Shown one piece after another: positions 1 to 64,000 of a stretch of 64,000 bases of DNA. Origin of the DNA: an uncultured Chitinophaga sp. (GTDB taxonomy: Bacteria > Bacteroidota > Bacteroidia > Chitinophagales > Chitinophagaceae). The position numbers were made by a program, and so were the translations under genes. Each line of letters starts with the position of its first letter. The first letter of the stretch is position 1. The notes under the pieces are model-generated. The model did no database searches and had not been told where the DNA came from. It worked only from the letters and a program-made list of their open reading frames with translations. The DNA lies in the NCBI RefSeq assembly GCF_937898475.1, contig NZ_CALEJS010000032.1, positions 115,841-179,840 of the forward strand, written 5' to 3'.

Positions 1-2735
1 TCCAGCTTATCTACCTTCCCTTTTACCGGTACCCCGTTCACTACCACGTTGCGGATATTGCGCTCCACGCTTACGATCTTTGGCCAGCTGTCAATATAGG
101 TATCGTAATACTGGGAAAGGATATCCCGCCCGTATTCCAGCCGGCGCTCAAAAGCTTCCCGGGTAAAGGCTTCCCGGTTGCGCCGCATGTTCCAGGTAAA
201 ATCGCGCAGGAACTCTTCCTTTGAGGGGAAAGTGTTTTGCCCGCCTTCCTGCATTTTTAAGAAGAGCTTTTCCAGCGCATAGTGCACAGAAGAGCCAAAC
301 TCTGTATTCTCTGAACGGCCTGTAGGCACCCGCACCAGGTTTTTATAGAAAAAGCCCAGGGGACAATCCAGGTAGTTGTTGAGGGCTGTTACGTTCATTA
401 CAAAACCAGACAGCAGGGTATCTATGAATTGCTGGTCTACCCGTGCTATTTCCGGGGCCTGGCCTTTTGCATAGTTCAGCAGCTCAAATTCAAACAGCTC
501 ATCTTCAGACAGCGTGATCTTTTCGTCAGGCAGGATGTGCTGATCCAGAATTTCTGTAATAAAAAGGCTGGGCTCCAGTGGCTTACCGTCTTGCCTGAAC
601 TCGGGGTAGCTGATGTACAGATGTTTTTCTGCCCGCGTAATGGCCACATAGAACAGGCGCCGCAGCTCCTGTTCATCTGTAGAGGTGCTTTGGGTAACGA
701 ACACTGTATCCGGAAAGGAGAAACCGCTGTTGTTCTTCTTTTTCTTTTCCCAGAGATGAGAATTGGCACTGGCCAGGAACACATGCTCAAACTCCAGTCC
801 CTTGGAACCGTGTGCGGTGATCAGGTTAATGCCTTTATCATTGCCGGCCACCTGTATCAGCGGCAGCGGAATTTTGTTGCTTTCCATCAGGTCTGCCATC
901 TCCATGAAAGACGTAACCGTCATCTCCGGGTTGCGGCGGGTTTCCTCTTTAATGAAATCAAAGAGCGCCTGCAACACTTTCATGAGCCAGATCTTTTCCG
1001 GAGACTGCATCACGAAGGCCAGTACGCCGCCTTCATTAATGATATTGGCAAACAGCTGTTGCAGTGTAAGGTTATGTGCATCGCGTATCCATTTCTCCAC
1101 CATTTTCCCTACCTGCATCATGGCTTCTGCAGGGGCTTCGGTGAACAAGGTAGGCTTACGTGTGTTCAGCCATTCCTGTAAGTGCTGACGGATGGAAGAT
1201 TTTTGTTCGTATCCTTTTTCTGATACGCGGATACTTACTTTCGCTATCTCTACCGGTGGTATGTTATAAAAATCATAATGCAGAATGGAGAATAGCAGAT
1301 CGTCGCCGCTGTAGGGCGTATCCAGTTCGCAGGCCACATAGCGCAACAGGTTCAGCACCTTGCGTGCAAAGGGCACTTCAAAAAGATTGATACTGCGCTT
1401 TGAGTAAACGGGCAGCCCCTTCAGCCGGAAGTACTGGGCCAGGTCTTCACCATAACGGTTCTCACGGTAGATCACCGCTATCTTACCGGGGTTCACACCT
1501 TGCTCCAGCAGCCTGGTAACAGCCAGTGTAATGCCCGCCATTTCATCGCGGGGGGTATTGTAACGTTGTATTACCGGTAGTATGGATAAGCCGGTAAGAT
1601 TACTGTTACTGGCCACCAGTTCTTTACTGAGGCCCGGCAGCTGGTTTACCAACCTGGATGGACCGTTATTGTCTATGAGCGACATGGATATATCCAGGAT
1701 GGGTTGTACAGAGCGGTAGTTCTGTGTGAGCACAATGGTACGCAGCGTTTCAGCAAAGCTGCCCGCAAACTGTTCCATGTTCTCAATGTTGGCGCCCTGG
1801 AAACGGTAGATACTCTGGTCATCATCGCCCACCACAAACACGTTGGGCAGTTCTTCGCCCCGTATCAGCAGTTCTATCAGGCGGTTCTGCGTACCGCTGG
1901 TATCCTGGTATTCATCTACCAGGATGTATTGATAACGTTCTTTATAATCTGCGAGCAGCTGGGGGTGCTGTTCAAATGCACGGATCACCCAGTTGATCAT
2001 ATCGTCAAAATCATAGCGGCCGGCGGCATGCATCATAGACTGGAACACATCAAACTGTTCTACAGCAGCCTGCAGGCGGGCCATCTTTTCTGCCTCGATC
2101 TCTATTTTGTCTGTACGTACATCCCCCTTTTTGAAGGTTTTGGTAGCGCGTTTGCAGATGTATTCGTCGCGCTCCGGCAAGCTGTCCATATAAGCCTTGA
2201 TGCTGGCGCGGATGTAGTCTACCGTCCAGCCTTCCCGCTTCATGGTAGAGAACAGGGACGCCAGGTTCTTCATATCAAAGTATACATCGCCGCGGTAACG
2301 TTTAAGCGGGTTGTCTTTGGTAAACCCGTCTATCAGTTTCTTCAGCAGCTGTATCTTTTCCAGTTCTGAAATGGGGTCCAGGGCGTTCTTCTCGAACAAC
2401 GCCAGGTTATCCTGGATCACTTCATTACAGAAAGAGTGAAAGGTGTGTATGTTTACACGGTAGGCATCGGGGCCGATAAAGTCTGTTAAGCGTTTGCGCA
2501 TGGCCACGGTACCTGCATCCGTATAGGTAAGGCAGAGAATATTCTGCGGCAGGAAATCGGTATCGCGCAGGATCTTGCCTATACGGGAAGCCAGGATCTG
2601 CGTTTTGCCCGTACCCGGGCCGGCGATCACCATTACAGGACCTTCTGTATTGTCAACAGCTTCACGCTGGCGTTCATTCAGCCGGCTGTAAACATCCTGG
2701 AACCGTTGGTGGTATTGTTGAGAATCGCGGGACAT
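1..2735 (-). CDS. UvrD/REP-family ATP-dependent DNA helicase (C-terminal end lies beyond the window edge)
   Basis: Reverse-strand translation from the ATG at 2733-2735 reads MSRDSQQYHQRFQDVYSRLNERQREAVDNTEGPVMVIAGPGTGKTQILASRIG, which contains the Walker A motif GPGTGKT. The frame stays open to position 3 (it ends ...NIRNVVVNGVPVKGKVDKL), so the ORF runs off the edge and is missing from the track. The + strand ORFs at 429-2369 are antisense shadows. More than 911 codons are visible, which is longer than classical UvrD. Confidence 0.85.
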   Translation of the reverse strand, partial: MSRDSQQYHQRFQDVYSRLNERQREAVDNTEGPVMVIAGPGTGKTQILASRIGKILRDTDFLPQNILCLTYTDAGTVAMRKRLTDFIGPDAYRVNIHTFHSFCNEVIQDNLALFEKNALDPISELEKIQLLKKLIDGFTKDNPLKRYRGDVYFDMKNLASLFSTMKREGWTVDYIRASIKAYMDSLPERDEYICKRATKTFKKGDVRTDKIEIEAEKMARLQAAVEQFDVFQSMMHAAGRYDFDDMINWVIRAFEQHPQLLADYKERYQYILVDEYQDTSGTQNRLIELLIRGEELPNVFVVGDDDQSIYRFQGANIENMEQFAGSFAETLRTIVLTQNYRSVQPILDISMSLIDNNGPSRLVNQLPGLSKELVASNSNLTGLSILPVIQRYNTPRDEMAGITLAVTRLLEQGVNPGKIAVIYRENRYGEDLAQYFRLKGLPVYSKRSINLFEVPFARKVLNLLRYVACELDTPYSGDDLLFSILHYDFYNIPPVEIAKVSIRVSEKGYEQKSSIRQHLQEWLNTRKPTLFTEAPAEAMMQVGKMVEKWIRDAHNLTLQQLFANIINEGGVLAFVMQSPEKIWLMKVLQALFDFIKEETRRNPEMTVTSFMEMADLMESNKIPLPLIQVAGNDKGINLITAHGSKGLEFEHVFLASANSHLWEKKKKNNSGFSFPDTVFVTQSTSTDEQELRRLFYVAITRAEKHLYISYPEFRQDGKPLEPSLFITEILDQHILPDEKITLSEDELFEFELLNYAKGQAPEIARVDQQFIDTLLSGFVMNVTALNNYLDCPLGFFYKNLVRVPTGRSENTEFGSSVHYALEKLFLKMQEGGQNTFPSKEEFLRDFTWNMRRNREAFTREAFERRLEYGRDILSQYYDTYIDSWPKIVSVERNIRNVVVNGVPVKGKVDKL

Positions 2736-2798
2736 TATGTAAAAATACGACCATTTTACGTTATGCGGCCCCGTATAGCGTTCACTAAAAAGTTAAAA

Positions 2799-3791
2799 CT
2801 ACAGGCGGATGTATAGGGATACATTTCCTACTTCATGCTGACGGGTACCTTTTAAGGAGGCGCTCTGTGTTTTCTGCGTATAGGCCAGTATATAGCGGCG
2901 GAACGCAAGGGTAACGCCATAGTCTATTCTGGATACCCAGGGGTTAAGGGTAGCCGTTTTAAAGGATCTGTTAATCTCAAAACGGCTGTTACGCCAGCTG
3001 AAAAGTCCGCCTTCCAGCAGGGCATTGTACAAAGTATACTCCACCGTAGGACGGAGAAATGCATATACCTGGAATTTCTTTTCCTGCAGACCGCTGCCCC
3101 GCGGTATACCGAAATAGGGATTCATATGTCCTGCACGCAGGGTGGCATGTACTGCTGCGCCATCCAGCATCGTTCCGGCGTAACCGGAGGCGCCGCCTAT
3201 CATTTCCAGCGCGGGGCCGGGTTGCCATACCATTTTCTCATAGGTGAAATTGTAGTTGAGCAGCGGCGCATTGGGCAGCTGGTTATCCCAGCCCCTGGGC
3301 CGGGTATAACCCAACACCTTATGAAACCACTTCTGCAGTTCCTCACCAAAGGCCAGGGGCCCCATTACACCCATGATCAGTTCAGACTGCAGGCTGAACT
3401 TTCTTTGTGGATCATAAGAGTCAAGGCCATGGGCCAGGATCAGGGCTGCGGCATAAGAATAGTCATTGGGCTGGTATTTGGGCGTCCTGATGTCTTCGGG
3501 GGTGATCATAATATGCATCAGGCTCCAGTGTGTGGTATTGATGGCATTTTTGCCTGTGCGGGGCAATAACCATTTATCGATAAACCGGGGTGCTGACTGG
3601 CGCTGGTAGAAATAGTCCAGCCGGGTACCATTTGTATAAGATTCATCTGTGCCTTTGCCACGTACATTCATAAAGTCATTATCCTCATAGATACGCAGCA
3701 TCCTGTGAATACTATCTGCAGTAGTGATCACCTGGCTGTTTGCCCTTATAGAAAATAGGATGATTGCCAAAGCAATCATTAATGCTCTCAT
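2799..3791 (-). CDS. Outer-membrane lipid A deacylase LpxR-family (DUF2219-like) protein
   Basis: The ORF is 2799..3797, and I prefer the ATG at 3791 (MRALMIALAIILFSIRANSQ signal peptide). The N-terminal YEDNDF...GTDESYTNGTRLDYFY block and the beta-barrel-like alternating C-terminus resemble the LpxR family as I remember it. Confidence 0.55.
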   Translation of the reverse strand: MRALMIALAIILFSIRANSQVITTADSIHRMLRIYEDNDFMNVRGKGTDESYTNGTRLDYFYQRQSAPRFIDKWLLPRTGKNAINTTHWSLMHIMITPEDIRTPKYQPNDYSYAAALILAHGLDSYDPQRKFSLQSELIMGVMGPLAFGEELQKWFHKVLGYTRPRGWDNQLPNAPLLNYNFTYEKMVWQPGPALEMIGGASGYAGTMLDGAAVHATLRAGHMNPYFGIPRGSGLQEKKFQVYAFLRPTVEYTLYNALLEGGLFSWRNSRFEINRSFKTATLNPWVSRIDYGVTLAFRRYILAYTQKTQSASLKGTRQHEVGNVSLYIRL

Positions 3792-4159
3792 AACCAATCC
3801 GTTTATATCTGGTTCAGTTCATCGTTCGCAGTTGCAGGCAGGTAAACTAACCGTCTGCACTGAAGTTCAGCACAGGCTGGTTATACAGTAGGATGACAGT
3901 TGCAGGTGTATAGGAATCACAACTGACAGCGTTAAAAATGCACAATAACTATGCCCCCGTTGTTGGTCTAAAGGTACGATTTCAGCAAAATAACCTTATA
4001 AATTTTTCCTGTCAGCGTAACATCCGCGTTTGCAAAGCCGTTATAAAACAGTTGTTCTTTTAACCATATTTTTTACTTAATATGCAAACCGTTTCCGTAT
4101 GAAAAACTGATACCCTATAAATACATTTCTTTTTTCTTAACCATTAAACCCAAATTGGT

Positions 4160-4327
4160 ATGCAACCCAACAACCAAGCACAGAAACCCTTCTTTGCGAA
4201 GTTCCTGGAGAACCAGGCCAACGCCAAGGTAACTACCGCCCAACAGGAAGCCGGCCTTACCGCTGAACAGGCTGAAAGCCAGACCACCCTGAAATTCCCT
4301 TCTGACTGGGATGAAGAAGACTGGTAG
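4160..4327 (+). CDS. Graspetide (microviridin-type) precursor peptide 1, 55 aa
   Basis: Hand translation: MQPNNQAQKPFFAKFLENQANAKVTTAQQEAGLTAEQAESQTTLKFPSDWDEEDW*. The leader motif is PFFAKFL (consensus PFFARFL). The core TTLKFPSDWDE is almost identical to the microviridin B core TTLKYPSDWEE. It is below the 60-aa cutoff of the ORF track and lies directly upstream of two ATP-grasp genes. Confidence 0.85.
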   Translation: MQPNNQAQKPFFAKFLENQANAKVTTAQQEAGLTAEQAESQTTLKFPSDWDEEDW

Positions 4328-4402
4328 TCTTCATTGGCAATTCTTATTGTAGCATGGCAGCTATAGCTGCATTTTCTTTAACAATTTAAATCACATTTAA
4401 GT

Positions 4403-4570
4403 ATGCAACCCAACCAAGAACTCCAAAAGCCCTTCTTCGCTCAATTCCTGGAATCACAAGCCAGCAATGCGCAACCGCTTACGTCCATCGTTACCGGTAG
4501 AATTGTAGACCATCCCGGTGATGTAACCCAGAAGTTTCCTTCTGACAATGACGAAGAATGGGATTTCTAG
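4403..4570 (+). CDS. Graspetide (microviridin-type) precursor peptide 2, 55 aa
   Basis: Hand translation: MQPNQELQKPFFAQFLESQASNAQPLTSIVTGRIVDHPGDVTQKFPSDNDEEWDF*. It shares the MQPN start with precursor 1 and has the PFFAQFL leader motif and the core TQKFPSDNDEE. It is a paralogue of precursor 1. Confidence 0.85.
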   Translation: MQPNQELQKPFFAQFLESQASNAQPLTSIVTGRIVDHPGDVTQKFPSDNDEEWDF

Positions 4571-4593
4571 TTCCATAAGACTATTCTGGATAA

Positions 4594-4628
4594 CAAGCAA
4601 TAGCCACCGCGCTATTGCTTGTTTTTAT
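4594..4628 (+). terminator. Rho-independent terminator/attenuator between precursor genes and ligase genes
   Basis: A perfect 11-bp stem, caagcaatagc / gctattgcttg, flanks the loop caccgc and is followed by ttttta. Confidence 0.6.
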
Positions 4629-4638
4629 TAATACCACC

Positions 4639-5613
4639 ATGATACTTTGTATTACCCATTCGCAGGATCATTATACCATTGACCTGGTACAACAGCACCT
4701 GGACAAGCTGGGATACCCTTCCTGGCGCTTTAATTCAGACACCTTTGGTACCAGCTGCAACATTCGCTACACGCTGGATCAGGGGCCTGCCCGGCTGCGC
4801 CTGCATCAGCAGGGCCGCAGCATCCATGCGGCAGACATCAGCGGCGTATGGTACCGCAAACTGTGGGCGCTGAATACCCCTCCCCAACTGGATGCAGCAT
4901 ACCTGCCTGTATTTAACAAGGAATATAATACCACCCTGCATATTTTCCTGGACGCGCTCAGCCATCAGCCCTGGATAAATAAAATAGCGGCTGATCATGC
5001 CGTTTGCAGCAATAAGTTATGGCAGCTGGATGCCGCACAGCAAAGCGGTCTTACGGTACCGGCTACACTTTTTAGCAACCAGGGCGACGATGTACGCACC
5101 TTTTATGAACAGTGCCGGGGCAACATTATTATGAAACTGCACGGCGCCCTTAGCAGGAGCATGAGCGGCAGCGGCGCGTTCTTTCCCACTACACGTGTTA
5201 CCGAAGCTGCCCTTACACAGCTGGATACGCTGGCCTACTGCCCTATGATATTCCAGCAGCAGGTGCCTAAAGCGTATGAGCTGCGTATTGCCTATGCAGA
5301 TGGCGCCTTTTATACCGGTAAGATCAACGCTGTACAGGATGCGAAAGGGCAGACAGACTGGCGCGCGGCCAACGCACAACTGCCCTGGGAGCCCTATGAA
5401 CTGCCGGCCTCCATACAGGAAAGCATATACGTTCTTATGCAGCGGCTGGACCTCAGCTTTGGCGCTATTGACATGATACGCCGGCCCGATGGGGAATATG
5501 TGTTCCTCGAAGTAAACCCCCAGGGCGAATGGGGTATGCTGCAGAAATACCTGGGCTATCCTATTGCAGAAACTATCGCAGAAAAACTCGTAAACAAGAT
5601 TCAACATGGCTAA
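4639..5613 (+). CDS. ATP-grasp ribosomal-peptide maturase (MdnB/MvdC-like, tentative)
   Basis: The track ORF is 4615..5613, and I prefer the ATG at 4639 (MILCITHSQDHYTIDLV, typical of the microviridin ligase N-terminus ...THSQD...). C-terminal ATP-grasp blocks are present: ELRIAYADG, DWR, SFGAIDMIRRPDGEYVFLEVNPQGEW. Its stop overlaps the next gene start. Confidence 0.85.
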   Translation: MILCITHSQDHYTIDLVQQHLDKLGYPSWRFNSDTFGTSCNIRYTLDQGPARLRLHQQGRSIHAADISGVWYRKLWALNTPPQLDAAYLPVFNKEYNTTLHIFLDALSHQPWINKIAADHAVCSNKLWQLDAAQQSGLTVPATLFSNQGDDVRTFYEQCRGNIIMKLHGALSRSMSGSGAFFPTTRVTEAALTQLDTLAYCPMIFQQQVPKAYELRIAYADGAFYTGKINAVQDAKGQTDWRAANAQLPWEPYELPASIQESIYVLMQRLDLSFGAIDMIRRPDGEYVFLEVNPQGEWGMLQKYLGYPIAETIAEKLVNKIQHG

Positions 5614-6598
5614 AGAAAAGGTGATCATATTAACGCATTCGGCAGATAATATATCCGTAGATACCGTCAGCCGGTTTGTAAAAGAAGCCGGCGGCGAAGT
5701 GATACGGTTCAACGTAGATCAGTACCCCCTGCATAACCGGCTCAGCTCTGTTTACCGGAACGGCCAGCAGGAGATAATGCTGGAAAATGAAAGCGGCCTG
5801 CATACTCTGCACGATGCCGCAGGTATCTGGTACAGGCGGAGCTATAACATTGGCAAAGGCCTGGAACAATTCATAGATAAAGAGTTTCTGCCGGCTACCC
5901 TGCAGGAAAGCAAGCGCACCTTATTTGGCATGATAGAAGGCCTGGATATATTCCAGCTGGAAAAATACAGCGTGTACCGCCGGCTGGACAGTAAGGAAGA
6001 GCAGCTGCGTATAGCCGCAGCCTGCGGACTGAACATCCCCGCCACCTGCATCAGCAACGATGCGGCAGTAATACGCCGTTTCATCCGCTCGGTAGATGCG
6101 CCGGTGATCACCAAAATGCAGAGTGCTTTTGCCATCTATCGCGGAGGCGAGGAACATGTGGTATTTACCAACACCGTTGACGAATCTCAGCTGGAGGAGT
6201 TAGACAACGTGCAGTACTGCCCCATGGTATTCCAGGAAAGAATAGAAAAGCAGCTGGAGCTGCGCATCAATATAGTAGGGCATGCCATCTTTGCTTTCAG
6301 CGTTAACTCTGCGGTGTCAGACCGTTCAGCTACCGACTGGCGTAAAGACGGGGCTGCCCTGATAAACAGCTGGGAGCCCTATGAACTGCCCCAGGATATT
6401 CAGCAAAAGCTGCTGGCCTTTATGGATGTATACGGCCTGAACTACGGAGCGATCGATCTGATCCTGTCGCCAGACAACCGGTATTATTTCCTGGAAGTGA
6501 ATGCCGCCGGGGAATATTTCTGGCTGGACAAGCTTTGCGATCATGCCATTTCCCGGCAGATAGCGCATGTACTAACAGGCAAAGCCAGCAGGCGGTAA
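5606..6598 (+). CDS. ATP-grasp ribosomal-peptide maturase (MdnC/MvdD-like, tentative)
   Basis: MAKEKVIILTHSADNISVD..., ITKMQSAFAIY, QYCPMVFQERIEKQLELRINIVG, DWRKDG, NYGAIDLILSPDNRYYFLEVNAAGEYFWL closely resemble the MdnC/MvdD sequence as I recall it. An 8-nt ATGGCTAA overlap with the upstream ligase suggests translational coupling. Confidence 0.88.
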   Translation: MAKEKVIILTHSADNISVDTVSRFVKEAGGEVIRFNVDQYPLHNRLSSVYRNGQQEIMLENESGLHTLHDAAGIWYRRSYNIGKGLEQFIDKEFLPATLQESKRTLFGMIEGLDIFQLEKYSVYRRLDSKEEQLRIAAACGLNIPATCISNDAAVIRRFIRSVDAPVITKMQSAFAIYRGGEEHVVFTNTVDESQLEELDNVQYCPMVFQERIEKQLELRINIVGHAIFAFSVNSAVSDRSATDWRKDGAALINSWEPYELPQDIQQKLLAFMDVYGLNYGAIDLILSPDNRYYFLEVNAAGEYFWLDKLCDHAISRQIAHVLTGKASRR

Positions 6599-6620
6599 AA
6601 CTGATTCAAATAGTGTATTT

Positions 6621-7118
6621 TTGCTATCCATCGTGAATGTCAGAGCATACATAGATAGTGGGGCGGTAGAATGCTATCTGCTTGGCCTGGCCAGCGCGGA
6701 AGAAGAAGCGCTGCTGCAGCAAATGCTGCGTTTATACCCTGAGCTGGAGTCTGAGATAGCTGATACGGCTTACAGGCTGCAGGAAGCGGCTATGGAAGGG
6801 GGCATTCAGCCACCCGGTGAAGTATGGGATAACATTGCCCGCGAACTGCAGCGCGACGAACGGGAAGCCCGGCGGCAGCAACGATGCCGCCGCCAAAGCG
6901 ATGAGCCTGCCTATACGGTGATCAACCTGCAGCAAACACCATCCAACAGGTATATACAGGTCAGCATTTGGTGGCGTTGTGCCTTTATAGCCCTCTGTAT
7001 GCTGGTGATGGCGCTATTGGCCAGCAATATCTATTTTTACCGGAAGTACCATGAAATGGAACAGCGGGTATTACAGCCGCAACCTTCCAGCCAGTCTGCC
7101 CCCGCTTCAACAAAATAG
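6621..7118 (+). CDS. Anti-sigma-factor-like single-pass membrane protein (orphan, RskA-like N-terminus)
   Basis: The N-terminus YIDSGAVECYLLGLASAEEEALLQQMLRLYPELESEI resembles Bacteroidota anti-sigma N-terminal domains. One TM helix is visible (WWRCAFIALCMLVMALLASNIYF). The start is uncertain: TTG at 6621 or in-frame GTG at 6633. No sigma gene is adjacent. Confidence 0.55.
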   Translation: MLSIVNVRAYIDSGAVECYLLGLASAEEEALLQQMLRLYPELESEIADTAYRLQEAAMEGGIQPPGEVWDNIARELQRDEREARRQQRCRRQSDEPAYTVINLQQTPSNRYIQVSIWWRCAFIALCMLVMALLASNIYFYRKYHEMEQRVLQPQPSSQSAPASTK

Positions 7119-7195
7119 CCCGCAGGGATGTTTAATTGGTATATTTCTTGCTTTTGCACTTATCTCAGAAGCTATTAAAATTTAAACCATAACAG

Positions 7196-7699
7196 ATGAA
7201 GATGAGAAATCTTACACTGGCAACATTATGCCTTATCGCAGCATCCCTGTTTGCCGTTTCATGCGCTTCTTCTTCGGGCGCTACCAGCGCTGCTATCTCC
7301 AAGGGCAGTGTTACCGGCAACTGGGTGATAACTGATATCCAGTTCGAGGGAATACCGGAAAACAGTAAAGTAACGGTATTTGATGAGGCTTCCTATAGCT
7401 GCTTCCAGGGCAGTAACTGGGTGTTACCGTCTAACGGTAAAGGTTCTTACACGCTGTCATCCACTTCAGATGGCTGCAATACAGTATCGCAGCCTATTAT
7501 GTGGTCGCTGTACAAACAGGCCGGCGGCACCATGTTCCAGTTCAAGAAACTGTCTGAAGGCATAAAGGCAAAGAACGTAACAGAAGGTTACCGGGTAGAG
7601 TTGAGCTCCGCAGATGGGAACAGCATGGTGTGGAGAGCGCCGGTGAATTTTGAAGGCAAGAGCGCTTACATTGTATATACACTGCAGAAAAGCAGATAA
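7196..7699 (+). CDS. Lipocalin-like-domain lipoprotein, function unknown
   Basis: Signal peptide plus lipobox (LFAVSC). GNWVITDIQFEG is typical of small lipocalin-like lipoproteins. Confidence 0.6.
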   Translation: MKMRNLTLATLCLIAASLFAVSCASSSGATSAAISKGSVTGNWVITDIQFEGIPENSKVTVFDEASYSCFQGSNWVLPSNGKGSYTLSSTSDGCNTVSQPIMWSLYKQAGGTMFQFKKLSEGIKAKNVTEGYRVELSSADGNSMVWRAPVNFEGKSAYIVYTLQKSR

Positions 7700-7721
7700 C
7701 TCAGGTTTTAAGAACACAGAT

Positions 7722-7763
7722 AAAAGGTGAGGTGTACTCAGTACGCCTCACCTTTCATTTTTT
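7722..7763. terminator. Bidirectional intrinsic terminator between convergent genes
   Basis: The long stem aaaaggtgaggtgtac / gtacgcctcaccttt has loop tca and is followed by a T-run on the + strand. It overlaps the last codons of the LysR gene on the - strand. Confidence 0.65.
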
Positions 7764-8647
7764 ATTTCCTTTCCTGCAAAGCGCATAAAGAGCAGGGCCA
7801 GCTTATCCTGCTGCCCCTGCAGGTGGGTGAACTGAAACTTACGCACCAGCTTGAAGTTCTTTACGGGCAATATCTTAAATTCACCGGCCTCCAGCTCGCG
7901 GTTCACCGCCTGTAAAGAGAGGAAGGCGGCGCTGGGGGCATAATGCAGGTAAGACTTCATACTTTCCGTGCTGCTCATATACATGGCGATATTCAGATCC
8001 GTCAGTTTCAGCTTCAAACGTTTCAGCTCTTCTATGATCACTTCCAGCGTGCCGGATCCATGTTCCCGCACCAGCAGCGGTATAGTGGCCAGCTCCTGTG
8101 CGCTGAGCGTTTCGTTCTTACCGTATTCGTATTGTACATTTCCTATCAGCGCTATCTCATCTTTTGCAAACTCCGTGTATTTCAGTTGCGGGTTCCTGGA
8201 GCTGCCTTCAATAATGCCAAGCTGGATACTTTTTTCCAGCAGTGCCTGTTCTATCTGTTCGGTATTGCCGCTGATAAGGGACGTTTTTACATCAGGATAC
8301 CGCTGGTTAAAACGGGCCAGCAGCGGTGGAATAAAGTACTGGGCAATGGTAGTGCTGGCGCCTATCTGCAGCCTGCCGCCCCTTTCATGCTTCAGCTGGT
8401 TGATCTCGTATTCCAGGCTGCGGTAACTGCTGAAAATATCTTCTGCATGCCGCATGACTATTTTACCTGCCGGGGTAACGGTGATCTTGTTGCCGATGCG
8501 TTCAAACAGCGCAATGCCCAGTTGCTGCTCCAGCTCATGGATATGTTTGGTAACCGCCGGCTGTGAAATAAACAGCTCTTCTGCAGCTTTGGTAAAGCTC
8601 AGCCTTTTGGCGACGGTGTAAAATACTTTTAACCTGAAATCAAGCAT
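7748..8647 (-). CDS. LysR-family transcriptional regulator
   Basis: The N-terminal wHTH MLDFRLKVFYTVAKRLSFTKAAEELFISQPAVTKHIHELEQQLGIALFER is followed by a substrate-binding domain of typical length (299 aa). Confidence 0.9.
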   Translation of the reverse strand: MLDFRLKVFYTVAKRLSFTKAAEELFISQPAVTKHIHELEQQLGIALFERIGNKITVTPAGKIVMRHAEDIFSSYRSLEYEINQLKHERGGRLQIGASTTIAQYFIPPLLARFNQRYPDVKTSLISGNTEQIEQALLEKSIQLGIIEGSSRNPQLKYTEFAKDEIALIGNVQYEYGKNETLSAQELATIPLLVREHGSGTLEVIIEELKRLKLKLTDLNIAMYMSSTESMKSYLHYAPSAAFLSLQAVNRELEAGEFKILPVKNFKLVRKFQFTHLQGQQDKLALLFMRFAGKEIKNER

Positions 8648-8669
8648 GGGATGAAATTACTAAATTAGG

Positions 8670-8697
8670 CTGAACGCAAAACGCTGAACGCGAAACG
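8670..8697. repeat. Tandem 14-nt direct repeat in the LysR upstream region
   Basis: ctgaacgcaaaacg is followed immediately by ctgaacgcgaaacg (13/14 identical), 23 nt upstream of the LysR start codon. Partially complementary gttctgcgtttcgc lies about 50 nt further upstream of the LysR start, at 8739-8752. Confidence 0.6.
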
Positions 8698-8760
8698 TTT
8701 AATGCAGAACATATTCAGCCCCGTATCCATCATTATGCGTTCTGCGTTTCGCATGCAGCA

Positions 8761-8785
8761 CAAAAAAGGGCTTCCGCAGAAGCCC
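8761..8785 (-). terminator. Intrinsic terminator of the small basic protein gene
   Basis: The stem gggcttc / gaagccc has loop cgca. The A6 run on the + strand gives a T-run after the hairpin on the - strand. Confidence 0.6.
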
Positions 8786-8821
8786 CTCTTTACTTATAAC
8801 AGTTTTAAACCTTACTTATTT

Positions 8822-9082
8822 TCAGCTTTTCTTAGCGGCGTCTTTATTAGACTTATAACGCATATCCGGCGTGCCGTCTTTTTTTACCGGGCCTTTGATG
8901 GTTGTTTTGTTCACCTTATACCTTTTATCCGGTGTACCATCTTTCTTCAGCGGTTTATTGGCCGCCGTTGTTTGCTCGGTTCTGTTCTTTTTACCGGCAG
9001 ATCTCTTTTTCTCCTGCGCCTGTACCATTGATATGGAGGCACTTATAAGCAAGATCAGGATACCGGTGAGCAATCTTTTCAT
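8822..9082 (-). CDS. Small secreted lysine-rich protein with two KKDGTPDxRYK repeats
   Basis: The track ORF is 8822..9115, and I prefer the ATG at 9082 (MKRLLTGILILLISASISMVQAQ signal peptide). The mature part is highly basic, with the duplicated motifs KKDGTPDKRYK and KKDGTPDMRYK, reminiscent of 'PBCV-specific basic adaptor'-type repeats (from memory). Confidence 0.55.
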   Translation of the reverse strand: MKRLLTGILILLISASISMVQAQEKKRSAGKKNRTEQTTAANKPLKKDGTPDKRYKVNKTTIKGPVKKDGTPDMRYKSNKDAAKKS

Positions 9083-9156
9083 CAGAACATGATATTTTAG
9101 AAAAGTAAGATACATAATAAAAAGTATTTTCCACGCAAAAACACGTAGAAATACGC

Positions 9157-9188
9157 TTGTAAGGCAGGTCGCTGAGCATGTACCTTTG
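9157..9188 (+). promoter_or_regulatory. Candidate Bacteroidota-type promoter (TTG-N21-TAnnTTTG)
   Basis: ttg at 9157-9159 and tacctttg at 9181-9188 match the Bacteroides-type -33/-7 consensus. They point into an intergenic region with no + strand gene. Confidence 0.3.
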
Positions 9189-9194
9189 TATTGT

Positions 9195-9335
9195 CCAATA
9201 AATGAGTTAGCCCCGGTATTTCACCACCACTATTGATGCAGTGTAGTGAAAGCATTTCTCAAACATCCTGTTAACCTCAAAAAATACCTATTGTTGCTAA
9301 CGTGTCCGTCCCACCCCAGACGGACACTTTCTTTT
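9195..9335 (+). ncRNA. Candidate small RNA bounded by an orphan promoter and terminator
   Basis: It lies between the candidate promoter (9157-9188) and a + oriented terminator (9302-9335). The only ATG-initiated ORFs I spotted by eye (atgagttag, atgcagtgtagtga) run only a few codons. I do not recognise the RNA family. Confidence 0.25.
9302..9335 (+). terminator. Intrinsic terminator oriented on the + strand
   Basis: A perfect 9-bp stem, gtgtccgtc / gacggacac, has loop ccacccca and is followed by tttctttttt on the + strand only. Confidence 0.55.
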
Positions 9336-9338
9336 TTA

Positions 9339-11294
9339 TCAGTTACTGGTCTCTACCCACATCCCGTTATCCTTGATCAGGTTAATGAGTTCTGTAACGG
9401 CTACATCGCTGTTAAGGCCGCGTTTTACCACTTCTTTGCCTTTGTACAGGGTGATCTTGCCTACGCCGCTGCCAACATAGCCAAAGTCTGCGTCTGCCAT
9501 TTCTCCCGGACCGTTAACGATACAGCCCATGATAGCGATCTTCACACCTTTAAGGTGGTTGGTAACGGCCCTGATCCGGGCGGTGGTTTCCTGCAGGTCA
9601 AACAGGGTACGGCCGCAGGAAGGGCAGGAGATATATTCTGTTTTGGAAATACGGGTACGGGTAGCCTGCAAAAGGCCGAAGGCGATGGTATTGATACGGG
9701 CCATCCTTTCTGCCGTGTAAGGCTGTTCAGCGCCGGGGCTGAGGCAGATGCCATCACCCATTCCATCCAGCAGCAGGGCGCCGGTCTCTATGGCATAATG
9801 CAGCAGTGCTTCATCCATATTGGTTGTTTTGCTGCTGCACAGCAGGATAACGGGGGTGCTGATACGCTGCTCCATCAGTGCCATAATAAAGCGGCGTACC
9901 TCGGGCATGGCGTGCTGGTTATGCGGCGCCGATATGCAGAGCACCGCGGTAGGATCGTTCTGCAGCTTTTGCAGCAACGCATCTGAGGGCAGCTCCTGGC
10001 TGTGCACTTCCACCAGGTTCAGTACGGCAGACCGTTCTCCTTCCTGCAGGTATGCTGTCACCGGCATACTGGGGAAGTATTTGCTTTTATCACCAGCCTG
10101 TTGCCAGGTAGTATAAGGAATGATCACCTTCAGTGTACCGGGTAATGCAAAGGGCAGGATGGTGTCGGAAAAGATATAATCCGCTGCCTGGTCGGCAATA
10201 TTCCATTTGTCAGAAGCCTCGTCATATTGATAACCGATCGCCTCCAGGTGTTCGGGTTTAAGCCCCGGTGCGGATGCTTCCCGGAAATCGGCCGCTACTA
10301 CGGGCACCTGTTTGGCGCCGATGTTGTCTACTGCGATAGTTTCCCGGCGCTTGTAATCAAAGGGAGAATATGGCAGCTGGCTGATGGGAGCGATGGGGGC
10401 ATGGCCTTCGCGGTTGTTATAACGCTTTACCAGGTCGCGGCATACGGGCAACTCAAATTCCGGGTCTTCCGTAAGGGACACACGAATGGTATCGCCCACG
10501 CCGTCTTCCAGGAGGGTGCCAATGCCTACGGCAGATTTAATACGGCCGTCTTCTCCATCGCCGGCTTCTGTTACGCCCAGGTGCAGGGGGTAGCAGTGTC
10601 CCAGTTCCTGCTGCATGGTTTGCACCAGCAGGCGGTAAGCCTGCACCATTACCTGCGGGTTGCTGGATTTCATGCTCAGCACAATGTTGCGGTAATTGAG
10701 GTCTTCCGCAATGCGGAGAAACTCCATGGCGCTTTCTACCATCCCCATAGGGGTGTCCCCGTAGCGGCTCATGATACGGTCGCTCAGGGAGCCATGGTTG
10801 GTGCCGATGCGCATGGCGGTGCCGTATTCCTTACAGATGTTCACCAGGGGGGTGAAGCGTTCACGGATACGGTCTATTTCGGCCAGGTATTCGGCGTCGG
10901 TATAATTGATGGTCTCAAATTTCTTTTTATCCACATAGTTACCCGGGTTCACACGTACCTTTTCCACTATGCGGGCGGCAATTTCCGCCGCATTGGGCGT
11001 AAAGTGGATATCCGCCACCAGGGGGGTATGGTATCCTCTTTTACGCAGCTCATTTTTGATAGGGAGCAGGTTTTCCGCCTCGTTCCTGCTGGGTGCGGTG
11101 ATACGCACCAGCTCGGCGCCGGCTTCGATACAGCGGATGGCCTGGGCAACGGTGCCCGCGGTATCCATGGTATCGGTGGTGGTCATGGTCTGGATACGGA
11201 TAGGGTTGAAATTCCCGATGAGCAGGTCGCCCACTTTTACTTCCAGTGTGGCTAACCGCTTATAGGCTGTCAGTGAATGGCTGTATAGCTGCAT
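9339..11294 (-). CDS. ispG: 4-hydroxy-3-methylbut-2-en-1-yl diphosphate synthase, long (insert-containing) form
   Basis: 651 aa. The N-terminal TIM-barrel part (IGNFNPIRIQTMTTTDT, RITAPS) and the C-terminal 4Fe-4S part (CPSCGRT...GCIVNGPGE) are separated by a large insert, as in Bacteroidota, Chlamydia and plant GcpE. Confidence 0.92.
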   Translation of the reverse strand: MQLYSHSLTAYKRLATLEVKVGDLLIGNFNPIRIQTMTTTDTMDTAGTVAQAIRCIEAGAELVRITAPSRNEAENLLPIKNELRKRGYHTPLVADIHFTPNAAEIAARIVEKVRVNPGNYVDKKKFETINYTDAEYLAEIDRIRERFTPLVNICKEYGTAMRIGTNHGSLSDRIMSRYGDTPMGMVESAMEFLRIAEDLNYRNIVLSMKSSNPQVMVQAYRLLVQTMQQELGHCYPLHLGVTEAGDGEDGRIKSAVGIGTLLEDGVGDTIRVSLTEDPEFELPVCRDLVKRYNNREGHAPIAPISQLPYSPFDYKRRETIAVDNIGAKQVPVVAADFREASAPGLKPEHLEAIGYQYDEASDKWNIADQAADYIFSDTILPFALPGTLKVIIPYTTWQQAGDKSKYFPSMPVTAYLQEGERSAVLNLVEVHSQELPSDALLQKLQNDPTAVLCISAPHNQHAMPEVRRFIMALMEQRISTPVILLCSSKTTNMDEALLHYAIETGALLLDGMGDGICLSPGAEQPYTAERMARINTIAFGLLQATRTRISKTEYISCPSCGRTLFDLQETTARIRAVTNHLKGVKIAIMGCIVNGPGEMADADFGYVGSGVGKITLYKGKEVVKRGLNSDVAVTELINLIKDNGMWVETSN

Positions 11295-11453
11295 AGTGCT
11301 GCAAAGGTAAATAAAAGAGTTGTCAGTGGTGAGTGATGGGTTGCCAGTGTCAGGACCCCTTATTTGTGTTAAATATTGTTAACCGGCCGCCGTTAACTGT
11401 CAACTTTGTATGAACGGTAATCAGCCTGGGTCTTATTGGCGTAAATTAGAAGC

Positions 11454-12314
11454 ATGTTACACAAAGGTATTGACATACCCTATCAGCACCTGCCTTTTAC
11501 GGGGCAGTTCAATATCTTTCAGCTGGATACCTTCAAAAATGAGTTGGCCCGACTCCCTCACCGCCACGACCATTTCCAGGTGATCTGGTTTACCCGCGCC
11601 CGTGGGCAGCATATCGTTGATTTTGTGTCTTATGAACTGCAGGACAATATGCTTTTCCTGCTGCAGCCAGGCCAGGTGCATCAGTTGCTGGACTGCGGCA
11701 AAGCGGGCCATGCCATCACCTTTACTGAACAGTTCTATTTCAGCAACCGCCGCGAGCGGGAAACGATATACGACTTTACCAATCTCTTTGAATGTTACGA
11801 TGGCTATGCTCCCATCCGTATCAGCCAGCGCACCGCCGCCTCCCTGCAGCTGTTGGCAGAGCTGATGTACCGGGAAAAAAGCGGTTCCGGCAGCCGGAGC
11901 ATCATCAAACATTACCTCAGCGCCTTCTTACTGCAGGCTGAAAGGGAGAAGAAGCGGAATGCCGCCCAGGCCATTGCTCCCCTGCAGGGAGACGCCCGTA
12001 TTGTACACCTGCGCCAGCTGCTGGAAAAGAATTTCCGTGCGCAGCACCAGGTTGGTTTCTATGCCAATGCCTTTGCCCTCACCCCCAAGCGCCTGAACGA
12101 GATCACCCGCGAGAAAACCGGTAAAACCGTAACCGACCTGCTGCATGACCGCCTGGTGCTGGAAGCGAAACGGAACCTCTCCTTCAGCAAAAAAAGCATT
12201 AAAGAGATCAGCTACGAGCTGGGGTTTGAAGATCCCGCCTATTTCAGCCGCTTTTTCAAAAACCACACAGGGCTGGGCCCCCAGGAATTTCGTGGCGCGG
12301 CAATCAGCAGGTGA
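11454..12314 (+). CDS. AraC-family transcriptional regulator
   Basis: The C-terminal double HTH (FYANAFALTPKRLNEITREKTGKTVTDLLHDRLVLEAKRNL...ISYELGFEDPAYFSRFFK) follows an N-terminal cupin-like domain. Confidence 0.9.
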   Translation: MLHKGIDIPYQHLPFTGQFNIFQLDTFKNELARLPHRHDHFQVIWFTRARGQHIVDFVSYELQDNMLFLLQPGQVHQLLDCGKAGHAITFTEQFYFSNRRERETIYDFTNLFECYDGYAPIRISQRTAASLQLLAELMYREKSGSGSRSIIKHYLSAFLLQAEREKKRNAAQAIAPLQGDARIVHLRQLLEKNFRAQHQVGFYANAFALTPKRLNEITREKTGKTVTDLLHDRLVLEAKRNLSFSKKSIKEISYELGFEDPAYFSRFFKNHTGLGPQEFRGAAISR

Positions 12315-12565
12315 TTGAACCAGCTGCCGGCGGTTGGCTGTTAGCTGTTACGGCTGATTTTTTTCTATGTTCAAATAGTACAAGTATATAGGTGTTTTGT
12401 CCAACCTAGGGTGATGGGCCGCGGCTAACTTTGCGACAGTTAAAAGAAGTGAAGTGGCTGGTGATTAACCCGGGTCTTCAGCATAACGTCATTGCGAGGA
12501 GCTATAGGGAAAAAGTGAAGAGCGCGACGAAGCAATCTTTTAACAAATAACTGCTATATCACTGC

Positions 12566-13981
12566 ATGAATACCGCCAAACATCTTTGCCTGATACTCAT
12601 CGCCGCCGGAGGCTTAATCCCCCCGGCGCGGGGGCAAACTGCGGTATTAACCCTGCAGGAGGCCTTGCAAACGGGTCTGCAGCGCTATCAGTCTATCCAG
12701 GCCAAAGAAAGCTACGTGCGTGCAGCAGCAGAAAATATCAGCGCCGTTAAACGGGAATACCTGCCAGACCTTAACCTGAACGCCCAGAACAGTTATGGTA
12801 CCATCAACGGGCAAAACGGTCCGTTCTGGGGTTATAAAGGCTGGACCACCGGCGCATCTGGTCAGCCGCTACCCACACAGAACTGGAACGCCGCCTTCGG
12901 CGGACTATACCTGGCCAACATCTCCTGGGACCTCGTCACCTTTGGCCGCCAGCAGGCTAAAGTGGCGCTGGCGAAAGAGCAGCATGCCGCCAACACTGCC
13001 GACCTGGAGCAGGAACGCTTTGAACACCAGACCCGCATTGCGGGCGCTTATCTTAACCTGCTGGCGGCACAACGCCTGCGCGCCTCCATGGAAGCTAACC
13101 TTCGCCGTACGGAAGCGCTGCAGCGTATGATCGTGACCCGGGCGCTCAACGGGCTGAACGCCGGGGTAGACAGCAGCATTGCCAACGCAGAAGTATCCAG
13201 GGCGAGGCTTTCGCTGATAGACGCACAGAACTACGAAGCCGCCCAAAGCAACAAACTGGCGGAAATGATGGACGTACCGCCGCAGTCTTTTACGCTGGAC
13301 ACCTTTTTTGTGGCCCGCATCCCGCCAGAGATGATGCAGCCCGCCGCCACAGATTCCGTACTCAAAGAACAGCCCTTACTGCGTTTATACCAGCATCGCA
13401 TCCTGCTCACAGAAAGCAACCGCCGCCTCATCAGCAGGAATGTAATGCCCCGGCTCAGCCTTATGGGCGTATTACAAACCAGGGGCTCCGGTTTTGCAGC
13501 CGATTACGGCGCCGCTACTGCCGATAAGGATCATTTCAGCCAGGCCTGGTGGGACGGTGTGCATCCTACCCGTACCAACTACCTGCTGGGCCTTAACCTT
13601 TCCTGGACGGTTACCGACCTGCTGCGCACACATGCGCAGGTGGCCAGGGAAACCCATCATGCTGCAGGCTTGAAACATGAATACAGCCAGGTATACAGCC
13701 GGCTGCAGCATCAGCTGCAACTGGCAAATGAACAGCTGCACAATGCAGTGCGCAAATACGCGGAAGCACCGCTGGGCGTAAAAGCCGCCGCAGACGCTTT
13801 TCTGCAGAAAAGCACCCTGTATGAGAACGGCCTTTCCAATATTGCAGACCTGGCGCAGGCGCTATACAATATCAATCGTGCAGAAACGGACCGAGACCTG
13901 GCATACAACGGTGTATGGCAGGCGCTTTTATATAAGGCAGCGGTAACCGGAGATCTGAACATTTTCTTGAACCAGCTATGA
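12566..13981 (+). CDS. TolC-family outer membrane efflux protein
   Basis: 471 aa with a signal peptide and the two-repeat OEP architecture (LTLQEALQTGLQRYQSIQ...). Its stop overlaps the RND start (ATGA). Confidence 0.88.
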   Translation: MNTAKHLCLILIAAGGLIPPARGQTAVLTLQEALQTGLQRYQSIQAKESYVRAAAENISAVKREYLPDLNLNAQNSYGTINGQNGPFWGYKGWTTGASGQPLPTQNWNAAFGGLYLANISWDLVTFGRQQAKVALAKEQHAANTADLEQERFEHQTRIAGAYLNLLAAQRLRASMEANLRRTEALQRMIVTRALNGLNAGVDSSIANAEVSRARLSLIDAQNYEAAQSNKLAEMMDVPPQSFTLDTFFVARIPPEMMQPAATDSVLKEQPLLRLYQHRILLTESNRRLISRNVMPRLSLMGVLQTRGSGFAADYGAATADKDHFSQAWWDGVHPTRTNYLLGLNLSWTVTDLLRTHAQVARETHHAAGLKHEYSQVYSRLQHQLQLANEQLHNAVRKYAEAPLGVKAAADAFLQKSTLYENGLSNIADLAQALYNINRAETDRDLAYNGVWQALLYKAAVTGDLNIFLNQL

Positions 13982-16900
13982 ACTTGATCAGGATAGCCTT
14001 ACAGAAACCTATATCCGTTCTCGTGATTGTGATCGGCCTGCTTTTCTTTGGCATTAACTCCATGCGGGATATCAGGATCGACATCTTCCCCGATCTGAAC
14101 CTGCCTGCGATCTATGTATCGCAGCCCTACGGTGGAATGTCGCCACAGCAGATGGAAGGGTTTATCTCTACCAACTACCAGAACCTGTTCCTGTACGTAA
14201 CAGGTATCAAGGCTATTGAAACCAAGAATATTCAAGGGTTAACCATGCTTAAGCTCACCTTCTATGAAGGTACCAACATGGCCCAGGCAGCGGCAGAGGT
14301 AACGGCAATGGCTAATCGTGCATTTTCATCAATGCCGAGCGGTACTCAACCACCGTTCATTATCCGTTTCGATGCCTCTACGCTGCCTATCGGGCAGTTG
14401 GCGCTGAGCAGTCCAACCCGCAGCAATAATGAATTACAGGACCTGGCCATGACGGTAGTACGCCCTTCGTTCTCCCGTGTGGCGGGCCTTACCTCACCAG
14501 CCGCCTTTGGCGGTAACAACCGTACGGTGGTGATACGGGTAGACCCGGTACTGATGCGTAGCCACCACCTTACACCCGACCAGATCGTTGCAGCGGTAAA
14601 AGATAATAACCAGATCTCGCCTGCAGGCAATGTGCGCATTGGCGATGTCACCTACCTCACCCCCAGCAATACGGTGATCCGGCAGATCAAAGACTTTGAA
14701 AATATCCCGCTCCTGATGGGAAGCGGCCCTTCCGTATACCTGCGGGATGTTGCCCGCGTAGAAGACGGCGCAGACATCACCAGCAGCTACGCCGTGATCA
14801 ATGGCAAACGTTCTGTATACATGCCCGTGATCAAAACCGCCAACGCTTCTACCTGGTCTGTAGTAAAGAACCTCAAAGCGGCATTGCCCGATATCCAGCA
14901 GCTGCTCCCGGAAGATGTAAAAGTGATCTTCGAATTTGACCAGAGCAGGTACGTGGTAAATGCAGTGAAAAGCCTGATCAGCGAAGGGGTGATAGGCGCC
15001 GTATTAACAGGCCTTATGGTGCTGCTGTTCCTGGGCGACCGGCGCAGCGCGCTGATCGTGATCATTACCATACCCGTATCCATCATCATCGGGGTAATGG
15101 GACTAAGGCTTGCCGGGCAAACCATCAACATCATGACGCTCAGCGGCCTGGCCCTCGCCATCGGCATCCTGGTAGATGAATCTACCGTTACCATAGAGAA
15201 CATCCACCAGCACCTGGAAATGGGCAAACCCAAAGCAAAGGCCATCTGGGATGCCTGTAAGGAGATCGCTTTTCCCAAACTACTGATCCTCCTTTGCATA
15301 CTGGCTGTGTTTGCGCCTTCCTTTACCATGAAAGGCGTACCAAGATCCATGTTCCTGCCCCTGTCGCTGGCCATTGGCTTTTCCATGATCGCATCTTACC
15401 TGCTGTCGCAAACCCTGGTGCCTGTATTATCCAACTGGATACTGAAGCCGGAGAAATTCAGCAGGCATCATGTAAAGGCATCATCCGCCACCGGCAGTAA
15501 AACAGACGCGTACATTGAAAAAGAGTTGCATTATGAACAGGAACATGTGCAACAGATCTCCCGCTTTGAAAGGTTCAAACTCCGGTTTATGTCCCGCCTG
15601 GAAAAGCTGATGCTGCGGCGTAAACCTGTTACCATCATTTACCTTGCAGGGATAGTGGCCATCGTAGTGGTATGTTTCAGCGTCATCGGGCGAGACATCC
15701 TTCCCAAACTCAATAACGGGCAGTTCCAGCTGCGGCTCAAAGCCCGCGAAGGCACACGCCTGGAACGTTCAGAAACCATGCTGCTGGATGCGGTAGCAGT
15801 GCTGAAGGAAGTGGCGGGAGAAAAGAACATTGATATCACTTCTTCTTTCATTGGCACCCATCCTTCTTCCTATTCAACCAGTCCCATCTACCTTTTCATG
15901 GCAGGGCCTAATGAGGCGGTAATGCAGGTGAACCTGAAAGAAGATTACAAGGTAAATATGGACGACTTCAAGGAACGCCTGCGTAAACGTATCCACTATC
16001 GCATGCCGGATGTAAAGATGAGCTTTGAACCCATAGACCTTACCGATAAAGTAATGAGCCAGGGTGCAGCCACACCCATTGAGGTGGCCGTAATGGGCAA
16101 GAACCTGGAGCAGAGCAAACCCTTTGCGCAGAAGCTGCTGGCGGAAATGAAGAAGATCCCCTACCTGCGTGATGTACAGATTGTACAGCCGCTGAACTAC
16201 CCCGCCATCCGTATCAATATTGATCGCGAAAGGGCAGGGCAGCTGGGCGTGAGCATCACAGAGATCGCAAAGTCGCTGACCGCTGCTACCTCTTCCAGCC
16301 GCTTTACGGAAAAGAACAACTGGCTGGATGAAAAAAATGCTACCGCTTATTTTGTGCAGATCAGCATACCCGAAAATGAAATGAGCAGCATGAACGATAT
16401 GGCCGCTATTCCAATCTCGAAAGACAGAACGCGTCCGCTGCTGGGGGATGTAGCTACCCTGCAACCGGATACCGTTGCCGGAGAGTATGATCGCGTAGGG
16501 GCAGTACGCATCATCTCCATCGGCGCCAATGTGCACAAGCAGGACCTTGGACAGGCCAGCAATGATGTAGATGCCGCCATCCAGCGGGCAGGCGAGCCGC
16601 CCAGGGGCATCAAGGTGGAAAAGCGCGGCCTTACCCAGTTGCTGGATGAAACCCTGGGCAGCCTGCAATCAGGCCTGCTGGTAGCAGCTGTTGTGATACT
16701 GTTGTTACTGGCCGCCAACTTCCAGTCCTTTGGCGTGGCGCTGGTAGTAGTAAGCGCCATTCCCGCCGTACTGGCCGGATCGCTGATCATGCTGCTGTTA
16801 ACCGGTTCTACGCTCAACCTGCAATCGTATATGGGCATGATCATGTCTGTAGGCGTATCCGTAGCCAATGCCGTATTGCTGGTAACCAATGCAGAGAAGC

Positions 16901-17202
16901 TGCGGATGGAGAATGGCAACGCCCTGAGGTCGGCCATGGAAAGCGTATCCATCCGCCTGCGGCCTATCCTTATGACCACCATCGCGATGGTAGTGGGCAT
17001 GATACCCATGGCCAGCGGCCTGGGTGAAGCCGGTGATCAGACAGCGCCGCTGGGCCGCGCCGTAATTGGCGGCCTGATCGCTTCCACATTTGCCACCCTG
17101 CTCATATTACCGCTGATATTTGCCTGGGCGCGGGAGAAAGCGGGCACCCGGTCAGTTTCGCTGGACCCGGAAGATGTGAACAGTCAATACTATTATCAAT
17201 AA
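13978..17202 (+). CDS. RND-family efflux transporter permease (AcrB/HAE1-like)
   Basis: 1074 aa. The start [25 protein letters not shown], the 12-TM/2-loop architecture and [17 protein letters not shown] are typical of RND pumps. Confidence 0.93.
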
Positions 17203-17207
17203 CAACA

Positions 17208-18317
17208 ATGCAACAAACTACACATACATATCTGTGCCTGATCGGTGCGCCGCTGCTGATGATGATGGCGTCCTGCAACGGGTCTCACGCGGAAGAGGAA
17301 ACGAAGGAGGTGCAGACGGCTGTGCAGGTTAAAACGCTGGTACTGCAAAAGAGCCGGCTGGAAAATTCGCTGAAGCTGCCGGGAGAGATCAAGCCCTTCC
17401 AGTTTGCAGACCTCTACGCTAAAGTGAACAGCTATGTGAAAGAGGTGCAGGTAGACCTGGGCAGCCAGGTAAGCAAGGGACAAATACTGGCCACACTGGA
17501 AGCGCCTGAAATGAACAGCCAGCTGCTGGGCGCCCGGTCCCGTTTGCACACCCGCGAAGCCGTGTTCAGGGCCAGTAAGGCTAACTACGAAAGGCTGCTG
17601 CGTACCAGTAAAGTGCCCGGTACCATATCTCCCAACGACCTGGACCTGGCCCTTTCTAAAATGAGTGCAGACAGCGCAGAACTGCTGGCCGCCCGCTCTG
17701 CCTACCAGGAAGTGCAACGCATGCTGGACTACCTGGTGATACGCGCCCCCTTCAGTGGTGTGATCAGCCAGCGTAACGCGCATCCCGGTACGTATGTGGG
17801 CCCCGGAGCCAGGAGCGCAGAGCTGCCGATGTTCCGCCTGGAAGAGCAGTCTAAACTACGTTTGGCCGTAGCCGTACCCGAAGTATATACAGGCGGTCTG
17901 CAGCAGGCGGGAGAAGTGCGCTTTACCGTAAGATCACTCCCCGGCGATACCTTCAGGGCCCGTGTAGCACGTGTGGCCGGGAGCCTGGACACCAGACTGA
18001 GAACAGAAACGCTGGAAATGGACATCAGCAATAAGGATAAGCAACTGCTGCCCGGTATGTATGCAGAAGCGCTGCTGCCCCTGCCCGGGAAACAGGATGT
18101 ATATGTAGTGCCTAAAAGCGTGATCGTAAGCAATTCAGAAAAAGTCTTCGTGATCAGGATAGTTAACAATCAATCCAGGTGGGTGCCTGTAACGCGCGGC
18201 AATGAATACAACGGAATGGTAGAGATATTCGGTGGGCTCAATGACCAGGACGTACTGGTAAAAAACGCCAGCGACGAGATCAAGGAAGGCACCCCCTTAC
18301 AGGCAGTAAAAGAATAG
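17208..18317 (+). CDS. RND efflux periplasmic adaptor (membrane fusion protein), lipoprotein
   Basis: Lipobox MMMASC. Biotinyl-lipoyl-like and beta-barrel segments are present (VSKGQILATLEAPE..., IRAPFSGVISQRN). Confidence 0.9.
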   Translation: MQQTTHTYLCLIGAPLLMMMASCNGSHAEEETKEVQTAVQVKTLVLQKSRLENSLKLPGEIKPFQFADLYAKVNSYVKEVQVDLGSQVSKGQILATLEAPEMNSQLLGARSRLHTREAVFRASKANYERLLRTSKVPGTISPNDLDLALSKMSADSAELLAARSAYQEVQRMLDYLVIRAPFSGVISQRNAHPGTYVGPGARSAELPMFRLEEQSKLRLAVAVPEVYTGGLQQAGEVRFTVRSLPGDTFRARVARVAGSLDTRLRTETLEMDISNKDKQLLPGMYAEALLPLPGKQDVYVVPKSVIVSNSEKVFVIRIVNNQSRWVPVTRGNEYNGMVEIFGGLNDQDVLVKNASDEIKEGTPLQAVKE

Positions 18318-18485
18318 TTAAGCAGAAGAATTTAAGGATGGCAGCTTTACAAAAAAGGGAAGGCCCTGGCACAAGCCGGGGCTTTTTAATATTATTATTC
18401 GAGGTCAACTATATTAATTTCATCAGTGATGAGCATCTTCAGCGCTTGATGAATACTTGATTTTAGAAAGTCCCACATAACCCGG

Positions 18486-18659
18486 TTATCGCAGAGCAGC
18501 ATGGATATCATCTCTTTCCAACATTGGATGCTGTTCCAGTACCTCATCCTCCGTCATCCCGTTAGCCGGCATTTCAGGGATATCGCCTACAGGAAACCGC
18601 ATACAGCGTATGGTTGGCTTCCCGCCCAATAAGCCGGGCTTAAGCGTGATACGTTCCAG
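18486..18659 (-). pseudogene. DUF433-like (antitoxin-like) gene remnant lacking a start codon
   Basis: The reverse-strand frame directly after the mgtC stop reads LERITLKPGLLGGKPTIRCMRFPVGDIPEMPANGMTEDEVLEQHPMLERDDIHAALR*. This matches the DUF433 pattern (I.PE.C.GKP.IRGTR.PV...L..G....EIL..YP.L..EDI.AAL) from memory. There is no ATG/GTG/TTG upstream because the mgtC TGA is the preceding in-frame codon. Confidence 0.45.
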
Positions 18660-19346
18660 TCACATCGCCGCAAAATTTACCGACTGCACACCTTCCAGCT
18701 TCCTCAACTCATCTATCGCCCCCATGATCTTCTGCTGTACTGTAGATTTATCCAGCACAATCTCCATCTCTTCCATCAGCTCTTTATCATGCTGTATAAG
18801 GGTGATCTCGCCAATGGCAACGCCATGATCTTCCAGTAACAGGGAAACGTCTTTTACCGACAGTGCGGCGTGCTGAAAATGAATACGGATACTGAGGTCT
18901 TTCTTATCTGTACTGAAAAACCGGGTCTCTATCTTTTTTACACCGATAAGTACAAGCAGGGTAATGAAGGTAGTGGCTACAGCCGCCGCATACATGCCGC
19001 CGCCTACTGCCAGGCCGATAGCGGCAACCGTCCATAGACCAGCGGCGGTGGTAAGGCCGTATATGGCCTTGCGTTTCCTGAAAAGAATAGTGCCGGCGCC
19101 TATAAAGCCAATGCCGCTGATCACCAGCGAGGCTATACGAGAGGGATCGAGGATCACCCCATCATGTCCGAGTATATCATCAAAGCCGAAGGAAGAAACG
19201 ATCATGGCCAGCGTGGAACCCAGGCATACCAGCATATGGGTACGTAAACCAGCGGCCCATTCCAGCTTTTCGCGGTCTATTCCTATGAGGCCTCCTAATA
19301 TGGCAGACAGCAACAGGCGTAGAATGATCTCATAAGTGCTTAACAT
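18660..19346 (-). CDS. mgtC: MgtC/SapB-family membrane protein
   Basis: The N-terminus LRLLLSAILGGLIGIDREKLEWAAGLRTHMLVCLGSTL is typical of MgtC, and an ACT-like domain follows at the C-terminus. Confidence 0.88.
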   Translation of the reverse strand: MLSTYEIILRLLLSAILGGLIGIDREKLEWAAGLRTHMLVCLGSTLAMIVSSFGFDDILGHDGVILDPSRIASLVISGIGFIGAGTILFRKRKAIYGLTTAAGLWTVAAIGLAVGGGMYAAAVATTFITLLVLIGVKKIETRFFSTDKKDLSIRIHFQHAALSVKDVSLLLEDHGVAIGEITLIQHDKELMEEMEIVLDKSTVQQKIMGAIDELRKLEGVQSVNFAAM

Positions 19347-19383
19347 GGTTTATGCAGTTTATGAATAAACCATTACAAATAGA

Positions 19384-20106
19384 CTACCAATCTTTTTCTA
19401 CACGTACCTGCTGACCTTTGGCTTTTTTCAGTTTGTCCTGGAGTTTTTTCTCTTCCTGGTTCAGGGCCTGTAACAGGCGTTCAGCTTCTTCCCTGTCCAG
19501 TTTGCTGGGCTGGGACTGAGGCTTGTTCTGGTCCTGCTGTTCCTTGTCTTTATCCTGTTGCTGGTCCTGTTTGTTCTGTTTGTCTTTGTTCTGATCCTTG
19601 TTCTGCTCCTGTTTTTTCTTGTCCTGCTTATCCTTGTTATCTCCGCCGCCGCCCTGCTGTTGTTTCTTCAGCATGGCCTGCGCGTATGCCAGGTTGTAGC
19701 GGGCTTCTTCGTCGGCAGGGTTCAGTTTCAGTGCCTGTTTATAGGATTTGATGCTCTCTTCCCATTTCTTGGCCTCCATGTAGGTATTGCCTATGTTGTA
19801 ATTGGCGTCGCTTTTGGTGGTTTTGTCGGCAGCTATTTTAGCACTGTTGGCATATTGTGTACGTGCCGCATCAAATTTTTTCTGACCGTACAGGGAGTTA
19901 CCCAGGTTATAATGCCCTACGTCTGACTGCTGGTTCTGTTGCAGGGCCTTTTTATAGTTGGCCTCCGCATCGGTAAACTGCTGTTTCTGATACAGCTCGT
20001 TGCCCTTGCGGATGTACTTTTTGCCGCTCTGCGCAAATGCTCCGGCGCTGATAGCCAGGAATGCGCCAAGGGCCAGTATACGATATGTTATTGTAGATCG
20101 CTGCAT
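19384..20106 (-). CDS. TPR-repeat protein, BatC-like
   Basis: A signal/anchor is followed by TPR repeats (GNELYQKQQFTDAEANYKKAL...) and then a low-complexity K/Q/D-rich tail. It lies immediately downstream of a Bat-type VWA gene. Confidence 0.7.
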   Translation of the reverse strand: MQRSTITYRILALGAFLAISAGAFAQSGKKYIRKGNELYQKQQFTDAEANYKKALQQNQQSDVGHYNLGNSLYGQKKFDAARTQYANSAKIAADKTTKSDANYNIGNTYMEAKKWEESIKSYKQALKLNPADEEARYNLAYAQAMLKKQQQGGGGDNKDKQDKKKQEQNKDQNKDKQNKQDQQQDKDKEQQDQNKPQSQPSKLDREEAERLLQALNQEEKKLQDKLKKAKGQQVRVEKDW

Positions 20107-20108
20107 GA

Positions 20109-21137
20109 TTATTCTTTAACGAGGGTGACCACTTCTTCTTCCTTGCTGCGTTTTACTTCCGGGATAAAGAATTCTGCCACGATCAGGATCAGGCAGGCGG
20201 CCAGGAAGTAGTAAAAATAACTATTATAGTCTGTAAAGATATTTTCTCCGAATTCTTTCTGTTCCATCCCGTCTATCTTGCTAACAATGGTATTAACCAC
20301 TTCTTCGGTATTATTATCCAGGTGGGTGTATACCCCTTTACCTGCGGAAGCTACGGCTTTCAGCTCTGTTTCGTTCAGTTTGGAGATGATCACATTACCT
20401 TCCTTGTCTTTCTTCGGACCACCCGTCTCAGGGTCGGGCAGGGGAGATCCGTTGGGAGAGCCTACGCCTACGGTGCTGATCACCACGCCGTCTTCAAAGG
20501 CGGCCCTGGCTTTCTGCAGGGAGCCGGCGTCATGATCTTCCCCGTCAGAGATCAGTACAAGGGCTTTATGTTTGCGTTCTTTCTTGTTGAAGGCATCGTG
20601 GCTTACCTGAATAGCCTGGGAGAGGGCAGTACCCTGGGTGGGGATCATGTCCGGGCTCACAGTGCTGAGGTACATCCTGGCGGCAGAGTAGTCAATGGTC
20701 AGCGGCATCTGGAGGTAAGCATTACCTGCAAATACCACCAGGCCTACACGGTCGTTATCCAGTTTGTCCATCAGTTTGGTAATAAGCTGTTTGGCGCGGG
20801 TAAGGCGGTCTGGCTTCACATCGCCGGCCAGCATACTTTTACTTACGTCCAGGGCAATCACCACATCTACCCCTTTGCGGGTGATCTTATCCATACGGCT
20901 GCCTTTCTGCAAATTGGCCAGGCCAACTACCCCCAGGAAGAAGGCAAAGAACAGCAGGAAGAACTTCAGTACAAATAAGCGGCGGCTATAGCCCAGGAAG
21001 AGCTTTTCCACCAGGGCAGGGTCGCCCAGCTTGCGGATAGAGCGGCGTTTCCACCAGGAAACACTGATAAATGCCAGCTGCAGCACCAGCAGCAATACGA
21101 GGCCCCATAAGTATTCACTATGCTGAAAACGTAACAT
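20109..21137 (-). CDS. VWA-domain membrane protein, BatA/BatB-like
   Basis: The track ORF is 20109..21164 (GTG). I prefer the ATG at 21137 (MLRFQHSEYLWGLVLLLVL, a typical Bat N-terminus). The VWA MIDAS is present (VVIALDVSKSM) and there is a C-terminal TM. Confidence 0.8.
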   Translation of the reverse strand: MLRFQHSEYLWGLVLLLVLQLAFISVSWWKRRSIRKLGDPALVEKLFLGYSRRLFVLKFFLLFFAFFLGVVGLANLQKGSRMDKITRKGVDVVIALDVSKSMLAGDVKPDRLTRAKQLITKLMDKLDNDRVGLVVFAGNAYLQMPLTIDYSAARMYLSTVSPDMIPTQGTALSQAIQVSHDAFNKKERKHKALVLISDGEDHDAGSLQKARAAFEDGVVISTVGVGSPNGSPLPDPETGGPKKDKEGNVIISKLNETELKAVASAGKGVYTHLDNNTEEVVNTIVSKIDGMEQKEFGENIFTDYNSYFYYFLAACLILIVAEFFIPEVKRSKEEEVVTLVKE

Positions 21138-21237
21138 ATGGCTCAAATATAAATTTTTTGCCACGTTTTACAGAGCAGATATACTGGGTTTTAGGAAATT
21201 TTAACAGGCATGGGGCCTGCTGCAGGCGGTTTGGGAC

Positions 21238-22059
21238 CTATTTGAGGCCTTTAAAATAGCCTTCTTCCTCCAGGATGCTTTTCAGGATGTTCAGGCGAAC
21301 ATCGCGCTGGGGGCTTTCCAGGTTCGGGTCTTCAGACTCGATGTTCAGCACAAAAAAGGTAGGACGCCCGTTCTCTTCCACCCAGCCGGCCAGCCAGCCT
21401 ATTTTTTTAGGGCCGGCAATACCCCAGCCGGATTTATAGCTCAGTTCGTATTTACCTGTTTTTTCCATCAGCATGATGGCGCGCACCCATTGCATGGTGC
21501 TTTTACGGAAGGGCAGCTGGTCAAAATAGAGCATTTTCACAAAACCCAGCTGCTCATCCGGGGATATCTGGAGAGAGTTGTCCAGCCAGAAAGTGTCTAC
21601 CCGGCTGATCTTCATGTTACCGTATTTAATGGAATCCAGCCATTTCTGCATGGTATCCTTGCCAATGCGGCGGGCTACCTCCTGGAAATAGGGCACGGAT
21701 GACAGGCGGAAAGCCTGCTGCATGCTCAGATCCTGGTTCCAGGCAGAATCCCCGCGGGTGATGCCGTCCCATTTGATCACCATGGCGGTATCCCTGATCA
21801 CCCCGGTTTCCAGGCCTACCAGGGCATTGAATATCTTAAAAGTGGATGCGGGCAGAAAACGTTCCTTGGCCCGGTCCAGGTTATATACCTTGAAAAGGCC
21901 CTTGCTGTTGTCATACAGCATAAAGCAGCCTTCCACCTTATACGCGGCAAAGTACTTTTCCCAGTTCTTTTCCTCTTTTACATTGTTGGGCGCGCAGGCA
22001 TTGATCAGTATGGTTGCCAGCAGTAAGATCCAGCCGAAACGTTTCATCAGTATAGTCAT
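21238..22059 (-). CDS. Class D (OXA-type) beta-lactamase, probable lipoprotein
   Basis: All class D motifs appear in order: STFK (PASTFKIFNAL), SxV (SSV), YGN (IKYGNM), a conserved Trp (FWLDNSL) and KSG (YKSGWG). The N-terminal signal carries the LINAC lipobox. 273 aa. Confidence 0.85.
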   Translation of the reverse strand: MTILMKRFGWILLLATILINACAPNNVKEEKNWEKYFAAYKVEGCFMLYDNSKGLFKVYNLDRAKERFLPASTFKIFNALVGLETGVIRDTAMVIKWDGITRGDSAWNQDLSMQQAFRLSSVPYFQEVARRIGKDTMQKWLDSIKYGNMKISRVDTFWLDNSLQISPDEQLGFVKMLYFDQLPFRKSTMQWVRAIMLMEKTGKYELSYKSGWGIAGPKKIGWLAGWVEENGRPTFFVLNIESEDPNLESPQRDVRLNILKSILEEEGYFKGLK

Positions 22060-22364
22060 TTGTCGGCTGCAAAAGTAGTAAATCAGGCAATAGGTTTACG
22101 ATAAGATTAGGCGCGGCCTTCTGGGCGCCGCCGGCATATTTATGGTAGTTTTTAGGGCGATACCATGCAAATACCAGATAGATATCTGGCACAGCCGCTG
22201 ATATTCCCTATCTTATAAGGAAGGGATGAACAAGGGATCAGTAAGGAATCAATAAGGGCTTATAAAGGAAATATCTCCTATCAAACATAGAACTGTACAA
22301 GGTTTCAGGCTGAAAACCAGTAAAAGGCCGCATGGGATGGGCATGGAGGGGACTAAAGCAGGAA

Positions 22365-22398
22365 AGCCGGTCAACAGCAGATTGCTGCCTGACCGGCT
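22365..22398 (-). terminator. Probable terminator downstream of kbl
   Basis: A 9-bp stem, agccggtca / tgaccggct, encloses a nested stem (cagca/tgctg). It lies 34 nt after the kbl stop on the - strand. Confidence 0.45.
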
Positions 22399-22431
22399 CC
22401 CGTTTTAATTGGTTGGCAATATGTTATGCCC

Positions 22432-23631
22432 TTAAGCCAGGGTCTTTTTAATCACGTTCAGCTCGGTGCCTATCTTGGTAAAGGCGGCAATAGCCTTGTC
22501 AAGGTGCTCCTGTTCATGGGCGGCGCTCAGCTGTACCCTGATGCGGGCCTGGCCTTTTGGCACCACCGGGAAGAAGAAGCCGATCACATACACCCCTTCC
22601 TGCAGCAGTTTGTCTGCAAACTGTTGAGCCAGTACGGCATCGTACAGCATTACGGGTACAATGGGATGATCGCCGGGTTTGATATCGAAACCGGCTTCGG
22701 TCATTTTGGTGCGGAAGTATTGGGTGTTGTACTCCAGCTTATCACGCAGGGCCGTGGTTTCGCTGAGCATATCCAGTACGGCGATGGAGGCGCCTACAAT
22801 GCTGGGGGCCACGGAGTTGGAGAACAGGTAGGGGCGGCTGCGCTGGCGCAACATATCGATCACTTCCTTACGGCCGCTGGTAAAACCGCCGGATGCACCG
22901 CCAAGGGCTTTGCCCAGGGTGCCGGTAATGATATCAATACGGCCCATAACGCCCCGGTACTCGTGGGTACCGCGGCCGGTTTTACCCAGGAAGCCGGAAG
23001 AATGACTTTCATCGCTCATTACGATGGCGTTATATTTATCGGCGAGGTCGCAGATCTTGTCCAGCTGGGCAATGGTGCCGTCCATACTGAAAGAGCCGTC
23101 TGTAACGATGATCCGGCTGCGGGCGCCCGCTGCTTCCTGCAGTTTGGCTTCCAGGTCGGCCATGTTATTATGTTCGTAACGGAAACGCTGTGCTTTACAG
23201 AGGCGTACCCCGTCTATAATAGAGGCGTGGTTCAGGGCGTCTGAGATGATGGCGTCCTGTTCGTTGAACAGGGGCTCAAATACCCCGCCGTTGGCATCAA
23301 AGGCAGCTGCATAGAGGATGGTGTCCTCGGTGCCCAGGAATTGGGCAATTTTCTGCTCCAGCTCACGGTGAATATCCTGTGTGCCGCAGATAAAGCGTAC
23401 ACTGCTCATGCCGTAGCCGTGGGTATCTATGGCCTGTTTGGCAGCTGCTATTACCGCCGGGTGGGAGCTGAGTCCCAGGTAGTTATTGGCGCAGAAGTTC
23501 AGCACGGTTTTGCCGCCAACCTGTATCTCGGCCCCCTGGTCGGAGGTAATGATCCGTTCATTTTTATACAGGCCGGCCGTTCTGATCTCGTCCAGTTCCT
23601 GTTGTAAGCGGGTAATAAATTGCTGGTTCAT
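22432..23631 (-). CDS. kbl: Glycine C-acetyltransferase (2-amino-3-ketobutyrate CoA ligase)
   Basis: 399 aa: [38 protein letters not shown]..., with the PLP-lysine context [13 protein letters not shown]. Confidence 0.9.
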
Positions 23632-23924
23632 ATACGTTACAATTAAGGAATAACAAAGTTATGGCATTAAATGTAGGATGATATCCTGATTTCCAGGGCG
23701 GAATGGCGGTTGGGGGCGGATTTTTTGACCTGCTTGTAACATTTCAGGATGGCTCTCCGTCATAATACTATCATTTACCATGGGAAAATGGGAGGGACGG
23801 CCGCCGGGGTAACCGTTGATGTGTGTAGCGCAACCGGGCATTAAGCTGCGGCAGTCAACTGTAAACTGGTTTTTGGTATTCAAGTAATTGTCGGACATTA
23901 GCACTAAAATCCCGCAGCAACCGG

Positions 23925-24410
23925 ATGACGGAAAAGGAGTACAATAAATGCGTGGACCTGTACGCGGACAACCTCTTTCGCTTCATTGTTAAAAACCTTG
24001 AACACACTGAAGACGCGAGGGATGTGGTACAGAATGCATTTGAAATATTATGGAAGCACTGTAGTGACGTCCCTTTTGAAAAGGCGAAGTCATACCTGTT
24101 TACAGTAGCGTACCATAATATGATCGATCACGTCAGGAAGGTAAAGCGTATTACCCTGGTAGATCAGTTCAAAGAGGAGGAGAAGATATCGGAGCAGCGG
24201 ATCCACAATGCGAAAAATGTACTGGAGCAGGCCCTGAACCGCCTGTCTGAAGTACAACGCTCCCTGGTATTGCTGAAAGATTATGAAGGTTACAGCTATG
24301 AAGAGATCAGCAACATCATGGGCCTGAACCCATCGCAGGTGAAAGTGTACCTGCACCGGGCCAGGATCCATCTTAAAAACTATCTGATAAAAATGGAAAA
24401 CGTCATATAA
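23925..24410 (+). CDS. ECF-type RNA polymerase sigma-70 factor
   Basis: 161 aa. Region 2 (DVVQNAFEILWKH...AYHNMIDHVRK) and region 4 (LKDYEGYSYEEISNIMGLNPSQVKVYLHRAR) are visible. Confidence 0.9.
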   Translation: MTEKEYNKCVDLYADNLFRFIVKNLEHTEDARDVVQNAFEILWKHCSDVPFEKAKSYLFTVAYHNMIDHVRKVKRITLVDQFKEEEKISEQRIHNAKNVLEQALNRLSEVQRSLVLLKDYEGYSYEEISNIMGLNPSQVKVYLHRARIHLKNYLIKMENVI

Positions 24411-24412
24411 AG

Positions 24413-25759
24413 TTGTCTGTAGACATCAACATATCGAATTACGAGGCGTTCCTGCTCAGCTATATCGACGGAGAGCTGAATGGTGAAGAACGTGCAGCGG
24501 TAGACGCCTTCCTGCAGCAACACCCGGAACTGGCAAAAGAACTGGAGCTGCTGAAAGCCACCGTACTACAGCCTGACAGGGCCGTTGTGTTTGGCAACCG
24601 GGAGGTGCTGTACCACAGCACCCAGATCACCACAGAGAATTATGAGACGTTTTTCCTGAGCTTTATTGACGGGGAGCTGAATGCCGCTGAATTACAGGCG
24701 CTGAACGCCTTCCTCCAGAAACATCCGCACCTGCAGCAGGAGCTGGATACCTGGCAGGCCACCCGCCTGCCGGCAGACGAAGCGGGGATGCGCTTTGAGA
24801 ACAAGGAAATGCTGTACCGTCATACAGACACCCTCACCCCCGAAAATTACGAAACATACCTGCTTAGTTATATTGATGGCGAGCTGAGTGAGACCGAGGA
24901 GCAAACGCTGCATGCGTTCCTGCAGGAACATCCCGGGCTACAGGCAACGCTGCAGCTGTTTGAACGTACCCGCTTACAGGCAGATCCGCAGCTGAAGATG
25001 CCTGGTAAGGCAGCTCTTTACAGGAACCGTGGCCGCAGGCTGCATCCCGCCTGGTGGTGGGGCGCGGCTGCCGCTGTAATAGCCGGTTGCCTGGTATGGC
25101 TGCTGCCATTACAGCAGCAGGATGTGCAGACTGCACCCCTGGCATCTGTCAATGAAAAAACACCGGCTGCCGGTAGCACGGCTACACAGCAAATGCAGCA
25201 AGCAGCGCCCGCCCGCCAGCCGGCCAGGATTGACCTGGATGATCAGCCGGTGAAGGAAGCACCCACCCTGGCCAGGAACGCACCCGCAGCCGCAACAGCG
25301 GATGAAACGGCTGCAAAAGCGGGTGAAACCGCTGCAAAAAATACCAGACCTGGGAGAGAAAGGGCTGTACAGCCTTCGGCAGCTGCCGCTCAGCCGGTGG
25401 CCAATAGCAACAACTCAGGCCTGAACAATAATAACAACAGTGCGGGCGTACTGGCCCAGCTGCCACAGCCCAGGGCTACTTCTGAAGAAGTTGTGCAGCA
25501 GCACATGGAAAAAACCATACAGGCCACGGTGCCACCGGTACAGGAAATGGCCACCGTCAATACCGACCCAAGCCCGGTACTGGCTTCTACGCAAACACTG
25601 CAACACATGGCGGCGCCCGAAGCGCAGCCGGCAGCACCGCCTGCTGTGCAGGGAGAGCTGATCATGTCTGTTACCAGCACCAGTGAAAGCCGGCTGCTGA
25701 ACGGTGTAGCCAGTGTGGCTAAATTCTTTTCAAAGAAAAAACGTCACAAATCAGAATAA
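24413..25759 (+). CDS. Anti-sigma-like membrane protein with three tandem N-terminal repeats and an Ala/Pro/Gln-rich tail
   Basis: A TTG start lies 2 nt after the sigma stop. There are three ~68-aa repeats (NYEAFLLSYIDGELNGEERAAVDAFLQQHPELAKELELL / NYETFFLSFIDGELNAAELQALNAFLQKHPHLQQELDTW / NYETYLLSYIDGELSETEEQTLHAFLQEHPGLQATLQLF). A TM follows (WWWGAAAAVIAGCLVWLLPL), then a low-complexity region. Confidence 0.8.
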   Translation: MSVDINISNYEAFLLSYIDGELNGEERAAVDAFLQQHPELAKELELLKATVLQPDRAVVFGNREVLYHSTQITTENYETFFLSFIDGELNAAELQALNAFLQKHPHLQQELDTWQATRLPADEAGMRFENKEMLYRHTDTLTPENYETYLLSYIDGELSETEEQTLHAFLQEHPGLQATLQLFERTRLQADPQLKMPGKAALYRNRGRRLHPAWWWGAAAAVIAGCLVWLLPLQQQDVQTAPLASVNEKTPAAGSTATQQMQQAAPARQPARIDLDDQPVKEAPTLARNAPAAATADETAAKAGETAAKNTRPGRERAVQPSAAAAQPVANSNNSGLNNNNNSAGVLAQLPQPRATSEEVVQQHMEKTIQATVPPVQEMATVNTDPSPVLASTQTLQHMAAPEAQPAAPPAVQGELIMSVTSTSESRLLNGVASVAKFFSKKKRHKSE

Positions 25760-25789
25760 CAGGCAAGGTTCCTTTAATCTTTGTTGAAT

Positions 25790-26725
25790 ATGAAGCATAA
25801 AATTCTACTCTGGATATTGATAATGATGGCAGTAAGGGAGGTGCAGGCGCAATCTGCCGCGCCGGCTCCCACGGCAGATACCATCCAGATCAAAGGCTTG
25901 ATCATTATCAAAGGCAAGGATGCAAGAGGCAAGAACACCTATAAATTCTACAACGATACCACATACGCACGCAATAAGCTTAAAAAGAATCTTCATACCA
26001 AATGGTTTGTAATTGATGTGGGCTTTAATAATTATATAGACCGCAGCGATTATACCGGGGCCAGCGTTATATCCCGCGATGTACGGTATTCCTATGCGCC
26101 CAATGCGCTGACAGCCACCCAGGTGGCCAAATCCTTTGACTATTCTGCTTATGGCCTGAATACTTTTGCGCCGCGCGGCGGCAGTGAGCCTTTAACACCT
26201 GATGAGTTCAAACTGATCACGGGCAAGTCTATCAATGTAAATATCTGGCTCATCCAGCAGCGTCTGAACATCTACAAGCACAAACTGAACGTTATATATG
26301 CATTAGGGGTAGAAATGAATAATTACCGCTATGCGCGCAATATTACCTATGTACCCGGTTATCCTACGCAGATCATACGGGATACCGTTAATTTTTCCAA
26401 GAATAAATTATTTGCCGAGTACCTGAGCGTACCGCTCATGCTGAACTTCAATTCCAACCCTGCAAGGCCGGGCCGTTCTTTTGAACTGAGTATGGGCGTG
26501 ATGGGCGGATACCTGGTAAAATCGCGCACTAAACAGATCAGTGAAGAAAGGGGCAAGATCAAGCGTACAGACGATTTTAACCTGAAACAATGGCGCTTTG
26601 CCTTAACAAGCGAGCTGGCCTACGGCCCGGTAAAACTTTACGGCAATTTTTCACTCACGCCATTGCATGATTACGGCTTAGAACAGTATCCATTTTCCGT
26701 AGGTATACGATTTAATGGGTTTTAG
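25790..26725 (+). CDS. Outer-membrane beta-barrel (porin-family) protein
   Basis: I prefer the ATG at 25790 (MKHKILLWILIMMAVREVQAQ signal). The C-terminus has alternating-hydrophobic beta-strands ending ...FSVGIRFNGF (terminal aromatic). Confidence 0.7.
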   Translation: MKHKILLWILIMMAVREVQAQSAAPAPTADTIQIKGLIIIKGKDARGKNTYKFYNDTTYARNKLKKNLHTKWFVIDVGFNNYIDRSDYTGASVISRDVRYSYAPNALTATQVAKSFDYSAYGLNTFAPRGGSEPLTPDEFKLITGKSINVNIWLIQQRLNIYKHKLNVIYALGVEMNNYRYARNITYVPGYPTQIIRDTVNFSKNKLFAEYLSVPLMLNFNSNPARPGRSFELSMGVMGGYLVKSRTKQISEERGKIKRTDDFNLKQWRFALTSELAYGPVKLYGNFSLTPLHDYGLEQYPFSVGIRFNGF

Positions 26726-26756
26726 TATATCTTTGTAACCAGATCTAATCTTTGAT

Positions 26757-27071
26757 ATGCGTACTTTTATGACCTTTCTGGCATGTACGGGGTTTATTGT
26801 ATGGGCACATTCAAGGGACACAAGAATAATAGGAGTACAACCCCAACCCATACAACAATCTCCGGTTGCCAAACAGTCAGTTGCCAGGCAAGGGCAACAC
26901 TCTATGAGGGACCAATACGTAAGAGAGCTTGTTTCAGCTGCTTCACTGAAAGTAATTGATAACGCTCCTTCCTCCTACCTGGTAACCTTGTTGCACAACA
27001 AGCGTTCCTTCTCCGGCAAGGCCGATTCAATGCTGCTACGCTTCAGGCCACAACAAGTAATACATCAGTAA
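26757..27071 (+). CDS. Hypothetical small protein with hydrophobic N-terminus
   Basis: This 104-aa ORF lies 32 nt after the beta-barrel gene and is followed by a hairpin (27166-27193) and a T-run. I recognise no motif. Confidence 0.35.
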   Translation: MRTFMTFLACTGFIVWAHSRDTRIIGVQPQPIQQSPVAKQSVARQGQHSMRDQYVRELVSAASLKVIDNAPSSYLVTLLHNKRSFSGKADSMLLRFRPQQVIHQ

Positions 27072-27300
27072 TTTATTTGGTAGCTAGATAAATTTATACC
27101 AGTGGTTAATCATTGGCCGTTAGCGCGGAAAGAAACACGCATCAATCACTAACGGCGGGATGAATGCCCGGGAACAGCCAATGTTCCATGGGCAGGGCTT
27201 CTTTTTTCATGATTTTTTACCTTTCCCCCTAAATTCCCTGTTCTCCCGTATACTCTTTTCCATATATTTGGTACGTCACTAAATTTTCAAAAACCACCGT

Positions 27301-30246
27301 ATGACAATTCTTAAAAGAGCGATCTTCCTGCTTCTTTTGTCCTGTACCTTGCACTCAACCAGCAACGCACAGGCTAATTATCAATGGAAGGAAGGAAATT
27401 CCGGAGGCTATACCTACAGGTATGTTACGGACGACCCCATGCAGGCCCGTTTCTATACCCTGAAGAACGGCCTCACCGTTGTGTTAAGCGTGAACAAGAA
27501 AGAACCCCGCATCCAGACCTTAATAGGGGTACGCGCAGGCAGTAATAACGATCCGGCAGATCACACCGGTCTTGCCCACTACCTGGAGCACCTGCTGTTC
27601 AAAGGGACCGATAAATTCGGCTCGCTGGACTGGGAGAAGGAAAAGTCTTACCTGAACGAAATAGAAGGCCTGTATGATACCTATAATCATACCAGCGGCA
27701 ACGATGCCCGCAAGGCAGTGTATCACAAGATAGACAGTGTTTCCGGACTGGCCGCCAAATACGCCATTGCCAATGAGTATGATAAGATGATGACGGGCAT
27801 GGGCGCCCAGGGTACCAATGCGCATACCTGGGTAGAAGAAACCATCTACGAGGAAGACATTCCGTCCAACGCCGTAGATAAATACCTTGCCGTGCAGAGT
27901 GAACGCTTCCGCCAGCCTATCTTCCGCCTTTTCCATACCGAGCTGGAAGCCGTGTATGAAGAGAAGAACCGCGGCCTGGATAATGATGGCCGTAAGATGT
28001 ATGAAACCATGCTGGCGGCACTGTTCCCCACGCATAACTACGGACAGCAGTCTACCATTGGTACCGTGGAGCACCTGAAAAACCCGAACCTGAAATCGAT
28101 CCGGGATTTCTATGAAGCATACTACGTGCCTAACAATATGGCCATTGTAATGGCCGGCGATTTTGATCCGGATTACGTGATCAAAAAGATAGATCAGCAG
28201 TTTGCCTACATGCAGCCCAAACCTGTGAAGGAATACAAAGCTGCACCTGAAGCGCCAATCACCTCGCCTGTAGTAAAAGAAGTGTTTGGGCCTGATGCAG
28301 AGAACGTGAACATCGCCTTCCGCATGCCCGGCGCAACAGACGTACAGTCTACCGTACTGCTCCAGGTACTGAGCCAGATACTGAATAATGGTAAGGCCGG
28401 CCTGCTGGACCTCAACATCAATAAACAACAGAAAGTGCTGAACGCAGGCGTTAGCCAGCTGCAATGGAAAGACTATACTGTTTTTGCATTGAGCGGTAAA
28501 GCCAAGCAGGGCCAGACCCTGGAAGAAGTGAAAGACCTGCTGCTTGGGCAGCTGGAGATACTGAAGAAGGGAGAGTTTGACGAATCACTGGTAAAAGCCA
28601 TCGTTAACAACGCCAAGCTGTCTGAATTACAGGGCCTGGAAAGGAACGACAACCGTGCCAACACGATTATGGACGGCTTCATCAAGCACAGGGGAGAAAA
28701 CTGGCTGAGCGATGTGAAGATGATAGACGATATGAGTAAGGTTACCAAACAGCAGATCGTTGATTTTGCCAACAAGTACCTGAACAATAACTATGTGCTG
28801 GTGTACAAACGCAAAGGCGAAGACAAGAACATCCAGAAAGTGCTGAAGCCTGCTATTACACCGGTAGAAGTGAACCGCGAAGCGCAGTCGCCCTTCCTGC
28901 AGTCTATTGCCGCCATTCCCGCCACACCGGTGAAACCGCAATGGCTGGATTACAGCAAGGATATACAGAAAAGCAAGATCGGTCCTGCAGAAGTACTGTA
29001 TGTACAGAATAAAGCCAATGACCTGTTCCGCCTGTACTACCGTTTTGACATGGGCAGCTGGAACAATAAAAAACTGCCGCTGGCAGCACAGTACCTGCAA
29101 TTCCTGGGAACAGATAAATACACTACAGAAGAGATCAGCAGGCAGTTCTATAACATTGCCTGTAACTTCAACGTGTCATCCGGTACAGATGTAACGATGA
29201 TCACTATTTCCGGTCTGCAGGAAAATTTTGATAAGGCAGTAGAGCTGTTTGATCACCTGCTTACACACTGTCAGCCGAATGAAGAAGCCCTGGCAGCACT
29301 CAAGGGACGCCTGCTGAAAGCGCGTACAGATAATAAGCTGAGCAAGGTAGCCATTATGCGGGGCCTGGTACAGTATGGCATGTATGGTTCTAAGAACCCG
29401 TACAACAACCAGCTGAGCAAAGAAGAGCTGGATGGCCTTACTTCTGCAGAGCTGACAGAGATACTGCATACCCTGCCATCTTACAAGCATACCGTTATTT
29501 ACTATGGTCCGCAATCACTGGCTAACGCCACTGCTGCCGTTAAGAAGCTGCACCCCATACCGGCTGCCTTCAAAGCTGCACCGGAAGCCGTGAAATTTGC
29601 AAAGAGCACGCAGGCCAGCAACCAGGTATTGTTTGCAGACTATGATATGGTACAGGCAGAGGTGAACTGGGTACGGAACAATGGCAACTTCAACCCCTCC
29701 AACACCGCGGTGGTGAACCTGTTCAACAACTACTTCGGCGGCGGCATGGGTTCTATCGTATTCCAGACCATCCGCGAATCAAAAGCGCTGGCTTACTCTA
29801 CCTACGCTTTCTATGTGCAGCCTGATAAAAAGGAAGATCGTTATTCTGTTGTGGCCTACGTAGGCAGCCAGGCAGATAAAATGAACGAAGCGATCAACGG
29901 CATGAACGAACTGCTGAATGATATTCCGCGTTCTGACAAGCTGCTGGAAACCGCCAAGGAAAGCCTCAAGCAGGATATCGAAACACAACGTATCACGCAG
30001 GACGGTATCATATTCAGCTATCTCAATGCGCAGAAACTGGGACTGAACACTGACTACCGTAAAGACGTATACGCAGCTGTTGATAAACTGAATTTTGATA
30101 ACGTGAAACAGTTCCATGATGAGAACCTGGCCAATAAGCCTTACACTTATTGCATACTGGGTTCTGAAAAGAACATCAACCTGGATGATCTCAAGAAATT
30201 CGGTGAAGTGAAGAAGGTAAGCCTGGAGGAGCTGTTTGGCTACTAA
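27301..30246 (+). CDS. M16-family (insulinase/pitrilysin-like) zinc peptidase, secreted
   Basis: 981 aa with a signal peptide and the inverted zinc motif HxxEH (HYLEHLLFKGT). The two-M16-pair architecture fits the length. Confidence 0.9.
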   Translation: MTILKRAIFLLLLSCTLHSTSNAQANYQWKEGNSGGYTYRYVTDDPMQARFYTLKNGLTVVLSVNKKEPRIQTLIGVRAGSNNDPADHTGLAHYLEHLLFKGTDKFGSLDWEKEKSYLNEIEGLYDTYNHTSGNDARKAVYHKIDSVSGLAAKYAIANEYDKMMTGMGAQGTNAHTWVEETIYEEDIPSNAVDKYLAVQSERFRQPIFRLFHTELEAVYEEKNRGLDNDGRKMYETMLAALFPTHNYGQQSTIGTVEHLKNPNLKSIRDFYEAYYVPNNMAIVMAGDFDPDYVIKKIDQQFAYMQPKPVKEYKAAPEAPITSPVVKEVFGPDAENVNIAFRMPGATDVQSTVLLQVLSQILNNGKAGLLDLNINKQQKVLNAGVSQLQWKDYTVFALSGKAKQGQTLEEVKDLLLGQLEILKKGEFDESLVKAIVNNAKLSELQGLERNDNRANTIMDGFIKHRGENWLSDVKMIDDMSKVTKQQIVDFANKYLNNNYVLVYKRKGEDKNIQKVLKPAITPVEVNREAQSPFLQSIAAIPATPVKPQWLDYSKDIQKSKIGPAEVLYVQNKANDLFRLYYRFDMGSWNNKKLPLAAQYLQFLGTDKYTTEEISRQFYNIACNFNVSSGTDVTMITISGLQENFDKAVELFDHLLTHCQPNEEALAALKGRLLKARTDNKLSKVAIMRGLVQYGMYGSKNPYNNQLSKEELDGLTSAELTEILHTLPSYKHTVIYYGPQSLANATAAVKKLHPIPAAFKAAPEAVKFAKSTQASNQVLFADYDMVQAEVNWVRNNGNFNPSNTAVVNLFNNYFGGGMGSIVFQTIRESKALAYSTYAFYVQPDKKEDRYSVVAYVGSQADKMNEAINGMNELLNDIPRSDKLLETAKESLKQDIETQRITQDGIIFSYLNAQKLGLNTDYRKDVYAAVDKLNFDNVKQFHDENLANKPYTYCILGSEKNINLDDLKKFGEVKKVSLEELFGY

Positions 30247-30255
30247 GCGTTGCGA

Positions 30256-30418
30256 ACACCAAACACCAAATTCCAAATTCCAAAATCCAGATTCCAAAAG
30301 CGAATACTAAAGGCGTCCCAAGTTCCGGTTCGGAATTTGGGACGCTTGTTTTATAGCAGGACATCCGTGCCACAACTTTGGAATTTGGTATTTGGAATTT
30401 GAAATTTGGTATTGTGTG
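30256..30418. repeat. About 160-bp imperfect palindrome built of ATTCCAAA-type words, enclosing a terminator hairpin
   Basis: The left arm caccaaacaccaaattccaaattccaaaatccagattccaaa (30256-30297) is compared with the reverse complement of the right arm, cacacaataccaaatttcaaattccaaataccaaattccaaa (30376-30418). About 35 of 42 positions match. Confidence 0.75.
30312..30352 (+). terminator. Intrinsic terminator of the M16 peptidase gene
   Basis: gcgtcccaa(g)ttccg gtt cggaa(t)ttgggacgc forms a stem of about 15 bp with loop gtt, followed by ttgtttta. Confidence 0.7.
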
Positions 30419-30471
30419 CACAATAAACTCTTAAGACCTTCGTTATCATAGAGCTAAAAAACCCTTGTGAG

Positions 30472-31035
30472 ATGCCGCGTTGTAGTTGGTTTAGTTTATT
30501 GCTGATATTATTGATACCCTTAAGCGGGTTTAATAATGAGAGCGGGTTGTACACCGTAAAACTGAGGCCGGATGATATTGATGCCGACAAAGTTTTCCTG
30601 CTGATAGATAAAAGCGATTACCGCTTATACCTGTATGAAGATGTAAAATTACGTAAGATCTATAAAGTGGTGTTCGGAAGCCGCAAGATGGCTGATAAGC
30701 TGATACAGGGCGACCGCCAGACACCGGAAGGCACTTTCCGCATCCAGGCTAAACGTTATGACGGGCGCTGGAGCAGGTTTATGTTGCTGGATTATCCTAA
30801 TGAAGCTTCCTGGGCAAAATTCCATCAGCGCCAGCAGCAGGGTTTGATTGGTCCCAATGCTGATATTGGCGGAGGGATCGGTATCCATGGGGTTGAATAT
30901 GCCTCCGGTATACGGGATGCTTATGTAGACAGCCGCATTAACTGGACACTGGGTTGTGTAAGCATGAAGAATGCGGATGTGAATGAGCTGTATGAGCTGC
31001 TTAAAATAGGAACGCCCGTGGTAATACGCCGCTGA
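30472..31035 (+). CDS. L,D-transpeptidase (YkuD-family) protein
   Basis: The catalytic His/Cys context is present: GIGIHGVEY...NWTLGCVSMKNADVNELYELL. Confidence 0.85.
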   Translation: MPRCSWFSLLLILLIPLSGFNNESGLYTVKLRPDDIDADKVFLLIDKSDYRLYLYEDVKLRKIYKVVFGSRKMADKLIQGDRQTPEGTFRIQAKRYDGRWSRFMLLDYPNEASWAKFHQRQQQGLIGPNADIGGGIGIHGVEYASGIRDAYVDSRINWTLGCVSMKNADVNELYELLKIGTPVVIRR

Positions 31036-31983
31036 TCATGGCTGATGAAGGAAGGCATTAACTGCAGCCGTCCATTTCTCTGTTTCATTCCTGTAAAAAG
31101 ACTGGTGCCCGGAGTGTTCAAACACTACGAGCTTTTTATTTGTGCTGCCCAGCTGGCGGAAGATGCTGTTGGTCTCATGTTCCATTACGCGGATATCGGT
31201 CCGTCCCCAGCAAAGCAGCACGGGCATATGCAGGTGCCTGGCATCATCCGCCGGCCTGAAGCCGGGGGCCCAGAAACCCTGTTCTATACCGCCCCAGAAA
31301 GTAATGATCTGGGCAAAGGGAGTGCCGGGCATGTGTACGGCCCACATGCGGCTTTTTACGGCATCTGTGAGGGTGGCAAAAGGCGCTTCCAGGATCACTT
31401 TATTGGGCTGCAGCTGGTACTGCGACACTGCTTTCAGGATAGCGGCGGCGCCCATGCTCATGCCCCAGAGTATGACCGGTGCTGTTGCGCGTTGACGTAC
31501 ATAATCATAAGCCAGCTTCACATCTTCCGCTTCCTTATAGCCCACACTGCAGGTATGGCCATCGCTGTTGCCATGTGCCCTGAAATCGAGCAGGAAGGTG
31601 TTATATCCCTGTTGGTGGAAATACAGGGCTTCGGGCAGTTTGGCCCCTTTGTTACTGCCGTAGCCGTGCAATAGTACCACGGTGCCTTTGGCCGTTTGGG
31701 CGGCAGGAATCCACCAGCCTTCCAGTTTCAGGCCATTGGCGGTTTTGAGACGCACGGTTTCATAGGCTACTTCCGGGAAGGCGCTGAGCACAGGTTTGGA
31801 AAGGTCTACACCAAACAATATGGTGCGGGTCTTTTCCCAGGTGCTCATTTGTTCGGGGCGTTTGTTGCGGTGCCCTGCATCATCATAAAAATGGGTGAAT
31901 TTCCAGGCATGAAAAGCCAGGATGATGTTGAACAGCATCAGCAGCACCAGTATAATGCGGAGTGCGCGCTTCAGGTATCTCAT
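31036..31983 (-). CDS. Alpha/beta-fold hydrolase with N-terminal membrane anchor
   Basis: LLHGYGSNKG and the nucleophile elbow GMSMGAAA (GxSxG) are present, with a C-terminal ...EHSGHQSF His motif. Confidence 0.8.
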   Translation of the reverse strand: MRYLKRALRIILVLLMLFNIILAFHAWKFTHFYDDAGHRNKRPEQMSTWEKTRTILFGVDLSKPVLSAFPEVAYETVRLKTANGLKLEGWWIPAAQTAKGTVVLLHGYGSNKGAKLPEALYFHQQGYNTFLLDFRAHGNSDGHTCSVGYKEAEDVKLAYDYVRQRATAPVILWGMSMGAAAILKAVSQYQLQPNKVILEAPFATLTDAVKSRMWAVHMPGTPFAQIITFWGGIEQGFWAPGFRPADDARHLHMPVLLCWGRTDIRVMEHETNSIFRQLGSTNKKLVVFEHSGHQSFYRNETEKWTAAVNAFLHQP

Positions 31984-32010
31984 AACTGATACAAAGGTAA
32001 GGACGACAGC

Positions 32011-32994
32011 TTAACGAATCCGTATCCGCCGCAGGGGTGTGCCCGGTTTAAGCGTGGTACGGATGAAGACATACATAATAACACAGGCAGCCAGCACGAT
32101 CCAGACCGGGAGGAGATAAGCCACCCAGGAAGCAAAATTGTCTTTTTTTGCGGCATTCTCTATGCCCTCGCTGATCATCAGCAGGTATACAAAATAAACT
32201 ACCGTGGTAAACAGCAGGAGCGCCCAAAGCGGGTAGCGGAGAAAACAGGCGCCCAGGAAAAGCCCCAGGGAGAAGAACAGCAGGAGGTAGATGGGTTGCT
32301 GAAAGCATCTCCAGCGCTGCTGCATATTGAGATCGATCTTGTTCTGTATGCGGTGCATCTCTTTCAGGAGCTCAAAGGTACCGGGTGGGTAAAAGCCATA
32401 ACGGGGATCAGCCACATAATGCCAGTTTACTTCTTCGGCGCTGATGTTAAGTGCGGTCAGGGTGTCCAGCCAGGTAAGGCTGTTGGCCTGGTCCCTGGAC
32501 ATGTATTTACCCACAGTGTCTATCAGTTGTTTCCTGGGTACGGCCAGCTCCTGGTGCAGTGGTTTGGCTGCCGCATATAATGCAAAGAGGCCCAGGGTAT
32601 CTGAGGGGGCGGCGGCATTGCGCAGCAGTTTAGCCTGCCGGAAGGACGCAGCCGGTTTGACAAAGGCCGTGAGCATAAAGGTGGTCAGCGCCATGGGCAG
32701 GAGAATGAGCAGAAAGCCGGGGAACAACCTGATGGGCTGCTGGTACCAGGACCTGGCCAATCCGCGGCCCGCAATGCCGGCTGCAAAGAAAGCCGCTGCA
32801 TTCAGGCATGCGATGGCGGCGTACAGTAATATCAGCGCCAGTAATTTCAGCAGCCGGAGAAAAGACAGGTGCCGGGCAGCCGGCAGGAGGGTATAAATGC
32901 AGTAAGCGGAGTATAGTACTGTCAGTATCGCCAGCACGATAGCGAACGGCCGCAACCAGTAACGGGAAAATAATTGCCAGGTGTGTTTGTTCAT
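32011..32994 (-). CDS. Multi-pass membrane protein (LptF/LptG-like 3TM-loop-3TM topology, uncertain)
   Basis: I prefer the ATG at 32994 (MNKHTWQLFSRYWLRPFAIVLAILTVLY). Hydrophobic helices flank a ~110-aa soluble loop. The family assignment is only a guess. Confidence 0.5.
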   Translation of the reverse strand: MNKHTWQLFSRYWLRPFAIVLAILTVLYSAYCIYTLLPAARHLSFLRLLKLLALILLYAAIACLNAAAFFAAGIAGRGLARSWYQQPIRLFPGFLLILLPMALTTFMLTAFVKPAASFRQAKLLRNAAAPSDTLGLFALYAAAKPLHQELAVPRKQLIDTVGKYMSRDQANSLTWLDTLTALNISAEEVNWHYVADPRYGFYPPGTFELLKEMHRIQNKIDLNMQQRWRCFQQPIYLLLFFSLGLFLGACFLRYPLWALLLFTTVVYFVYLLMISEGIENAAKKDNFASWVAYLLPVWIVLAACVIMYVFIRTTLKPGTPLRRIRIR

Positions 32995-33010
32995 AGGCGC
33001 TGGTAAAAAT

Positions 33011-33070
33011 AAAAAAAGTTGACAGTTGCCGGTTGGCAATCGTTTTTACTGGCAACCGGTAACTGTCAAC
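33011..33070 (-). terminator. Intrinsic terminator of acs
   Basis: The 21-nt arms gttgacagttgccggttggca / tggcaaccggtaactgtcaac (19/21 complementary) are followed by a T7 run on the - strand, 19 nt after the acs stop. Confidence 0.7.
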
Positions 33071-33088
33071 TGACAGCTGTGTACTTCC

Positions 33089-35002
33089 CTACAGCCTTCC
33101 GCGTTTGATCTCTTCCACCACTGCAGGATCCAGCAGGGTAGAGGTATCGCCCAGGTTGTCCAGCTCGCCTTCTGCTATTTTGCGCAGGATGCGGCGCATG
33201 ATCTTACCGGAGCGTGTTTTTGGAAGGCCGCTTACAAACTGTATCTTATCGGGTTTGGCAATGGGCCCGATAATGCGGGACACGGTCTGTATAATATCTT
33301 TTTTTGTCAGTTCAGCATCGTGGGTGGCTTTTTCTGCGATCACATAGGCATAGATGCCCTGGCCTTTAATATCATGCGGGTAGCCTACTACTGCGCTTTC
33401 TACTACGCCGGCGTGCATGTTGATGGCGTTTTCCACTTCGGCGGTGCCGATACGGTGGCCGCTTACATTCAGCACATCGTCTACGCGTCCGGTAATGCGG
33501 TAGTAACCGTCTTCATCGCGCAGGCAACCATCGCCGGTAAAGTACAGGTTATCGTAGGTAGCGAAATAGGTTTTGCGGCAGCGTTCATGATCGCCATAGG
33601 TGGTACGCAGCATACCGGGCCAGGGAAACTTGATACAGAGGTTGCCGTTCACGCCATTGCCCTCAATCTCTTTCCCGTTCTCATCCACCAGTATGGGTTG
33701 TATGCCAGGTAAAGGCAGGGTGGCGTAGCCGGGTTTTTCTTTGGTGATACCGGCTATGGGAGTGATCATAATACCGCCGGTTTCTGTTTGCCACCAGGTA
33801 TCTACGATCGGGCATTTATCTTTTCCGATCTGTGTTTTGAACCAGTGCCATGCTTCTTCGTTAATGGGTTCGCCTACACTGCCCAGTTTGCGGAGAGAGC
33901 TGAGGTCTTTATGATTTACCGGGCCCAGTCCGAAGCCCATCAGGCTGCGGATGGCGGTGGGAGCGGTGTACAGGATGTTGACCCTGAATTTATCCGTAAT
34001 GTCCCAGAGGCGGCCGGCATCGGGCCAGGTAGGCACCCCTTCAAACATCAGGGTGGTGGCGCCTGCGCTCAGGGGGCCGTAGAGGATATAGCTATGCCCG
34101 GTGATCCAGCCGATGTCTGCGGTACAGAAGTACACTTCGCCGGGCTGGTACTGGAAAGTATTTACAAAAGTGTAGTTGGCATATACCATGTAGCCGCCGC
34201 AGGTGTGCACTACACCTTTTGGTTTGCCGGTACTGCCGGAGGTGTAGAGGATGAAGAGGGTATCTTCTGCATCCATTTCCTCTGCAGGGGCAGGCGGGTT
34301 GCCCTGGGTTTCCACTGCCTTGATCTCATCTTCCCACCATACATCGCGGCCTTTGAGCATGCTCACCGGGGTGCGGGTACGGGTGCAAACGATCACGCGT
34401 TTTACGCTGGGGCAGGCCATCAGGGCATCGTCTATCACCGCTTTGAGAGGAATGTCTTTATTACCGCGGAAAGCGCCGTCGCAGGTGATTACCAGGCTGC
34501 ATTGCGCATCCTGTATCCTGTCTGCAATGGATTGTGCGCTGAAACCGCCGAATACTACGGAGTGGATGGCTCCCACCCGGGCGCAGGCCAGCACGGCAAT
34601 AGCCAGTTCGGGGATCATGCCCATGTAGATGCAGACACGATCGCCTTTTTTAACGCCGTTATTCTTCAATACGTTGGCAAACTGGCATACCTTGTTATAC
34701 AGTTCGCGATAGGTAAGGATGCGGTGGCGTTCTTCCGGATCGTTGGGTTCCCAGATAATAGCAGGAGTATTGCCTAGCGTACCCAGATGACGATCCAGGC
34801 AGTTTTCTGTGATATTCAGTTTACCGCCCTGGAACCATTTAATGTCAGGATCTTTAAAATTCCATTCCAGCACTTTATCCCATTGGCGGCGCCACATAAA
34901 GTTCTCTGCCACGTTGGCCCAGAAACCTTCCGGGTCTACTACGCTCTGGTGATAGGCTTGCTGATAGTCATCAAAACTGTTGATCTGATATGGGTAGGCC
35001 AT
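33089..35002 (-). CDS. acs: Acetyl-CoA synthetase (acetate--CoA ligase)
   Basis: 637 aa: FWANVAENFMWRRQWDKVLEWNF, the AMP-binding motif ILYTSGSTGKPKGVVHT, and the C-terminal SGLPKTRSGKIMRRILRKIA. Confidence 0.95.
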   Translation of the reverse strand: MAYPYQINSFDDYQQAYHQSVVDPEGFWANVAENFMWRRQWDKVLEWNFKDPDIKWFQGGKLNITENCLDRHLGTLGNTPAIIWEPNDPEERHRILTYRELYNKVCQFANVLKNNGVKKGDRVCIYMGMIPELAIAVLACARVGAIHSVVFGGFSAQSIADRIQDAQCSLVITCDGAFRGNKDIPLKAVIDDALMACPSVKRVIVCTRTRTPVSMLKGRDVWWEDEIKAVETQGNPPAPAEEMDAEDTLFILYTSGSTGKPKGVVHTCGGYMVYANYTFVNTFQYQPGEVYFCTADIGWITGHSYILYGPLSAGATTLMFEGVPTWPDAGRLWDITDKFRVNILYTAPTAIRSLMGFGLGPVNHKDLSSLRKLGSVGEPINEEAWHWFKTQIGKDKCPIVDTWWQTETGGIMITPIAGITKEKPGYATLPLPGIQPILVDENGKEIEGNGVNGNLCIKFPWPGMLRTTYGDHERCRKTYFATYDNLYFTGDGCLRDEDGYYRITGRVDDVLNVSGHRIGTAEVENAINMHAGVVESAVVGYPHDIKGQGIYAYVIAEKATHDAELTKKDIIQTVSRIIGPIAKPDKIQFVSGLPKTRSGKIMRRILRKIAEGELDNLGDTSTLLDPAVVEEIKRGRL

Positions 35003-35040
35003 AGCTGCTTTTTGTTTTTTGGTTACAACGGAGAGTAAAT

Positions 35041-36198
35041 TTATTTTCTTTTCTCCATTTCTCCCAGCCGCTGCTGTACATATTTGAAAACTGCGGGATC
35101 TTCTTCCCTGCGGGCCGCCATCAGCAGGTAGCGGCGGTAATGGCGTTTGGCCGCGGCAGGATCGCTGAGATGCTCGTCATAGATACGGGCAATGCTATAC
35201 TGGCGGAGCGGCTTGTGGAAGAGGTAGTAGGCGGTATCCAGGCAGGCGGTAGCTTTCCTATAGGCCTTCATATTTTCATAGTTGGCGCCCATGGCTGTGT
35301 AATAATCATCCAGGCTTCTGGATTTGGAAAGATCAATGCATTGCTGCAGCAACTCATTGCTGCGCGTATAGTCTTTCAATGCCGTACAGGCCATAGCGGC
35401 ATAGTACATGGTAGCTTCTGTATTTAGTTGCTGTTGCGTCAGGAAATCATTTACGTATATGCATTCCTGGTATTGCCGGTTATAATAGCAGGCGGCAGCT
35501 ACATATGTGTAGGCGGTGGCGGAGATCACTTTGAGGCGGATAAGACGCTGGCCCAGTGCGATGGCGCGGGGATAATCCTTTAAATAAAAAGCGTTCTTGA
35601 TGCCGGGGATGATGACAGCGGTTTGCAGGGAATCAGTGGCCAGGTAGGGCTGCAGGATGCTGTCTGCCGCAGCATAGCGTTGCTGGGTCATCCACTCTTC
35701 TGCCAGGCGGGCCACTACTTTGGCGTCTGCGGGGTTGAGGGCATAGGCTTTTTGCAGGCAGGCAAAGCCGCTATCCTGCATACGGGCGGCAAAGTATGCA
35801 AAGCTGAGCTGCCTGTAATAAAGCGCCTGCTGCGGCCGCAGGCTGATCAGCTTTTGATAATGGGGGATGGCCTGTACAGGATTTTCCTGTTGCATGAAGA
35901 TAGCCGCCAGGTATTGGTGCGCGGAAAGGTGCTGGCTGTCCAATTGCAGTATCTGCTGATAGGTTTGAATGGTTTCGGGCCATCTGCCCCATTGATAATA
36001 TGCATAGCCCAGGAGTGCCAGCTGACTGGTATTGGCGGGGTTTACGCGGTTCTGCAGGTATGCGGCTGCCTGATCATATTGCTGATCCTGGAACCAGCTT
36101 ACTACGAGGGCATTGTCTATACTATCTTTCTGCCGGGCTTTGGCAGGTGTAAAATAACAGGTGGTCAGTAGCAGGAATAAGAGTATAGGTTTGTACAT
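35041..36198 (-). CDS. Secreted TPR-repeat protein
   Basis: A signal peptide is followed by multiple TPR-like repeats (AYYQWGRWPETIQTYQQILQLDSQH...). Confidence 0.7.
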   Translation of the reverse strand: MYKPILLFLLLTTCYFTPAKARQKDSIDNALVVSWFQDQQYDQAAAYLQNRVNPANTSQLALLGYAYYQWGRWPETIQTYQQILQLDSQHLSAHQYLAAIFMQQENPVQAIPHYQKLISLRPQQALYYRQLSFAYFAARMQDSGFACLQKAYALNPADAKVVARLAEEWMTQQRYAAADSILQPYLATDSLQTAVIIPGIKNAFYLKDYPRAIALGQRLIRLKVISATAYTYVAAACYYNRQYQECIYVNDFLTQQQLNTEATMYYAAMACTALKDYTRSNELLQQCIDLSKSRSLDDYYTAMGANYENMKAYRKATACLDTAYYLFHKPLRQYSIARIYDEHLSDPAAAKRHYRRYLLMAARREEDPAVFKYVQQRLGEMEKRK

Positions 36199-36273
36199 GT
36201 TAAATCAGCTTTCCGCAAAACTAAGTATTTAGTTTATAAAAACGAAAAGTTTAGTTGGGGTGGTGGTGAGGGG

Positions 36274-36317
36274 AAAAAGAGAGGGCATCCCCCAGCTGGT
36301 GAATGCCCTCTCTTTTA
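36274..36317. terminator. Strong bidirectional terminator hairpin
   Basis: aaaagagagggcat / atgccctctctttt forms a 14-bp perfect stem with loop cccccagctggtga, just downstream of the 36335..36880 gene on the - strand. Confidence 0.7.
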
Positions 36318-36334
36318 TTGGAGAAATAGAAATG

Positions 36335-36880
36335 TTATTTTATTATTCTCAGACCGTAGGAGTGGCTGTTAACGCCTTTACTGGTATAGAACTCTTCGTA
36401 TTTAATGCTTTTGTTTCTATAGCAGAGATGGTCCCAAGTCATTGCAATGGTGCCTGAAGGGAAGTTTACGGTAACGGACAGGGTTGTATGCGCCGCATTG
36501 GTAAAGTCCCAGGTCAGGCTGCTCTGGCCGCCGTTATTATCCACATAAGTTCCTGTTTTGTCTGCTCTGAAAGTGATATACTCATTATCAAAGTTTTGTG
36601 TATTGGTGTTGGCGGTATTGCCTCTTTTGTAATACACGTTTGCATTACCGGTAACGCCTCTGATCTCCTGGATCTTCCAGCTGTTAGCTGTCAGGATCTC
36701 GGTGGTAACAGTAGTATCTACCGTTTTAATGGTATCTTTCACTGTAACGGTGTCGATCACTTTAATTGTATCCCGAACGGTGATAGTGTCATTTTCCTTT
36801 GTGCAGGAAACAAAGCCCACCTGCATGGTGGATAACGCAATGAATGTGGCGATGATGGAAAACCCGAAGAATTTTTTCAT
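36335..36880 (-). CDS. Lipocalin-like lipoprotein with five DT(I/V)x(V/T)x hexapeptide repeats
   Basis: Lipobox GFVSC, then DTITVR DTIKVI DTVTVK DTIKTV DTTVTT, then NSWKIQE..., typical of lipocalin-like domains. Confidence 0.65.
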   Translation of the reverse strand: MKKFFGFSIIATFIALSTMQVGFVSCTKENDTITVRDTIKVIDTVTVKDTIKTVDTTVTTEILTANSWKIQEIRGVTGNANVYYKRGNTANTNTQNFDNEYITFRADKTGTYVDNNGGQSSLTWDFTNAAHTTLSVTVNFPSGTIAMTWDHLCYRNKSIKYEEFYTSKGVNSHSYGLRIIK

Positions 36881-36973
36881 AGGTATATGTTCTTATTAAA
36901 ACCGCTGCAAGGTAAAATTTTTTTGCAGCACTACCATATTCCTTTCGTGTTAACCAATATCCGGGTACAGTGT

Positions 36974-37267
36974 TCAGCGCTGCGGCTTCTTGCGATACTT
37001 ATCCCCATGTTCCCAGAACTCGCGGAACACTTCATCCATTACGGCAACGATCTTTTCTTTTTCCGCGTTGCTGAGTGCAGGCACCATTTTACGGTTGGCT
37101 TCGGCGGGTTTATCAAACCCACGCATTTTGCGGTAAAAGGTAGGTACGCTCCAGGAACATTCTTCGCATACTTTTTCGCGGAAACGGATAGGAAGATTAA
37201 CCAGGCTGGAGTGGATATCCTGCAGCATATTAACAGGCACCGGCGTTTGAGGTATTAACTTCTTCAT
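36974..37267 (-). CDS. Small HTH-like protein, function unknown
   Basis: 97 aa. The segment CEECSWSVPTFYRKMRGF looks like the recognition helix of excisionase/MerR-like HTHs. It is divergent from the dual-HTH gene across an AT-rich spacer. Confidence 0.45.
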   Translation of the reverse strand: MKKLIPQTPVPVNMLQDIHSSLVNLPIRFREKVCEECSWSVPTFYRKMRGFDKPAEANRKMVPALSNAEKEKIVAVMDEVFREFWEHGDKYRKKPQR

Positions 37268-37682
37268 GGTCTCAAGGTTTTTGGCTATTTGATGTCAGAT
37301 AAATTACTGGGTGGTTTAATTAATAATACATCATGTTAAACGATAATTGCCTGCTTTAATGTCAGCAAATATATTGATAATGATCTGAATCGGAATGTTT
37401 TTTACTTATTATTTTATCATTCCGCCAATACGCTGCTGATCTGCGCTCCTGGCTGTTCTCAGGGAAATGTGAATTGTATTGTGGATAATTTGTATCGCAG
37501 CCTGACTGCCTGATATATAACAGGAGATTGATTTAGCAAAGAATACTGAATTGTGTTAATGATATTTTTCTTATTGTTGCGAAATTTTAATTCGCTGATT
37601 GAAATAGGAATTATTTATATTGTAATAATGATGTACTATGAAAAACTGACATAAACAATAAGTGTAAAAAATTTAGTTTACC

Positions 37683-38312
37683 ATGCAGCACGGGTTAATC
37701 CACATGGGCCAGCGCTTAAAGCAAATCCTCAAACAGAGAAAAATAAAGATTGTTGACTTCGCAAGAATGGCAGGCTTCACCAACCAGATAGCACACTATC
37801 ACCTCAGGAAAAGCGATATGAAAAGATCCACCCTGGAACGTTTCTGCGCGCTTGTAGGGATCAGTGCAGAAGAGTTTTACCAGTGGAACAATATGGTAGT
37901 GGTAAAAGGAGGTAAAGGCCAGGCAGCAACAACAGTAGCGCACCACGGGCAACGCTTTACAGAACTGATAGAGGAAAAGGGTCTGAACAAGAGCAAGCTG
38001 GCCAGACGTTTAGACATGAGCAGAAGAACCATGTACAACCTTTTTGAAAAACCATTGTTTGAGCCCGGCGAACTCGAGGCAGTAACAAAAGCGCTGGAGA
38101 TCACAGCAGCCGCTTTTCTGCATCCTGACACGGTAGAGGATGTACGAACTTCAGATTCTGATGAACTGCTGGCACTGCGGGAAAAGTATTACCGCCTGCT
38201 GGAAGATTACAACCAGTTGTTAAAACAACACAACGCACTAAAAGAAACACTGGATGCTTTCAAGAAGGATATTGTACTACTGCGTAAGCAAAGCCGTTCC
38301 AAAAAAGTTTAA
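37683..38312 (+). CDS. Protein with two XRE-type HTH domains and a C-terminal coiled coil
   Basis: HTH 1: GQRLKQILKQRKIKIVDFARMAGFTNQIAHYHLRK. HTH 2: GQRFTELIEEKGLNKSKLARRLDMSRRTMYNLFEK. The C-terminus LREKYYRLLEDYNQLLKQHNALKETLDAFKKDIVLLRKQ is heptad-like. An alternative start is the ATG at 37704. Confidence 0.6.
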   Translation: MQHGLIHMGQRLKQILKQRKIKIVDFARMAGFTNQIAHYHLRKSDMKRSTLERFCALVGISAEEFYQWNNMVVVKGGKGQAATTVAHHGQRFTELIEEKGLNKSKLARRLDMSRRTMYNLFEKPLFEPGELEAVTKALEITAAAFLHPDTVEDVRTSDSDELLALREKYYRLLEDYNQLLKQHNALKETLDAFKKDIVLLRKQSRSKKV

Positions 38313-38542
38313 GCACAACCACTGTACTTCGCTTCCAATGTTAACCACCTCTTAAACATTTATATTCTGTATACAAAAATGTAATGACCTGAATTTTTAT
38401 AGGAACCATAACAACGATATTGATCTTAAGAGGATTGATACAATACATTAATTGCTGTAAGTAACAATTTTTGTTTAGGTTTGTGTAGCCCAGGAATGCT
38501 TTTGATATCTGGCCACTCATCCTGATCCAAAAATTGTTAATT

Positions 38543-39073
38543 ATGTCAATCACCCCGCAGTTTCCGGAAACATGGTTTATATCTATGGCGGTCATGGGAA
38601 GGCCCAACCTGTTGACACGGCCGCGCTATTCTGCCATCATTGCCCGTCATCTGAACGCCGCGCATGAAGAGCAGCAAATCATTATCAGGAGCCATTTGTT
38701 ATTGCCAGACCAGGTAATGCTGCTGGTACAACCATTTAAGATGCCGCTCACCTTATGGATGCAGGACTTTGTAAAGGATACGGCCATAGAACTTTGCGAA
38801 AGCCTTAAAGCTGACCAGCAGGACGAAAGGAAGGAATGGTTTGAATGTTTTGTGAACCGCCACAATAACGGCTATGATGTATTATGGCGTAATATAGAGC
38901 ACCTGCCCGTTGGATCAAGGGGAGAATATGAAGCTTTCGAAGCCAGGATGCTCACCGCACCTGTTAAAGCAGGGTTTGTGAGCAACCCGGATTATTACCC
39001 CTACACCTGGTTCAACAACCGTGCGGGCGTGATGTACTCTCCACCTGTTTTCGAGGAGGATGAGCAGGATTAG
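38543..39073 (+). CDS. IS200/RAYT-like Y1-transposase-fold protein with apparently degenerate catalytic motifs
   Basis: WFISMAVMGRPNLLTRPRYSAIIARHL...IIIRSHLLLPDQVMLLVQP...VLWRNIEHLP...ARMLTAPVKAGFVSNPDYYPYTW parallels the Bacteroidota 'transposase' family pattern (FITF.V...DVFTR..Y..I...SL.Y......L....W.IMSNH.HL.V ... FWQ ... YIH.NPV.AG.V..PE.Y..SS), as I recall it. Here HUH is replaced by VML and the Tyr by Arg. The start is ATG 38543 or TTG 38534. Confidence 0.55.
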   Translation: MSITPQFPETWFISMAVMGRPNLLTRPRYSAIIARHLNAAHEEQQIIIRSHLLLPDQVMLLVQPFKMPLTLWMQDFVKDTAIELCESLKADQQDERKEWFECFVNRHNNGYDVLWRNIEHLPVGSRGEYEAFEARMLTAPVKAGFVSNPDYYPYTWFNNRAGVMYSPPVFEEDEQD

Positions 39074-39592
39074 TTATAATAACAGCTCACCTACTTCTTC
39101 CCAGGTGTTCACCCTTTTGAAACCCTCTACGTTCACGTTATGCGGAGCGGTAAACAATAGGGGTTGCCCTTTGAAGGTGCTCAGGTTCTTGATATGATCG
39201 TCGATCATATAATCTGCATCCACAATATTCTTATATCCGCAGAAAACGATGTTATGCCAGCTGATGAAGGGGAAATACTCTTCCAGCCAGGCCAGTTTTT
39301 CAGAAAGCGACTGCGGAAATTCCATGGCCGCTGAAACAATGTATACTTCATGTCTGTCGTGCAGGGCCTTGATCACTTCCTGGGCGCCGGGAATAACCGG
39401 TTTTGTTCTGAAAAAGCCCGGTGTGTACAGAAACTGACGAACTACGCCTTCCAGGGGGAAACCGGTGGTTTCTGGTTTTCCCAGCAGGCTTGCTTTCTCT
39501 ACCTTAACACCGTAACGTGCTGCATACCAGTCTATATAATGCTGTGTGCTGTCTGCCATCACACCATCCATGTCTATTGCAATTCTTGCCAT
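39074..39592 (-). CDS. 5'(3')-deoxyribonucleotidase (HAD superfamily, NT5C-like)
   Basis: MARIAIDMDGVMAD carries the DxDGV HAD motif I. The 172-aa size and the ...YMIDDHIKNL motif are typical. Confidence 0.8.
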   Translation of the reverse strand: MARIAIDMDGVMADSTQHYIDWYAARYGVKVEKASLLGKPETTGFPLEGVVRQFLYTPGFFRTKPVIPGAQEVIKALHDRHEVYIVSAAMEFPQSLSEKLAWLEEYFPFISWHNIVFCGYKNIVDADYMIDDHIKNLSTFKGQPLLFTAPHNVNVEGFKRVNTWEEVGELLL

Positions 39593-39687
39593 ATCTTGCT
39601 GTTTTGTGCAAAATTATGCATTTAGTCTCGATAATCATAGTAGAATATTGCAAATAATTACATAATATTGCAGAAAATAGCAAGAAC

Positions 39688-40434
39688 ATGTTGAAAGAAG
39701 AGCGCCTGGATTATATATTAAAGAAACTGCAGACAGATCAGAAGGTATTACAGACAGAATTAAGCAATGATCTGCAGGTTTCTGAGGATACGGTACGCCG
39801 CGACCTGGAAGTGCTGGCGCAAAACGGCCTGCTGATCAAGGTAAGAGGTGGCGCTATTCCTCATTCTCCCCATCCTTATTCTTTTAAAGACCGGATAGGC
39901 TTACATGAAGATGATAAACGCACCATTGCAGGCAAGGCTTTGTCATTCCTGCATGACGGGCAGACGGTTATTATGGACGGCGGTACATCTACCTATACGC
40001 TGGTAAAAATGTTCCCGCCCCAGCTGCGGATTACGGTGATCACCAACAGTGTGCCCATTGCCATGCAGCTGATGGAGCACCCATCTGCAGAAGTGATCCT
40101 TACCGGTGGACGGGTGTTTAAGAATTCGCAGATCACTTCGGGCCTGGATACCATCCGGATGTTTGAAAGGGTAAGGGCAGATATCTGCTTCCTGGGCATC
40201 TGCAGCCTGCATCCGGAGGCGGGGGTTACCAATATAGACCTGGCAGAATCGGAATTGAAATATGCCATGGTGCAGGCAGGCAGCCGGGTAATGGCGCTGG
40301 CCACCAGTGATAAGATGGGCACTGCAGAAGCATTTAAGGTATGTGAGCTGTCAGAACTGGATACTATTATTACCGACCGCCTGGAGCCGGAATTAATAGC
40401 GCCCTACCAGAAGTTGGGTATTAAAGTGATATAA
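39688..40434 (+). CDS. DeoR/GlpR-family transcriptional regulator
   Basis: The N-terminal HTH (ERLDYILKKLQTDQKVLQTELSNDLQVSEDTVRRDLEVL) is followed by a C-terminal DeoRC sugar-phosphate sensor domain. Confidence 0.88.
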   Translation: MLKEERLDYILKKLQTDQKVLQTELSNDLQVSEDTVRRDLEVLAQNGLLIKVRGGAIPHSPHPYSFKDRIGLHEDDKRTIAGKALSFLHDGQTVIMDGGTSTYTLVKMFPPQLRITVITNSVPIAMQLMEHPSAEVILTGGRVFKNSQITSGLDTIRMFERVRADICFLGICSLHPEAGVTNIDLAESELKYAMVQAGSRVMALATSDKMGTAEAFKVCELSELDTIITDRLEPELIAPYQKLGIKVI

Positions 40435-40441
40435 ATATAAC

Positions 40442-41698
40442 ATGTTGCAATCTTTATCAATTGATGCTATGTCTTCAAAAAGAGTGGCTCGTATTGCGGT
40501 AAGCTCCCTGTTTTTTTTAACTGGGCTATGTTTTTCCAGCTGGGCATCGCGCATACCCGCTATACAGCAGTCGCTGCACCTTAGCGAAGGCGGCCTTGGC
40601 GGTGTGTTGCTGGCGCTTCCCATCGGTTCAATGATATCCATGCCCGTGGCCGGATACCTGGTGAGCCGTTTCGGCAGCAAACAGGTGGTGCTGGTAGCCG
40701 GTATTTTCTATGCAGTAGTGCTACCGGTACTGGGCCTGGTAGCAACACCCTGGCAATTGTTTGCAGTGCTGATGCTGTTTGGCTTTACCGGTAACCTGGC
40801 CAACATAGCGGTAAATACGCAGGCCGTAGCGGTAGAGGAAATGTATGGCAGATCAGTAATGGCTTCCTTTCATGGACTTTGGAGCCTGGCCGGTTTTACA
40901 GGGGCTGCCATAGGGGCGCTGATGGCCGGGCAGGAAATACTGCCTTACCAGCATTTCCTGCTGATCACTGTAATGGGCGTATTGATTGTTGTATTAAGCG
41001 GCAGACATATTGTTCCGCATAAAGAAGCGGCGCTGAAGAAAGCAACGATGTCTATATGGGAGCGGGCAATAAGACGTGCTAAAAAATTTGTGAAAAGATG
41101 GAGGAACCCTGCATTGCTTGCGCGCGTGCGTTATATCTGGGCAAAGAGGAAACTGCGTATCCTGTGGCCACTGATCATACTGGGTGTAATTGCTTTCTGC
41201 TCTATGATCTGTGAAGGTACCATGTTTGACTGGAGCGGGGTGTATTTCAAGAAAGTGATCAAGGCGCCGGATGGTATGGCGGGTATAGGTTATGCGGCCT
41301 TTATGAGTACAATGGCTTCTTTCCGCTTTATAGCCGACTGGCTTACTACCCGTCTGGGTTCCAGGAGGGTTTTACAGCTCAGTGGCGCCTTAACGGCATC
41401 CGGCCTGCTGATAGCAGTACTGCTGCCATATTTTGCCACTGCCATATTCGGCTTTCTGCTGGTGGGAGCGGGCGTATCTTCGGTGGTGCCACTGGTGTAC
41501 AGCGCTGCGGGAAAATCAAAATCAATGTCTGCAGGCATGGCGCTGGCTGCCGTATCTACCATCGGTTACCTGGGCTTTTTGGTAGGGCCGCCGCTGATCG
41601 GGTTTGTGGCGCAGGCGTCCAACTTAAGCATTTCTTTCTCCATTATTGCACTGATGGGTACCTGTATTGCTGTTATGGGCAGCAGGGTAAAAGCATAA
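40442..41698 (+). CDS. MFS transporter
   Basis: About 12 predicted TM helices with a basic central loop (RRAKKFVKRWRNP...). An alternative start is the ATG at 40469. Confidence 0.8.
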   Translation: MLQSLSIDAMSSKRVARIAVSSLFFLTGLCFSSWASRIPAIQQSLHLSEGGLGGVLLALPIGSMISMPVAGYLVSRFGSKQVVLVAGIFYAVVLPVLGLVATPWQLFAVLMLFGFTGNLANIAVNTQAVAVEEMYGRSVMASFHGLWSLAGFTGAAIGALMAGQEILPYQHFLLITVMGVLIVVLSGRHIVPHKEAALKKATMSIWERAIRRAKKFVKRWRNPALLARVRYIWAKRKLRILWPLIILGVIAFCSMICEGTMFDWSGVYFKKVIKAPDGMAGIGYAAFMSTMASFRFIADWLTTRLGSRRVLQLSGALTASGLLIAVLLPYFATAIFGFLLVGAGVSSVVPLVYSAAGKSKSMSAGMALAAVSTIGYLGFLVGPPLIGFVAQASNLSISFSIIALMGTCIAVMGSRVKA

Positions 41699-41733
41699 AA
41701 AACGAGTTTGTTCAGCCATATAATAATAAAAAC

Positions 41734-41767
41734 AGAAAGTCCCGGTAAGTTCTTACCGGGACTTTCT
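41734..41767. terminator. Bidirectional terminator between convergent genes
   Basis: The perfect inverted repeat agaaagtcccggtaag / cttaccgggactttct is flanked by A-rich sequence on the left and T-rich sequence on the right. Confidence 0.8.
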
Positions 41768-41786
41768 TTATTAAAAGCGGTTGCCT

Positions 41787-42824
41787 TTATTTTCTTACGT
41801 ATTCAGACCGCTCGTCCGGCTCATTCTCCAGCACCAGTTTTGTGCTGCTCAGTTCAACTACAGGAATGATCAGCACGTCATAATTAGGCTCACCATCGTC
41901 ATAATCATATACCACTGTCAGCTTTTTGGTGGTTGCATTGTAAGACCAGCCGCCTGCATCCGTCCAGTTCTCATCATTGGTAATGTAGGACGGATTGTTA
42001 CAGGGTGTGCGCGCCAGCGAAAGATACATGTACTTTTCAGAAAAATAAGATTCAAACCTGCCATTATCAGCAAAGGTGACTTCGCTTGTCACCACCTGGT
42101 TAATATACTGGGCTACGCTAATGCAATTGGTAAAGTTGGGGGAGCAGGCTGCAAGCGTATCCGCGGAGCAAGCATACTGGTTAAATGAGCTGTCTGCCTT
42201 GTAGGGATCCCGCCATTCGCCGTCCCTTTGTTCGCGGCTTAGCCTCCAGCTGCCAAGGATGGCCGTTCCGCTTTCATCTGTTCCGGCGGCAATAACGGTT
42301 ACGCAGGCTTTGATAAAATTGCTTAGGCGGTTCTCAGCATCATAAGCCGCATATTCCAGGCAGAAAGTACCGGGTTTTATATTGGCGGGCAGTACAATAA
42401 CGATGGCCGAATCTGCATTACTGCCGGTTATTCTGGACAGACCGGAGCTTGTGCGGGGCTTTTTACGGCCGGAGACGGGCTTGGAATAATCCACCTTGAA
42501 ATAAGAATCAGCCCCGGTGATCTGTACATAGTAACCGGAAACCTCGCCGGATGCTACTTCGGGGATGATCACGGCATAACGTCCGCTGATCGCCATGATG
42601 GTCTGGTTGTTGGAAGAGGCTGCCAATACGGGAGCTTCCGTAACTGGCGTGAGCGGAATTGCTCCGGTAATGTTGGTGCCGTGAAACACTTTTACGGCGG
42701 CAGTCAGCGCCTTGGCATCAGCCGGGTCAATCTGTACACCGGGAGTCTCTTGGTTGTCTTTGTCTTTCTTGCAGGCATAAAGGGTTATACCGGCGGTTAA
42801 CAGGAACAGAAAGATTTTTTTCAT
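41787..42824 (-). CDS. Hypothetical lipoprotein
   Basis: MKKIFLFLLTAGITLYAC lipobox, 345 aa. The C-terminal part has a lipocalin-like GSWRL segment. I recognise no enzymatic motif. Confidence 0.6.
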   Translation of the reverse strand: MKKIFLFLLTAGITLYACKKDKDNQETPGVQIDPADAKALTAAVKVFHGTNITGAIPLTPVTEAPVLAASSNNQTIMAISGRYAVIIPEVASGEVSGYYVQITGADSYFKVDYSKPVSGRKKPRTSSGLSRITGSNADSAIVIVLPANIKPGTFCLEYAAYDAENRLSNFIKACVTVIAAGTDESGTAILGSWRLSREQRDGEWRDPYKADSSFNQYACSADTLAACSPNFTNCISVAQYINQVVTSEVTFADNGRFESYFSEKYMYLSLARTPCNNPSYITNDENWTDAGGWSYNATTKKLTVVYDYDDGEPNYDVLIIPVVELSSTKLVLENEPDERSEYVRK

Positions 42825-43100
42825 AGATATCAGGTTATTAAAAATAAAATTTACGGCGCAAAGGTAAGGGTTTACATGTCTATTTATACTAATGCTTTAT
42901 GTGGTGAATACGTGTTAAATACTACAACATATAATACTATGTTTTAAATCGATTGTTTAAGGGAAGCGCATTTTACAGCGCCTGAAGAAAATTTAATTTC
43001 CCCACAATACTTTGAAACGCTTAATTTTGCACGATTTTTTTTGTCCATCACTTGGCATGAAAATCAACAGGGTTTTTCATTTTCAATAGATTATATACAA

Positions 43101-45917
43101 ATGCCAAAAGACTCATCTATCAAATCTGTTCTCATTATCGGTTCTGGTCCTATTATTATTGGTCAGGCTTGCGAATTTGACTATTCCGGTTCCCAGGCAG
43201 CCCGTTCTCTGCGGGAAGAGGGGATAAAGGTGGTACTGATCAACTCTAATCCGGCCACTATCATGACGGATCCTATGATGGCCGACAGGGTATACCTGTT
43301 GCCGCTTACCGTGGAAAGTATAGAGCAGATACTGGAAGAGAACCAGATAGATGCTGTACTGCCAACCATGGGCGGACAAACTGCGCTGAACCTTTGTAAA
43401 GAAGCCGATGAACTGGGTATCTGGGAAAAGTATAATGTACGCCTGATCGGGGTAGACATTAAAGCGATCAACAAAGCGGAAGACCGTGAACTGTTCCGCC
43501 AGTGGATGATAGAACTGAACGTTCCTGTAGCGCCCGCTAAAACTGCCAACTCTTACCTGGAAGGAAAAGAGTTTGCGCAGGAGATAGGCTTTCCGCTGGT
43601 AATACGCCCTTCATTTACATTAGGCGGTACCGGTGGGGGTTTTGTGCACAGCAAGGATGAGCTGGATGAAGCGCTGAACCGCGGCCTGCAGGCCTCTCCC
43701 ATACACGAGGTACTGGTAGAAAAAGCTGTGCTGGGCTGGAAAGAATTTGAACTGGAACTGCTGCGCGACAAGAACGACAACGTAGTGATCATCTGTACCG
43801 TGGAGAACCTGGACCCAATGGGTGTGCACACCGGCGACTCCATTACCGTAGCGCCCGCCATGACCCTGAGCGATACTGCTTACCAGGAGATGCGTAACAA
43901 GGCCATGCAGATGATGCGCGACCTTGGCAATTTTGCCGGCGGTTGTAACGTACAGTTTGCACTGAACCCTGAGAACGAAGAGCTCATTGCTATTGAAATA
44001 AATCCCCGTGTAAGCCGCTCTTCTGCACTGGCTTCCAAAGCCACGGGTTATCCCATCGCTAAAATAGCCGCCAAACTGGCTATTGGCTATACGCTGGATG
44101 AACTGAACAACCAGATCACAGGCAATACTTCTGCCTGCTTTGAACCGGCGCTGGACTATGTGATTGTAAAAGTACCGCGCTGGAACTTTGACAAGTTCAA
44201 AGGCGCCGATGAAACATTGGGTCTGCAGATGAAATCTGTAGGAGAGGTAATGGCCATTGGCCGTACATTCCCCGAAGCCATTCAGAAAGCCTGCCAGAGC
44301 CTGGAGAACGAAGCCATTGGCCTGGGCTACTACGGCAAATCACTCATGAAGAGCGACCAGCTGCTGGAAAGGCTGAAAACGCCCACCTGGGACCGCATCT
44401 TCCGTATCAAGGATGCATTGATGGAAGGGGTATCTGTAAAAACCATCCAGCAACTGACCCTGATAGACCGCTGGTTCCTGCACCAGATCAACGATATCGT
44501 GAACCTGGAGAAACAACTGGCGGAGCATGATCTGCAAAGTGTTCCTGCCCAGCTGCTGCGTGAAGCCAAACAGATGGGCTTCTCAGACAAACAGCTCGCC
44601 CACCTCTTTGGCGACTTCACCGAAGAAGAAGTATACGAAAAGCGTAAAGCCCTCGGCATTACGCGTACCTATAAAATGGTAGATACCTGCGCAGCAGAGT
44701 TTGAAGCAAAGACGCCTTACTTTTACTCCGCTTTTGATTCACAGAACGAAAGCATTCCTTCTGAAAGAAAGAAAGTGATCGTACTGGGTTCCGGTCCTAA
44801 CCGTATAGGCCAGGGTATTGAGTTTGACTACTGCTGCACCCATGGCCTGCAGGCCATACAGGAATGCGGGTACGACGCCATTATGGTGAACTGTAACCCT
44901 GAAACCGTGTCAACAGACTTTGACATGGCCAATAAACTGTACTTTGAGCCGGTATTCTGGGAGCACCTGTGGGAAATCATCGAGCTGGAGAAACCGGAAG
45001 GTGTGATTGTACAGCTGGGCGGACAAACCGCATTGAAGCTGGCCAGGCGCCTGGAAGAGAAAGGCATCCGTATCATCGGCACCTCTTTCGATAATATGGA
45101 TATTGCTGAAGACCGCGGTCGTTTCTCTGATCTGCTGAAAGAACTGAACATTCCTTATCCTAACTACGGTACCGCCTATACTACAGACGAAGCCATTGAA
45201 GTGGCCAAGGAAGTAGGTTACCCGGTGCTGGTACGCCCCAGCTACGTACTGGGCGGCCAACGTATGCGTATCGTGATTAATGAAGAAGAGCTGGAGAAAG
45301 CGGTGATCAGCCTGCTGAAACACCTGCCCGGTAACAAGATCCTGATAGATCACTTCCTGGATCGTTGCCAGGAGGCTGAAATAGACGCCATCTTTGACGG
45401 TGAGAACTTCCACGTGATGGGCGTGATGGAGCATATAGAACCGGCGGGCATCCACAGCGGCGACAGTAACGCTGTATTACCGGCCTTCAATCTTAGTCCC
45501 CTGGAAGTAACAACCATGGAGTACTATGCAGAGAAGATTGCCCGTGCGCTGGACATCCGTGGCCTGATCAACATACAGTTCGCCGTTAAGAACGGAAAGG
45601 TATATGTGATAGAAGCCAACCCCCGCGCTTCCCGTACTACGCCTTTCATTGCCAAAGCATACCAGGTACCTTACCTCAACATTGCCACCAAAGTAATGCT
45701 GGGCGCCAATAAACTGACCGATTTCACAATAGAGAAGAAACTGGACGGTTTCGCCATTAAGGAACCGGTATTCTCTTTTAACAAGTTCCCGGGCGTTAAT
45801 AAAGAACTGGGCCCTGAGATGAAGTCTACCGGTGAAGCCATCCGCTTCATTAAAGACCTGCGTGATCCTTATTTCAGGCAGTTGTATAAAGAAAAGAGCA
45901 TGTACCTGAGTAAATAA
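43101..45917 (+). CDS. carB: Carbamoyl-phosphate synthase large subunit
   Basis: I prefer the ATG at 43101 ([33 protein letters not shown]). The second half starts [25 protein letters not shown], giving two ATP-grasp halves. No carA is adjacent. Confidence 0.95.
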
Positions 45918-45935
45918 AGGCTAGAAAGTTTAAAA

Positions 45936-45988
45936 GTTTAAGGGCTTGAAATGCCGCGGTTATCCGCGAACGTTTCAAGCCCTTAAAC
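45936..45988. terminator. Bidirectional terminator between carB and the tricorn-like protease gene
   Basis: The perfect 16-bp arms gtttaagggcttgaaa / tttcaagcccttaaac enclose an inner cgcgg/ccgcg stem and are followed by gttttattcttt. Confidence 0.8.
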
Positions 45989-46008
45989 GTTTTATTCTTT
46001 AATCGTTT

Positions 46009-49000
46009 TTATTTTGCCCTGACAGGTGGTTTAGGTATTGTTACATCGGCGGTTTTCTTCACTTCCTTCATCAGCAGCTCTACCGCTTTGTCCAGCTGCG
46101 GATCTTTACCTGCAATCACATCTGACGGTGTCATTTCTATCTCTACATCCGGCGCAACGCCTTCATTCTCGATGATCCATTTTCCGTCTTTGCTGAAGAT
46201 ACCCAGGCGGGGCGCAGTGGCATAGCCACCATCCATCAATACGGGATAATTATAAATACCCACCAGTATACCCATGGTAGTGGTACCTACCAGCTGTCCC
46301 ATTTTCTTTTCACGGAAGAGGAAAGGCATCAGGTCTCCACCGGAGCCTGCATAACCATTGGTGACCATGATCTTGGGGCCAAAGATAGCGTTGCCCGGAG
46401 TGGTTTGCGGTCTGCCATCGCGGGTAGCCCAGTAGTTGAGCAGTTCGCGGTTCATCAGGTCTATTACATAGTCTGCTGCAGAGCCGCCACCATTGAAGCG
46501 TTCGTCCAGCACCACGCCTTTTTTATCCAGCTGGGAGAAGTAGTAGCGGTTAAAGAAGGTATAGCCATCACTACCGGTATTGGGCATATATACATAGGCC
46601 AGCTGCCCGTTACTGAGCTGGTCTACCCGGCGGCGGTTACCTTCTACCCAGGCCATGTTGCGAAGGTTGATTTCAGCATTGACGGGTACCACCGTAAATT
46701 CTTTGGCGCCGGTAGCAGAGGGCTGGCTGTTTACCAGGATGCGCACCTGTTTACCCACAGTGTTCTGCAGCAGATCGTAAATATTATCTTTCTCTTCCAG
46801 CGGTTTACCGTTTACGGCGAGCAGGTAATCGCCTTCCTTCACCAGTATGCCTGGCTGGGTAAGAGGAGCCTGGAATTGCGGGTTCCAATTAAGGCCGGAG
46901 TATATTTTGCGGAAACGGTAATGCCCGTTCTCAATAGTATAGTCTGCACCCAGCAGGCCCACGTTCACGTTTATGGGCGAAGGCGCATCGCCCAGTCCTA
47001 CATAGTTGTGCCCTACCACCAGCTCGCTCATCATCTCATTAAAAAGATAGTTGAGGTCTTCGCGGTGACTTACATAGGGCAGGAATTGCTCGTATTTATG
47101 CCTGATTGCTTTCCAGTCGGCTCCGTGCATGTTGGCCACATAGAAGAAATCTCTTTCCATGCGCCACAGTTCATTAAACATCTGTTTCCATTCTGCTGCC
47201 GGATCTACCATGATGCGGATCCCAGACGTATTCAGCCTGCCATCGCTGTTGGTAGATTTACCGCTGGTACTCACAATACCCAGGTTGCTGCCGCTGGCGT
47301 ACAACAGTTTTTTACCGTCTGCGCTGATCTCATAGTTGCTAACGGTATTGATGACCACATCGCTTTTACGTTTGGCAATATCATAAGCATAAAGATTGCC
47401 GCCATCCAGGTAAAACAGTTTGCCATCCACACTGGCGTTGAGGCGTGTGTATGCTTTGGCGGAGAGCGGTAATGCAACGATACGCTGATCAATATCCTGC
47501 AGATCGATACGGATGTTCTTTGATTTATCTTTCGATGCTTTTGATGTATCTGCAGCGGCTGGTTTTGCAGGAGTATCGCCGCTTTTAATGGTTTCTTCAT
47601 CACTTTCCGGCGCCAGTAATGAAGGCGCTTCATTGGCCAGTACTACTGCGTAGATGCTGCTTTGTACATCTCGTTCGTAGTTGGTCATGTCCAGCCAGCC
47701 TGTATTGAGCGCGTAGTTGGTGCTGGCAGTAAAGAAGAGAAATTTGCCGTCGCGGCTGAAAGTGGGCTGACTGGCTTCGCTGCGCCCGTCGGTGATCTGG
47801 TGGCTTTTACCTGTAGCTACATCATAGATGAATACAGCACGCAGAATGTTGGGCAGCCTTTTATGATAAGTGATCCAGCGGGAATCCTGGCTCCAGCTGG
47901 CAGCAAAGGATTGGTCGGGCCGGTCGTAGGTATCTTCATCGATCAGAACAGGCTTTTTAGCATCAATATCTATATAGTACAAACGAAGATGTTTATCATG
48001 ATAGATGATCTTTTTACTATCGGGCGACCAGACAGGATCATAGTAAAAGCTGGGCTCTCCCAGGGAAATAGTAATAGCCGGCTTTTCACCTTTCTGATCA
48101 CGAAGCTTTAAGGTATACTCGCCGCTTTCATCAGAGAAGTAGGCAATCCATTTACCATCTGGCGACCATGACGGATCACGTTCATGTGCGCCTGTTGTAT
48201 TGGTAAGATTACGGATATCGCCTTTTTCTGCAGGAACGGTGAGTATCTCGCCCCTGGCTTCTACAACAGCGCGCACACCGGTGGGTGATATCTTCATATT
48301 ACGTACGCTGCCGCCTGTCCAGTGGGGCCGTTTATACGGCAGATCAGCCTGCAGGGCTATTTCAAGGGCTTTTGACCGGCCGTTCTCCCAGAGATGTATT
48401 TTACCTGCCTGCTCATATACAAGGCTGTTGCCGCTGGCAGCCAGTGTTTTTACATCAAAGTCTTTATGGTTGGTGATCTGTGTAACCTGTTTATCAGTGA
48501 GCTGATAGCGGAAAACATTGGTAGTGCCGTTACGGTCGCTCAGGAAGTATACGTCATTACCCATCCATACGGGGCGTGTGTTGTTAGCACCTGCTGCCGG
48601 TACTTCAGTGATTTCCAGCGTCTGGTTATTGAAGATCCAGATCTTTGGCATGTTGCCGCCGCGATAGTGTTTGAAAGGCCTGTAAACGCCTGATTTTTCA
48701 GTAGGATCAGGACTTTTGATATAAGCAGTGTATTTGCCATCCGGAGAGATATTTCCCTGGTGCGCTTCCGGCATTTTCAGTGCCTGTGGCAGTCCGCCGT
48801 TGATATCTGCTTCAAACAATTTGTAATAACGCGGAGAATAAGATTCACGCGCAGATGAGAACACTATCTTATCATTACCATGCCATCCCCTTACAATATC
48901 TCCGTAAGGATGGAAGGTGATGCGGCGGGGAATACCACCGTTTGCAGATACAACATACACATCATTGTTACCATCATAATTGCCGCTGAATGCAATCCAC

Positions 49001-49227
49001 TTACCGTCGGGAGACAGCATGGGCTCAGCTTCTACATCGGGATTAACCGTGATGCGGCGCGGATTTGAGCCATCTCTACCTGCTACCCAGATATCACCGG
49101 CATAGGCAAAAGCAATCTTATCCTGACTTACAGATGGCGATCTTAATAATAAAGTTTCCTGTTGTGCATTGGAAGTTAGGGAAACAACCAGCCCTGTCAA
49201 GAGCAGGGCACAGTAACGTAAATACAT
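46009..49227 (-). CDS. Tricorn-protease-like S41 peptidase (beta-propellers + PDZ + S41 domain), secreted
   Basis: 1072 aa with a signal peptide. The N-terminus LLRSPSVSQDKIAFAYAGDIWV and repeated PD40/WD40-like S(P)DGK motifs are present. The C-terminus has ...GGGSAADYVID... and NGYAGSGGD, typical of the tricorn core/S41. Confidence 0.88.
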   Translation of the reverse strand: MYLRYCALLLTGLVVSLTSNAQQETLLLRSPSVSQDKIAFAYAGDIWVAGRDGSNPRRITVNPDVEAEPMLSPDGKWIAFSGNYDGNNDVYVVSANGGIPRRITFHPYGDIVRGWHGNDKIVFSSARESYSPRYYKLFEADINGGLPQALKMPEAHQGNISPDGKYTAYIKSPDPTEKSGVYRPFKHYRGGNMPKIWIFNNQTLEITEVPAAGANNTRPVWMGNDVYFLSDRNGTTNVFRYQLTDKQVTQITNHKDFDVKTLAASGNSLVYEQAGKIHLWENGRSKALEIALQADLPYKRPHWTGGSVRNMKISPTGVRAVVEARGEILTVPAEKGDIRNLTNTTGAHERDPSWSPDGKWIAYFSDESGEYTLKLRDQKGEKPAITISLGEPSFYYDPVWSPDSKKIIYHDKHLRLYYIDIDAKKPVLIDEDTYDRPDQSFAASWSQDSRWITYHKRLPNILRAVFIYDVATGKSHQITDGRSEASQPTFSRDGKFLFFTASTNYALNTGWLDMTNYERDVQSSIYAVVLANEAPSLLAPESDEETIKSGDTPAKPAAADTSKASKDKSKNIRIDLQDIDQRIVALPLSAKAYTRLNASVDGKLFYLDGGNLYAYDIAKRKSDVVINTVSNYEISADGKKLLYASGSNLGIVSTSGKSTNSDGRLNTSGIRIMVDPAAEWKQMFNELWRMERDFFYVANMHGADWKAIRHKYEQFLPYVSHREDLNYLFNEMMSELVVGHNYVGLGDAPSPINVNVGLLGADYTIENGHYRFRKIYSGLNWNPQFQAPLTQPGILVKEGDYLLAVNGKPLEEKDNIYDLLQNTVGKQVRILVNSQPSATGAKEFTVVPVNAEINLRNMAWVEGNRRRVDQLSNGQLAYVYMPNTGSDGYTFFNRYYFSQLDKKGVVLDERFNGGGSAADYVIDLMNRELLNYWATRDGRPQTTPGNAIFGPKIMVTNGYAGSGGDLMPFLFREKKMGQLVGTTTMGILVGIYNYPVLMDGGYATAPRLGIFSKDGKWIIENEGVAPDVEIEMTPSDVIAGKDPQLDKAVELLMKEVKKTADVTIPKPPVRAK

Positions 49228-49271
49228 AGGCTTGTTAAAATTGAGGTTTGTAAGATAGTGTAAAAAAAATC

Positions 49272-49295
49272 AGAGCCTGATAAAAATCAGGCTCT
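49272..49295. other. Terminator-like hairpin inside a divergent promoter region
   Basis: The 9-bp stem agagcctga / tcaggctct has loop taaaaa, with A8 on the left and ttcttttcc on the right. It lies 45 nt upstream of the tricorn-like gene start. Confidence 0.4.
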
Positions 49296-49591
49296 TTCTT
49301 TTCCCTCAAAATAACCATTAAAGACACGACTATTTACGAATAAAATAGCGTGACCGGTAATGCAGTTTACTATAAATATTATAATTTAAAAAGATGTTAA
49401 CTAATCAATAACAGATTGAATTTTATTTAAATCAAACAATATTGATAATCAATATAAATAAAATAAGTATTATCTTAATATGTTAACGGGATTTTAACGT
49501 AACCCATCGTTTTTTGATCTTTTCCGGGGCGATCCGGGGTAGATTTTTCATGCACCTGTTAACACATGATAAACATATTTTGGGGTGTTGA

Positions 49592-51730
49592 TTGATTACA
49601 TTCGCTCGCTTAAAAAACATTGTTAATCCAAATTATCGTCCATTGCGTACCGCACCCTTTTTACGTTTATCCATTGCATTCACTACCGGTATCGGGCTGC
49701 AGCTATGGCTTTCCTGCGATTGGCGGTGGATGGTCTGCCTGGTTTTGACATCAATTGCGGGCATGATGTTGATCAGATTTTTGGCTACAGGCCAACAATA
49801 TGTACTGAGAAACCTGCGCAGCATGTGGGTGTATCTGCTCATCTGCTGCAGCGGCGCTTTGCTGGTATGGCTGAAGGATGCAAGGCGCCACGCTGATCAT
49901 TTCGGAAAGCATTTTTATAGTAAGAACTCCTTATTGGTGAGGCTACAGGAACCCTTGCAGGAAAAAGCGCGCAGTTATAAGGCCGTGGCAGTGGTGGACG
50001 CATTTATCCGTAATGGAAAAGCGCTAAGGGCAAATGGTAAACTACTCTTGTACTTCCAACGGGATACGGCCGCGGCCAGCTTAACCTGCGGAGACCTGGT
50101 ACTGATCTGCGGAGAACTGCAGCCTGTAAGTAGCAGCGGTAATCCCGGCGCTTTTGATTACCGCCGGTATTGCGCCGCCAGGCAGATCTTTCACCAGGCA
50201 TATATCAGGACAGGCTACTGGAAAAGATCATCGCTGCAGGCAGAGGGGATGGAGGCCCGTTACCTGTTGCCCGCAAGGAACTGGTGTATCCGCACGCTGC
50301 AACAGTACCTGGGCAGAGGGCCGGAATCCGCACTGGCGGCAGCTTTGCTGATAGGCTACCGTTATGACCTCGAGAGCACCCTGGTGCAGTCATATACCAA
50401 TGCAGGTGTGGTGCATATTATTGCCATATCAGGCATGCACCTGGCGCTGATCTACAGCTGCCTGTTATGGTTACTGCAGTGGTGGCCAGCACACCGGTAT
50501 TCCGGTGTGATCAAAATGCTGCTTATCTGCGTACTGTTATGGGGCTTTACCCTCCTGGCGGGGGGAGCTGCGTCTATTTTACGGGCAGCGGTGATGTTCA
50601 CCGTTATTGCTGCGGGAGAGCTGCTGTTGCGCCGTTATGCCAATATTTATAACACCCTGGCGGCGTCTGCTTTCCTGTTGTTGTGTTATGATCCCTGGTT
50701 GCTGCTGGATGTTGGATTCCAGTTATCCTACCTGGCGGTGCTGGGCATCGTACTGTGTTACCGCCCCTTGTATGAGCTGTGGCCTATCCGGTGGTGGTGG
50801 CTGGATAAGTTATGGCAGGGGGCAGCGGTAAGTGTGGCGGCACAGGCGCTTACCCTGCCAGTGTGCCTGTACTATTTTCACCAGTTCCCGAACCTTTTTC
50901 TGCCGGCTAACCTGGTAATAGTGGCCCTTTCCACGGTTATCCTGTATGGTCTTATTTTACTATTGGCCTTATCGCCTTTTCCTGTAGCAGCTCATTACGC
51001 GGGTATGGTGCTGCAACAGCTGATCAATGGGATGAATAAACTGGCCGCCTTTATTGAAAGCCTGCCCTACGCGGTAACAGATCATATCTATATGCCGCTG
51101 TATGCAACCGTGTTTGCCTATATAATTATGGCAGCTCTGCTGGCCTTGTGGCTGGGGCGGTGGAAACAGGGGCTGATAACAGCCCTTGCATTTGTTCTTT
51201 GCTGGAGTGGTGTATATGCCATAGACCTTATACAGGCACAGAAAAGAAGGCTGATCATCGTGTATAACGTTCCCGGTTACACGGCCGTGGATATTATCAG
51301 GGAAAGGCGGGTACAGTTTGCAGGAGATACCGGCTTACTGCATAACAAGGCGCTGGTAGAAAGATACCTGCAGCCATCCAGGCAGCAATACCTGGTAAAG
51401 GACAACTATACGCCGGGTCTACAGCAGCCCGGAATCCCTGAAGGTGTAAGCAGCGGGTTTATCTGCACCGGTAATACAAGGCTGGTGATCATAGACAGTA
51501 GCTGGCGGCCATCCATCCCTTTAAAAAAATTCCGGACAGACTATCTGCTATTGTCTCATCGTCCAAAGTTGAGTATCATGCAATTAAAGGATATGTTTGT
51601 TTTTAAGATGATCATTTTTGACGCTTCCAACCCATTATGGCAAATACAGCAGTGGAAAAATGATTGCAGCGCCCTAACTTTGCGCTGCTTTTCGGTTCCG
51701 GATCAGGGAGCCTATCTTATTAATTTCTAA
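49592..51730 (+). CDS. comEC: ComEC/Rec2-family DNA internalisation channel protein
   Basis: 712 aa, polytopic. The competence-domain motif VVHIIAISGMHLALI is present. TTG start. Confidence 0.85.
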   Translation: MITFARLKNIVNPNYRPLRTAPFLRLSIAFTTGIGLQLWLSCDWRWMVCLVLTSIAGMMLIRFLATGQQYVLRNLRSMWVYLLICCSGALLVWLKDARRHADHFGKHFYSKNSLLVRLQEPLQEKARSYKAVAVVDAFIRNGKALRANGKLLLYFQRDTAAASLTCGDLVLICGELQPVSSSGNPGAFDYRRYCAARQIFHQAYIRTGYWKRSSLQAEGMEARYLLPARNWCIRTLQQYLGRGPESALAAALLIGYRYDLESTLVQSYTNAGVVHIIAISGMHLALIYSCLLWLLQWWPAHRYSGVIKMLLICVLLWGFTLLAGGAASILRAAVMFTVIAAGELLLRRYANIYNTLAASAFLLLCYDPWLLLDVGFQLSYLAVLGIVLCYRPLYELWPIRWWWLDKLWQGAAVSVAAQALTLPVCLYYFHQFPNLFLPANLVIVALSTVILYGLILLLALSPFPVAAHYAGMVLQQLINGMNKLAAFIESLPYAVTDHIYMPLYATVFAYIIMAALLALWLGRWKQGLITALAFVLCWSGVYAIDLIQAQKRRLIIVYNVPGYTAVDIIRERRVQFAGDTGLLHNKALVERYLQPSRQQYLVKDNYTPGLQQPGIPEGVSSGFICTGNTRLVIIDSSWRPSIPLKKFRTDYLLLSHRPKLSIMQLKDMFVFKMIIFDASNPLWQIQQWKNDCSALTLRCFSVPDQGAYLINF

Positions 51731-51743
51731 TGTTTTTCCATTC

Positions 51744-53258
51744 ATGCAAAAGCAAATTAAATCAGCATTGATCTCCGTTTTCTATAAAGATAACCTGGAG
51801 AACATTGTGAAGAAACTGGGTGAACAAGGTGTAACTATTTATTCTACGGGCGGTACGCAGAAATTTATCGAGGAGCAGGGAGTGCAATGTGTAGCGGTTG
51901 AAGACCTGACGGCCTATCCGTCCATATTGGGCGGAAGGGTAAAAACCTTACACCCAAAGGTATTTGGCGGTATACTGGCACGTCGTGGTAACCCGCAGGA
52001 CCTTGCGCAATTGCAGGAGTACGGAATACCGGAAATTGACCTGGTGATAGTAGATCTTTATCCCTTTGAGGAAACCGTAAAAAGCACCAGCGACGAACAG
52101 ACCATCATCGAGAAAATAGACATTGGCGGCGTATCGCTGATCCGTGCAGCCGGTAAGAATTACAAAGATGTGGTGATCGTAGCCAGCAAAGATCAGTATG
52201 CAGACTTAGAGCAGGTACTGGTGGAAAATAAAGGCAATACCACTGTTGAAGAACGCCGCAAATTTGCCGCAAAAGCATTTGAAGTATGCGCCCATTATGA
52301 TGTGGCTATTTCCAGGTATTTCCTGAATAATGAACCTGCGCAGTACTTCCAGTCTTCCGTAGCGGAAGGCCAGGTAATGCGTTACGGTGAGAACCCGCAT
52401 CAGCGTGGGGTATTTTACGGCAACCTGCAGGAGCTGTTCAACAAGCTCCACGGCAAGGAGCTTTCCTATAACAACCTGGTGGATGTAGACGCCGCCTGCC
52501 AGCTGGTACAGGAGTTTAAGGAAACCACTTTTGCCGTTATCAAACACACCAATGTGTGTGGCATTGCCAGCCGTCCCACGCTGAAAGAGGCCTGGGAAGC
52601 TGCCCTGGCAGGCGATAAGGAAAGCGCTTTTGGCGGCGTGCTGGCATGCAACGTAGTGGTAGACAAAGCCACTGCGGAGTCTATCAGCGAGATATTTTTT
52701 GAAATACTCATTGCCCCAGGCTTTGATGCAGATGCACTGGCCGTTCTCACTACCAAGAAGAACCGCATATTGTTAGAACAGCGTCAGCCTGCCGGACAGC
52801 CCTATATGTTTAAGAATGTACTGAACGGCGTACTGGTGCAGGACAATGATGCAGGTAGCTACAAAGACTGGAACGATGCCGGCGCCCGTCCTGCCTCCCA
52901 GGCGGAAAAAGAAGACCTGCAGTTTGCCAACCTGGTGTGCAAGCACCTGAAATCAAACGCCATTGCCCTGGTAAAGAACAAGCAGCTGATCGGTAAGGGA
53001 TGCGGCCAGACCTCCCGTGTGGATGCCCTGCGCCATGCCATTGAAAAGGCCCACCAGTTCAATTTTGACCTGAAAGGCGCTGCCATGGCTTCAGACGCCT
53101 TCTTTCCCTTTGACGACTGCGTACGCATTGCCCATACCGAAGGCATCACTTCCGTGATCCAGCCCGGTGGGTCTGTAAGAGACAACGACTCCATCGAGTT
53201 CTGCAAGCAGCATGACATGGTGATGGTGATGACGGGTATGCGCCACTTTAAACACTAA
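51744..53258 (+). CDS. purH: Bifunctional AICAR transformylase / IMP cyclohydrolase
   Basis: ALISVFYKDNLENIVKKL...YSTGGTQKF..., GGRVKTLHPKVFGGILARR, and the C-terminal ...IQPGGSVRD...MVMTGMRHFKH. Confidence 0.95.
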   Translation: MQKQIKSALISVFYKDNLENIVKKLGEQGVTIYSTGGTQKFIEEQGVQCVAVEDLTAYPSILGGRVKTLHPKVFGGILARRGNPQDLAQLQEYGIPEIDLVIVDLYPFEETVKSTSDEQTIIEKIDIGGVSLIRAAGKNYKDVVIVASKDQYADLEQVLVENKGNTTVEERRKFAAKAFEVCAHYDVAISRYFLNNEPAQYFQSSVAEGQVMRYGENPHQRGVFYGNLQELFNKLHGKELSYNNLVDVDAACQLVQEFKETTFAVIKHTNVCGIASRPTLKEAWEAALAGDKESAFGGVLACNVVVDKATAESISEIFFEILIAPGFDADALAVLTTKKNRILLEQRQPAGQPYMFKNVLNGVLVQDNDAGSYKDWNDAGARPASQAEKEDLQFANLVCKHLKSNAIALVKNKQLIGKGCGQTSRVDALRHAIEKAHQFNFDLKGAAMASDAFFPFDDCVRIAHTEGITSVIQPGGSVRDNDSIEFCKQHDMVMVMTGMRHFKH

Positions 53259-53265
53259 CTTGCAC

Positions 53266-53298
53266 GCTACCGTGTGCCGCAAACCGGTGCACGGTAGC
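53266..53298 (+). terminator. Possible terminator after purH
   Basis: The 9-bp stem gctaccgtg / cacggtagc has a 15-nt loop, but the T-tract (ttcacatt) is weak. Confidence 0.35.
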
Positions 53299-53426
53299 TT
53301 CACATTATACTATATTAACTGCCTGATCCCTGCACTATCCTTGCTTTTCTATATCCCCCCGCATTTCGTTAAAATAATATCACTTAACAGGCTAGAAAAA
53401 TTTTTATTAGTATTGCTGTAGAAGAT

Positions 53427-54005
53427 ATGGCATTCCTACACCACAATACCATGCAGGACGCAACAGACGCCGGCCTTATCCGGGAGTACAAAACCACCGG
53501 CAAGTTGGAGTTCCTGGCTGCGCTCTATCAACGCTATATGAATCTGGTATATGGGGTGTGCCTGCGCTATTTTGATGAAACTGCCAGTAAAGACGCTGTG
53601 ATGCAGATATTTGAAGAGCTGATCCCCAAGCTGCAGCAGCACGAGGTGCAAAACTTCAAAAGCTGGCTGCATGTGCTCACGCGCAATCATTGCCTCATGA
53701 AGCTGCGGGCCATGAAACCGCGGGAAGGAAGGGTGGTATCCCTGGAAGACCGGCCTGTTATGGAAAGCGAGGAATTATTACATCATGAAAACGGGTTTAG
53801 CCTGGAAGGGCGCCTGCAGGCCATGGAGCAATGCCTGGAAACCCTGCCGGCTGAACAGCAGAAAAGCGTGCAGCTGTTCTACCTGCAGGAGAAAAGTTAC
53901 CGCGAGGTGGCAGAACTTACAGGATACGAAATGAAGAAAGTGAAGAGCTATATACAGAACGGCAAGCGTAACCTGAAAATATGTATGGAGCAGAAACATG
54001 CCTGA
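53427..54005 (+). CDS. ECF-type RNA polymerase sigma-70 factor
   Basis: 192 aa with region 2 (LYQRYMNLVYGVCLRYF...WLHVLTRNHC) and region 4 (LFYLQEKSYREVAELTGYEMKKVKSYIQNGKRNL). An 8-nt overlap joins it to the next gene. Confidence 0.9.
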   Translation: MAFLHHNTMQDATDAGLIREYKTTGKLEFLAALYQRYMNLVYGVCLRYFDETASKDAVMQIFEELIPKLQQHEVQNFKSWLHVLTRNHCLMKLRAMKPREGRVVSLEDRPVMESEELLHHENGFSLEGRLQAMEQCLETLPAEQQKSVQLFYLQEKSYREVAELTGYEMKKVKSYIQNGKRNLKICMEQKHA

Positions 54006-55668
54006 CAAGCATTCAAATAATAAACCAAGGGTAAGCGAAGCGCTTATACGCCAGTACCTGGCCGGCGAGCTGGATGATAAAGCTATGCATGCCCTGGAAC
54101 GGCAGGCCCTGGACGATCCTTTTCTGGCAGAAGCCCTGGAAGGTTACGCCGGGCATGAACCTGATCAGTCTGCACACCTGGCAGAGCTGCAGCAAAGGCT
54201 GGAGCAGCGGGTGGCAAAGTCTGATAAGGGCCGGCTGCGTTTGCTGTACTACCGTTGGGCATCCGCTGCTGCCATCCTGGTAATACTGGCCCTGAGTTTT
54301 TTATGGATCAACCGGCAACAATCTGCCGAGCTTCAAAAGAATTTCGCCAGATCGGAAGAGCAGCAACCGGCTCCCCGGGCATATAAAGCAATTGACAGTA
54401 CTAAACAGGTGCAGGTCCCACCTGCTGCAGACACACCGGCCAAATCAGGAACTCACAAAAAGCCCCCTTTGCCTGCGACCGCGCGGCCACCTGTTAAAGC
54501 GCGCCAGCTTGAGAAGGAGCATACACCGGAAGTAGCTCTGGAAGCAGCTAAAGCCCGTGATGCTGCGTTGGCTGCAGTAACGGAAAAAATAGCTGCCATA
54601 AGCAGAACGGAGGACAGCATCAGCGCCGGTTTGCTTGTGACAAATAAGGCAGTGGAAGGAAATGCAGTTGCCGGAGATCCACAAGGGTTGATAACTGCCT
54701 ACGGGACTAAGGTGAGGAGAACCGTTCGGGGAGTGGCCTTATCTGCTCCCGCTGAGCGTTTTTTTAACGGGAGAGTGGTAGACAAGGTGAGCGGCGAACC
54801 TTTGCCCGGTGTAAATGTCATCGCCGGTAATAAAGCGGCTATAACAGACAGTAAAGGAGCTTTCGCTATACCACTGGATACGACGGAATCTCCTTTATTG
54901 AAACTGGCTTATATTGGCTATAACAGTCAGCAGTTGCGATTTGACAAACAGCAGGACAATGTGACGGTGGCCCTGGAGCCGTCCAGAGAGGCCTTAAGTG
55001 AAGTAGTGGTAACGGCTATGGGAAAACTGTCTGGCAGGGCCAAACGTGCCCGCAAAGCCAATCAGCATCAACGTGCACATCACATTGTGGTACTGGGATC
55101 TTCAACAGCTGCAGGCACGGGGCCTAAAACGCCTGACAGCGCCTGGGTAAACCTGCTCCGCGAGTACCTGCAATCAGATGATACATCGGTAAGGGTAACC
55201 AATCTTGCCGTAGGTGGTTTCACCAGCTACAAGATATTGCCGGAAGGCCGGGACTTACCCTTCTACAAACCGAAGCCTGACCTGGAACATAATATTGACA
55301 AGGCACTATCCCTGAAGCCGGATCTTATCATCATTAACCTGCCCTCCAATGATATCACGGAAGGGTTCTCTGTAGAAGATTTCCGCGTTAACCTGAAGAT
55401 GGTGACGGATATTTTACGTCAGCAGGGCATCCGCTACTATATTACAACCACACAACCCCGTAATACCACTGCAGACAAACGTAAGAAACTGCAGCGCATG
55501 CGGGATATTATAATGAGCAGCTACCGGAACAATTTTATTGATTTCTGGGACGGACTGGGCACGGCAGACGGTAATATAGCGCCTCAGTATGATAGTGGCG
55601 ACGGTGTACACCTGAACGGCCTGGGGCACCGCATCATGTTTGAGCGGGTGGCAGCAAAGATCCAGTAA
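53998..55668 (+). CDS. Anti-sigma-like N-domain / TM / CarboxypepD_reg-like domain / SGNH (GDSL) hydrolase fusion protein
   Basis: The N-terminus is LIRQYLAGELDDKAMHALERQALDDPFLAEALEGY and the TM is WASAAAILVILALSFLWI. FNGRVVDKVSGEPLPGVNVIAGNKAAITDSKGAFAIPL is CarboxypepD_reg-like. The C-terminus has SGNH blocks: VVLGSSTAAG (block I Ser), INLPSNDI (block III) and DGVHLN (block V Asp/His). Confidence 0.8.
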   Translation: MPDKHSNNKPRVSEALIRQYLAGELDDKAMHALERQALDDPFLAEALEGYAGHEPDQSAHLAELQQRLEQRVAKSDKGRLRLLYYRWASAAAILVILALSFLWINRQQSAELQKNFARSEEQQPAPRAYKAIDSTKQVQVPPAADTPAKSGTHKKPPLPATARPPVKARQLEKEHTPEVALEAAKARDAALAAVTEKIAAISRTEDSISAGLLVTNKAVEGNAVAGDPQGLITAYGTKVRRTVRGVALSAPAERFFNGRVVDKVSGEPLPGVNVIAGNKAAITDSKGAFAIPLDTTESPLLKLAYIGYNSQQLRFDKQQDNVTVALEPSREALSEVVVTAMGKLSGRAKRARKANQHQRAHHIVVLGSSTAAGTGPKTPDSAWVNLLREYLQSDDTSVRVTNLAVGGFTSYKILPEGRDLPFYKPKPDLEHNIDKALSLKPDLIIINLPSNDITEGFSVEDFRVNLKMVTDILRQQGIRYYITTTQPRNTTADKRKKLQRMRDIIMSSYRNNFIDFWDGLGTADGNIAPQYDSGDGVHLNGLGHRIMFERVAAKIQ

Positions 55669-55682
55669 GTAAGTTTATTTCT

Positions 55683-55880
55683 CTATTTCTCCCGGATGGC
55701 TTTGATCAAAGCCCTGTTCCGCCGGTCCTCCCGGGCGTTGTTGAGAGAGACCACGGCCCAGATAGCTGCCGGCAGCCAGCCGATAAGGGTAATTTGTAAC
55801 ACCAGGCAGAGAATGCCGGAAAGGATCCTTCCCCTTAACAGGAAGGACAGCCAGGGTAACAGTATAGCGATAAGGGTCAT
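55683..55880 (-). CDS. Small two-TM membrane protein (YqaE/Pmp3-like topology)
   Basis: I prefer the ATG at 55880 (MTLIAILLPWLSFLLRGRILSGILCLVLQITLIGWLPAAIWAVVSL...). The longer track ORF would overlap the upstream gene. Confidence 0.5.
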   Translation of the reverse strand: MTLIAILLPWLSFLLRGRILSGILCLVLQITLIGWLPAAIWAVVSLNNAREDRRNRALIKAIREK

Positions 55881-55890
55881 AAAAAAAGTA

Positions 55891-57270
55891 TTAGCTGTTA
55901 TTTCTTTCTTTCCATAACTGGTTGAACGATTTTGGAGCAAACACCGGCAGCTCCCGGTCATCTCCCCATGCCTTCCCAAAAAAGCGTTTTATAAAGAAGT
56001 TCTTCATTTTTCCGCCGGCCATATTCATCATTCTGCGGCTCAGCGATGCTTGTTTCCAGGCAAACCAGGCCATTTTTTCTCCCCCGGAAGTATAGTTCTC
56101 TTCCACTGCTTTGTGGCGGTTATGCAGCAGCAGCTCATGCAGGTTGATACGCACCGGGCATACTTCTGTACAGTTGCCGCAGAGAGAGGAGGCATAACTC
56201 AGATGGCCATACGAATCCATGTCTGTAAGGTAAGGCGTAATAACAGCGCCAATGGGGCCGCTGTAGGTAGTGCCGTAGGTGTGGCCGCCAATGTTCTTGT
56301 ATACGGGGCAGGCATTCAGGCAGGAGCCGCAGCGGATGCAGTAAAGGGCTTCACGGGCCTCGGTATCCTCCAGTATATTGGTGCGGCCGTTATCCATAAG
56401 GATCACGTACATTTCCTCCGGACCATCAGTCTCCCCTTCCTGGCGGGGGCCGCTGAAAATAGAATTGTATACGGTTACCTGCTGCCCGGTACCGTAGGTA
56501 GCCAGCAATGGCCAGAAAAGCGCCAGGTCATTGATGGAGGGCAGTACTTTTTCGATACCTACCAGCACGATATGCGTCTTGGGAAAAGCGGTACTCAGAC
56601 GGGCGTTACCTTCGTTTTCACTTACGGCTACAGCACCGGCATCCGCAATAATGAAGTTGGCGCCGGTGATGCCTATTTCTGCCTGCTGGTATTTTTGTCG
56701 AAGGTTCTCCCGCGCAACCAGTGTAAGTTCCTCGGGTGTAAGGTTGGGAGGGGTGCCTAATTTTTCGGCAAAGAGTTGCGCTACATCTTCCTTGCTTTTA
56801 TGCATGGCCGGCGTAACAATATGGTAGGGAGGTTCTCCGTCCAGCTGCTGAATGTATTCTCCCAGGTCTGTTTCCACACATTCTATACCCTGTTGCGCCA
56901 GGAAGCTGTTCAGGTGCACTTCCTCCGTAGCCATTGATTTGCTTTTAACGATGCTTTTGCACTGTTTGGCTTTACAGATGGCGAGGATCTCTTCCTGTAC
57001 CTGTTGGGTGTTCTCTGCCCATATCACTTTACCTCCGCGCTGGGTAAAGTGCATTTCAAATTCTTCCAGGTATTTATCCAGGTGCTCCAGTGCTCTCCAT
57101 TTGATGTTCTTGGCGCGTTCGCGAGCCGTCAGCAGGTCGGTGAACTGCTGTTTACCTGCCTTTACTGCAGTATTATATTTACCAATGTTGAAATTGATAG
57201 TGCGGCGGTGACCCAGATCGGTAGCTTTTTGCTCGCTCTTTTCCAGGAAAGTGGATGCTGTTTGGTGCAT
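55891..57270 (-). CDS. LutB/LldF-family iron-sulfur lactate-utilisation protein
   Basis: 459 aa with two ferredoxin-type motifs, CIRCGSCLNACPVY and CGNCTEVCPVRI. The N-terminal DUF162/LUD-like region is as in LutB. Confidence 0.8.
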   Translation of the reverse strand: MHQTASTFLEKSEQKATDLGHRRTINFNIGKYNTAVKAGKQQFTDLLTARERAKNIKWRALEHLDKYLEEFEMHFTQRGGKVIWAENTQQVQEEILAICKAKQCKSIVKSKSMATEEVHLNSFLAQQGIECVETDLGEYIQQLDGEPPYHIVTPAMHKSKEDVAQLFAEKLGTPPNLTPEELTLVARENLRQKYQQAEIGITGANFIIADAGAVAVSENEGNARLSTAFPKTHIVLVGIEKVLPSINDLALFWPLLATYGTGQQVTVYNSIFSGPRQEGETDGPEEMYVILMDNGRTNILEDTEAREALYCIRCGSCLNACPVYKNIGGHTYGTTYSGPIGAVITPYLTDMDSYGHLSYASSLCGNCTEVCPVRINLHELLLHNRHKAVEENYTSGGEKMAWFAWKQASLSRRMMNMAGGKMKNFFIKRFFGKAWGDDRELPVFAPKSFNQLWKERNNS

Positions 57271-57363
57271 ATCTAACTAAAATTCCAAGATCCAAAATAA
57301 AGATAGGCAACTTTCACGGATAGGGCTAAAACTGCGGATTGGTGTCAAAAACCCGGCCAGCTT

Positions 57364-57933
57364 TTAAGGCTTTGCTTTCTTTGCGATCTTATCCAGCACG
57401 GAATAGAACTCATCGCCGTACTTGCGGATCAGCGCCTCCTTTAAGAAGCGGTATACAGGCACCTGCAGCTTTTTACCGTTGCGGCATGCCGGCGCACATA
57501 TATCCCAGCGGTCGTAGTTAACTGCTTCAAAGCTCTCATATTTCTTAATGCGGATGGGATAGAGGTGGCAGGAGATCGGTTTCTTGAAGTTGACCACGCC
57601 GTCATTGTATGCTTTTTCAATACCGCAGCCTACTATGCCATGTTCATCAATAACGGCGTAAGCACAGATGCCTTTGTTGACGATAGGCGTTACATAGCCG
57701 TATTCATCGTCGATGGTATGGGTGCCGGTGGCGGCAATTTCCTGTATGCCTTCTTCGCGCAGGTAAGATTTGATTTTAGGGAAGATCTTTTTCAGGGTTT
57801 TTATTTCCTGTTTTTCAAGCGGGGCGCCACAGTCGCCGGCTACGCAGCAGGCTCCTTTGCAGGCACTCAGGTTGCAGACGAATTGCTCCTCAATTACTTC
57901 GTCACTAATGTATTTGTCGTCTATTATAATCAT
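57364..57933 (-). CDS. DUF3109-family Cys-rich protein
   Basis: MIIIDDKYISDEVIEEQFVCNLSACKGACCVAGDCGAPL is the characteristic DUF3109 N-terminus as I recall it. Confidence 0.7.
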   Translation of the reverse strand: MIIIDDKYISDEVIEEQFVCNLSACKGACCVAGDCGAPLEKQEIKTLKKIFPKIKSYLREEGIQEIAATGTHTIDDEYGYVTPIVNKGICAYAVIDEHGIVGCGIEKAYNDGVVNFKKPISCHLYPIRIKKYESFEAVNYDRWDICAPACRNGKKLQVPVYRFLKEALIRKYGDEFYSVLDKIAKKAKP

Positions 57934-58001
57934 TGTTAGCGGTAAGCTTTTAGCTGCCGGCTTTTAGCCAGGGGCAAAGGTACAAAATAAGCTAACAGCT
58001 T

Positions 58002-58586
58002 TTATCTCCAACGTAAGGTCTCTACCAGGTGGAGCATATCTTCCTGGAGGAACTTGTGTACCGGTGCGAGGGAGTCTGCATTGGGGGTAGCGTCGAAGTA
58101 GAGCGCTCCGCGGATGAAGTGATGGCCCGAGTCTGTAGCAAAAAACTGCTTGGCGCTGGCTGCGTTACCACCTACTTCGTAGAACAGGCCGCTTACGCCG
58201 TTTGGGGTATGGATATCTTTTTCATCAATATAATCTGCCTTGTAGGTGTGTTTGTAAGTCATTTTAAAAGCATCGTTCACAAGCTTTTCCAGGGTGTTGC
58301 TATGTTTCCCGATCTCTTTGTAGCTCATGTAGATCTTGCCGTTGAGAGAGGGAAATTCTACATTGATCCAGTATGGGTTTTCGGGCGTTTCGCCAAAGAA
58401 GCTACTGTCGCGGGTAATATTGGCATATACAGGATATTCGAAGGTATAGGGGTACCCGGGCTTATCAAAAACGCGGTATTCTCTTGCCGGGAAACTGATG
58501 TTGAAATAGCCCCGGGGTTTGGGTGTATATACCTCTTCGCAGGCGGTGGCGCCCAATATTATACAGAGTAAAAGAAAGTACCTCAT
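58002..58586 (-). CDS. gldD: Gliding motility lipoprotein GldD
   Basis: Lipobox LGATAC, then YTPKPRGYFNISFPAREY... as in GldD. It lies directly downstream of gldE, as in Flavobacterium johnsoniae. Confidence 0.8.
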   Translation of the reverse strand: MRYFLLLCIILGATACEEVYTPKPRGYFNISFPAREYRVFDKPGYPYTFEYPVYANITRDSSFFGETPENPYWINVEFPSLNGKIYMSYKEIGKHSNTLEKLVNDAFKMTYKHTYKADYIDEKDIHTPNGVSGLFYEVGGNAASAKQFFATDSGHHFIRGALYFDATPNADSLAPVHKFLQEDMLHLVETLRWR

Positions 58587-58616
58587 TTTACGGTTTTAGA
58601 TAATCAGATAACAGGT

Positions 58617-59975
58617 TTAGCCGGCTGCAATGCCTTCATCCTGGCGGATAATGACCTGTACCTTTTGAATACGCATCTTGCTAACTTCCAGTACGGTGAA
58701 GTCAAAATTCCCGTAATTAATAACGCTGTTCTCTTCCGGAAATTTTCCGGCCAGCTCCAGGATAAGTCCGCCGATCGAATCACTTTCGCCTTTTACATGT
58801 TCAAAAGTGTCTGGCGGTACGTTCATGATGCGGCAAACATCATTCAGCATGGTTTTGCCTTCAAAAACATAGGTAAAGTTGTCTACTTTGCTGTAGTTGA
58901 ACTCTTCCTCGTCAAATTCATCTTTAATATCGCCAATTACTTCTTCCATGATATCTTCCAGGGTAACGATACCGCTGGTGCCGCCAAACTCATCTACCAC
59001 TACGGCAAAATGCATGCGGCGGGTCTGGAATTCAGTGAGGAGGTCTTCAATCAGTTTATGGCCGTGAACAAAAAATGGCTGGCGCATTACTTCATGCCAG
59101 TCAAAGGTATTGCCTTTGCCCAGGTGCGGCAGCAGGTCTTTGGTATGAATCACGCCAACGATATTATCGAGGTTGCCTTTGTAAACGGGCAGGCGGGAGT
59201 AGTGGAGGTCTGCCACCTGTTTGGCTACCTGTTCAAAGCCGCTGTCGTATTCCAGGCCGGACACGTCGAGGCGGGTGCGCATGATCTGTTTAACGGTGAT
59301 GTTGCCGAACTTCAGGATGCCTTTCAGGATGTTTTTTTCTTCCTGGGAGGCGGTTGGATCAACGCTCATCTCGATGGCCTGATCAATTTCCTGGTAGTTC
59401 ACGTGTCCGCTCTGGCGGTGAAAGAGGCGGTCTTCTATACTGTTGCTGAGGTTTACGAAGAAATCGCTGATTGGTTCCAGGGTAGCATGAATGATACTGA
59501 CAAACCAGGCAAAATAGGTGGCAAAGCGTATGTTGTTCTGGGCGGCCCATACCCTGGGCAGTACTTGTCCGAAAAATAGCAGAATAAAGCTGATGAAGGC
59601 GATCCTTACCAGGAGGGAAACCACTGGCAGGGTTTGCAGGTCTTCCATCTGGGTGATGAGGTAATTGGTGACCATGATAAAGGCCACGCCCAGCAGGATG
59701 CTGGCGATCTGAAGGGAGGCAAGCAGTGATTTAGGCTTTTCAAGCAGCTTGGTAATGAGTTTACCGCTGGTATTCTGGCGTGTTTTCAGTACGTTCAGGT
59801 CCTTATAGTTAAGGGTGAAGAAGGCTACCTCTGCACCTGATACTATAAATGCCAATAATAATAATATAAATATTACCAGCAGGTATATAACCACGTTTGG
59901 TGTGGCGATTGGCGCATTGGTGGCTTGCAAAAGGAATGGTTTACCGGATAAAATGCTTGCCGAATGGATATCCAA
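58617..59975 (-). CDS. gldE: Gliding motility-associated protein GldE (DUF21 + CBS pair + CorC/HlyC domain)
   Basis: 452 aa. The N-terminal DUF21 TM domain, a CBS pair (ITVKQIMRTRLDV..., VGVIHTKDLL) and the C-terminal transporter-associated domain are present. The synteny is ssb-gldE-gldD. Confidence 0.82.
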   Translation of the reverse strand: MDIHSASILSGKPFLLQATNAPIATPNVVIYLLVIFILLLLAFIVSGAEVAFFTLNYKDLNVLKTRQNTSGKLITKLLEKPKSLLASLQIASILLGVAFIMVTNYLITQMEDLQTLPVVSLLVRIAFISFILLFFGQVLPRVWAAQNNIRFATYFAWFVSIIHATLEPISDFFVNLSNSIEDRLFHRQSGHVNYQEIDQAIEMSVDPTASQEEKNILKGILKFGNITVKQIMRTRLDVSGLEYDSGFEQVAKQVADLHYSRLPVYKGNLDNIVGVIHTKDLLPHLGKGNTFDWHEVMRQPFFVHGHKLIEDLLTEFQTRRMHFAVVVDEFGGTSGIVTLEDIMEEVIGDIKDEFDEEEFNYSKVDNFTYVFEGKTMLNDVCRIMNVPPDTFEHVKGESDSIGGLILELAGKFPEENSVINYGNFDFTVLEVSKMRIQKVQVIIRQDEGIAAG

Positions 59976-60134
59976 GTTGTTAACTTTTAATCAAAAATAA
60001 GGGGAAAGAAATTCTGGCTTATGATCGTCGAATCGCTTTCCCTTATGCAAATATAAGGGAATGTCCCAATTTGGGACTATCAGTAAAAATACTAATAATT
60101 TTTCATGGATAACGGAGCTGCGCCTGTATCAGAT

Positions 60135-60587
60135 TTAAAAAGGCAGGTCGTCTGCCGGTTCGCTCATGGAAGGAGGTATTTCGTTGGGGAAATTTTCGCC
60201 GGTGGAGCTACCTGTGTTGCTATGGTGGATAGCGTGTTCTGCATTGTTCATGTCCATACGCTTATCAAGCATTACCAGGTTATCACCCACCACTTCCGTG
60301 GCAAATTTCTTATTGCCTTCTTTGTCTTCCCAGCTACGGGTACGCAGGCGGCCTTCTATATATACCAGGCTGCCTTTGTGCAGGTATTTTTGTGCCAGTT
60401 CTGCCAGTCCGCGCCACAGTACTACTGTATGCCATTCTGTTTGGGAAATGAGCTTGCCTGCCCTATCCTTGAATGTTTCTGTAGTCGCCAATGAGAATTT
60501 AGCTACTGCGATATTGCCTTCCAAAAATTGTACATCCGGATCCCTACCTAAGTTGCCAATCAGGATTACTTTATTAACACCTCTCAT
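60135..60587 (-). CDS. ssb: Single-stranded DNA-binding protein
   Basis: MRGVNKVILIGNLGRDPDVQ... forms the OB fold, and the acidic C-terminal tip is ...DDLPF. Confidence 0.95.
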   Translation of the reverse strand: MRGVNKVILIGNLGRDPDVQFLEGNIAVAKFSLATTETFKDRAGKLISQTEWHTVVLWRGLAELAQKYLHKGSLVYIEGRLRTRSWEDKEGNKKFATEVVGDNLVMLDKRMDMNNAEHAIHHSNTGSSTGENFPNEIPPSMSEPADDLPF

Positions 60588-60684
60588 AGTTGTAGGATTT
60601 AATCTATTGATGAAATGTTCTTCTTATAAACAACCTCTTTAAAGTTAATATTTTTTTACAATCAGCGCAGAAATTTTTATCGCG

Positions 60685-61758
60685 CTAAAACAATCCCAGG
60701 GACTTATTTTCAAGGAAATCGGTGATTGTTTTCGGAAAGGCATAATTGTTCAGCCGGTTAATGGGTACAGCCATATAATTTGTTATAGCAGGCTTTTTTG
60801 CTGCAGATAACAACAGGAACTGGCTATGTATAGTTTGATGGGTAAGCTGCTGTTTAAAAGCGGGAGATATACCCTGTACGGTATAAAATACATCCTGCAG
60901 CAGCGCTTTGAAGCCGGAGGAAGCCTGCAGTTCCTGTACGGTGATGGGGGAGGGTGTTTCCAGCAATATGAATTCGTGCAGGTTTTGCCATATATCATTG
61001 CCGGTACGTTTGCGGATAAACACCTGGCCTTTGTAATCCAATACTATATAATAGAAGTATCGTTTTTTTATGACGAGTTTTTTGGACTTTACGGGAAGCA
61101 GGGCAACAATCTGCTGCCGGAGTGCCACACATTTTTTTGACAGGGGGCATTGCGGGCAAAGCGGCTGTTGCGGTTTGCATATTGAGGCCCCGAAATCCAT
61201 AATGCTCTGGTTATAAACGGCAGACTGGCCGGCGGGCAGCAGCTCCTGCGCCAGCGCTGCAAATTCTTTTTTGCCGGCGGTACTGTCTACCGGCGTGTCA
61301 ATTCCAAAATAGCGGGAAAGCACCCGGAAAACGTTGCCGTCCAGCACAGCATGGTGGCTGTTAAAGGCAAAGGACGCGATGGCTGCGGCGGTGTAGGGAC
61401 CAACGCCTTTGAGCGACTGTATTGCTTCGTAAGTATCCGGGAAGCGGCCCTGATAGCTTTGTACCACCTGCCGGGCGGCCGCCAGCATATTTTTACAACG
61501 GGCATAATAGCCCAGTCCCTGCCAGAGGCGGAATACAGCTTCATCCGGCGCGGCGGCAAGATCCTGTATGGTGGGGTAGGTAGTAATAAAGCGTTCGTAA
61601 TAAGGCTGGCCCTGTTCTACCCGGGTTTGCTGGAGAATGATCTCCGAAAGCCAGATACGGTAGGGATCTTTGATCCCTTTCCAGGGCATGGTACGGCTAT
61701 TGTGTTGATGGTTCCATTCCAGCAGCTGCGTTGTAAAAAACATTTTCATGCGCTGCAA
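60685..61758 (-). CDS. mutY: A/G-specific adenine DNA glycosylase
   Basis: HhH-GPD domain (LKGVGPYTAAAIASFAF), the 4Fe-4S loop C-x6-C-x2-C-x5-C (CKPQQPLCPQCPLSKKC) and a C-terminal NUDIX-like domain are present. Confidence 0.92.
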   Translation of the reverse strand: MQRMKMFFTTQLLEWNHQHNSRTMPWKGIKDPYRIWLSEIILQQTRVEQGQPYYERFITTYPTIQDLAAAPDEAVFRLWQGLGYYARCKNMLAAARQVVQSYQGRFPDTYEAIQSLKGVGPYTAAAIASFAFNSHHAVLDGNVFRVLSRYFGIDTPVDSTAGKKEFAALAQELLPAGQSAVYNQSIMDFGASICKPQQPLCPQCPLSKKCVALRQQIVALLPVKSKKLVIKKRYFYYIVLDYKGQVFIRKRTGNDIWQNLHEFILLETPSPITVQELQASSGFKALLQDVFYTVQGISPAFKQQLTHQTIHSQFLLLSAAKKPAITNYMAVPINRLNNYAFPKTITDFLENKSLGLF

Positions 61759-62120
61759 ATATAGGAGGCGGGGGCTGATGAGAAAACGGCTGGGGAGATA
61801 TAATTATAAATAACAGGCCGGAGACAAAAAAATAATCTGATATGAATATTATTTTTTGTATATTCGTTACTCAATGGTTTTGTGAAATTTTCCATTTCAC
61901 GCTCCACCATTCATAAAAGGTGTTACGCAGTGAGTATGAAACCTTTTCTGGCCGGTACTTTGCATGATATTTGAGAACATCGAAACCAATTCAATATAAG
62001 CATGTTGTAAAGATTGGCAAGGGTGGTATGAGGAAAAAAGATAAAATTTATCTTACTTAAAACCAGTAATTATAATTTTTTTAAATATTTTTGAGAAATA
62101 AGTAATCCTCCGCTTCAATT

Positions 62121-62408
62121 ATGAGAAAAGCTGACTTGATAAACAACATTGCTGAAAAAACCGGCATCCCCAAAGTAGATGTGTTAGTAACACTCGAGGC
62201 CATGTTTAAGGAGGTCAAAGAAGCGCTGGCAAATGGCGAGCACATTTACATCCGGGGTTTTGGTAGTTTCATCACAAAAAAGAGAGCCGCCAAGATTGGC
62301 CGTAACATTAAGAAGAATGTAGCTGTGGAGATACCGGAGCACTACATTCCTGCTTTCAAACCTTCTAAAGAATTTGTTGCTGAAGTAAAGAAGCTCAAAA
62401 GTTCTTAA
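62121..62408 (+). CDS. HU/IHF-family DNA-binding protein
   Basis: 95 aa: MRKADLINNIAEKTGIPKVDVLVTLEAMFKEVKEAL...IRGFGSF..KKRAAKIGRNIKKN. Confidence 0.92.
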   Translation: MRKADLINNIAEKTGIPKVDVLVTLEAMFKEVKEALANGEHIYIRGFGSFITKKRAAKIGRNIKKNVAVEIPEHYIPAFKPSKEFVAEVKKLKSS

Positions 62409-62432
62409 TTTTGCTGCCTAATAAATTTAGGC

Positions 62433-63281
62433 ATGCAAAAATCGCAAGTTCTCCTGGTAGGTACTGCTGTAGCATTACTGATTGTATTGCTGGCCTTTGG
62501 TCGTACCATACCGCGGCCTGAAAAGGGTCAGAAAGCAATGCCAACTGCCGCTTCTATGTCCAGCGGACAGGACGTACAACCTATTTCATTCAGTGACCTG
62601 CTCTCATCTGCCAAGAAAAAGATCCCTGCCGAAAAGCTTTTGCTGATCAACTCCTGGGAGAATAAAGTGGTAAGAGGTGATGTAAAGAACCAGCAAATAG
62701 CTGCTTATAAGGCATTGTACGCCACCTGGGACAGTCTTAACCAGTTACCCGTTGCCGCCTATTACCTGGGCCAGGCAGCTAAGTTGGAAAATTCCGAAAA
62801 AAGCCTCACCTTTGCAGCCAATTTATTTTTGGAGCACCTGCAGCATGCCCCGGAGCCGGGAATCATGAAGTGGGAGGCTCAACAGGCTATTGAGCTCCTG
62901 GATCAGGCAATCACACTCAATCCCGGCAACGATTCGCTCAAGATACAACAGGCGCTGGTGTATATGAACACCGGCGAACCCATGACAGGGGTCCAGAAGT
63001 TGAGAGCAGTTGTGGCAGAACACCCTGATAATGTGGAAGCACAGGTTACGCTAGCTAACCTGGCCATTACATCAGGGCAGTATGATAAAGCAATAGAACG
63101 GTTGGAAGCCTTGCTTCCCAGACATCCGGAAGAGGCCAAGATCTATTTCGTGCTGGCCGAAGCCTACAGAAGCAAGGGTGACGTGAAGAAAGCAGTGGAT
63201 TTATTCCAGAAATGTAAGGAACTATTAAAGGATCCGGCACTCAAGGCAGAAATAGACGGTTATATTAAAAGCATTCAATAA
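62433..63281 (+). CDS. TPR-repeat membrane-anchored protein
   Basis: An N-terminal TM (VLLVGTAVALLIVLLAF) is followed by TPR repeats (VTLANLAITSGQYDKAIERLEALL..., FVLAEAYRSKGDVKKAVDLF). Confidence 0.7.
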   Translation: MQKSQVLLVGTAVALLIVLLAFGRTIPRPEKGQKAMPTAASMSSGQDVQPISFSDLLSSAKKKIPAEKLLLINSWENKVVRGDVKNQQIAAYKALYATWDSLNQLPVAAYYLGQAAKLENSEKSLTFAANLFLEHLQHAPEPGIMKWEAQQAIELLDQAITLNPGNDSLKIQQALVYMNTGEPMTGVQKLRAVVAEHPDNVEAQVTLANLAITSGQYDKAIERLEALLPRHPEEAKIYFVLAEAYRSKGDVKKAVDLFQKCKELLKDPALKAEIDGYIKSIQ

Positions 63282-63317
63282 TATTTTATTTTCAAACATT
63301 TAAAAACTTATTAAAGT

Positions 63318-63413
63318 ATGCCTTGCGGTAAGAAAAGAAAAAGACATAAAATTGCCACTCACAAGCGTAAGAAAAGGTTAAGAAAAAACCGGCATAAGAA
63401 AAATAAGAAATAA
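63318..63413 (+). CDS. 31-aa highly basic peptide, bS22-like small ribosomal protein candidate
   Basis: Hand translation: MPCGKKRKRHKIATHKRKKRLRKNRHKKNKK*. The pattern (K/R)RKRMxxHKxRKxLR resembles bS22 of Actinobacteria and Bacteroidota (from memory). It is below the ORF-track cutoff. Confidence 0.55.
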   Translation: MPCGKKRKRHKIATHKRKKRLRKNRHKKNKK

Positions 63414-63762
63414 GTATTTCTCCTGTTTCCCGCCATTTATACTAAACAGGTATATTGCTACGCGTGGTCAGATAAGATTTTCATATAGCCTGCATGATTC
63501 CGGCAATCATTATTATTGTGAATTGCTCTCAATTTGTTAAATTGCCAAGGTCATGCAGGTAATTTCCACCAGATCCCGCAACAGCATTTCCCGGACATCG
63601 CCTGCAGATCACTAAACCCTTAAGCAATCCATCATCACGTATGTGACGAATTAGCTGATTGTGTTGTACAGTTAGCGATTTTTGGTATGTGGGTAGTTGT
63701 AAAACACAGCCCGCATCACCCATGAATGAAGGTGAAGTTATAATGGTAAAAATTTTGGACGC

Positions 63763-64000
63763 TTGAATAAGGAACTTATTATAAATGCGGCACCGACTGG
63801 TGTGGAGATAGCGTTGCTGGAGGATAAGAAGTTGGTGGAGTTGCATCATGAGAGCGGCAATCCCAATTTTGCAGTAGGGGACTTGTACCTGGGAAAAGTT
63901 AAAAAGCTGATCCCGGGCCTTAATGCAGCTTTTGTAGATGTTGGCTTTGAGAAAGATGCCTTTTTACACTACACCGACCTTAGCCCTTATATCCGGTCCA
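63763..64000 (+). CDS. Ribonuclease E/G family protein (N-terminal part; continues beyond the window)
   Basis: From the TTG start the frame reads (M)NKELIINAAPTGVEIALLEDKKLVELHHESGNPNFAVGDLYLGKVKKLIPGLNAAFVDVGFEKDAFLHYTDL, the typical S1-domain N-terminus of RNase G/E. The frame is open to the window edge. Confidence 0.85.
   Translation, partial: MNKELIINAAPTGVEIALLEDKKLVELHHESGNPNFAVGDLYLGKVKKLIPGLNAAFVDVGFEKDAFLHYTDLSPYIRS

Follow-up and report, generated by a model that had tools for sequence, protein, structure and literature searches.

Organisation of the cassette

The DNA analysed here, a 64-kb window from the genome of an uncultured species of soil Chitinophaga, carries a compact group of four genes extending over approximately 3805-6606 (Table 1). 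Two precursor genes are followed by two ATP-grasp genes, the first of the MvdC/MdnB type and the second of the MvdD/MdnC/CdnC type, so that the A-A-B-C order proposed in a preliminary description of the locus is indeed present. The neighbouring lpxR gene lies on the minus strand, and the divergent intergenic region is common to lpxR and the cassette. Judged against their profiles, all four genes are full-length ORFs. Comparison with the corresponding locus of Chitinophaga japonensis DSM 13484 (locus L001; NZ_VLLG01000002.1, 1,530,698-1,543,687) shows purifying selection on each of them (dN/dS 0.09-0.14, with near-saturated synonymous change). A foreign composition of the cassette was considered and rejected, since the G+C content of the ligase genes (0.51-0.53) is the same as that of the surroundings.

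Table 1. Coordinates of the cassette genes and associated non-coding features within the window.
Feature	Position	Strand	Evidence or identifiers
Upstream non-coding region, presumed promoter/regulatory	3805..4159	+	Homology break, conserved blocks
Precursor A1 (preA1), 55 aa	4160..4327	+	NF033738, PF12559; RefSeq WP_298739456.1
Precursor A2 (preA2), 55 aa	4403..4570	+	NF033738, PF12559; RefSeq WP_298739458.1
13-bp stem-loop, then TTTTTATT	4592..4629	+	Terminator-like site, between precursor and ligase genes
MvdC/MdnB-type ATP-grasp ligase, 324 aa	4639..5613	+	TIGR04185, PF21068, AMdnB/MdnB structures
MvdD/MdnC/CdnC-type ATP-grasp ligase, 330 aa	5606..6598	+	TIGR04184, PF21068, CdnC/MdnC structures

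Precursor peptides

The two tandem 55-aa ORFs had been recognised in the preliminary description from their PFFAKFL and PFFAQFL motifs, and their identity is borne out by both precursor models: NF033738 gives 48.3 bits for A1 and 45.1 for A2 (cut-off 26), and PF12559 (Inhibitor_I10) gives 35 and 21.6 bits (cut-off 21), which A2 passes narrowly. The expectation that ordinary gene callers would miss such small genes did not hold, as both 55-aa genes are present in the JGI and NCBI annotations, and RefSeq names each of them 'microviridin/marinostatin family tricyclic proteinase inhibitor'. When all six frames of the 64-kb window are scanned for PFFxx[FLYM][LIVM], the A1 and A2 ORFs are the only matches. 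The leader motif occupies residues 10-16 in both peptides, PFFAKFL in A1, which carries TTLKFPSDWDEEDW, and PFFAQFL in A2, which carries TQKFPSDNDEEWDF; within it P10, F11, F12, F15 and L16 are invariant among 13 precursors. A1 has a dN/dS of 0.14 against its C. japonensis counterpart.

The core of A1 reads T43-L-K45-F-P-S48-D49-W-D51-E52, and that of A2 reads T31-GRIV-D36 followed, after 5 residues, by T42-Q-K44-F-P-S47-D48-N-D50-E51. All ring donors and acceptors of TxKxPSDx(D/E)(D/E) are thus present in both peptides; the 13 precursors (8 loci) show no variation at the core T, K, P, S, D and D, which are followed by either D or E. From these positions, three rings are predicted for A1, namely the T43-D49 and S48-D51 esters and the K45-E52 amide. 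Because of the extra TxxxxD lactone motif, A2 is predicted to be tetracyclic, with T31-D36, T42-D48 and S47-D50 esters and a K44-E51 amide. The products had been described beforehand as tricyclic, which agrees with the rings predicted for A1 but is probably incomplete for A2. Predicted monoisotopic masses are 1283.58 for tricyclic TTLKFPSDWDE and 2254.04 for tetracyclic TGRIVDHPGDVTQKFPSDNDE.

The TxxxxD motif, conserved in precursors of the A2 type, is kept in seven Chitinophagaceae precursors. Its position N-terminal to TxKxPSDx(D/E)(D/E) defines the chitinoviridin/chryseoviridin subtype ('class 2' of PMC12848669), to which A2 conforms, while A1 has TxxxxE alone. A2 also shares with class III precursors a long core in which the microviridin motif lies solely at the C-terminus. 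According to PMC13039773, the microviridin precursors of class III defined by Ahmed et al. 2017 carry a double-glycine motif and are associated with a C39-peptidase transporter; a GG motif is absent from both A1 and A2, and no C39 or ABC gene was found nearby.

The TxxxxE pair of A1 raises the question of whether this peptide also gains a fourth ring, a Thr34-Glu39 lactone within TAEQAE that would make it tetracyclic, unlike chitinoviridin A1 or FR901451. T34-AEQA-E39 is spaced like the TxxxxD of A2 and lies at the aligned position, and TAEQAE is unchanged in all nine close variants while adjoining positions vary. However, distant A1-type precursors (P0027, P0028 and P0031) have Ala or Val for the Thr or Lys for the Glu, Ala stands at the Thr position in A1 of C. 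japonensis, and the acceptor would be Glu, whereas every A2-type motif has Asp. Since the pair is not conserved in the more distant A1-type precursors, a fourth ring in A1 is unlikely and the tricyclic prediction is retained as the main reading for this peptide.

ATP-grasp ligases

The ligase genes overlap by 8 bp (5606-5613). The start of the first is most likely the ATG at 4639 and not the TTG at 4615, because the latter falls inside the 13-bp stem-loop and because RefSeq and JGI both call a protein of 324 aa. The best family of this ligase is TIGR04185, with 377.1 bits over profile positions 1-317 of 318 (against 228 bits for TIGR04184), a score below the equivalog cut-off of 425 bits. For the second ligase it is TIGR04184, with 414.7 bits over positions 1-320 of 321 (against 261 bits for TIGR04185), likewise below the equivalog cut-off of 475 bits. 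PF21068, the MvdD-type pre-ATP-grasp domain, scores 107 bits in each. Comparison with solved structures divides the pair in the same way: the first ligase scores 244 bits with AMdnB (7m4s), 219 with MdnB (5ig8), 167 with MdnC (5ig9) and 143 with CdnC, and the second 379 bits with CdnC (7mgv; 327 residues), 250 with MdnC (5ig9), 178 with MdnB (5ig8) and 155 with AMdnB. The assignment of the overlapping genes to the MdnB/MvdC and MdnC/MvdD types, which had been made beforehand from the motifs THSQD/THSAD, ELRI, DWRK and YGAIDLI...YFLEVN (all found in the translations), is therefore upheld by both family profiles and nearest structures. RefSeq names the second ligase more broadly, as an 'MvdC/MvdD family ATP grasp protein'.

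A RimK- or glutathione-synthetase-like identity, the case that would have overturned this assignment, is rejected, as the rimK_fam scores are 38 and 32 bits (cut-off 143), at least 10-fold under the MvdC and MvdD scores of 377 and 415 bits. In 11 related loci there is one orthologue of each ligase per locus, with 42-84% identity, and the two paralogues share about 30% identity. On these family relationships, the first ligase is predicted to be an omega-amide (lactam) ligase joining Lys to Glu, and the second an omega-ester (lactone) ligase that probably forms the additional TxxxxD lactone of A2 as well. Together with the precursors, they point with high confidence to a minimal graspetide cassette that is intact and belongs to the microviridin class (group 1), in its Bacteroidota chitinoviridin/FR901451/chryseoviridin subtype.

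Presumed regulatory features and integrity

Homology with the Chitinophaga agrisoli locus, which is without the module, ends at about position 3804, and two-species footprinting of the region beyond it against C. japonensis identifies conserved blocks at 4038-4087 and 4131-4165 alone. We infer a promoter within 3805..4159, although its place was not located: sigma-70-type sites number 5 where chance predicts 5.4, with none upstream of A1, and a Bacteroidetes-type promoter (-33 TTTG / -7 TAnnTTTG) has no match in 3805-4159. Between the precursor and ligase genes, the stem-loop at 4592-4629 folds with -18.6 kcal/mol (z = -5.1), a value equalled by none of 200 shuffles. A stem-loop is found at the same position in all 10 related loci, with differing stem sequences. 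This element is presumed to be a leaky terminator or a transcript-stabilising hairpin that keeps precursor mRNA well above enzyme mRNA. A small hairpin after A1 (4357-4370) has no conserved counterpart in C. japonensis and is not counted as part of the cassette, and an Rfam search of the whole 64-kb window returned no match.

No GNAT acetyltransferase, ABC/C39 transporter, exporter or peptidase gene was found in the roughly 10 kb flanking the cassette on each side, and a search for GNAT, ABC/C39 and peptidase genes revealed no recurring accessory gene beside the module in nine other loci. Maturation and export are left unexplained by the locus itself because a leader peptidase, an exporter and an N-acetyltransferase are not found within 10 kb. 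This would be consistent with a silent or decaying cassette, in which the genes look intact but the mature inhibitor is not made, for instance for want of a dedicated peptidase or exporter. The promoter searches without a match point in the same direction, as do the dispensability of the cassette, which is missing in C. agrisoli, and the decayed state of a Paraflavitalea locus (L005), where the MvdC-like gene is frameshifted and the precursor is without a core. However, the full-length ORFs, the low dN/dS at near-saturated synonymous change and the conservation of every ring residue all argue against decay here. Moreover, PMC13039773 reports characterised products from the strain of C. japonensis with the orthologous locus, and states that a cluster-encoded protease is missing from many graspetide clusters. 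A silent or decaying cassette is thus very unlikely, and an intact cassette remains the preferred reading.

Genomic site

The cassette occupies the exact place of an ECF sigma-factor gene in related Chitinophaga species. Downstream, 22 bp separate it from an orphan anti-sigma-like gene, which is followed by a lipocalin gene, and no terminator was found between the cassette and position 7723. This arrangement allows the proposal that in this lineage the protease-inhibitor operon reads into the anti-sigma-like/lipocalin pair and has become tied to envelope signalling, for example by modulating regulated anti-sigma proteolysis. However, in C. agrisoli the same two genes are found with identical synteny although the module is missing, and flanks in other genera are unrelated; on these grounds functional coupling is largely rejected. 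Such coupling is highly improbable. Apart from the missing cassette, the C. agrisoli locus is syntenic with the one described here.

Proposed biosynthesis

For an intact cassette, translation would yield two precursors, each with an N-terminal leader bearing the PFFA(K/Q)FL recognition helix, and the conserved stem-loop past the precursor genes would probably hold their transcripts above those of the ligases. The second ligase (MvdD/CdnC type) would bind the leader, and phosphorylation of Asp side-chain carboxylates by ATP would lead to the omega-ester rings, Thr43-Asp49 and Ser48-Asp51 in A1, and Thr42-Asp48 and Ser47-Asp50 together with the extra N-terminal Thr31-Asp36 lactone in A2. The first ligase (MvdC/MdnB type) would afterwards close the Lys-Glu lactam, K45-E52 in A1 and K44-E51 in A2. 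The leader may then be cut off by proteases encoded elsewhere, probably along with some C-terminal residues. The predicted products are caged peptides, locked by their rings, that would inhibit serine proteases by binding them in a substrate-like manner with the residue between Thr and Lys as P1. This residue is Leu44 in A1, predicting elastase-type specificity, and Gln in A2.

Bicyclic products of the marinostatin type, with two esters and without the lactam, are very improbable: the core ending PSDxDE, as against the PSDWEE typical of cyanobacterial microviridins, would fit them, but TxK has its Lys in each of the 13 precursors and the MvdC/MdnB-type amide ligase is intact and under purifying selection.

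Comparison with known systems

Marinostatin is bicyclic, with Arg where the lactam Lys would otherwise stand, and its core ends in PSDSDE. This system from marine gammaproteobacteria is covered by the same precursor models (NF033738 and PF12559) and has an alike PSDxDE core ending; unlike marinostatin, the cassette described here has both the lactam Lys and the amide ligase. The cyanobacterial mdnABCDE/mvdABCDE clusters (Microcystis, Planktothrix) are alike in the PFFARFL-type leader helix, the TxKxPSD core and the two paralogous ATP-grasp ligases, with the amide-ligase gene ahead of the ester-ligase gene, and MdnB (5ig8) and MdnC (5ig9) align over their full length with the ligases found here. 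However, the cassette is without the GNAT acetyltransferase (MdnD/MvdB) and the ABC transporter (MdnE/MvdA) of these clusters. The peptides also differ, with Phe in place of the Tyr of cyanobacterial KYPSD, Asp in place of Glu as the second ester acceptor and Lys or Gln in place of the leader Arg of PFFARFL. The MdnC contacts E191/D192/N195 align with S/Q/E.

Within the Bacteroidota, the chryseoviridin (cdn) cluster of Chryseobacterium gregarium encodes the ligases CdnB and CdnC, the latter being the best structural match of the second ligase, and likewise has tandem precursor genes. The chryseoviridin core motif, TxxxxDxxxTxKxPSDxD[DE] (PMC8939145), is of a type common to A2, although TxxxxD and TxK are 3 residues apart in chryseoviridin and 5 in A2. 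There is no multicore precursor here, unlike in chryseoviridin, and the alpha/beta hydrolase and epimerase genes that flank cdn loci (PMC8939145) are absent.

The locus of C. japonensis, a member of the same genus, is the closest. It is orthologous, with 69-84% amino-acid identity, the identical order of A1, A2, MvdC-like and MvdD-like genes, the same flanks and an insertion point that likewise lies between lpxR and the anti-sigma-like gene; as here, A2 is followed by the stem-loop, whose stems are identical. Identity is 71% and 69% for the precursors, 76% for the first ligase (dN/dS 0.14) and 84% for the second (dN/dS 0.09). With 84% identity between their IspG proteins and nearly saturated synonymous sites, the two organisms are different species. 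Going by the strain name, the presence of two precursors and the TxxxxD motif, the C. japonensis locus is probably the published chitinoviridin cluster: C. japonensis DSM 13484 is the source of chitinoviridins A1 and A2A (PMC13039773), these peptides were characterised in a study of FR901451 biosynthesis (Wang et al. 2022, ACS Chem Biol 17:3489, doi 10.1021/acschembio.2c00688, via PMC13039773 and PMC12848669) and A2A is described as tetracyclic, with a TxxxxD motif (PMC12848669). The kind of cassette, its subtype, the structures of its enzymes and a close orthologue were all known before and the proteins were already annotated. The locus makes no open question newly testable.

The practical value of the cassette is modest. 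At several positions, including the A1 lactam acceptor and variable residues around both ring systems, its cores depart from those of the characterised chitinoviridins. They would therefore add two natural variants to structure-activity studies of inhibitors of elastase and chymotrypsin; with only four genes, easy expression is expected. A2 of C. japonensis likewise has TxxxxD and TQKFPSD, and reads TGKLIDAPGGDVTQKFPSDGDEEWDI where the peptide described here reads TGRIVDHPGDVTQKFPSDNDEEWDF. In A1, the PFFAxFL leader has Lys here and Gln in C. japonensis, and the core is TTLKFPSDWDEEDW here and TTLKFPSDWDDADWG there, so that the predicted lactam acceptor is Glu here and Asp in C. japonensis. 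The computed mass of the tricyclic C. japonensis A1 core, TTLKFPSDWDD, is 1269.567, equal to that of C60H79N13O18, which we take to be the formula of FR901451.

Precursors and ligases

Both of the small open reading frames (ORFs) that the preliminary description took for microviridin-type precursors are found, and they are real genes. When all six frames of the 64 kb are scanned, the PFFAxFL-type leader motif occurs only in preA1 and preA2, which score 48.3 and 45.1 bits with NCBIfam NF033738, the curated 'microviridin/marinostatin family tricyclic proteinase inhibitor' model (cut-off 26 bits), and 35 and 21.6 bits with Pfam PF12559 (curated cut-off 21). Alignment of 13 precursors shows the leader residues P, F, F, F, L, E and Q to be invariant, as are T, K, P, S, D and D of the core, where the following residue is D or E in all; all predicted ring donors and acceptors are therefore conserved. 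The preA2 peptide carries T31-GRIV-D36, followed after five residues by T42QKFPSDNDE, and its TxxxxD motif is retained in seven Chitinophagaceae precursors.

The two ATP-grasp ORFs overlap by 8 bp and lie 3' of the precursor genes. The first scores best with TIGR04185 (MvdC, 377 bits; MvdD 228 bits) and the second with TIGR04184 (MvdD, 415 bits; MvdC 261 bits), with MvdC and MvdD matches that span the entire profile. The closest solved structures are the amide ligases AMdnB (7m4s) and MdnB (5ig8) for the first and the ester ligases CdnC (7mgv, 379 bits) and MdnC (5ig9) for the second. From family models and structural neighbours, the earlier reading of the gene order as precursor, precursor, MdnB-type ligase and MdnC-type ligase is therefore correct. 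The ligases do not belong to a RimK-type clade, whose models reach 32-38 bits only. Both fall short of the strict equivalog cut-offs (377 against 425 for TIGR04185, 415 against 475 for TIGR04184), a failed membership feature which is no argument against the mechanism. For the first ligase, ATG 4639 is a more probable start than TTG 4615, since the TTG is within a stem-loop and the protein has 324 aa in both public annotations. Relative to Chitinophaga japonensis DSM 13484, dN/dS is 0.14 for preA1, 0.14 for the MvdC-like gene and 0.09 for the MvdD-like gene, with synonymous sites near saturation.

The variable residue of PFFAxFL seems to co-vary with the MvdD-like residue aligned to MdnC D192, in a small sample, the window and L001-L011, that is confounded by phylogeny: loci with Arg or Lys leaders mostly have Asp at this position, and those with Gln leaders mostly His. 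The window combines one Lys and one Gln leader with Gln at the ligase position; its residues aligned to MdnC 191-195 include S194, Q195 and E198.

Features of the window and of related loci (L-numbers; positions within each locus)
Feature	Position	Strand	Remarks
UvrD/PDDEXK helicase	1-2735	-	JGI call, 1056 aa, extends past window start
ORF	429-1181	+	no family hits
ORF	1704-2369	+	no family hits
preA1	4160-4327		55 aa, MQPNNQAQKPFFAKFLENQANAKVTTAQQEAGLTAEQAESQTTLKFPSDWDEEDW
preA2	4403-4570		55 aa, MQPNQELQKPFFAQFLESQASNAQPLTSIVTGRIVDHPGDVTQKFPSDNDEEWDF
Stem-loop, 13-bp	4592-4629		followed by TTTTTATT
First ligase	4639-5613		MvdC-like; start probable
Second ligase	5606-6598		MvdD-like
Orphan anti-sigma-like membrane protein	6621-7118	+	weak NCBIfam hits, 27-29 bits
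Lipocalin-family lipoprotein	7196-7699	+	3' of anti-sigma-like gene
Terminator-like hairpin, 15-bp	7723-7755		3' of lipocalin gene
Small basic protein	8822-9115	-	secreted-looking; two copies of KKDGTPDxRYKxNK
Efflux operon	11454-18317	+	AraC-type regulator, outer-membrane factor, AcrB-type RND pump, membrane-fusion protein
Stem-loop, L001 (C. japonensis)	4987-5024
Stem-loop, L002, L003, L006-L011	same position
Decayed module, L005 (Paraflavitalea speifideaquila)	5215-7408
Kinase and regulator, L008 (Olivibacter domesticus)	7051-8855		histidine kinase (His_kinase family), LytTR response regulator
MvdD-like ligase, L010 (Olivibacter sp. CPCC 100613)	6001-7140		385 aa

Related loci and extent of the cassette

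A search of one genome per species yielded 11 related loci, hosted by Chitinophaga, other Chitinophagaceae, Olivibacter, Pseudosphingobacterium and one Roseivirgaceae MAG. In nine of them a single pair of ligase genes, MvdC-like then MvdD-like, comes after one, two or three intact precursor genes; the other two are cut off upstream (L004) or decayed (L005). Ligase identity is 42-84% between orthologues and about 30% between the two paralogues. In the decayed P. speifideaquila module the MvdC-like gene is distributed over three reading frames and the MvdD-like gene looks intact; the precursor ORF still encodes the leader PFFAQFL but no longer the TxKxPSD core. Directly 3' of the O. domesticus module lies a histidine kinase/LytTR regulator pair, a frequent type of controller of peptide-based signalling or bacteriocin loci. 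The MvdD-like ligase of Olivibacter sp. CPCC 100613 exceeds its relatives by about 50 residues, and its alignment (379 columns per 330 query residues) suggests an insertion.

In other genera the module flanks are mutually unrelated (dapD, a fucosidase, a LytTR two-component system, a glyoxalase-type protein). The C. agrisoli order (helicase, lpxR, anti-sigma-like ORF, lipocalin, lysR, ispG, araC-type regulator, outer-membrane efflux gene) is that of the window minus the module. Nucleotide homology between the two stops at about 3805 and picks up again near 6607 (window 3805-6606 against L013 5026-5445), and the C. agrisoli locus contains no remnants of graspetide genes. The whole cassette is therefore a unit of about 2.8 kb, its own upstream region included, whose presence or absence is polymorphic within Chitinophaga. 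In C. filiformis and Chitinophaga sp. HK235 its site is occupied by a gene for an ECF sigma factor together with a second anti-sigma-like paralogue. The G+C of the cassette does not stand out from that of its surroundings, which for about 10 kb contain neither an acetyltransferase nor an ABC/C39 transporter nor a peptidase.

The downstream anti-sigma-like gene, which has no adjoining sigma factor gene and starts 22 bp past the last ligase gene, and the lipocalin gene do not belong to the cassette: both occur without it in C. agrisoli and are therefore independent of it. No terminator occurs between the last ligase gene and the hairpin 3' of the lipocalin gene, and read-through of the graspetide operon into these two genes is possible.

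The efflux operon is some 5 kb away and probably has nothing to do with the cassette, because an araC-type regulator and an efflux outer-membrane gene also occur in the module-less C. agrisoli locus. C. agrisoli, C. filiformis and HK235 each have a gene of comparable size at the position of the small basic protein gene. The two plus-strand ORFs near the window start are probably not genes.

Regulatory region

The stem-loop that separates preA2 from the first ligase gene folds at -18.6 kcal/mol (z = -5.1 against shuffles). One is present in all ten loci that have the intergenic region between last precursor and first ligase gene, with z <= -3.5 in eight; several have no clear T-run. Stem sequences vary by lineage, and the differences amount to compensatory change. 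We infer a hairpin that, as a leaky terminator or by stabilisation, holds precursor mRNA in excess, an arrangement familiar from other RiPP operons; given the missing T-runs, its role in some lineages may be stabilisation or processing and not termination. No promoter was located for the cassette, and upstream conservation with C. japonensis is limited to two blocks (4038-4087 and 4131-4165).

Proposed biosynthesis

The proposed steps follow the established order of microviridin biosynthesis (PMC7823629). The leader helix would be recognised by both ligases. The MvdD/CdnC-type enzyme would form the esters T43-D49 and then S48-D51 in A1, and T42-D48, S47-D50 and T31-D36 in A2; the MvdC/MdnB-type enzyme would then form the lactam (K45-E52 in A1, K44-E51 in A2), and unlinked proteases would trim the product. 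With Leu44 as its predicted P1 residue, A1 would be an elastase-type inhibitor; the predicted P1 of A2 is Gln43, the same as in chitinoviridin A2A.

Comparison with known systems

All four exact window proteins are present in RefSeq from 'uncultured Chitinophaga sp.' and correctly named (WP_298739456.1, WP_298739458.1, WP_298739461.1, WP_298739463.1); the JGI annotation also calls both small genes, under less specific names. The closest relative of the window locus is that of C. japonensis DSM 13484, which likewise has exactly two precursors, one A1-like and one A2-like, and the same neighbours from lpxR to ispG. The tricyclic form of its A1 core, TTLKFPSDWDD, has a computed mass of 1269.567 (C60H79N13O18), presumably the formula of FR901451. 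Microviridin-like peptides characterised from this strain are named chitinoviridins A1 and A2A, as cited from Wang et al. (PMC13039773), and we infer that this locus is their published cluster. Chitinoviridin A2A is described as tetracyclic, a tricyclic cage with an additional N-terminal lactone via the TxxxxD motif, which acts on elastase at 0.29 uM and, as an inhibitor of chymotrypsin, at 8.7 uM (PMC12848669). A subclass is defined by TxxxxD-xn-TxKxPSDx(D/E)(D/E) (PMC12848669), and the chryseoviridin precursor motif is TxxxxDxxxTxKxPSDxD[DE] (PMC8939145). The preliminary finding is thus real and was correctly interpreted, and the window cluster is an ordinary one: it is orthologous to a characterised cluster, is present in public annotation already and differs in some core residues only.

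Follow-up and report, generated by a model that had tools for sequence, protein, structure and literature searches.

A four-gene microviridin-class graspetide cassette with Leu- and Gln-type precursors in an uncultured Chitinophaga sp.

Described relatives and the two precursors

The microviridin/marinostatin graspetides, the family label used here, are represented by the models NF033738 and PF12559 and correspond to group 1 of Lee et al. and to cluster 21 of Makarova et al. Among the described members, the microviridins with Leu at position 5 (microviridin B; LH1667, YSTLKYPSDWEEY; M/1777, YNVTLKYPSDWEEF) share a PFFAxFL leader and a TxKxPSDx(D/E)E core with the locus presented in this study, and the cyanobacterial mdn/mvd clusters share its order of precursor, amide ligase, and ester ligase, the latter two being paralogous ATP-grasps. 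Chryseoviridin (CdnA3/CdnB/CdnC) from Chryseobacterium gregarium resembles the locus in its CdnC-like ester ligase, in the PSDxDE end of its core, and in having TxxxxD units upstream of the core, a candidate unit of this kind being found in precursor 2. Grimoviridin (IATRKAPSDDDEGFS) from Grimontia marina carries two esters and one isopeptide bond on the PSDxDE layout seen here; its second ester acceptor is Asp, and its C-terminus continues as a tail past the amide acceptor (PMC10125368). In contrast to our cores, it has Arg in the pocket (it is a trypsin inhibitor) and Ala in place of Phe or Tyr after Lys, and its host is a gammaproteobacterium. Marinostatin and marinostatin E (ATMRYPSDSDEDGFN) also combine PSDxDE and an Asp acceptor for the second ester with an acidic C-terminal tail (PMC10125368), but marinostatin is bicyclic, with Met in the pocket and Arg in place of Lys, a replacement that explains its lack of a lactam.

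The locus lies in a window of 64,000 nucleotides, the whole stretch of Chitinophaga sp. DNA analyzed here, and its precursor features are as follows.

4160..4327, + strand: precursor gene 1, 55 aa, MQPNNQAQKPFFAKFLENQANAKVTTAQQEAGLTAEQAESQTTLKFPSDWDEEDW (ORF with NF033738 and PF12559 matches)
4187..4207, + strand: PFFAKFL leader recognition motif of precursor 1 (translation)
4283..4324, + strand: core 1, TTLKFPSDWDEEDW, C-terminus of precursor 1 (translation)
4403..4570, + strand: precursor gene 2, 55 aa, MQPNQELQKPFFAQFLESQASNAQPLTSIVTGRIVDHPGDVTQKFPSDNDEEWDF (ORF with NF033738 and PF12559 matches)
4430..4450, + strand: PFFAQFL leader recognition motif of precursor 2 (translation)
4526..4567, + strand: core 2 in the extent first given to it, TQKFPSDNDEEWDF, C-terminus of precursor 2 (translation)

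Both precursors scored above the curated cut-offs of the two family models, with 48.3 bits (precursor 1) and 45.1 bits (precursor 2) against a cut-off of 26 for NF033738, and with 35 and 21.6 bits, respectively, against a cut-off of 21 for PF12559. Given these scores, the conservation of both intact ORFs in related genomes, and the presence of two ATP-grasp maturases directly 3' of them, the precursors are, as judged from sequence, of microviridin type and not chance ORFs. This agrees with a preliminary description of the locus: translation at its core coordinates (4283-4324 and 4526-4567) gives exactly the core sequences listed above. The leader motif has a role in ligase binding (PMC8939145), and PFFAQFL is its dominant form in the genus. 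The core layouts, TLKFPSDWDE in precursor 1 and TQKFPSDNDE in precursor 2, both follow TxKxPSDx(D/E)(D/E), so that the ring-forming residues of TxK cores, located at T, T+2, T+5, T+6, T+8, and T+9, are present in each. Core 1 has TLK-PSDW-EE in common with the Leu-position-5 microviridins, differing from them by Phe for Tyr after Lys and by Asp for Glu at the second ester acceptor, and the likeness to microviridin B that had been noted earlier was borne out by its close match to the characterized TLKYPSDWEE microviridins. Nine relatives of precursor 2 were found at 54-76% identity, eight of which have a TQKFPSD core.

Comparison with the published graspetide catalog of Makarova et al. (2022) retrieved precursor 1 letter for letter (PMC8939145). 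The entry belongs to Chitinophaga sp. JGI 0001002-D04 (precursor cluster 21), which has the same layout of two precursors and two ligases, while its second precursor ends in …GHETQKYPSDSDEGWES instead of the …GDVTQKFPSDNDEEWDF found here. Identity to a catalogued precursor is thus established for precursor 1, but the entry is part of an in silico catalog only (PMC8939145) and does not represent a characterized product. The locus is an uncharacterized member of a known, already catalogued family, and it is nothing new in kind.

The two precursors are 50% identical to each other, with the likeness mostly in the N-terminal leader and the core. The observation that the leaders diverge between PFFAxFL and the core stands in so far as the likeness is concentrated in the termini, but the divergent stretch of precursor 2 holds an invariant T-x4-D, which is discussed below. 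Tandem precursor duplicates are frequent and turn over fast in this family (PMC8939145), and precursor 2 just passes the Pfam cut-off (21.6 vs 21 bits), as might be expected if one precursor were the real substrate and the other a decaying duplicate. We consider this highly improbable, given that the leader motif and every ring-forming residue are kept in both, that neither ORF has a stop or frameshift, and that the pair formed by a Leu-type and a Gln-type precursor (named after the residue between Thr and Lys) is kept in four other genomes (G025, G046, G063, and G071), while a fifth (G069) has a Leu-type and a Met-type precursor. The Leu and Gln pair was retained across 24-29% divergence of the amide ligase.

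Limits of the cassette and its two ligases

Two ligase genes follow the precursors, and two hairpins were predicted in the intergenic regions.

4357..4370, + strand: weak 5-bp hairpin followed by a T-rich tract, 3' of precursor 1 (folding)
4592..4631, + strand: 13-bp GC-containing hairpin followed by a T-run, terminator- or attenuator-like, between precursor 2 and the ligases (folding)
4639..5613, + strand: MdnB/MvdC-like ATP-grasp ligase, 324 aa, predicted Lys-Glu amide (lactam) ligase (TIGR04185 and PDB relatives)
5606..6598, + strand: CdnC/MdnC/MvdD-like ATP-grasp ligase, 330 aa, predicted omega-ester ligase (TIGR04184 and PDB relatives)

The predicted amide ligase matched the MvdC model TIGR04185 with 377 bits over positions 1-317 of 318 (equivalog cut-off 425), and the predicted ester ligase matched the MvdD model TIGR04184 over its full length with 415 bits (equivalog cut-off 475). 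Given that both scores fall below the equivalog cut-offs, the enzymes are best regarded as family members and not as strict orthologs of the cyanobacterial ligases. Among solved structures, the closest relatives of the amide ligase were AMdnB (7M4S; 2.1e-71) and a 5IG8 chain (7.3e-64), while the ester ligase was closest to CdnC (7MGV; 1.8e-112, about 52% identity, 378.9 bits), followed by the MdnC structure 5IG9 (2.7e-73, 250.2 bits). Residues Q207 and E215 of MdnC, which have been mutated to kill activity (PMC12848669), align with conserved Q210 and E218 of the ester ligase. The two ligases are 31% identical to each other, and their genes overlap by 8 nt. The amide ligase gene is intact and full-length, and its relatives in the clade retain 71-76% identity. 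Its 90%-identity cluster includes a Chitinophaga sp. member, which, together with the catalogued Chitinophaga sp. copy of precursor 1, points to a soil bacterium of probable Chitinophaga affiliation as the host. Its start is likely the ATG at 4639, since the alternative TTG at 4615 falls within the hairpin at 4592-4631.

This hairpin had a folding energy of −20.8 kcal/mol (z −5.2), reached by 0 of 200 shuffled sequences, and is probably a partial terminator that leaves precursor transcripts outnumbering enzyme transcripts. The hairpin at 4357-4370 was rejected as a real element, given that its folding energy was no better than that of shuffled sequence (z −0.8). Upstream of the precursors, no exact match to the Bacteroidota −7 box (TAnnTTTG) was found, the only approximation being TACATTTC at 4122, and a scan for sigma-70-type promoters returned background levels.

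This is the single such locus in the whole genome (6.7 Mb, 44 contigs), and genomic context in relatives defines its limits. In G025 and G046, the gene order is helicase, LpxR, precursor 1, precursor 2, ligase, ligase, anti-sigma-like gene, lipoprotein, LysR, and ispG, and G069 has the same order through both precursors, where its contig ends. The cluster-free relative G002 retains helicase, LpxR, anti-sigma-like gene, lipoprotein, LysR, and ispG in unchanged order, with about 420 bp and no cluster from LpxR to the anti-sigma-like gene. In other members of the genus, the two ligases and between one and several precursors occupy a different site, flanked by a glycosyltransferase gene and a putative dapD, without a common accessory gene. 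Because the same flanks occur empty in G002 and other genus loci share no accessory gene, the locus is, by gene content, a four-gene cassette (precursor 1, precursor 2, amide ligase, ester ligase) that represents a predicted minimal microviridin-class graspetide system without accessory genes.

Within the bounds set by LpxR and the anti-sigma-like gene, the cassette has no acetyltransferase, exporter, or protease. The GNAT N-acetyltransferase (MdnD/MvdB) and the ABC transporter (MdnE/MvdA) of class I cyanobacterial mdn/mvd clusters are thus absent from it, which, together with a longer acidic/aromatic tail of the core and a Bacteroidota host, sets it apart from the cyanobacterial microviridin systems. 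Two neighboring genes were considered as cluster members and rejected: the anti-sigma-like gene (6621-7118) is present in 102 of 103 genus genomes irrespective of the cluster and occupies the same place in G002, where the lipoprotein gene (7196-7699) also keeps its place. Base composition showed no anomaly, and horizontal transfer was not retained as an explanation on that ground.

Ring register and a candidate fourth ring

We collected family sequences with a profile search of 1.84 billion representatives that yielded 432 members, the best 150 of which hold 443 cores. In 429 Lys-containing cores, an acidic residue was present at T+8 in 100%, at T+9 in 98%, and at T+10 in only 14%. These frequencies support an S48-D51 and a K45-E52 ring for precursor 1, as well as an S47-D50 and a K44-E51 ring for precursor 2, and cores of the genus with a single Glu after Asp (…PSDGDEV and …PSDGDETDI) point to the same register. 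Precursor 1 is thus predicted to form a T43-D49 ester, an S48-D51 ester, and a K45-E52 amide, and precursor 2 a T42-D48 ester, an S47-D50 ester, and a K44-E51 amide, while the extra Glu at T+10, by its low frequency in the aligned cores, is not a conserved acceptor. The residue numbers proposed in the preliminary description (T43/K45/S48/D49/D51/E52 and T42/K44/S47/D48/D50/E51) are correct on translation, and its T-D, S-D, and K-E pattern fits the family. In contrast, Asp at the second ester acceptor, which it had singled out, proved to be the majority state (Asp 261 and Glu 182 in the 443 cores of the best 150 of 432 members) and has been characterized in grimoviridin and marinostatin.

Marinostatin is bicyclic, and chryseoviridin was obtained in vitro without a lactam even though its locus encodes CdnB; a lactam is therefore not guaranteed here. 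The products of this cassette could likewise be bicyclic, with two esters and no lactam, if the MdnB-like ligase were inactive or otherwise employed. We find this unlikely: both Lys and an acidic T+9 are kept (the latter in 98% of the Lys-containing cores), marinostatin has Arg where cores 1 and 2 have Lys, the MdnB-like gene is intact and full-length at the clade-wide identity given above, and grimoviridin, which has the same PSDxDE layout, contains an isopeptide bond.

The register with two esters and one lactam accounts for three rings per product, and the region upstream of the core contains further candidate ring-forming residues.

4493..4510, + strand: T31-GRIV-D36 in precursor 2, candidate extra omega-ester ring unit (TxxxxD) of chryseoviridin type (conservation)
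4259..4276, + strand: T34-AEQA-E39 in precursor 1, possible ring unit or leader-cleavage-like site (translation)

The unit in precursor 2 starts 11 residues before the core Thr, leaving a spacer of 5 residues to the core. In 19 distinct hexamers from precursor 2 relatives, the main genus lineage, and other Bacteroidota, its T and D never change, while the inner residues vary (for example TGKLID, TSKLAD, TNKFLD, TLKIWD, TTRLLD, THPLKD, and TKPGGD). Among the best 150 representatives, T-x4-D upstream of the core was observed 61 times against 23 expected from shuffling. Two precursors in G036 consist of the leader motif and TWPWID alone, without a TxK core, which argues that the TxxxxD unit is a substrate by itself.

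Such units are part of the chryseoviridin family motif, TxxxxDxxxTxKxPSDxD[DE] (Makarova et al., PMC8939145), and the C. gregarium precursor reads …GGAV-TSALVD-NV-TSVNKD-NV-TSSLLD-HV-TKPGGD-NV-TMKYPSDGDE… (PMC8939145 supplement). Four extra esters have been reported for chryseoviridin (PMC10125368), and we infer that the four TxxxxD units of C. gregarium form them. T31 is located 14 residues past the FL of the leader motif, compared to 15 for the first C. gregarium unit. The locus differs from chryseoviridin in having one unit and not four, a spacer of 5 and not 2 residues to the core Thr, and no GG motif between leader and core in either precursor; its pocket residue is Gln or Leu where chryseoviridin has Met, and a lactam is predicted here but absent there (PMC10125368).

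Both products could still be simple 14-residue tricyclic microviridins, in which the stretch from PFFAxFL to TxK is a disposable leader without an extra ring. Classical cyanobacterial microviridins work in this way (PMC8939145, PMC7823629), orthologs of precursor 1 have no conserved TxxxxD/E unit, and the spacer in precursor 2 is longer than in C. gregarium. On the other hand, the invariant upstream T and D with variable inner residues, the unit-only precursors of G036, and an ester ligase that scores 379 bits against CdnC, an enzyme that installs single rings, and 250 bits against MdnC weigh against the simple tricyclic products, which we regard as a serious possibility but not the favored one. 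We lean slightly toward a fourth ring in precursor 2, formed as a T31-D36 omega-ester like the single rings of chryseoviridin, while T and D upstream of core 2 could also have been conserved for a role in the leader or in recognition. Given the invariant upstream unit and the CdnC-like ester ligase, core 2 is probably about 25 residues long with four rings, TGRIVDHPGDVTQKFPSDNDEEWDF, and the 14-residue extent initially assigned to it is probably too short. A lactam formed from the Lys of an upstream TxK unit was also considered and rejected, as precursor 2 has Arg at that position and no conserved acidic partner.

In precursor 1, the T34-AEQA-E39 stretch is of TxxxxE type, ends 3 residues before T43, and is missing in the orthologs of G025 and G069. 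In class I microviridins, the M1 protease NosP cuts a LAEQ/LEEQ site (PMC13039773), and the L-T-A-E-Q stretch of precursor 1 resembles this leader-cleavage motif, or might possibly be an extra ring unit with a Glu acceptor. The genome encodes eight M1-family peptidases, which were set aside as candidates for leader removal because the family is ubiquitous and thus uninformative. Inhibition does not require the leader to be cut off (PMC11672978).

Specificity residue and proposed products

The structure of microviridin J bound to trypsin places the residue between Thr and Lys in S1, and mutating it switches specificity (PMC7823629). This residue is Leu44 (CTG) in precursor 1 and Gln43 (CAG) in precursor 2, with codons that are one base apart. 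The Gln had been taken as unusual, a view that the family sample does not sustain. Across the 443 cores in the best 150 of 432 members, the residue between Thr and Lys/Arg was Leu in 194, Met in 86, Gln in 34, Arg in 29, Glu in 28, Lys in 25, and His in 13. Gln is therefore the third most common residue at this position, with the reservation that the search profile was built from Gln-rich sequences and may have inflated its count somewhat. It is also widespread in the genus and already catalogued: TQKYPSD occurs 17 times and TQKFPSD once in the supplement to Makarova et al. (2022; PMC8939145), in precursors that include cyanobacterial and myxobacterial ones (Calothrix, Moorea, Archangium, and others).

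Family precursors are encoded in 31 of the 103 genus genomes sampled, compared to 5 of 401 genomes sampled across the phylum, where the family is sparse; this indicates enrichment in the genus. Almost all genus cores have PSDxDE; TQKYPSDGDEEWWLL, TQKFPSDGDETDI, TQKFPSDGDEEWDI, and TQKYPSDGDDGVEI are among them, and so are variants with His, Leu, Met, Asp, or Thr. In 23 genus genomes, the 15-residue core T[H/Q/L]KYPSDGDEEWWLL varies solely at position 2, where His, Gln, or Leu is found. The phylogeny of the neighboring amide ligase separates the Gln cores into two clades and implies three or more changes at this position, a count that is a minimum and not a statistical test, as the tree derives from a quick search of kin genomes.

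The related claim that Gln is not known from characterized members has held so far. We found none with Gln between Thr and Lys in the literature, a provisional result given that two key papers were reached only via reviews; a 2021 microviridin review (PMC7823629) makes no mention of Gln or glutamine, and core strings of the TQKFPSD, TLKFPSD, and TQKYPSD kind had no main-text match in the full-text literature searched, occurring only in the supplement of PMC8939145. By comparison, characterized TLKYPSDWEE microviridins (LH1667, M, and 1777) inhibit elastase, and some also inhibit chymotrypsin or subtilisin.

Taken together, we hold with good confidence that the locus is a four-gene microviridin-class cassette, for which we propose the following mechanism. 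Both precursors would dock on the ligases via the PFFAxFL helix, and the CdnC/MdnC-like ligase would install two omega-esters, from Thr to the Asp at T+6 and from Ser to the Asp at T+8. In precursor 2, the T31-D36 omega-ester may be added as a fourth ring. The MdnB-like ligase would then form the lactam between Lys and the Glu at T+9. The hairpin between the precursor and ligase genes would keep precursor transcripts in excess of enzyme transcripts, while leader removal and export, if any, would be encoded elsewhere in the genome and not in the cassette. The products would be cage-like, substrate-mimicking serine-protease inhibitors that place the residue between Thr and Lys in the S1 pocket. 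With Leu at P1, the product of precursor 1 could show inhibition of elastase, chymotrypsin, or subtilisin type, as in its characterized relatives, and Gln at P1 in precursor 2 would represent a common natural state of the position.

More speculatively, the Gln-type peptide could be a hybrid of chryseoviridin and microviridin with four rings (three esters and the lactam), in which Gln would direct the inhibitor to a protease class novel for characterized microviridins. We consider this combined reading doubtful. If true, its targets might include proteases with a polar S1 pocket or with cleavage after Gln, and the Leu-, Gln-, and His-type variants kept by the genus would amount to a natural specificity panel.

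As a class, microviridins inhibit serine proteases at nanomolar levels and lend themselves to engineering, their specificity being set by the residue between Thr and Lys. Gln and His at this position (34 and 13 of the 443 cores, respectively) are common in nature and apparently without a characterized inhibitor, and the genus supplies otherwise identical cores that vary at P1 alone. In addition, the likely extra ring of precursor 2 suggests that many Bacteroidota 'microviridins' carry core annotations that are too short.

Genes flanking the cassette and its site in the genus

The following features lie around the microviridin cassette in the window:
2799-3797, minus strand: LpxR-family outer-membrane lipid A deacylase (PF09982, 1.6e-58)
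6621-7118: anti-sigma-like protein, 165 aa, single-pass, weakly matching anti-sigma models (29 bits)
7723-7755: 15-bp hairpin with a T-run, between the convergent lipoprotein (plus) and LysR (minus) genes

The LpxR-family gene is transcribed divergently from the precursor genes. We excluded the anti-sigma-like gene as a member of the peptide cassette, given that it belongs to the core genes of the genus (102 of 103 genomes). It is often found as two tandem paralogues, and no sigma factor adjoins it in the window. The hairpin is likely a terminator, possibly acting in both directions.

The relative G002 carries an empty site (locus L080, G002:C1:993395-1005395): helicase and LpxR, in that order, are followed after about 420 bp by the anti-sigma-like gene and then by lipoprotein, LysR, and ispG, and the cassette is absent. 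Other species of the genus have the cassette at a second, different site, with a glycosyltransferase gene on one side and a probable dapD on the other. Given these two sites among species and the empty site in G002, the cassette has moved or been lost repeatedly within the genus.

Leader motif and precursor variants

Precursor 1 contains a possible leader-cleavage motif:
4256-4270: L-T-A-E-Q (L33-Q37), resembling LAEQ/LEEQ

In class I microviridins, the leader is cleaved after LAEQ/LEEQ by the M1 protease NosP (PMC13039773), and eight M1-family peptidases are encoded elsewhere in the genome.

In genome G036, locus L020 (G036:C1:3672170-3675307) has seven tandem precursor genes, two of which encode the leader motif and a TxxxxD unit only, without a TxKxPSD core:
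about 423: …PFFAQLLEA…ITWPWIDNPIVS
about 612: …ITWPWIDIPITE

Protease-pocket residue across the genus

Twenty-three genomes of the genus (loci among L006-L034) share the 15-residue core T-x-KYPSDGDEEWWLL, in which x, the sole variable position, is His, Gln, or Leu. On the amide ligase tree, at least three changes at x are required, and Gln occurs in two separate clades. This set of cores resembles a naturally occurring scan of the residue in the protease pocket.
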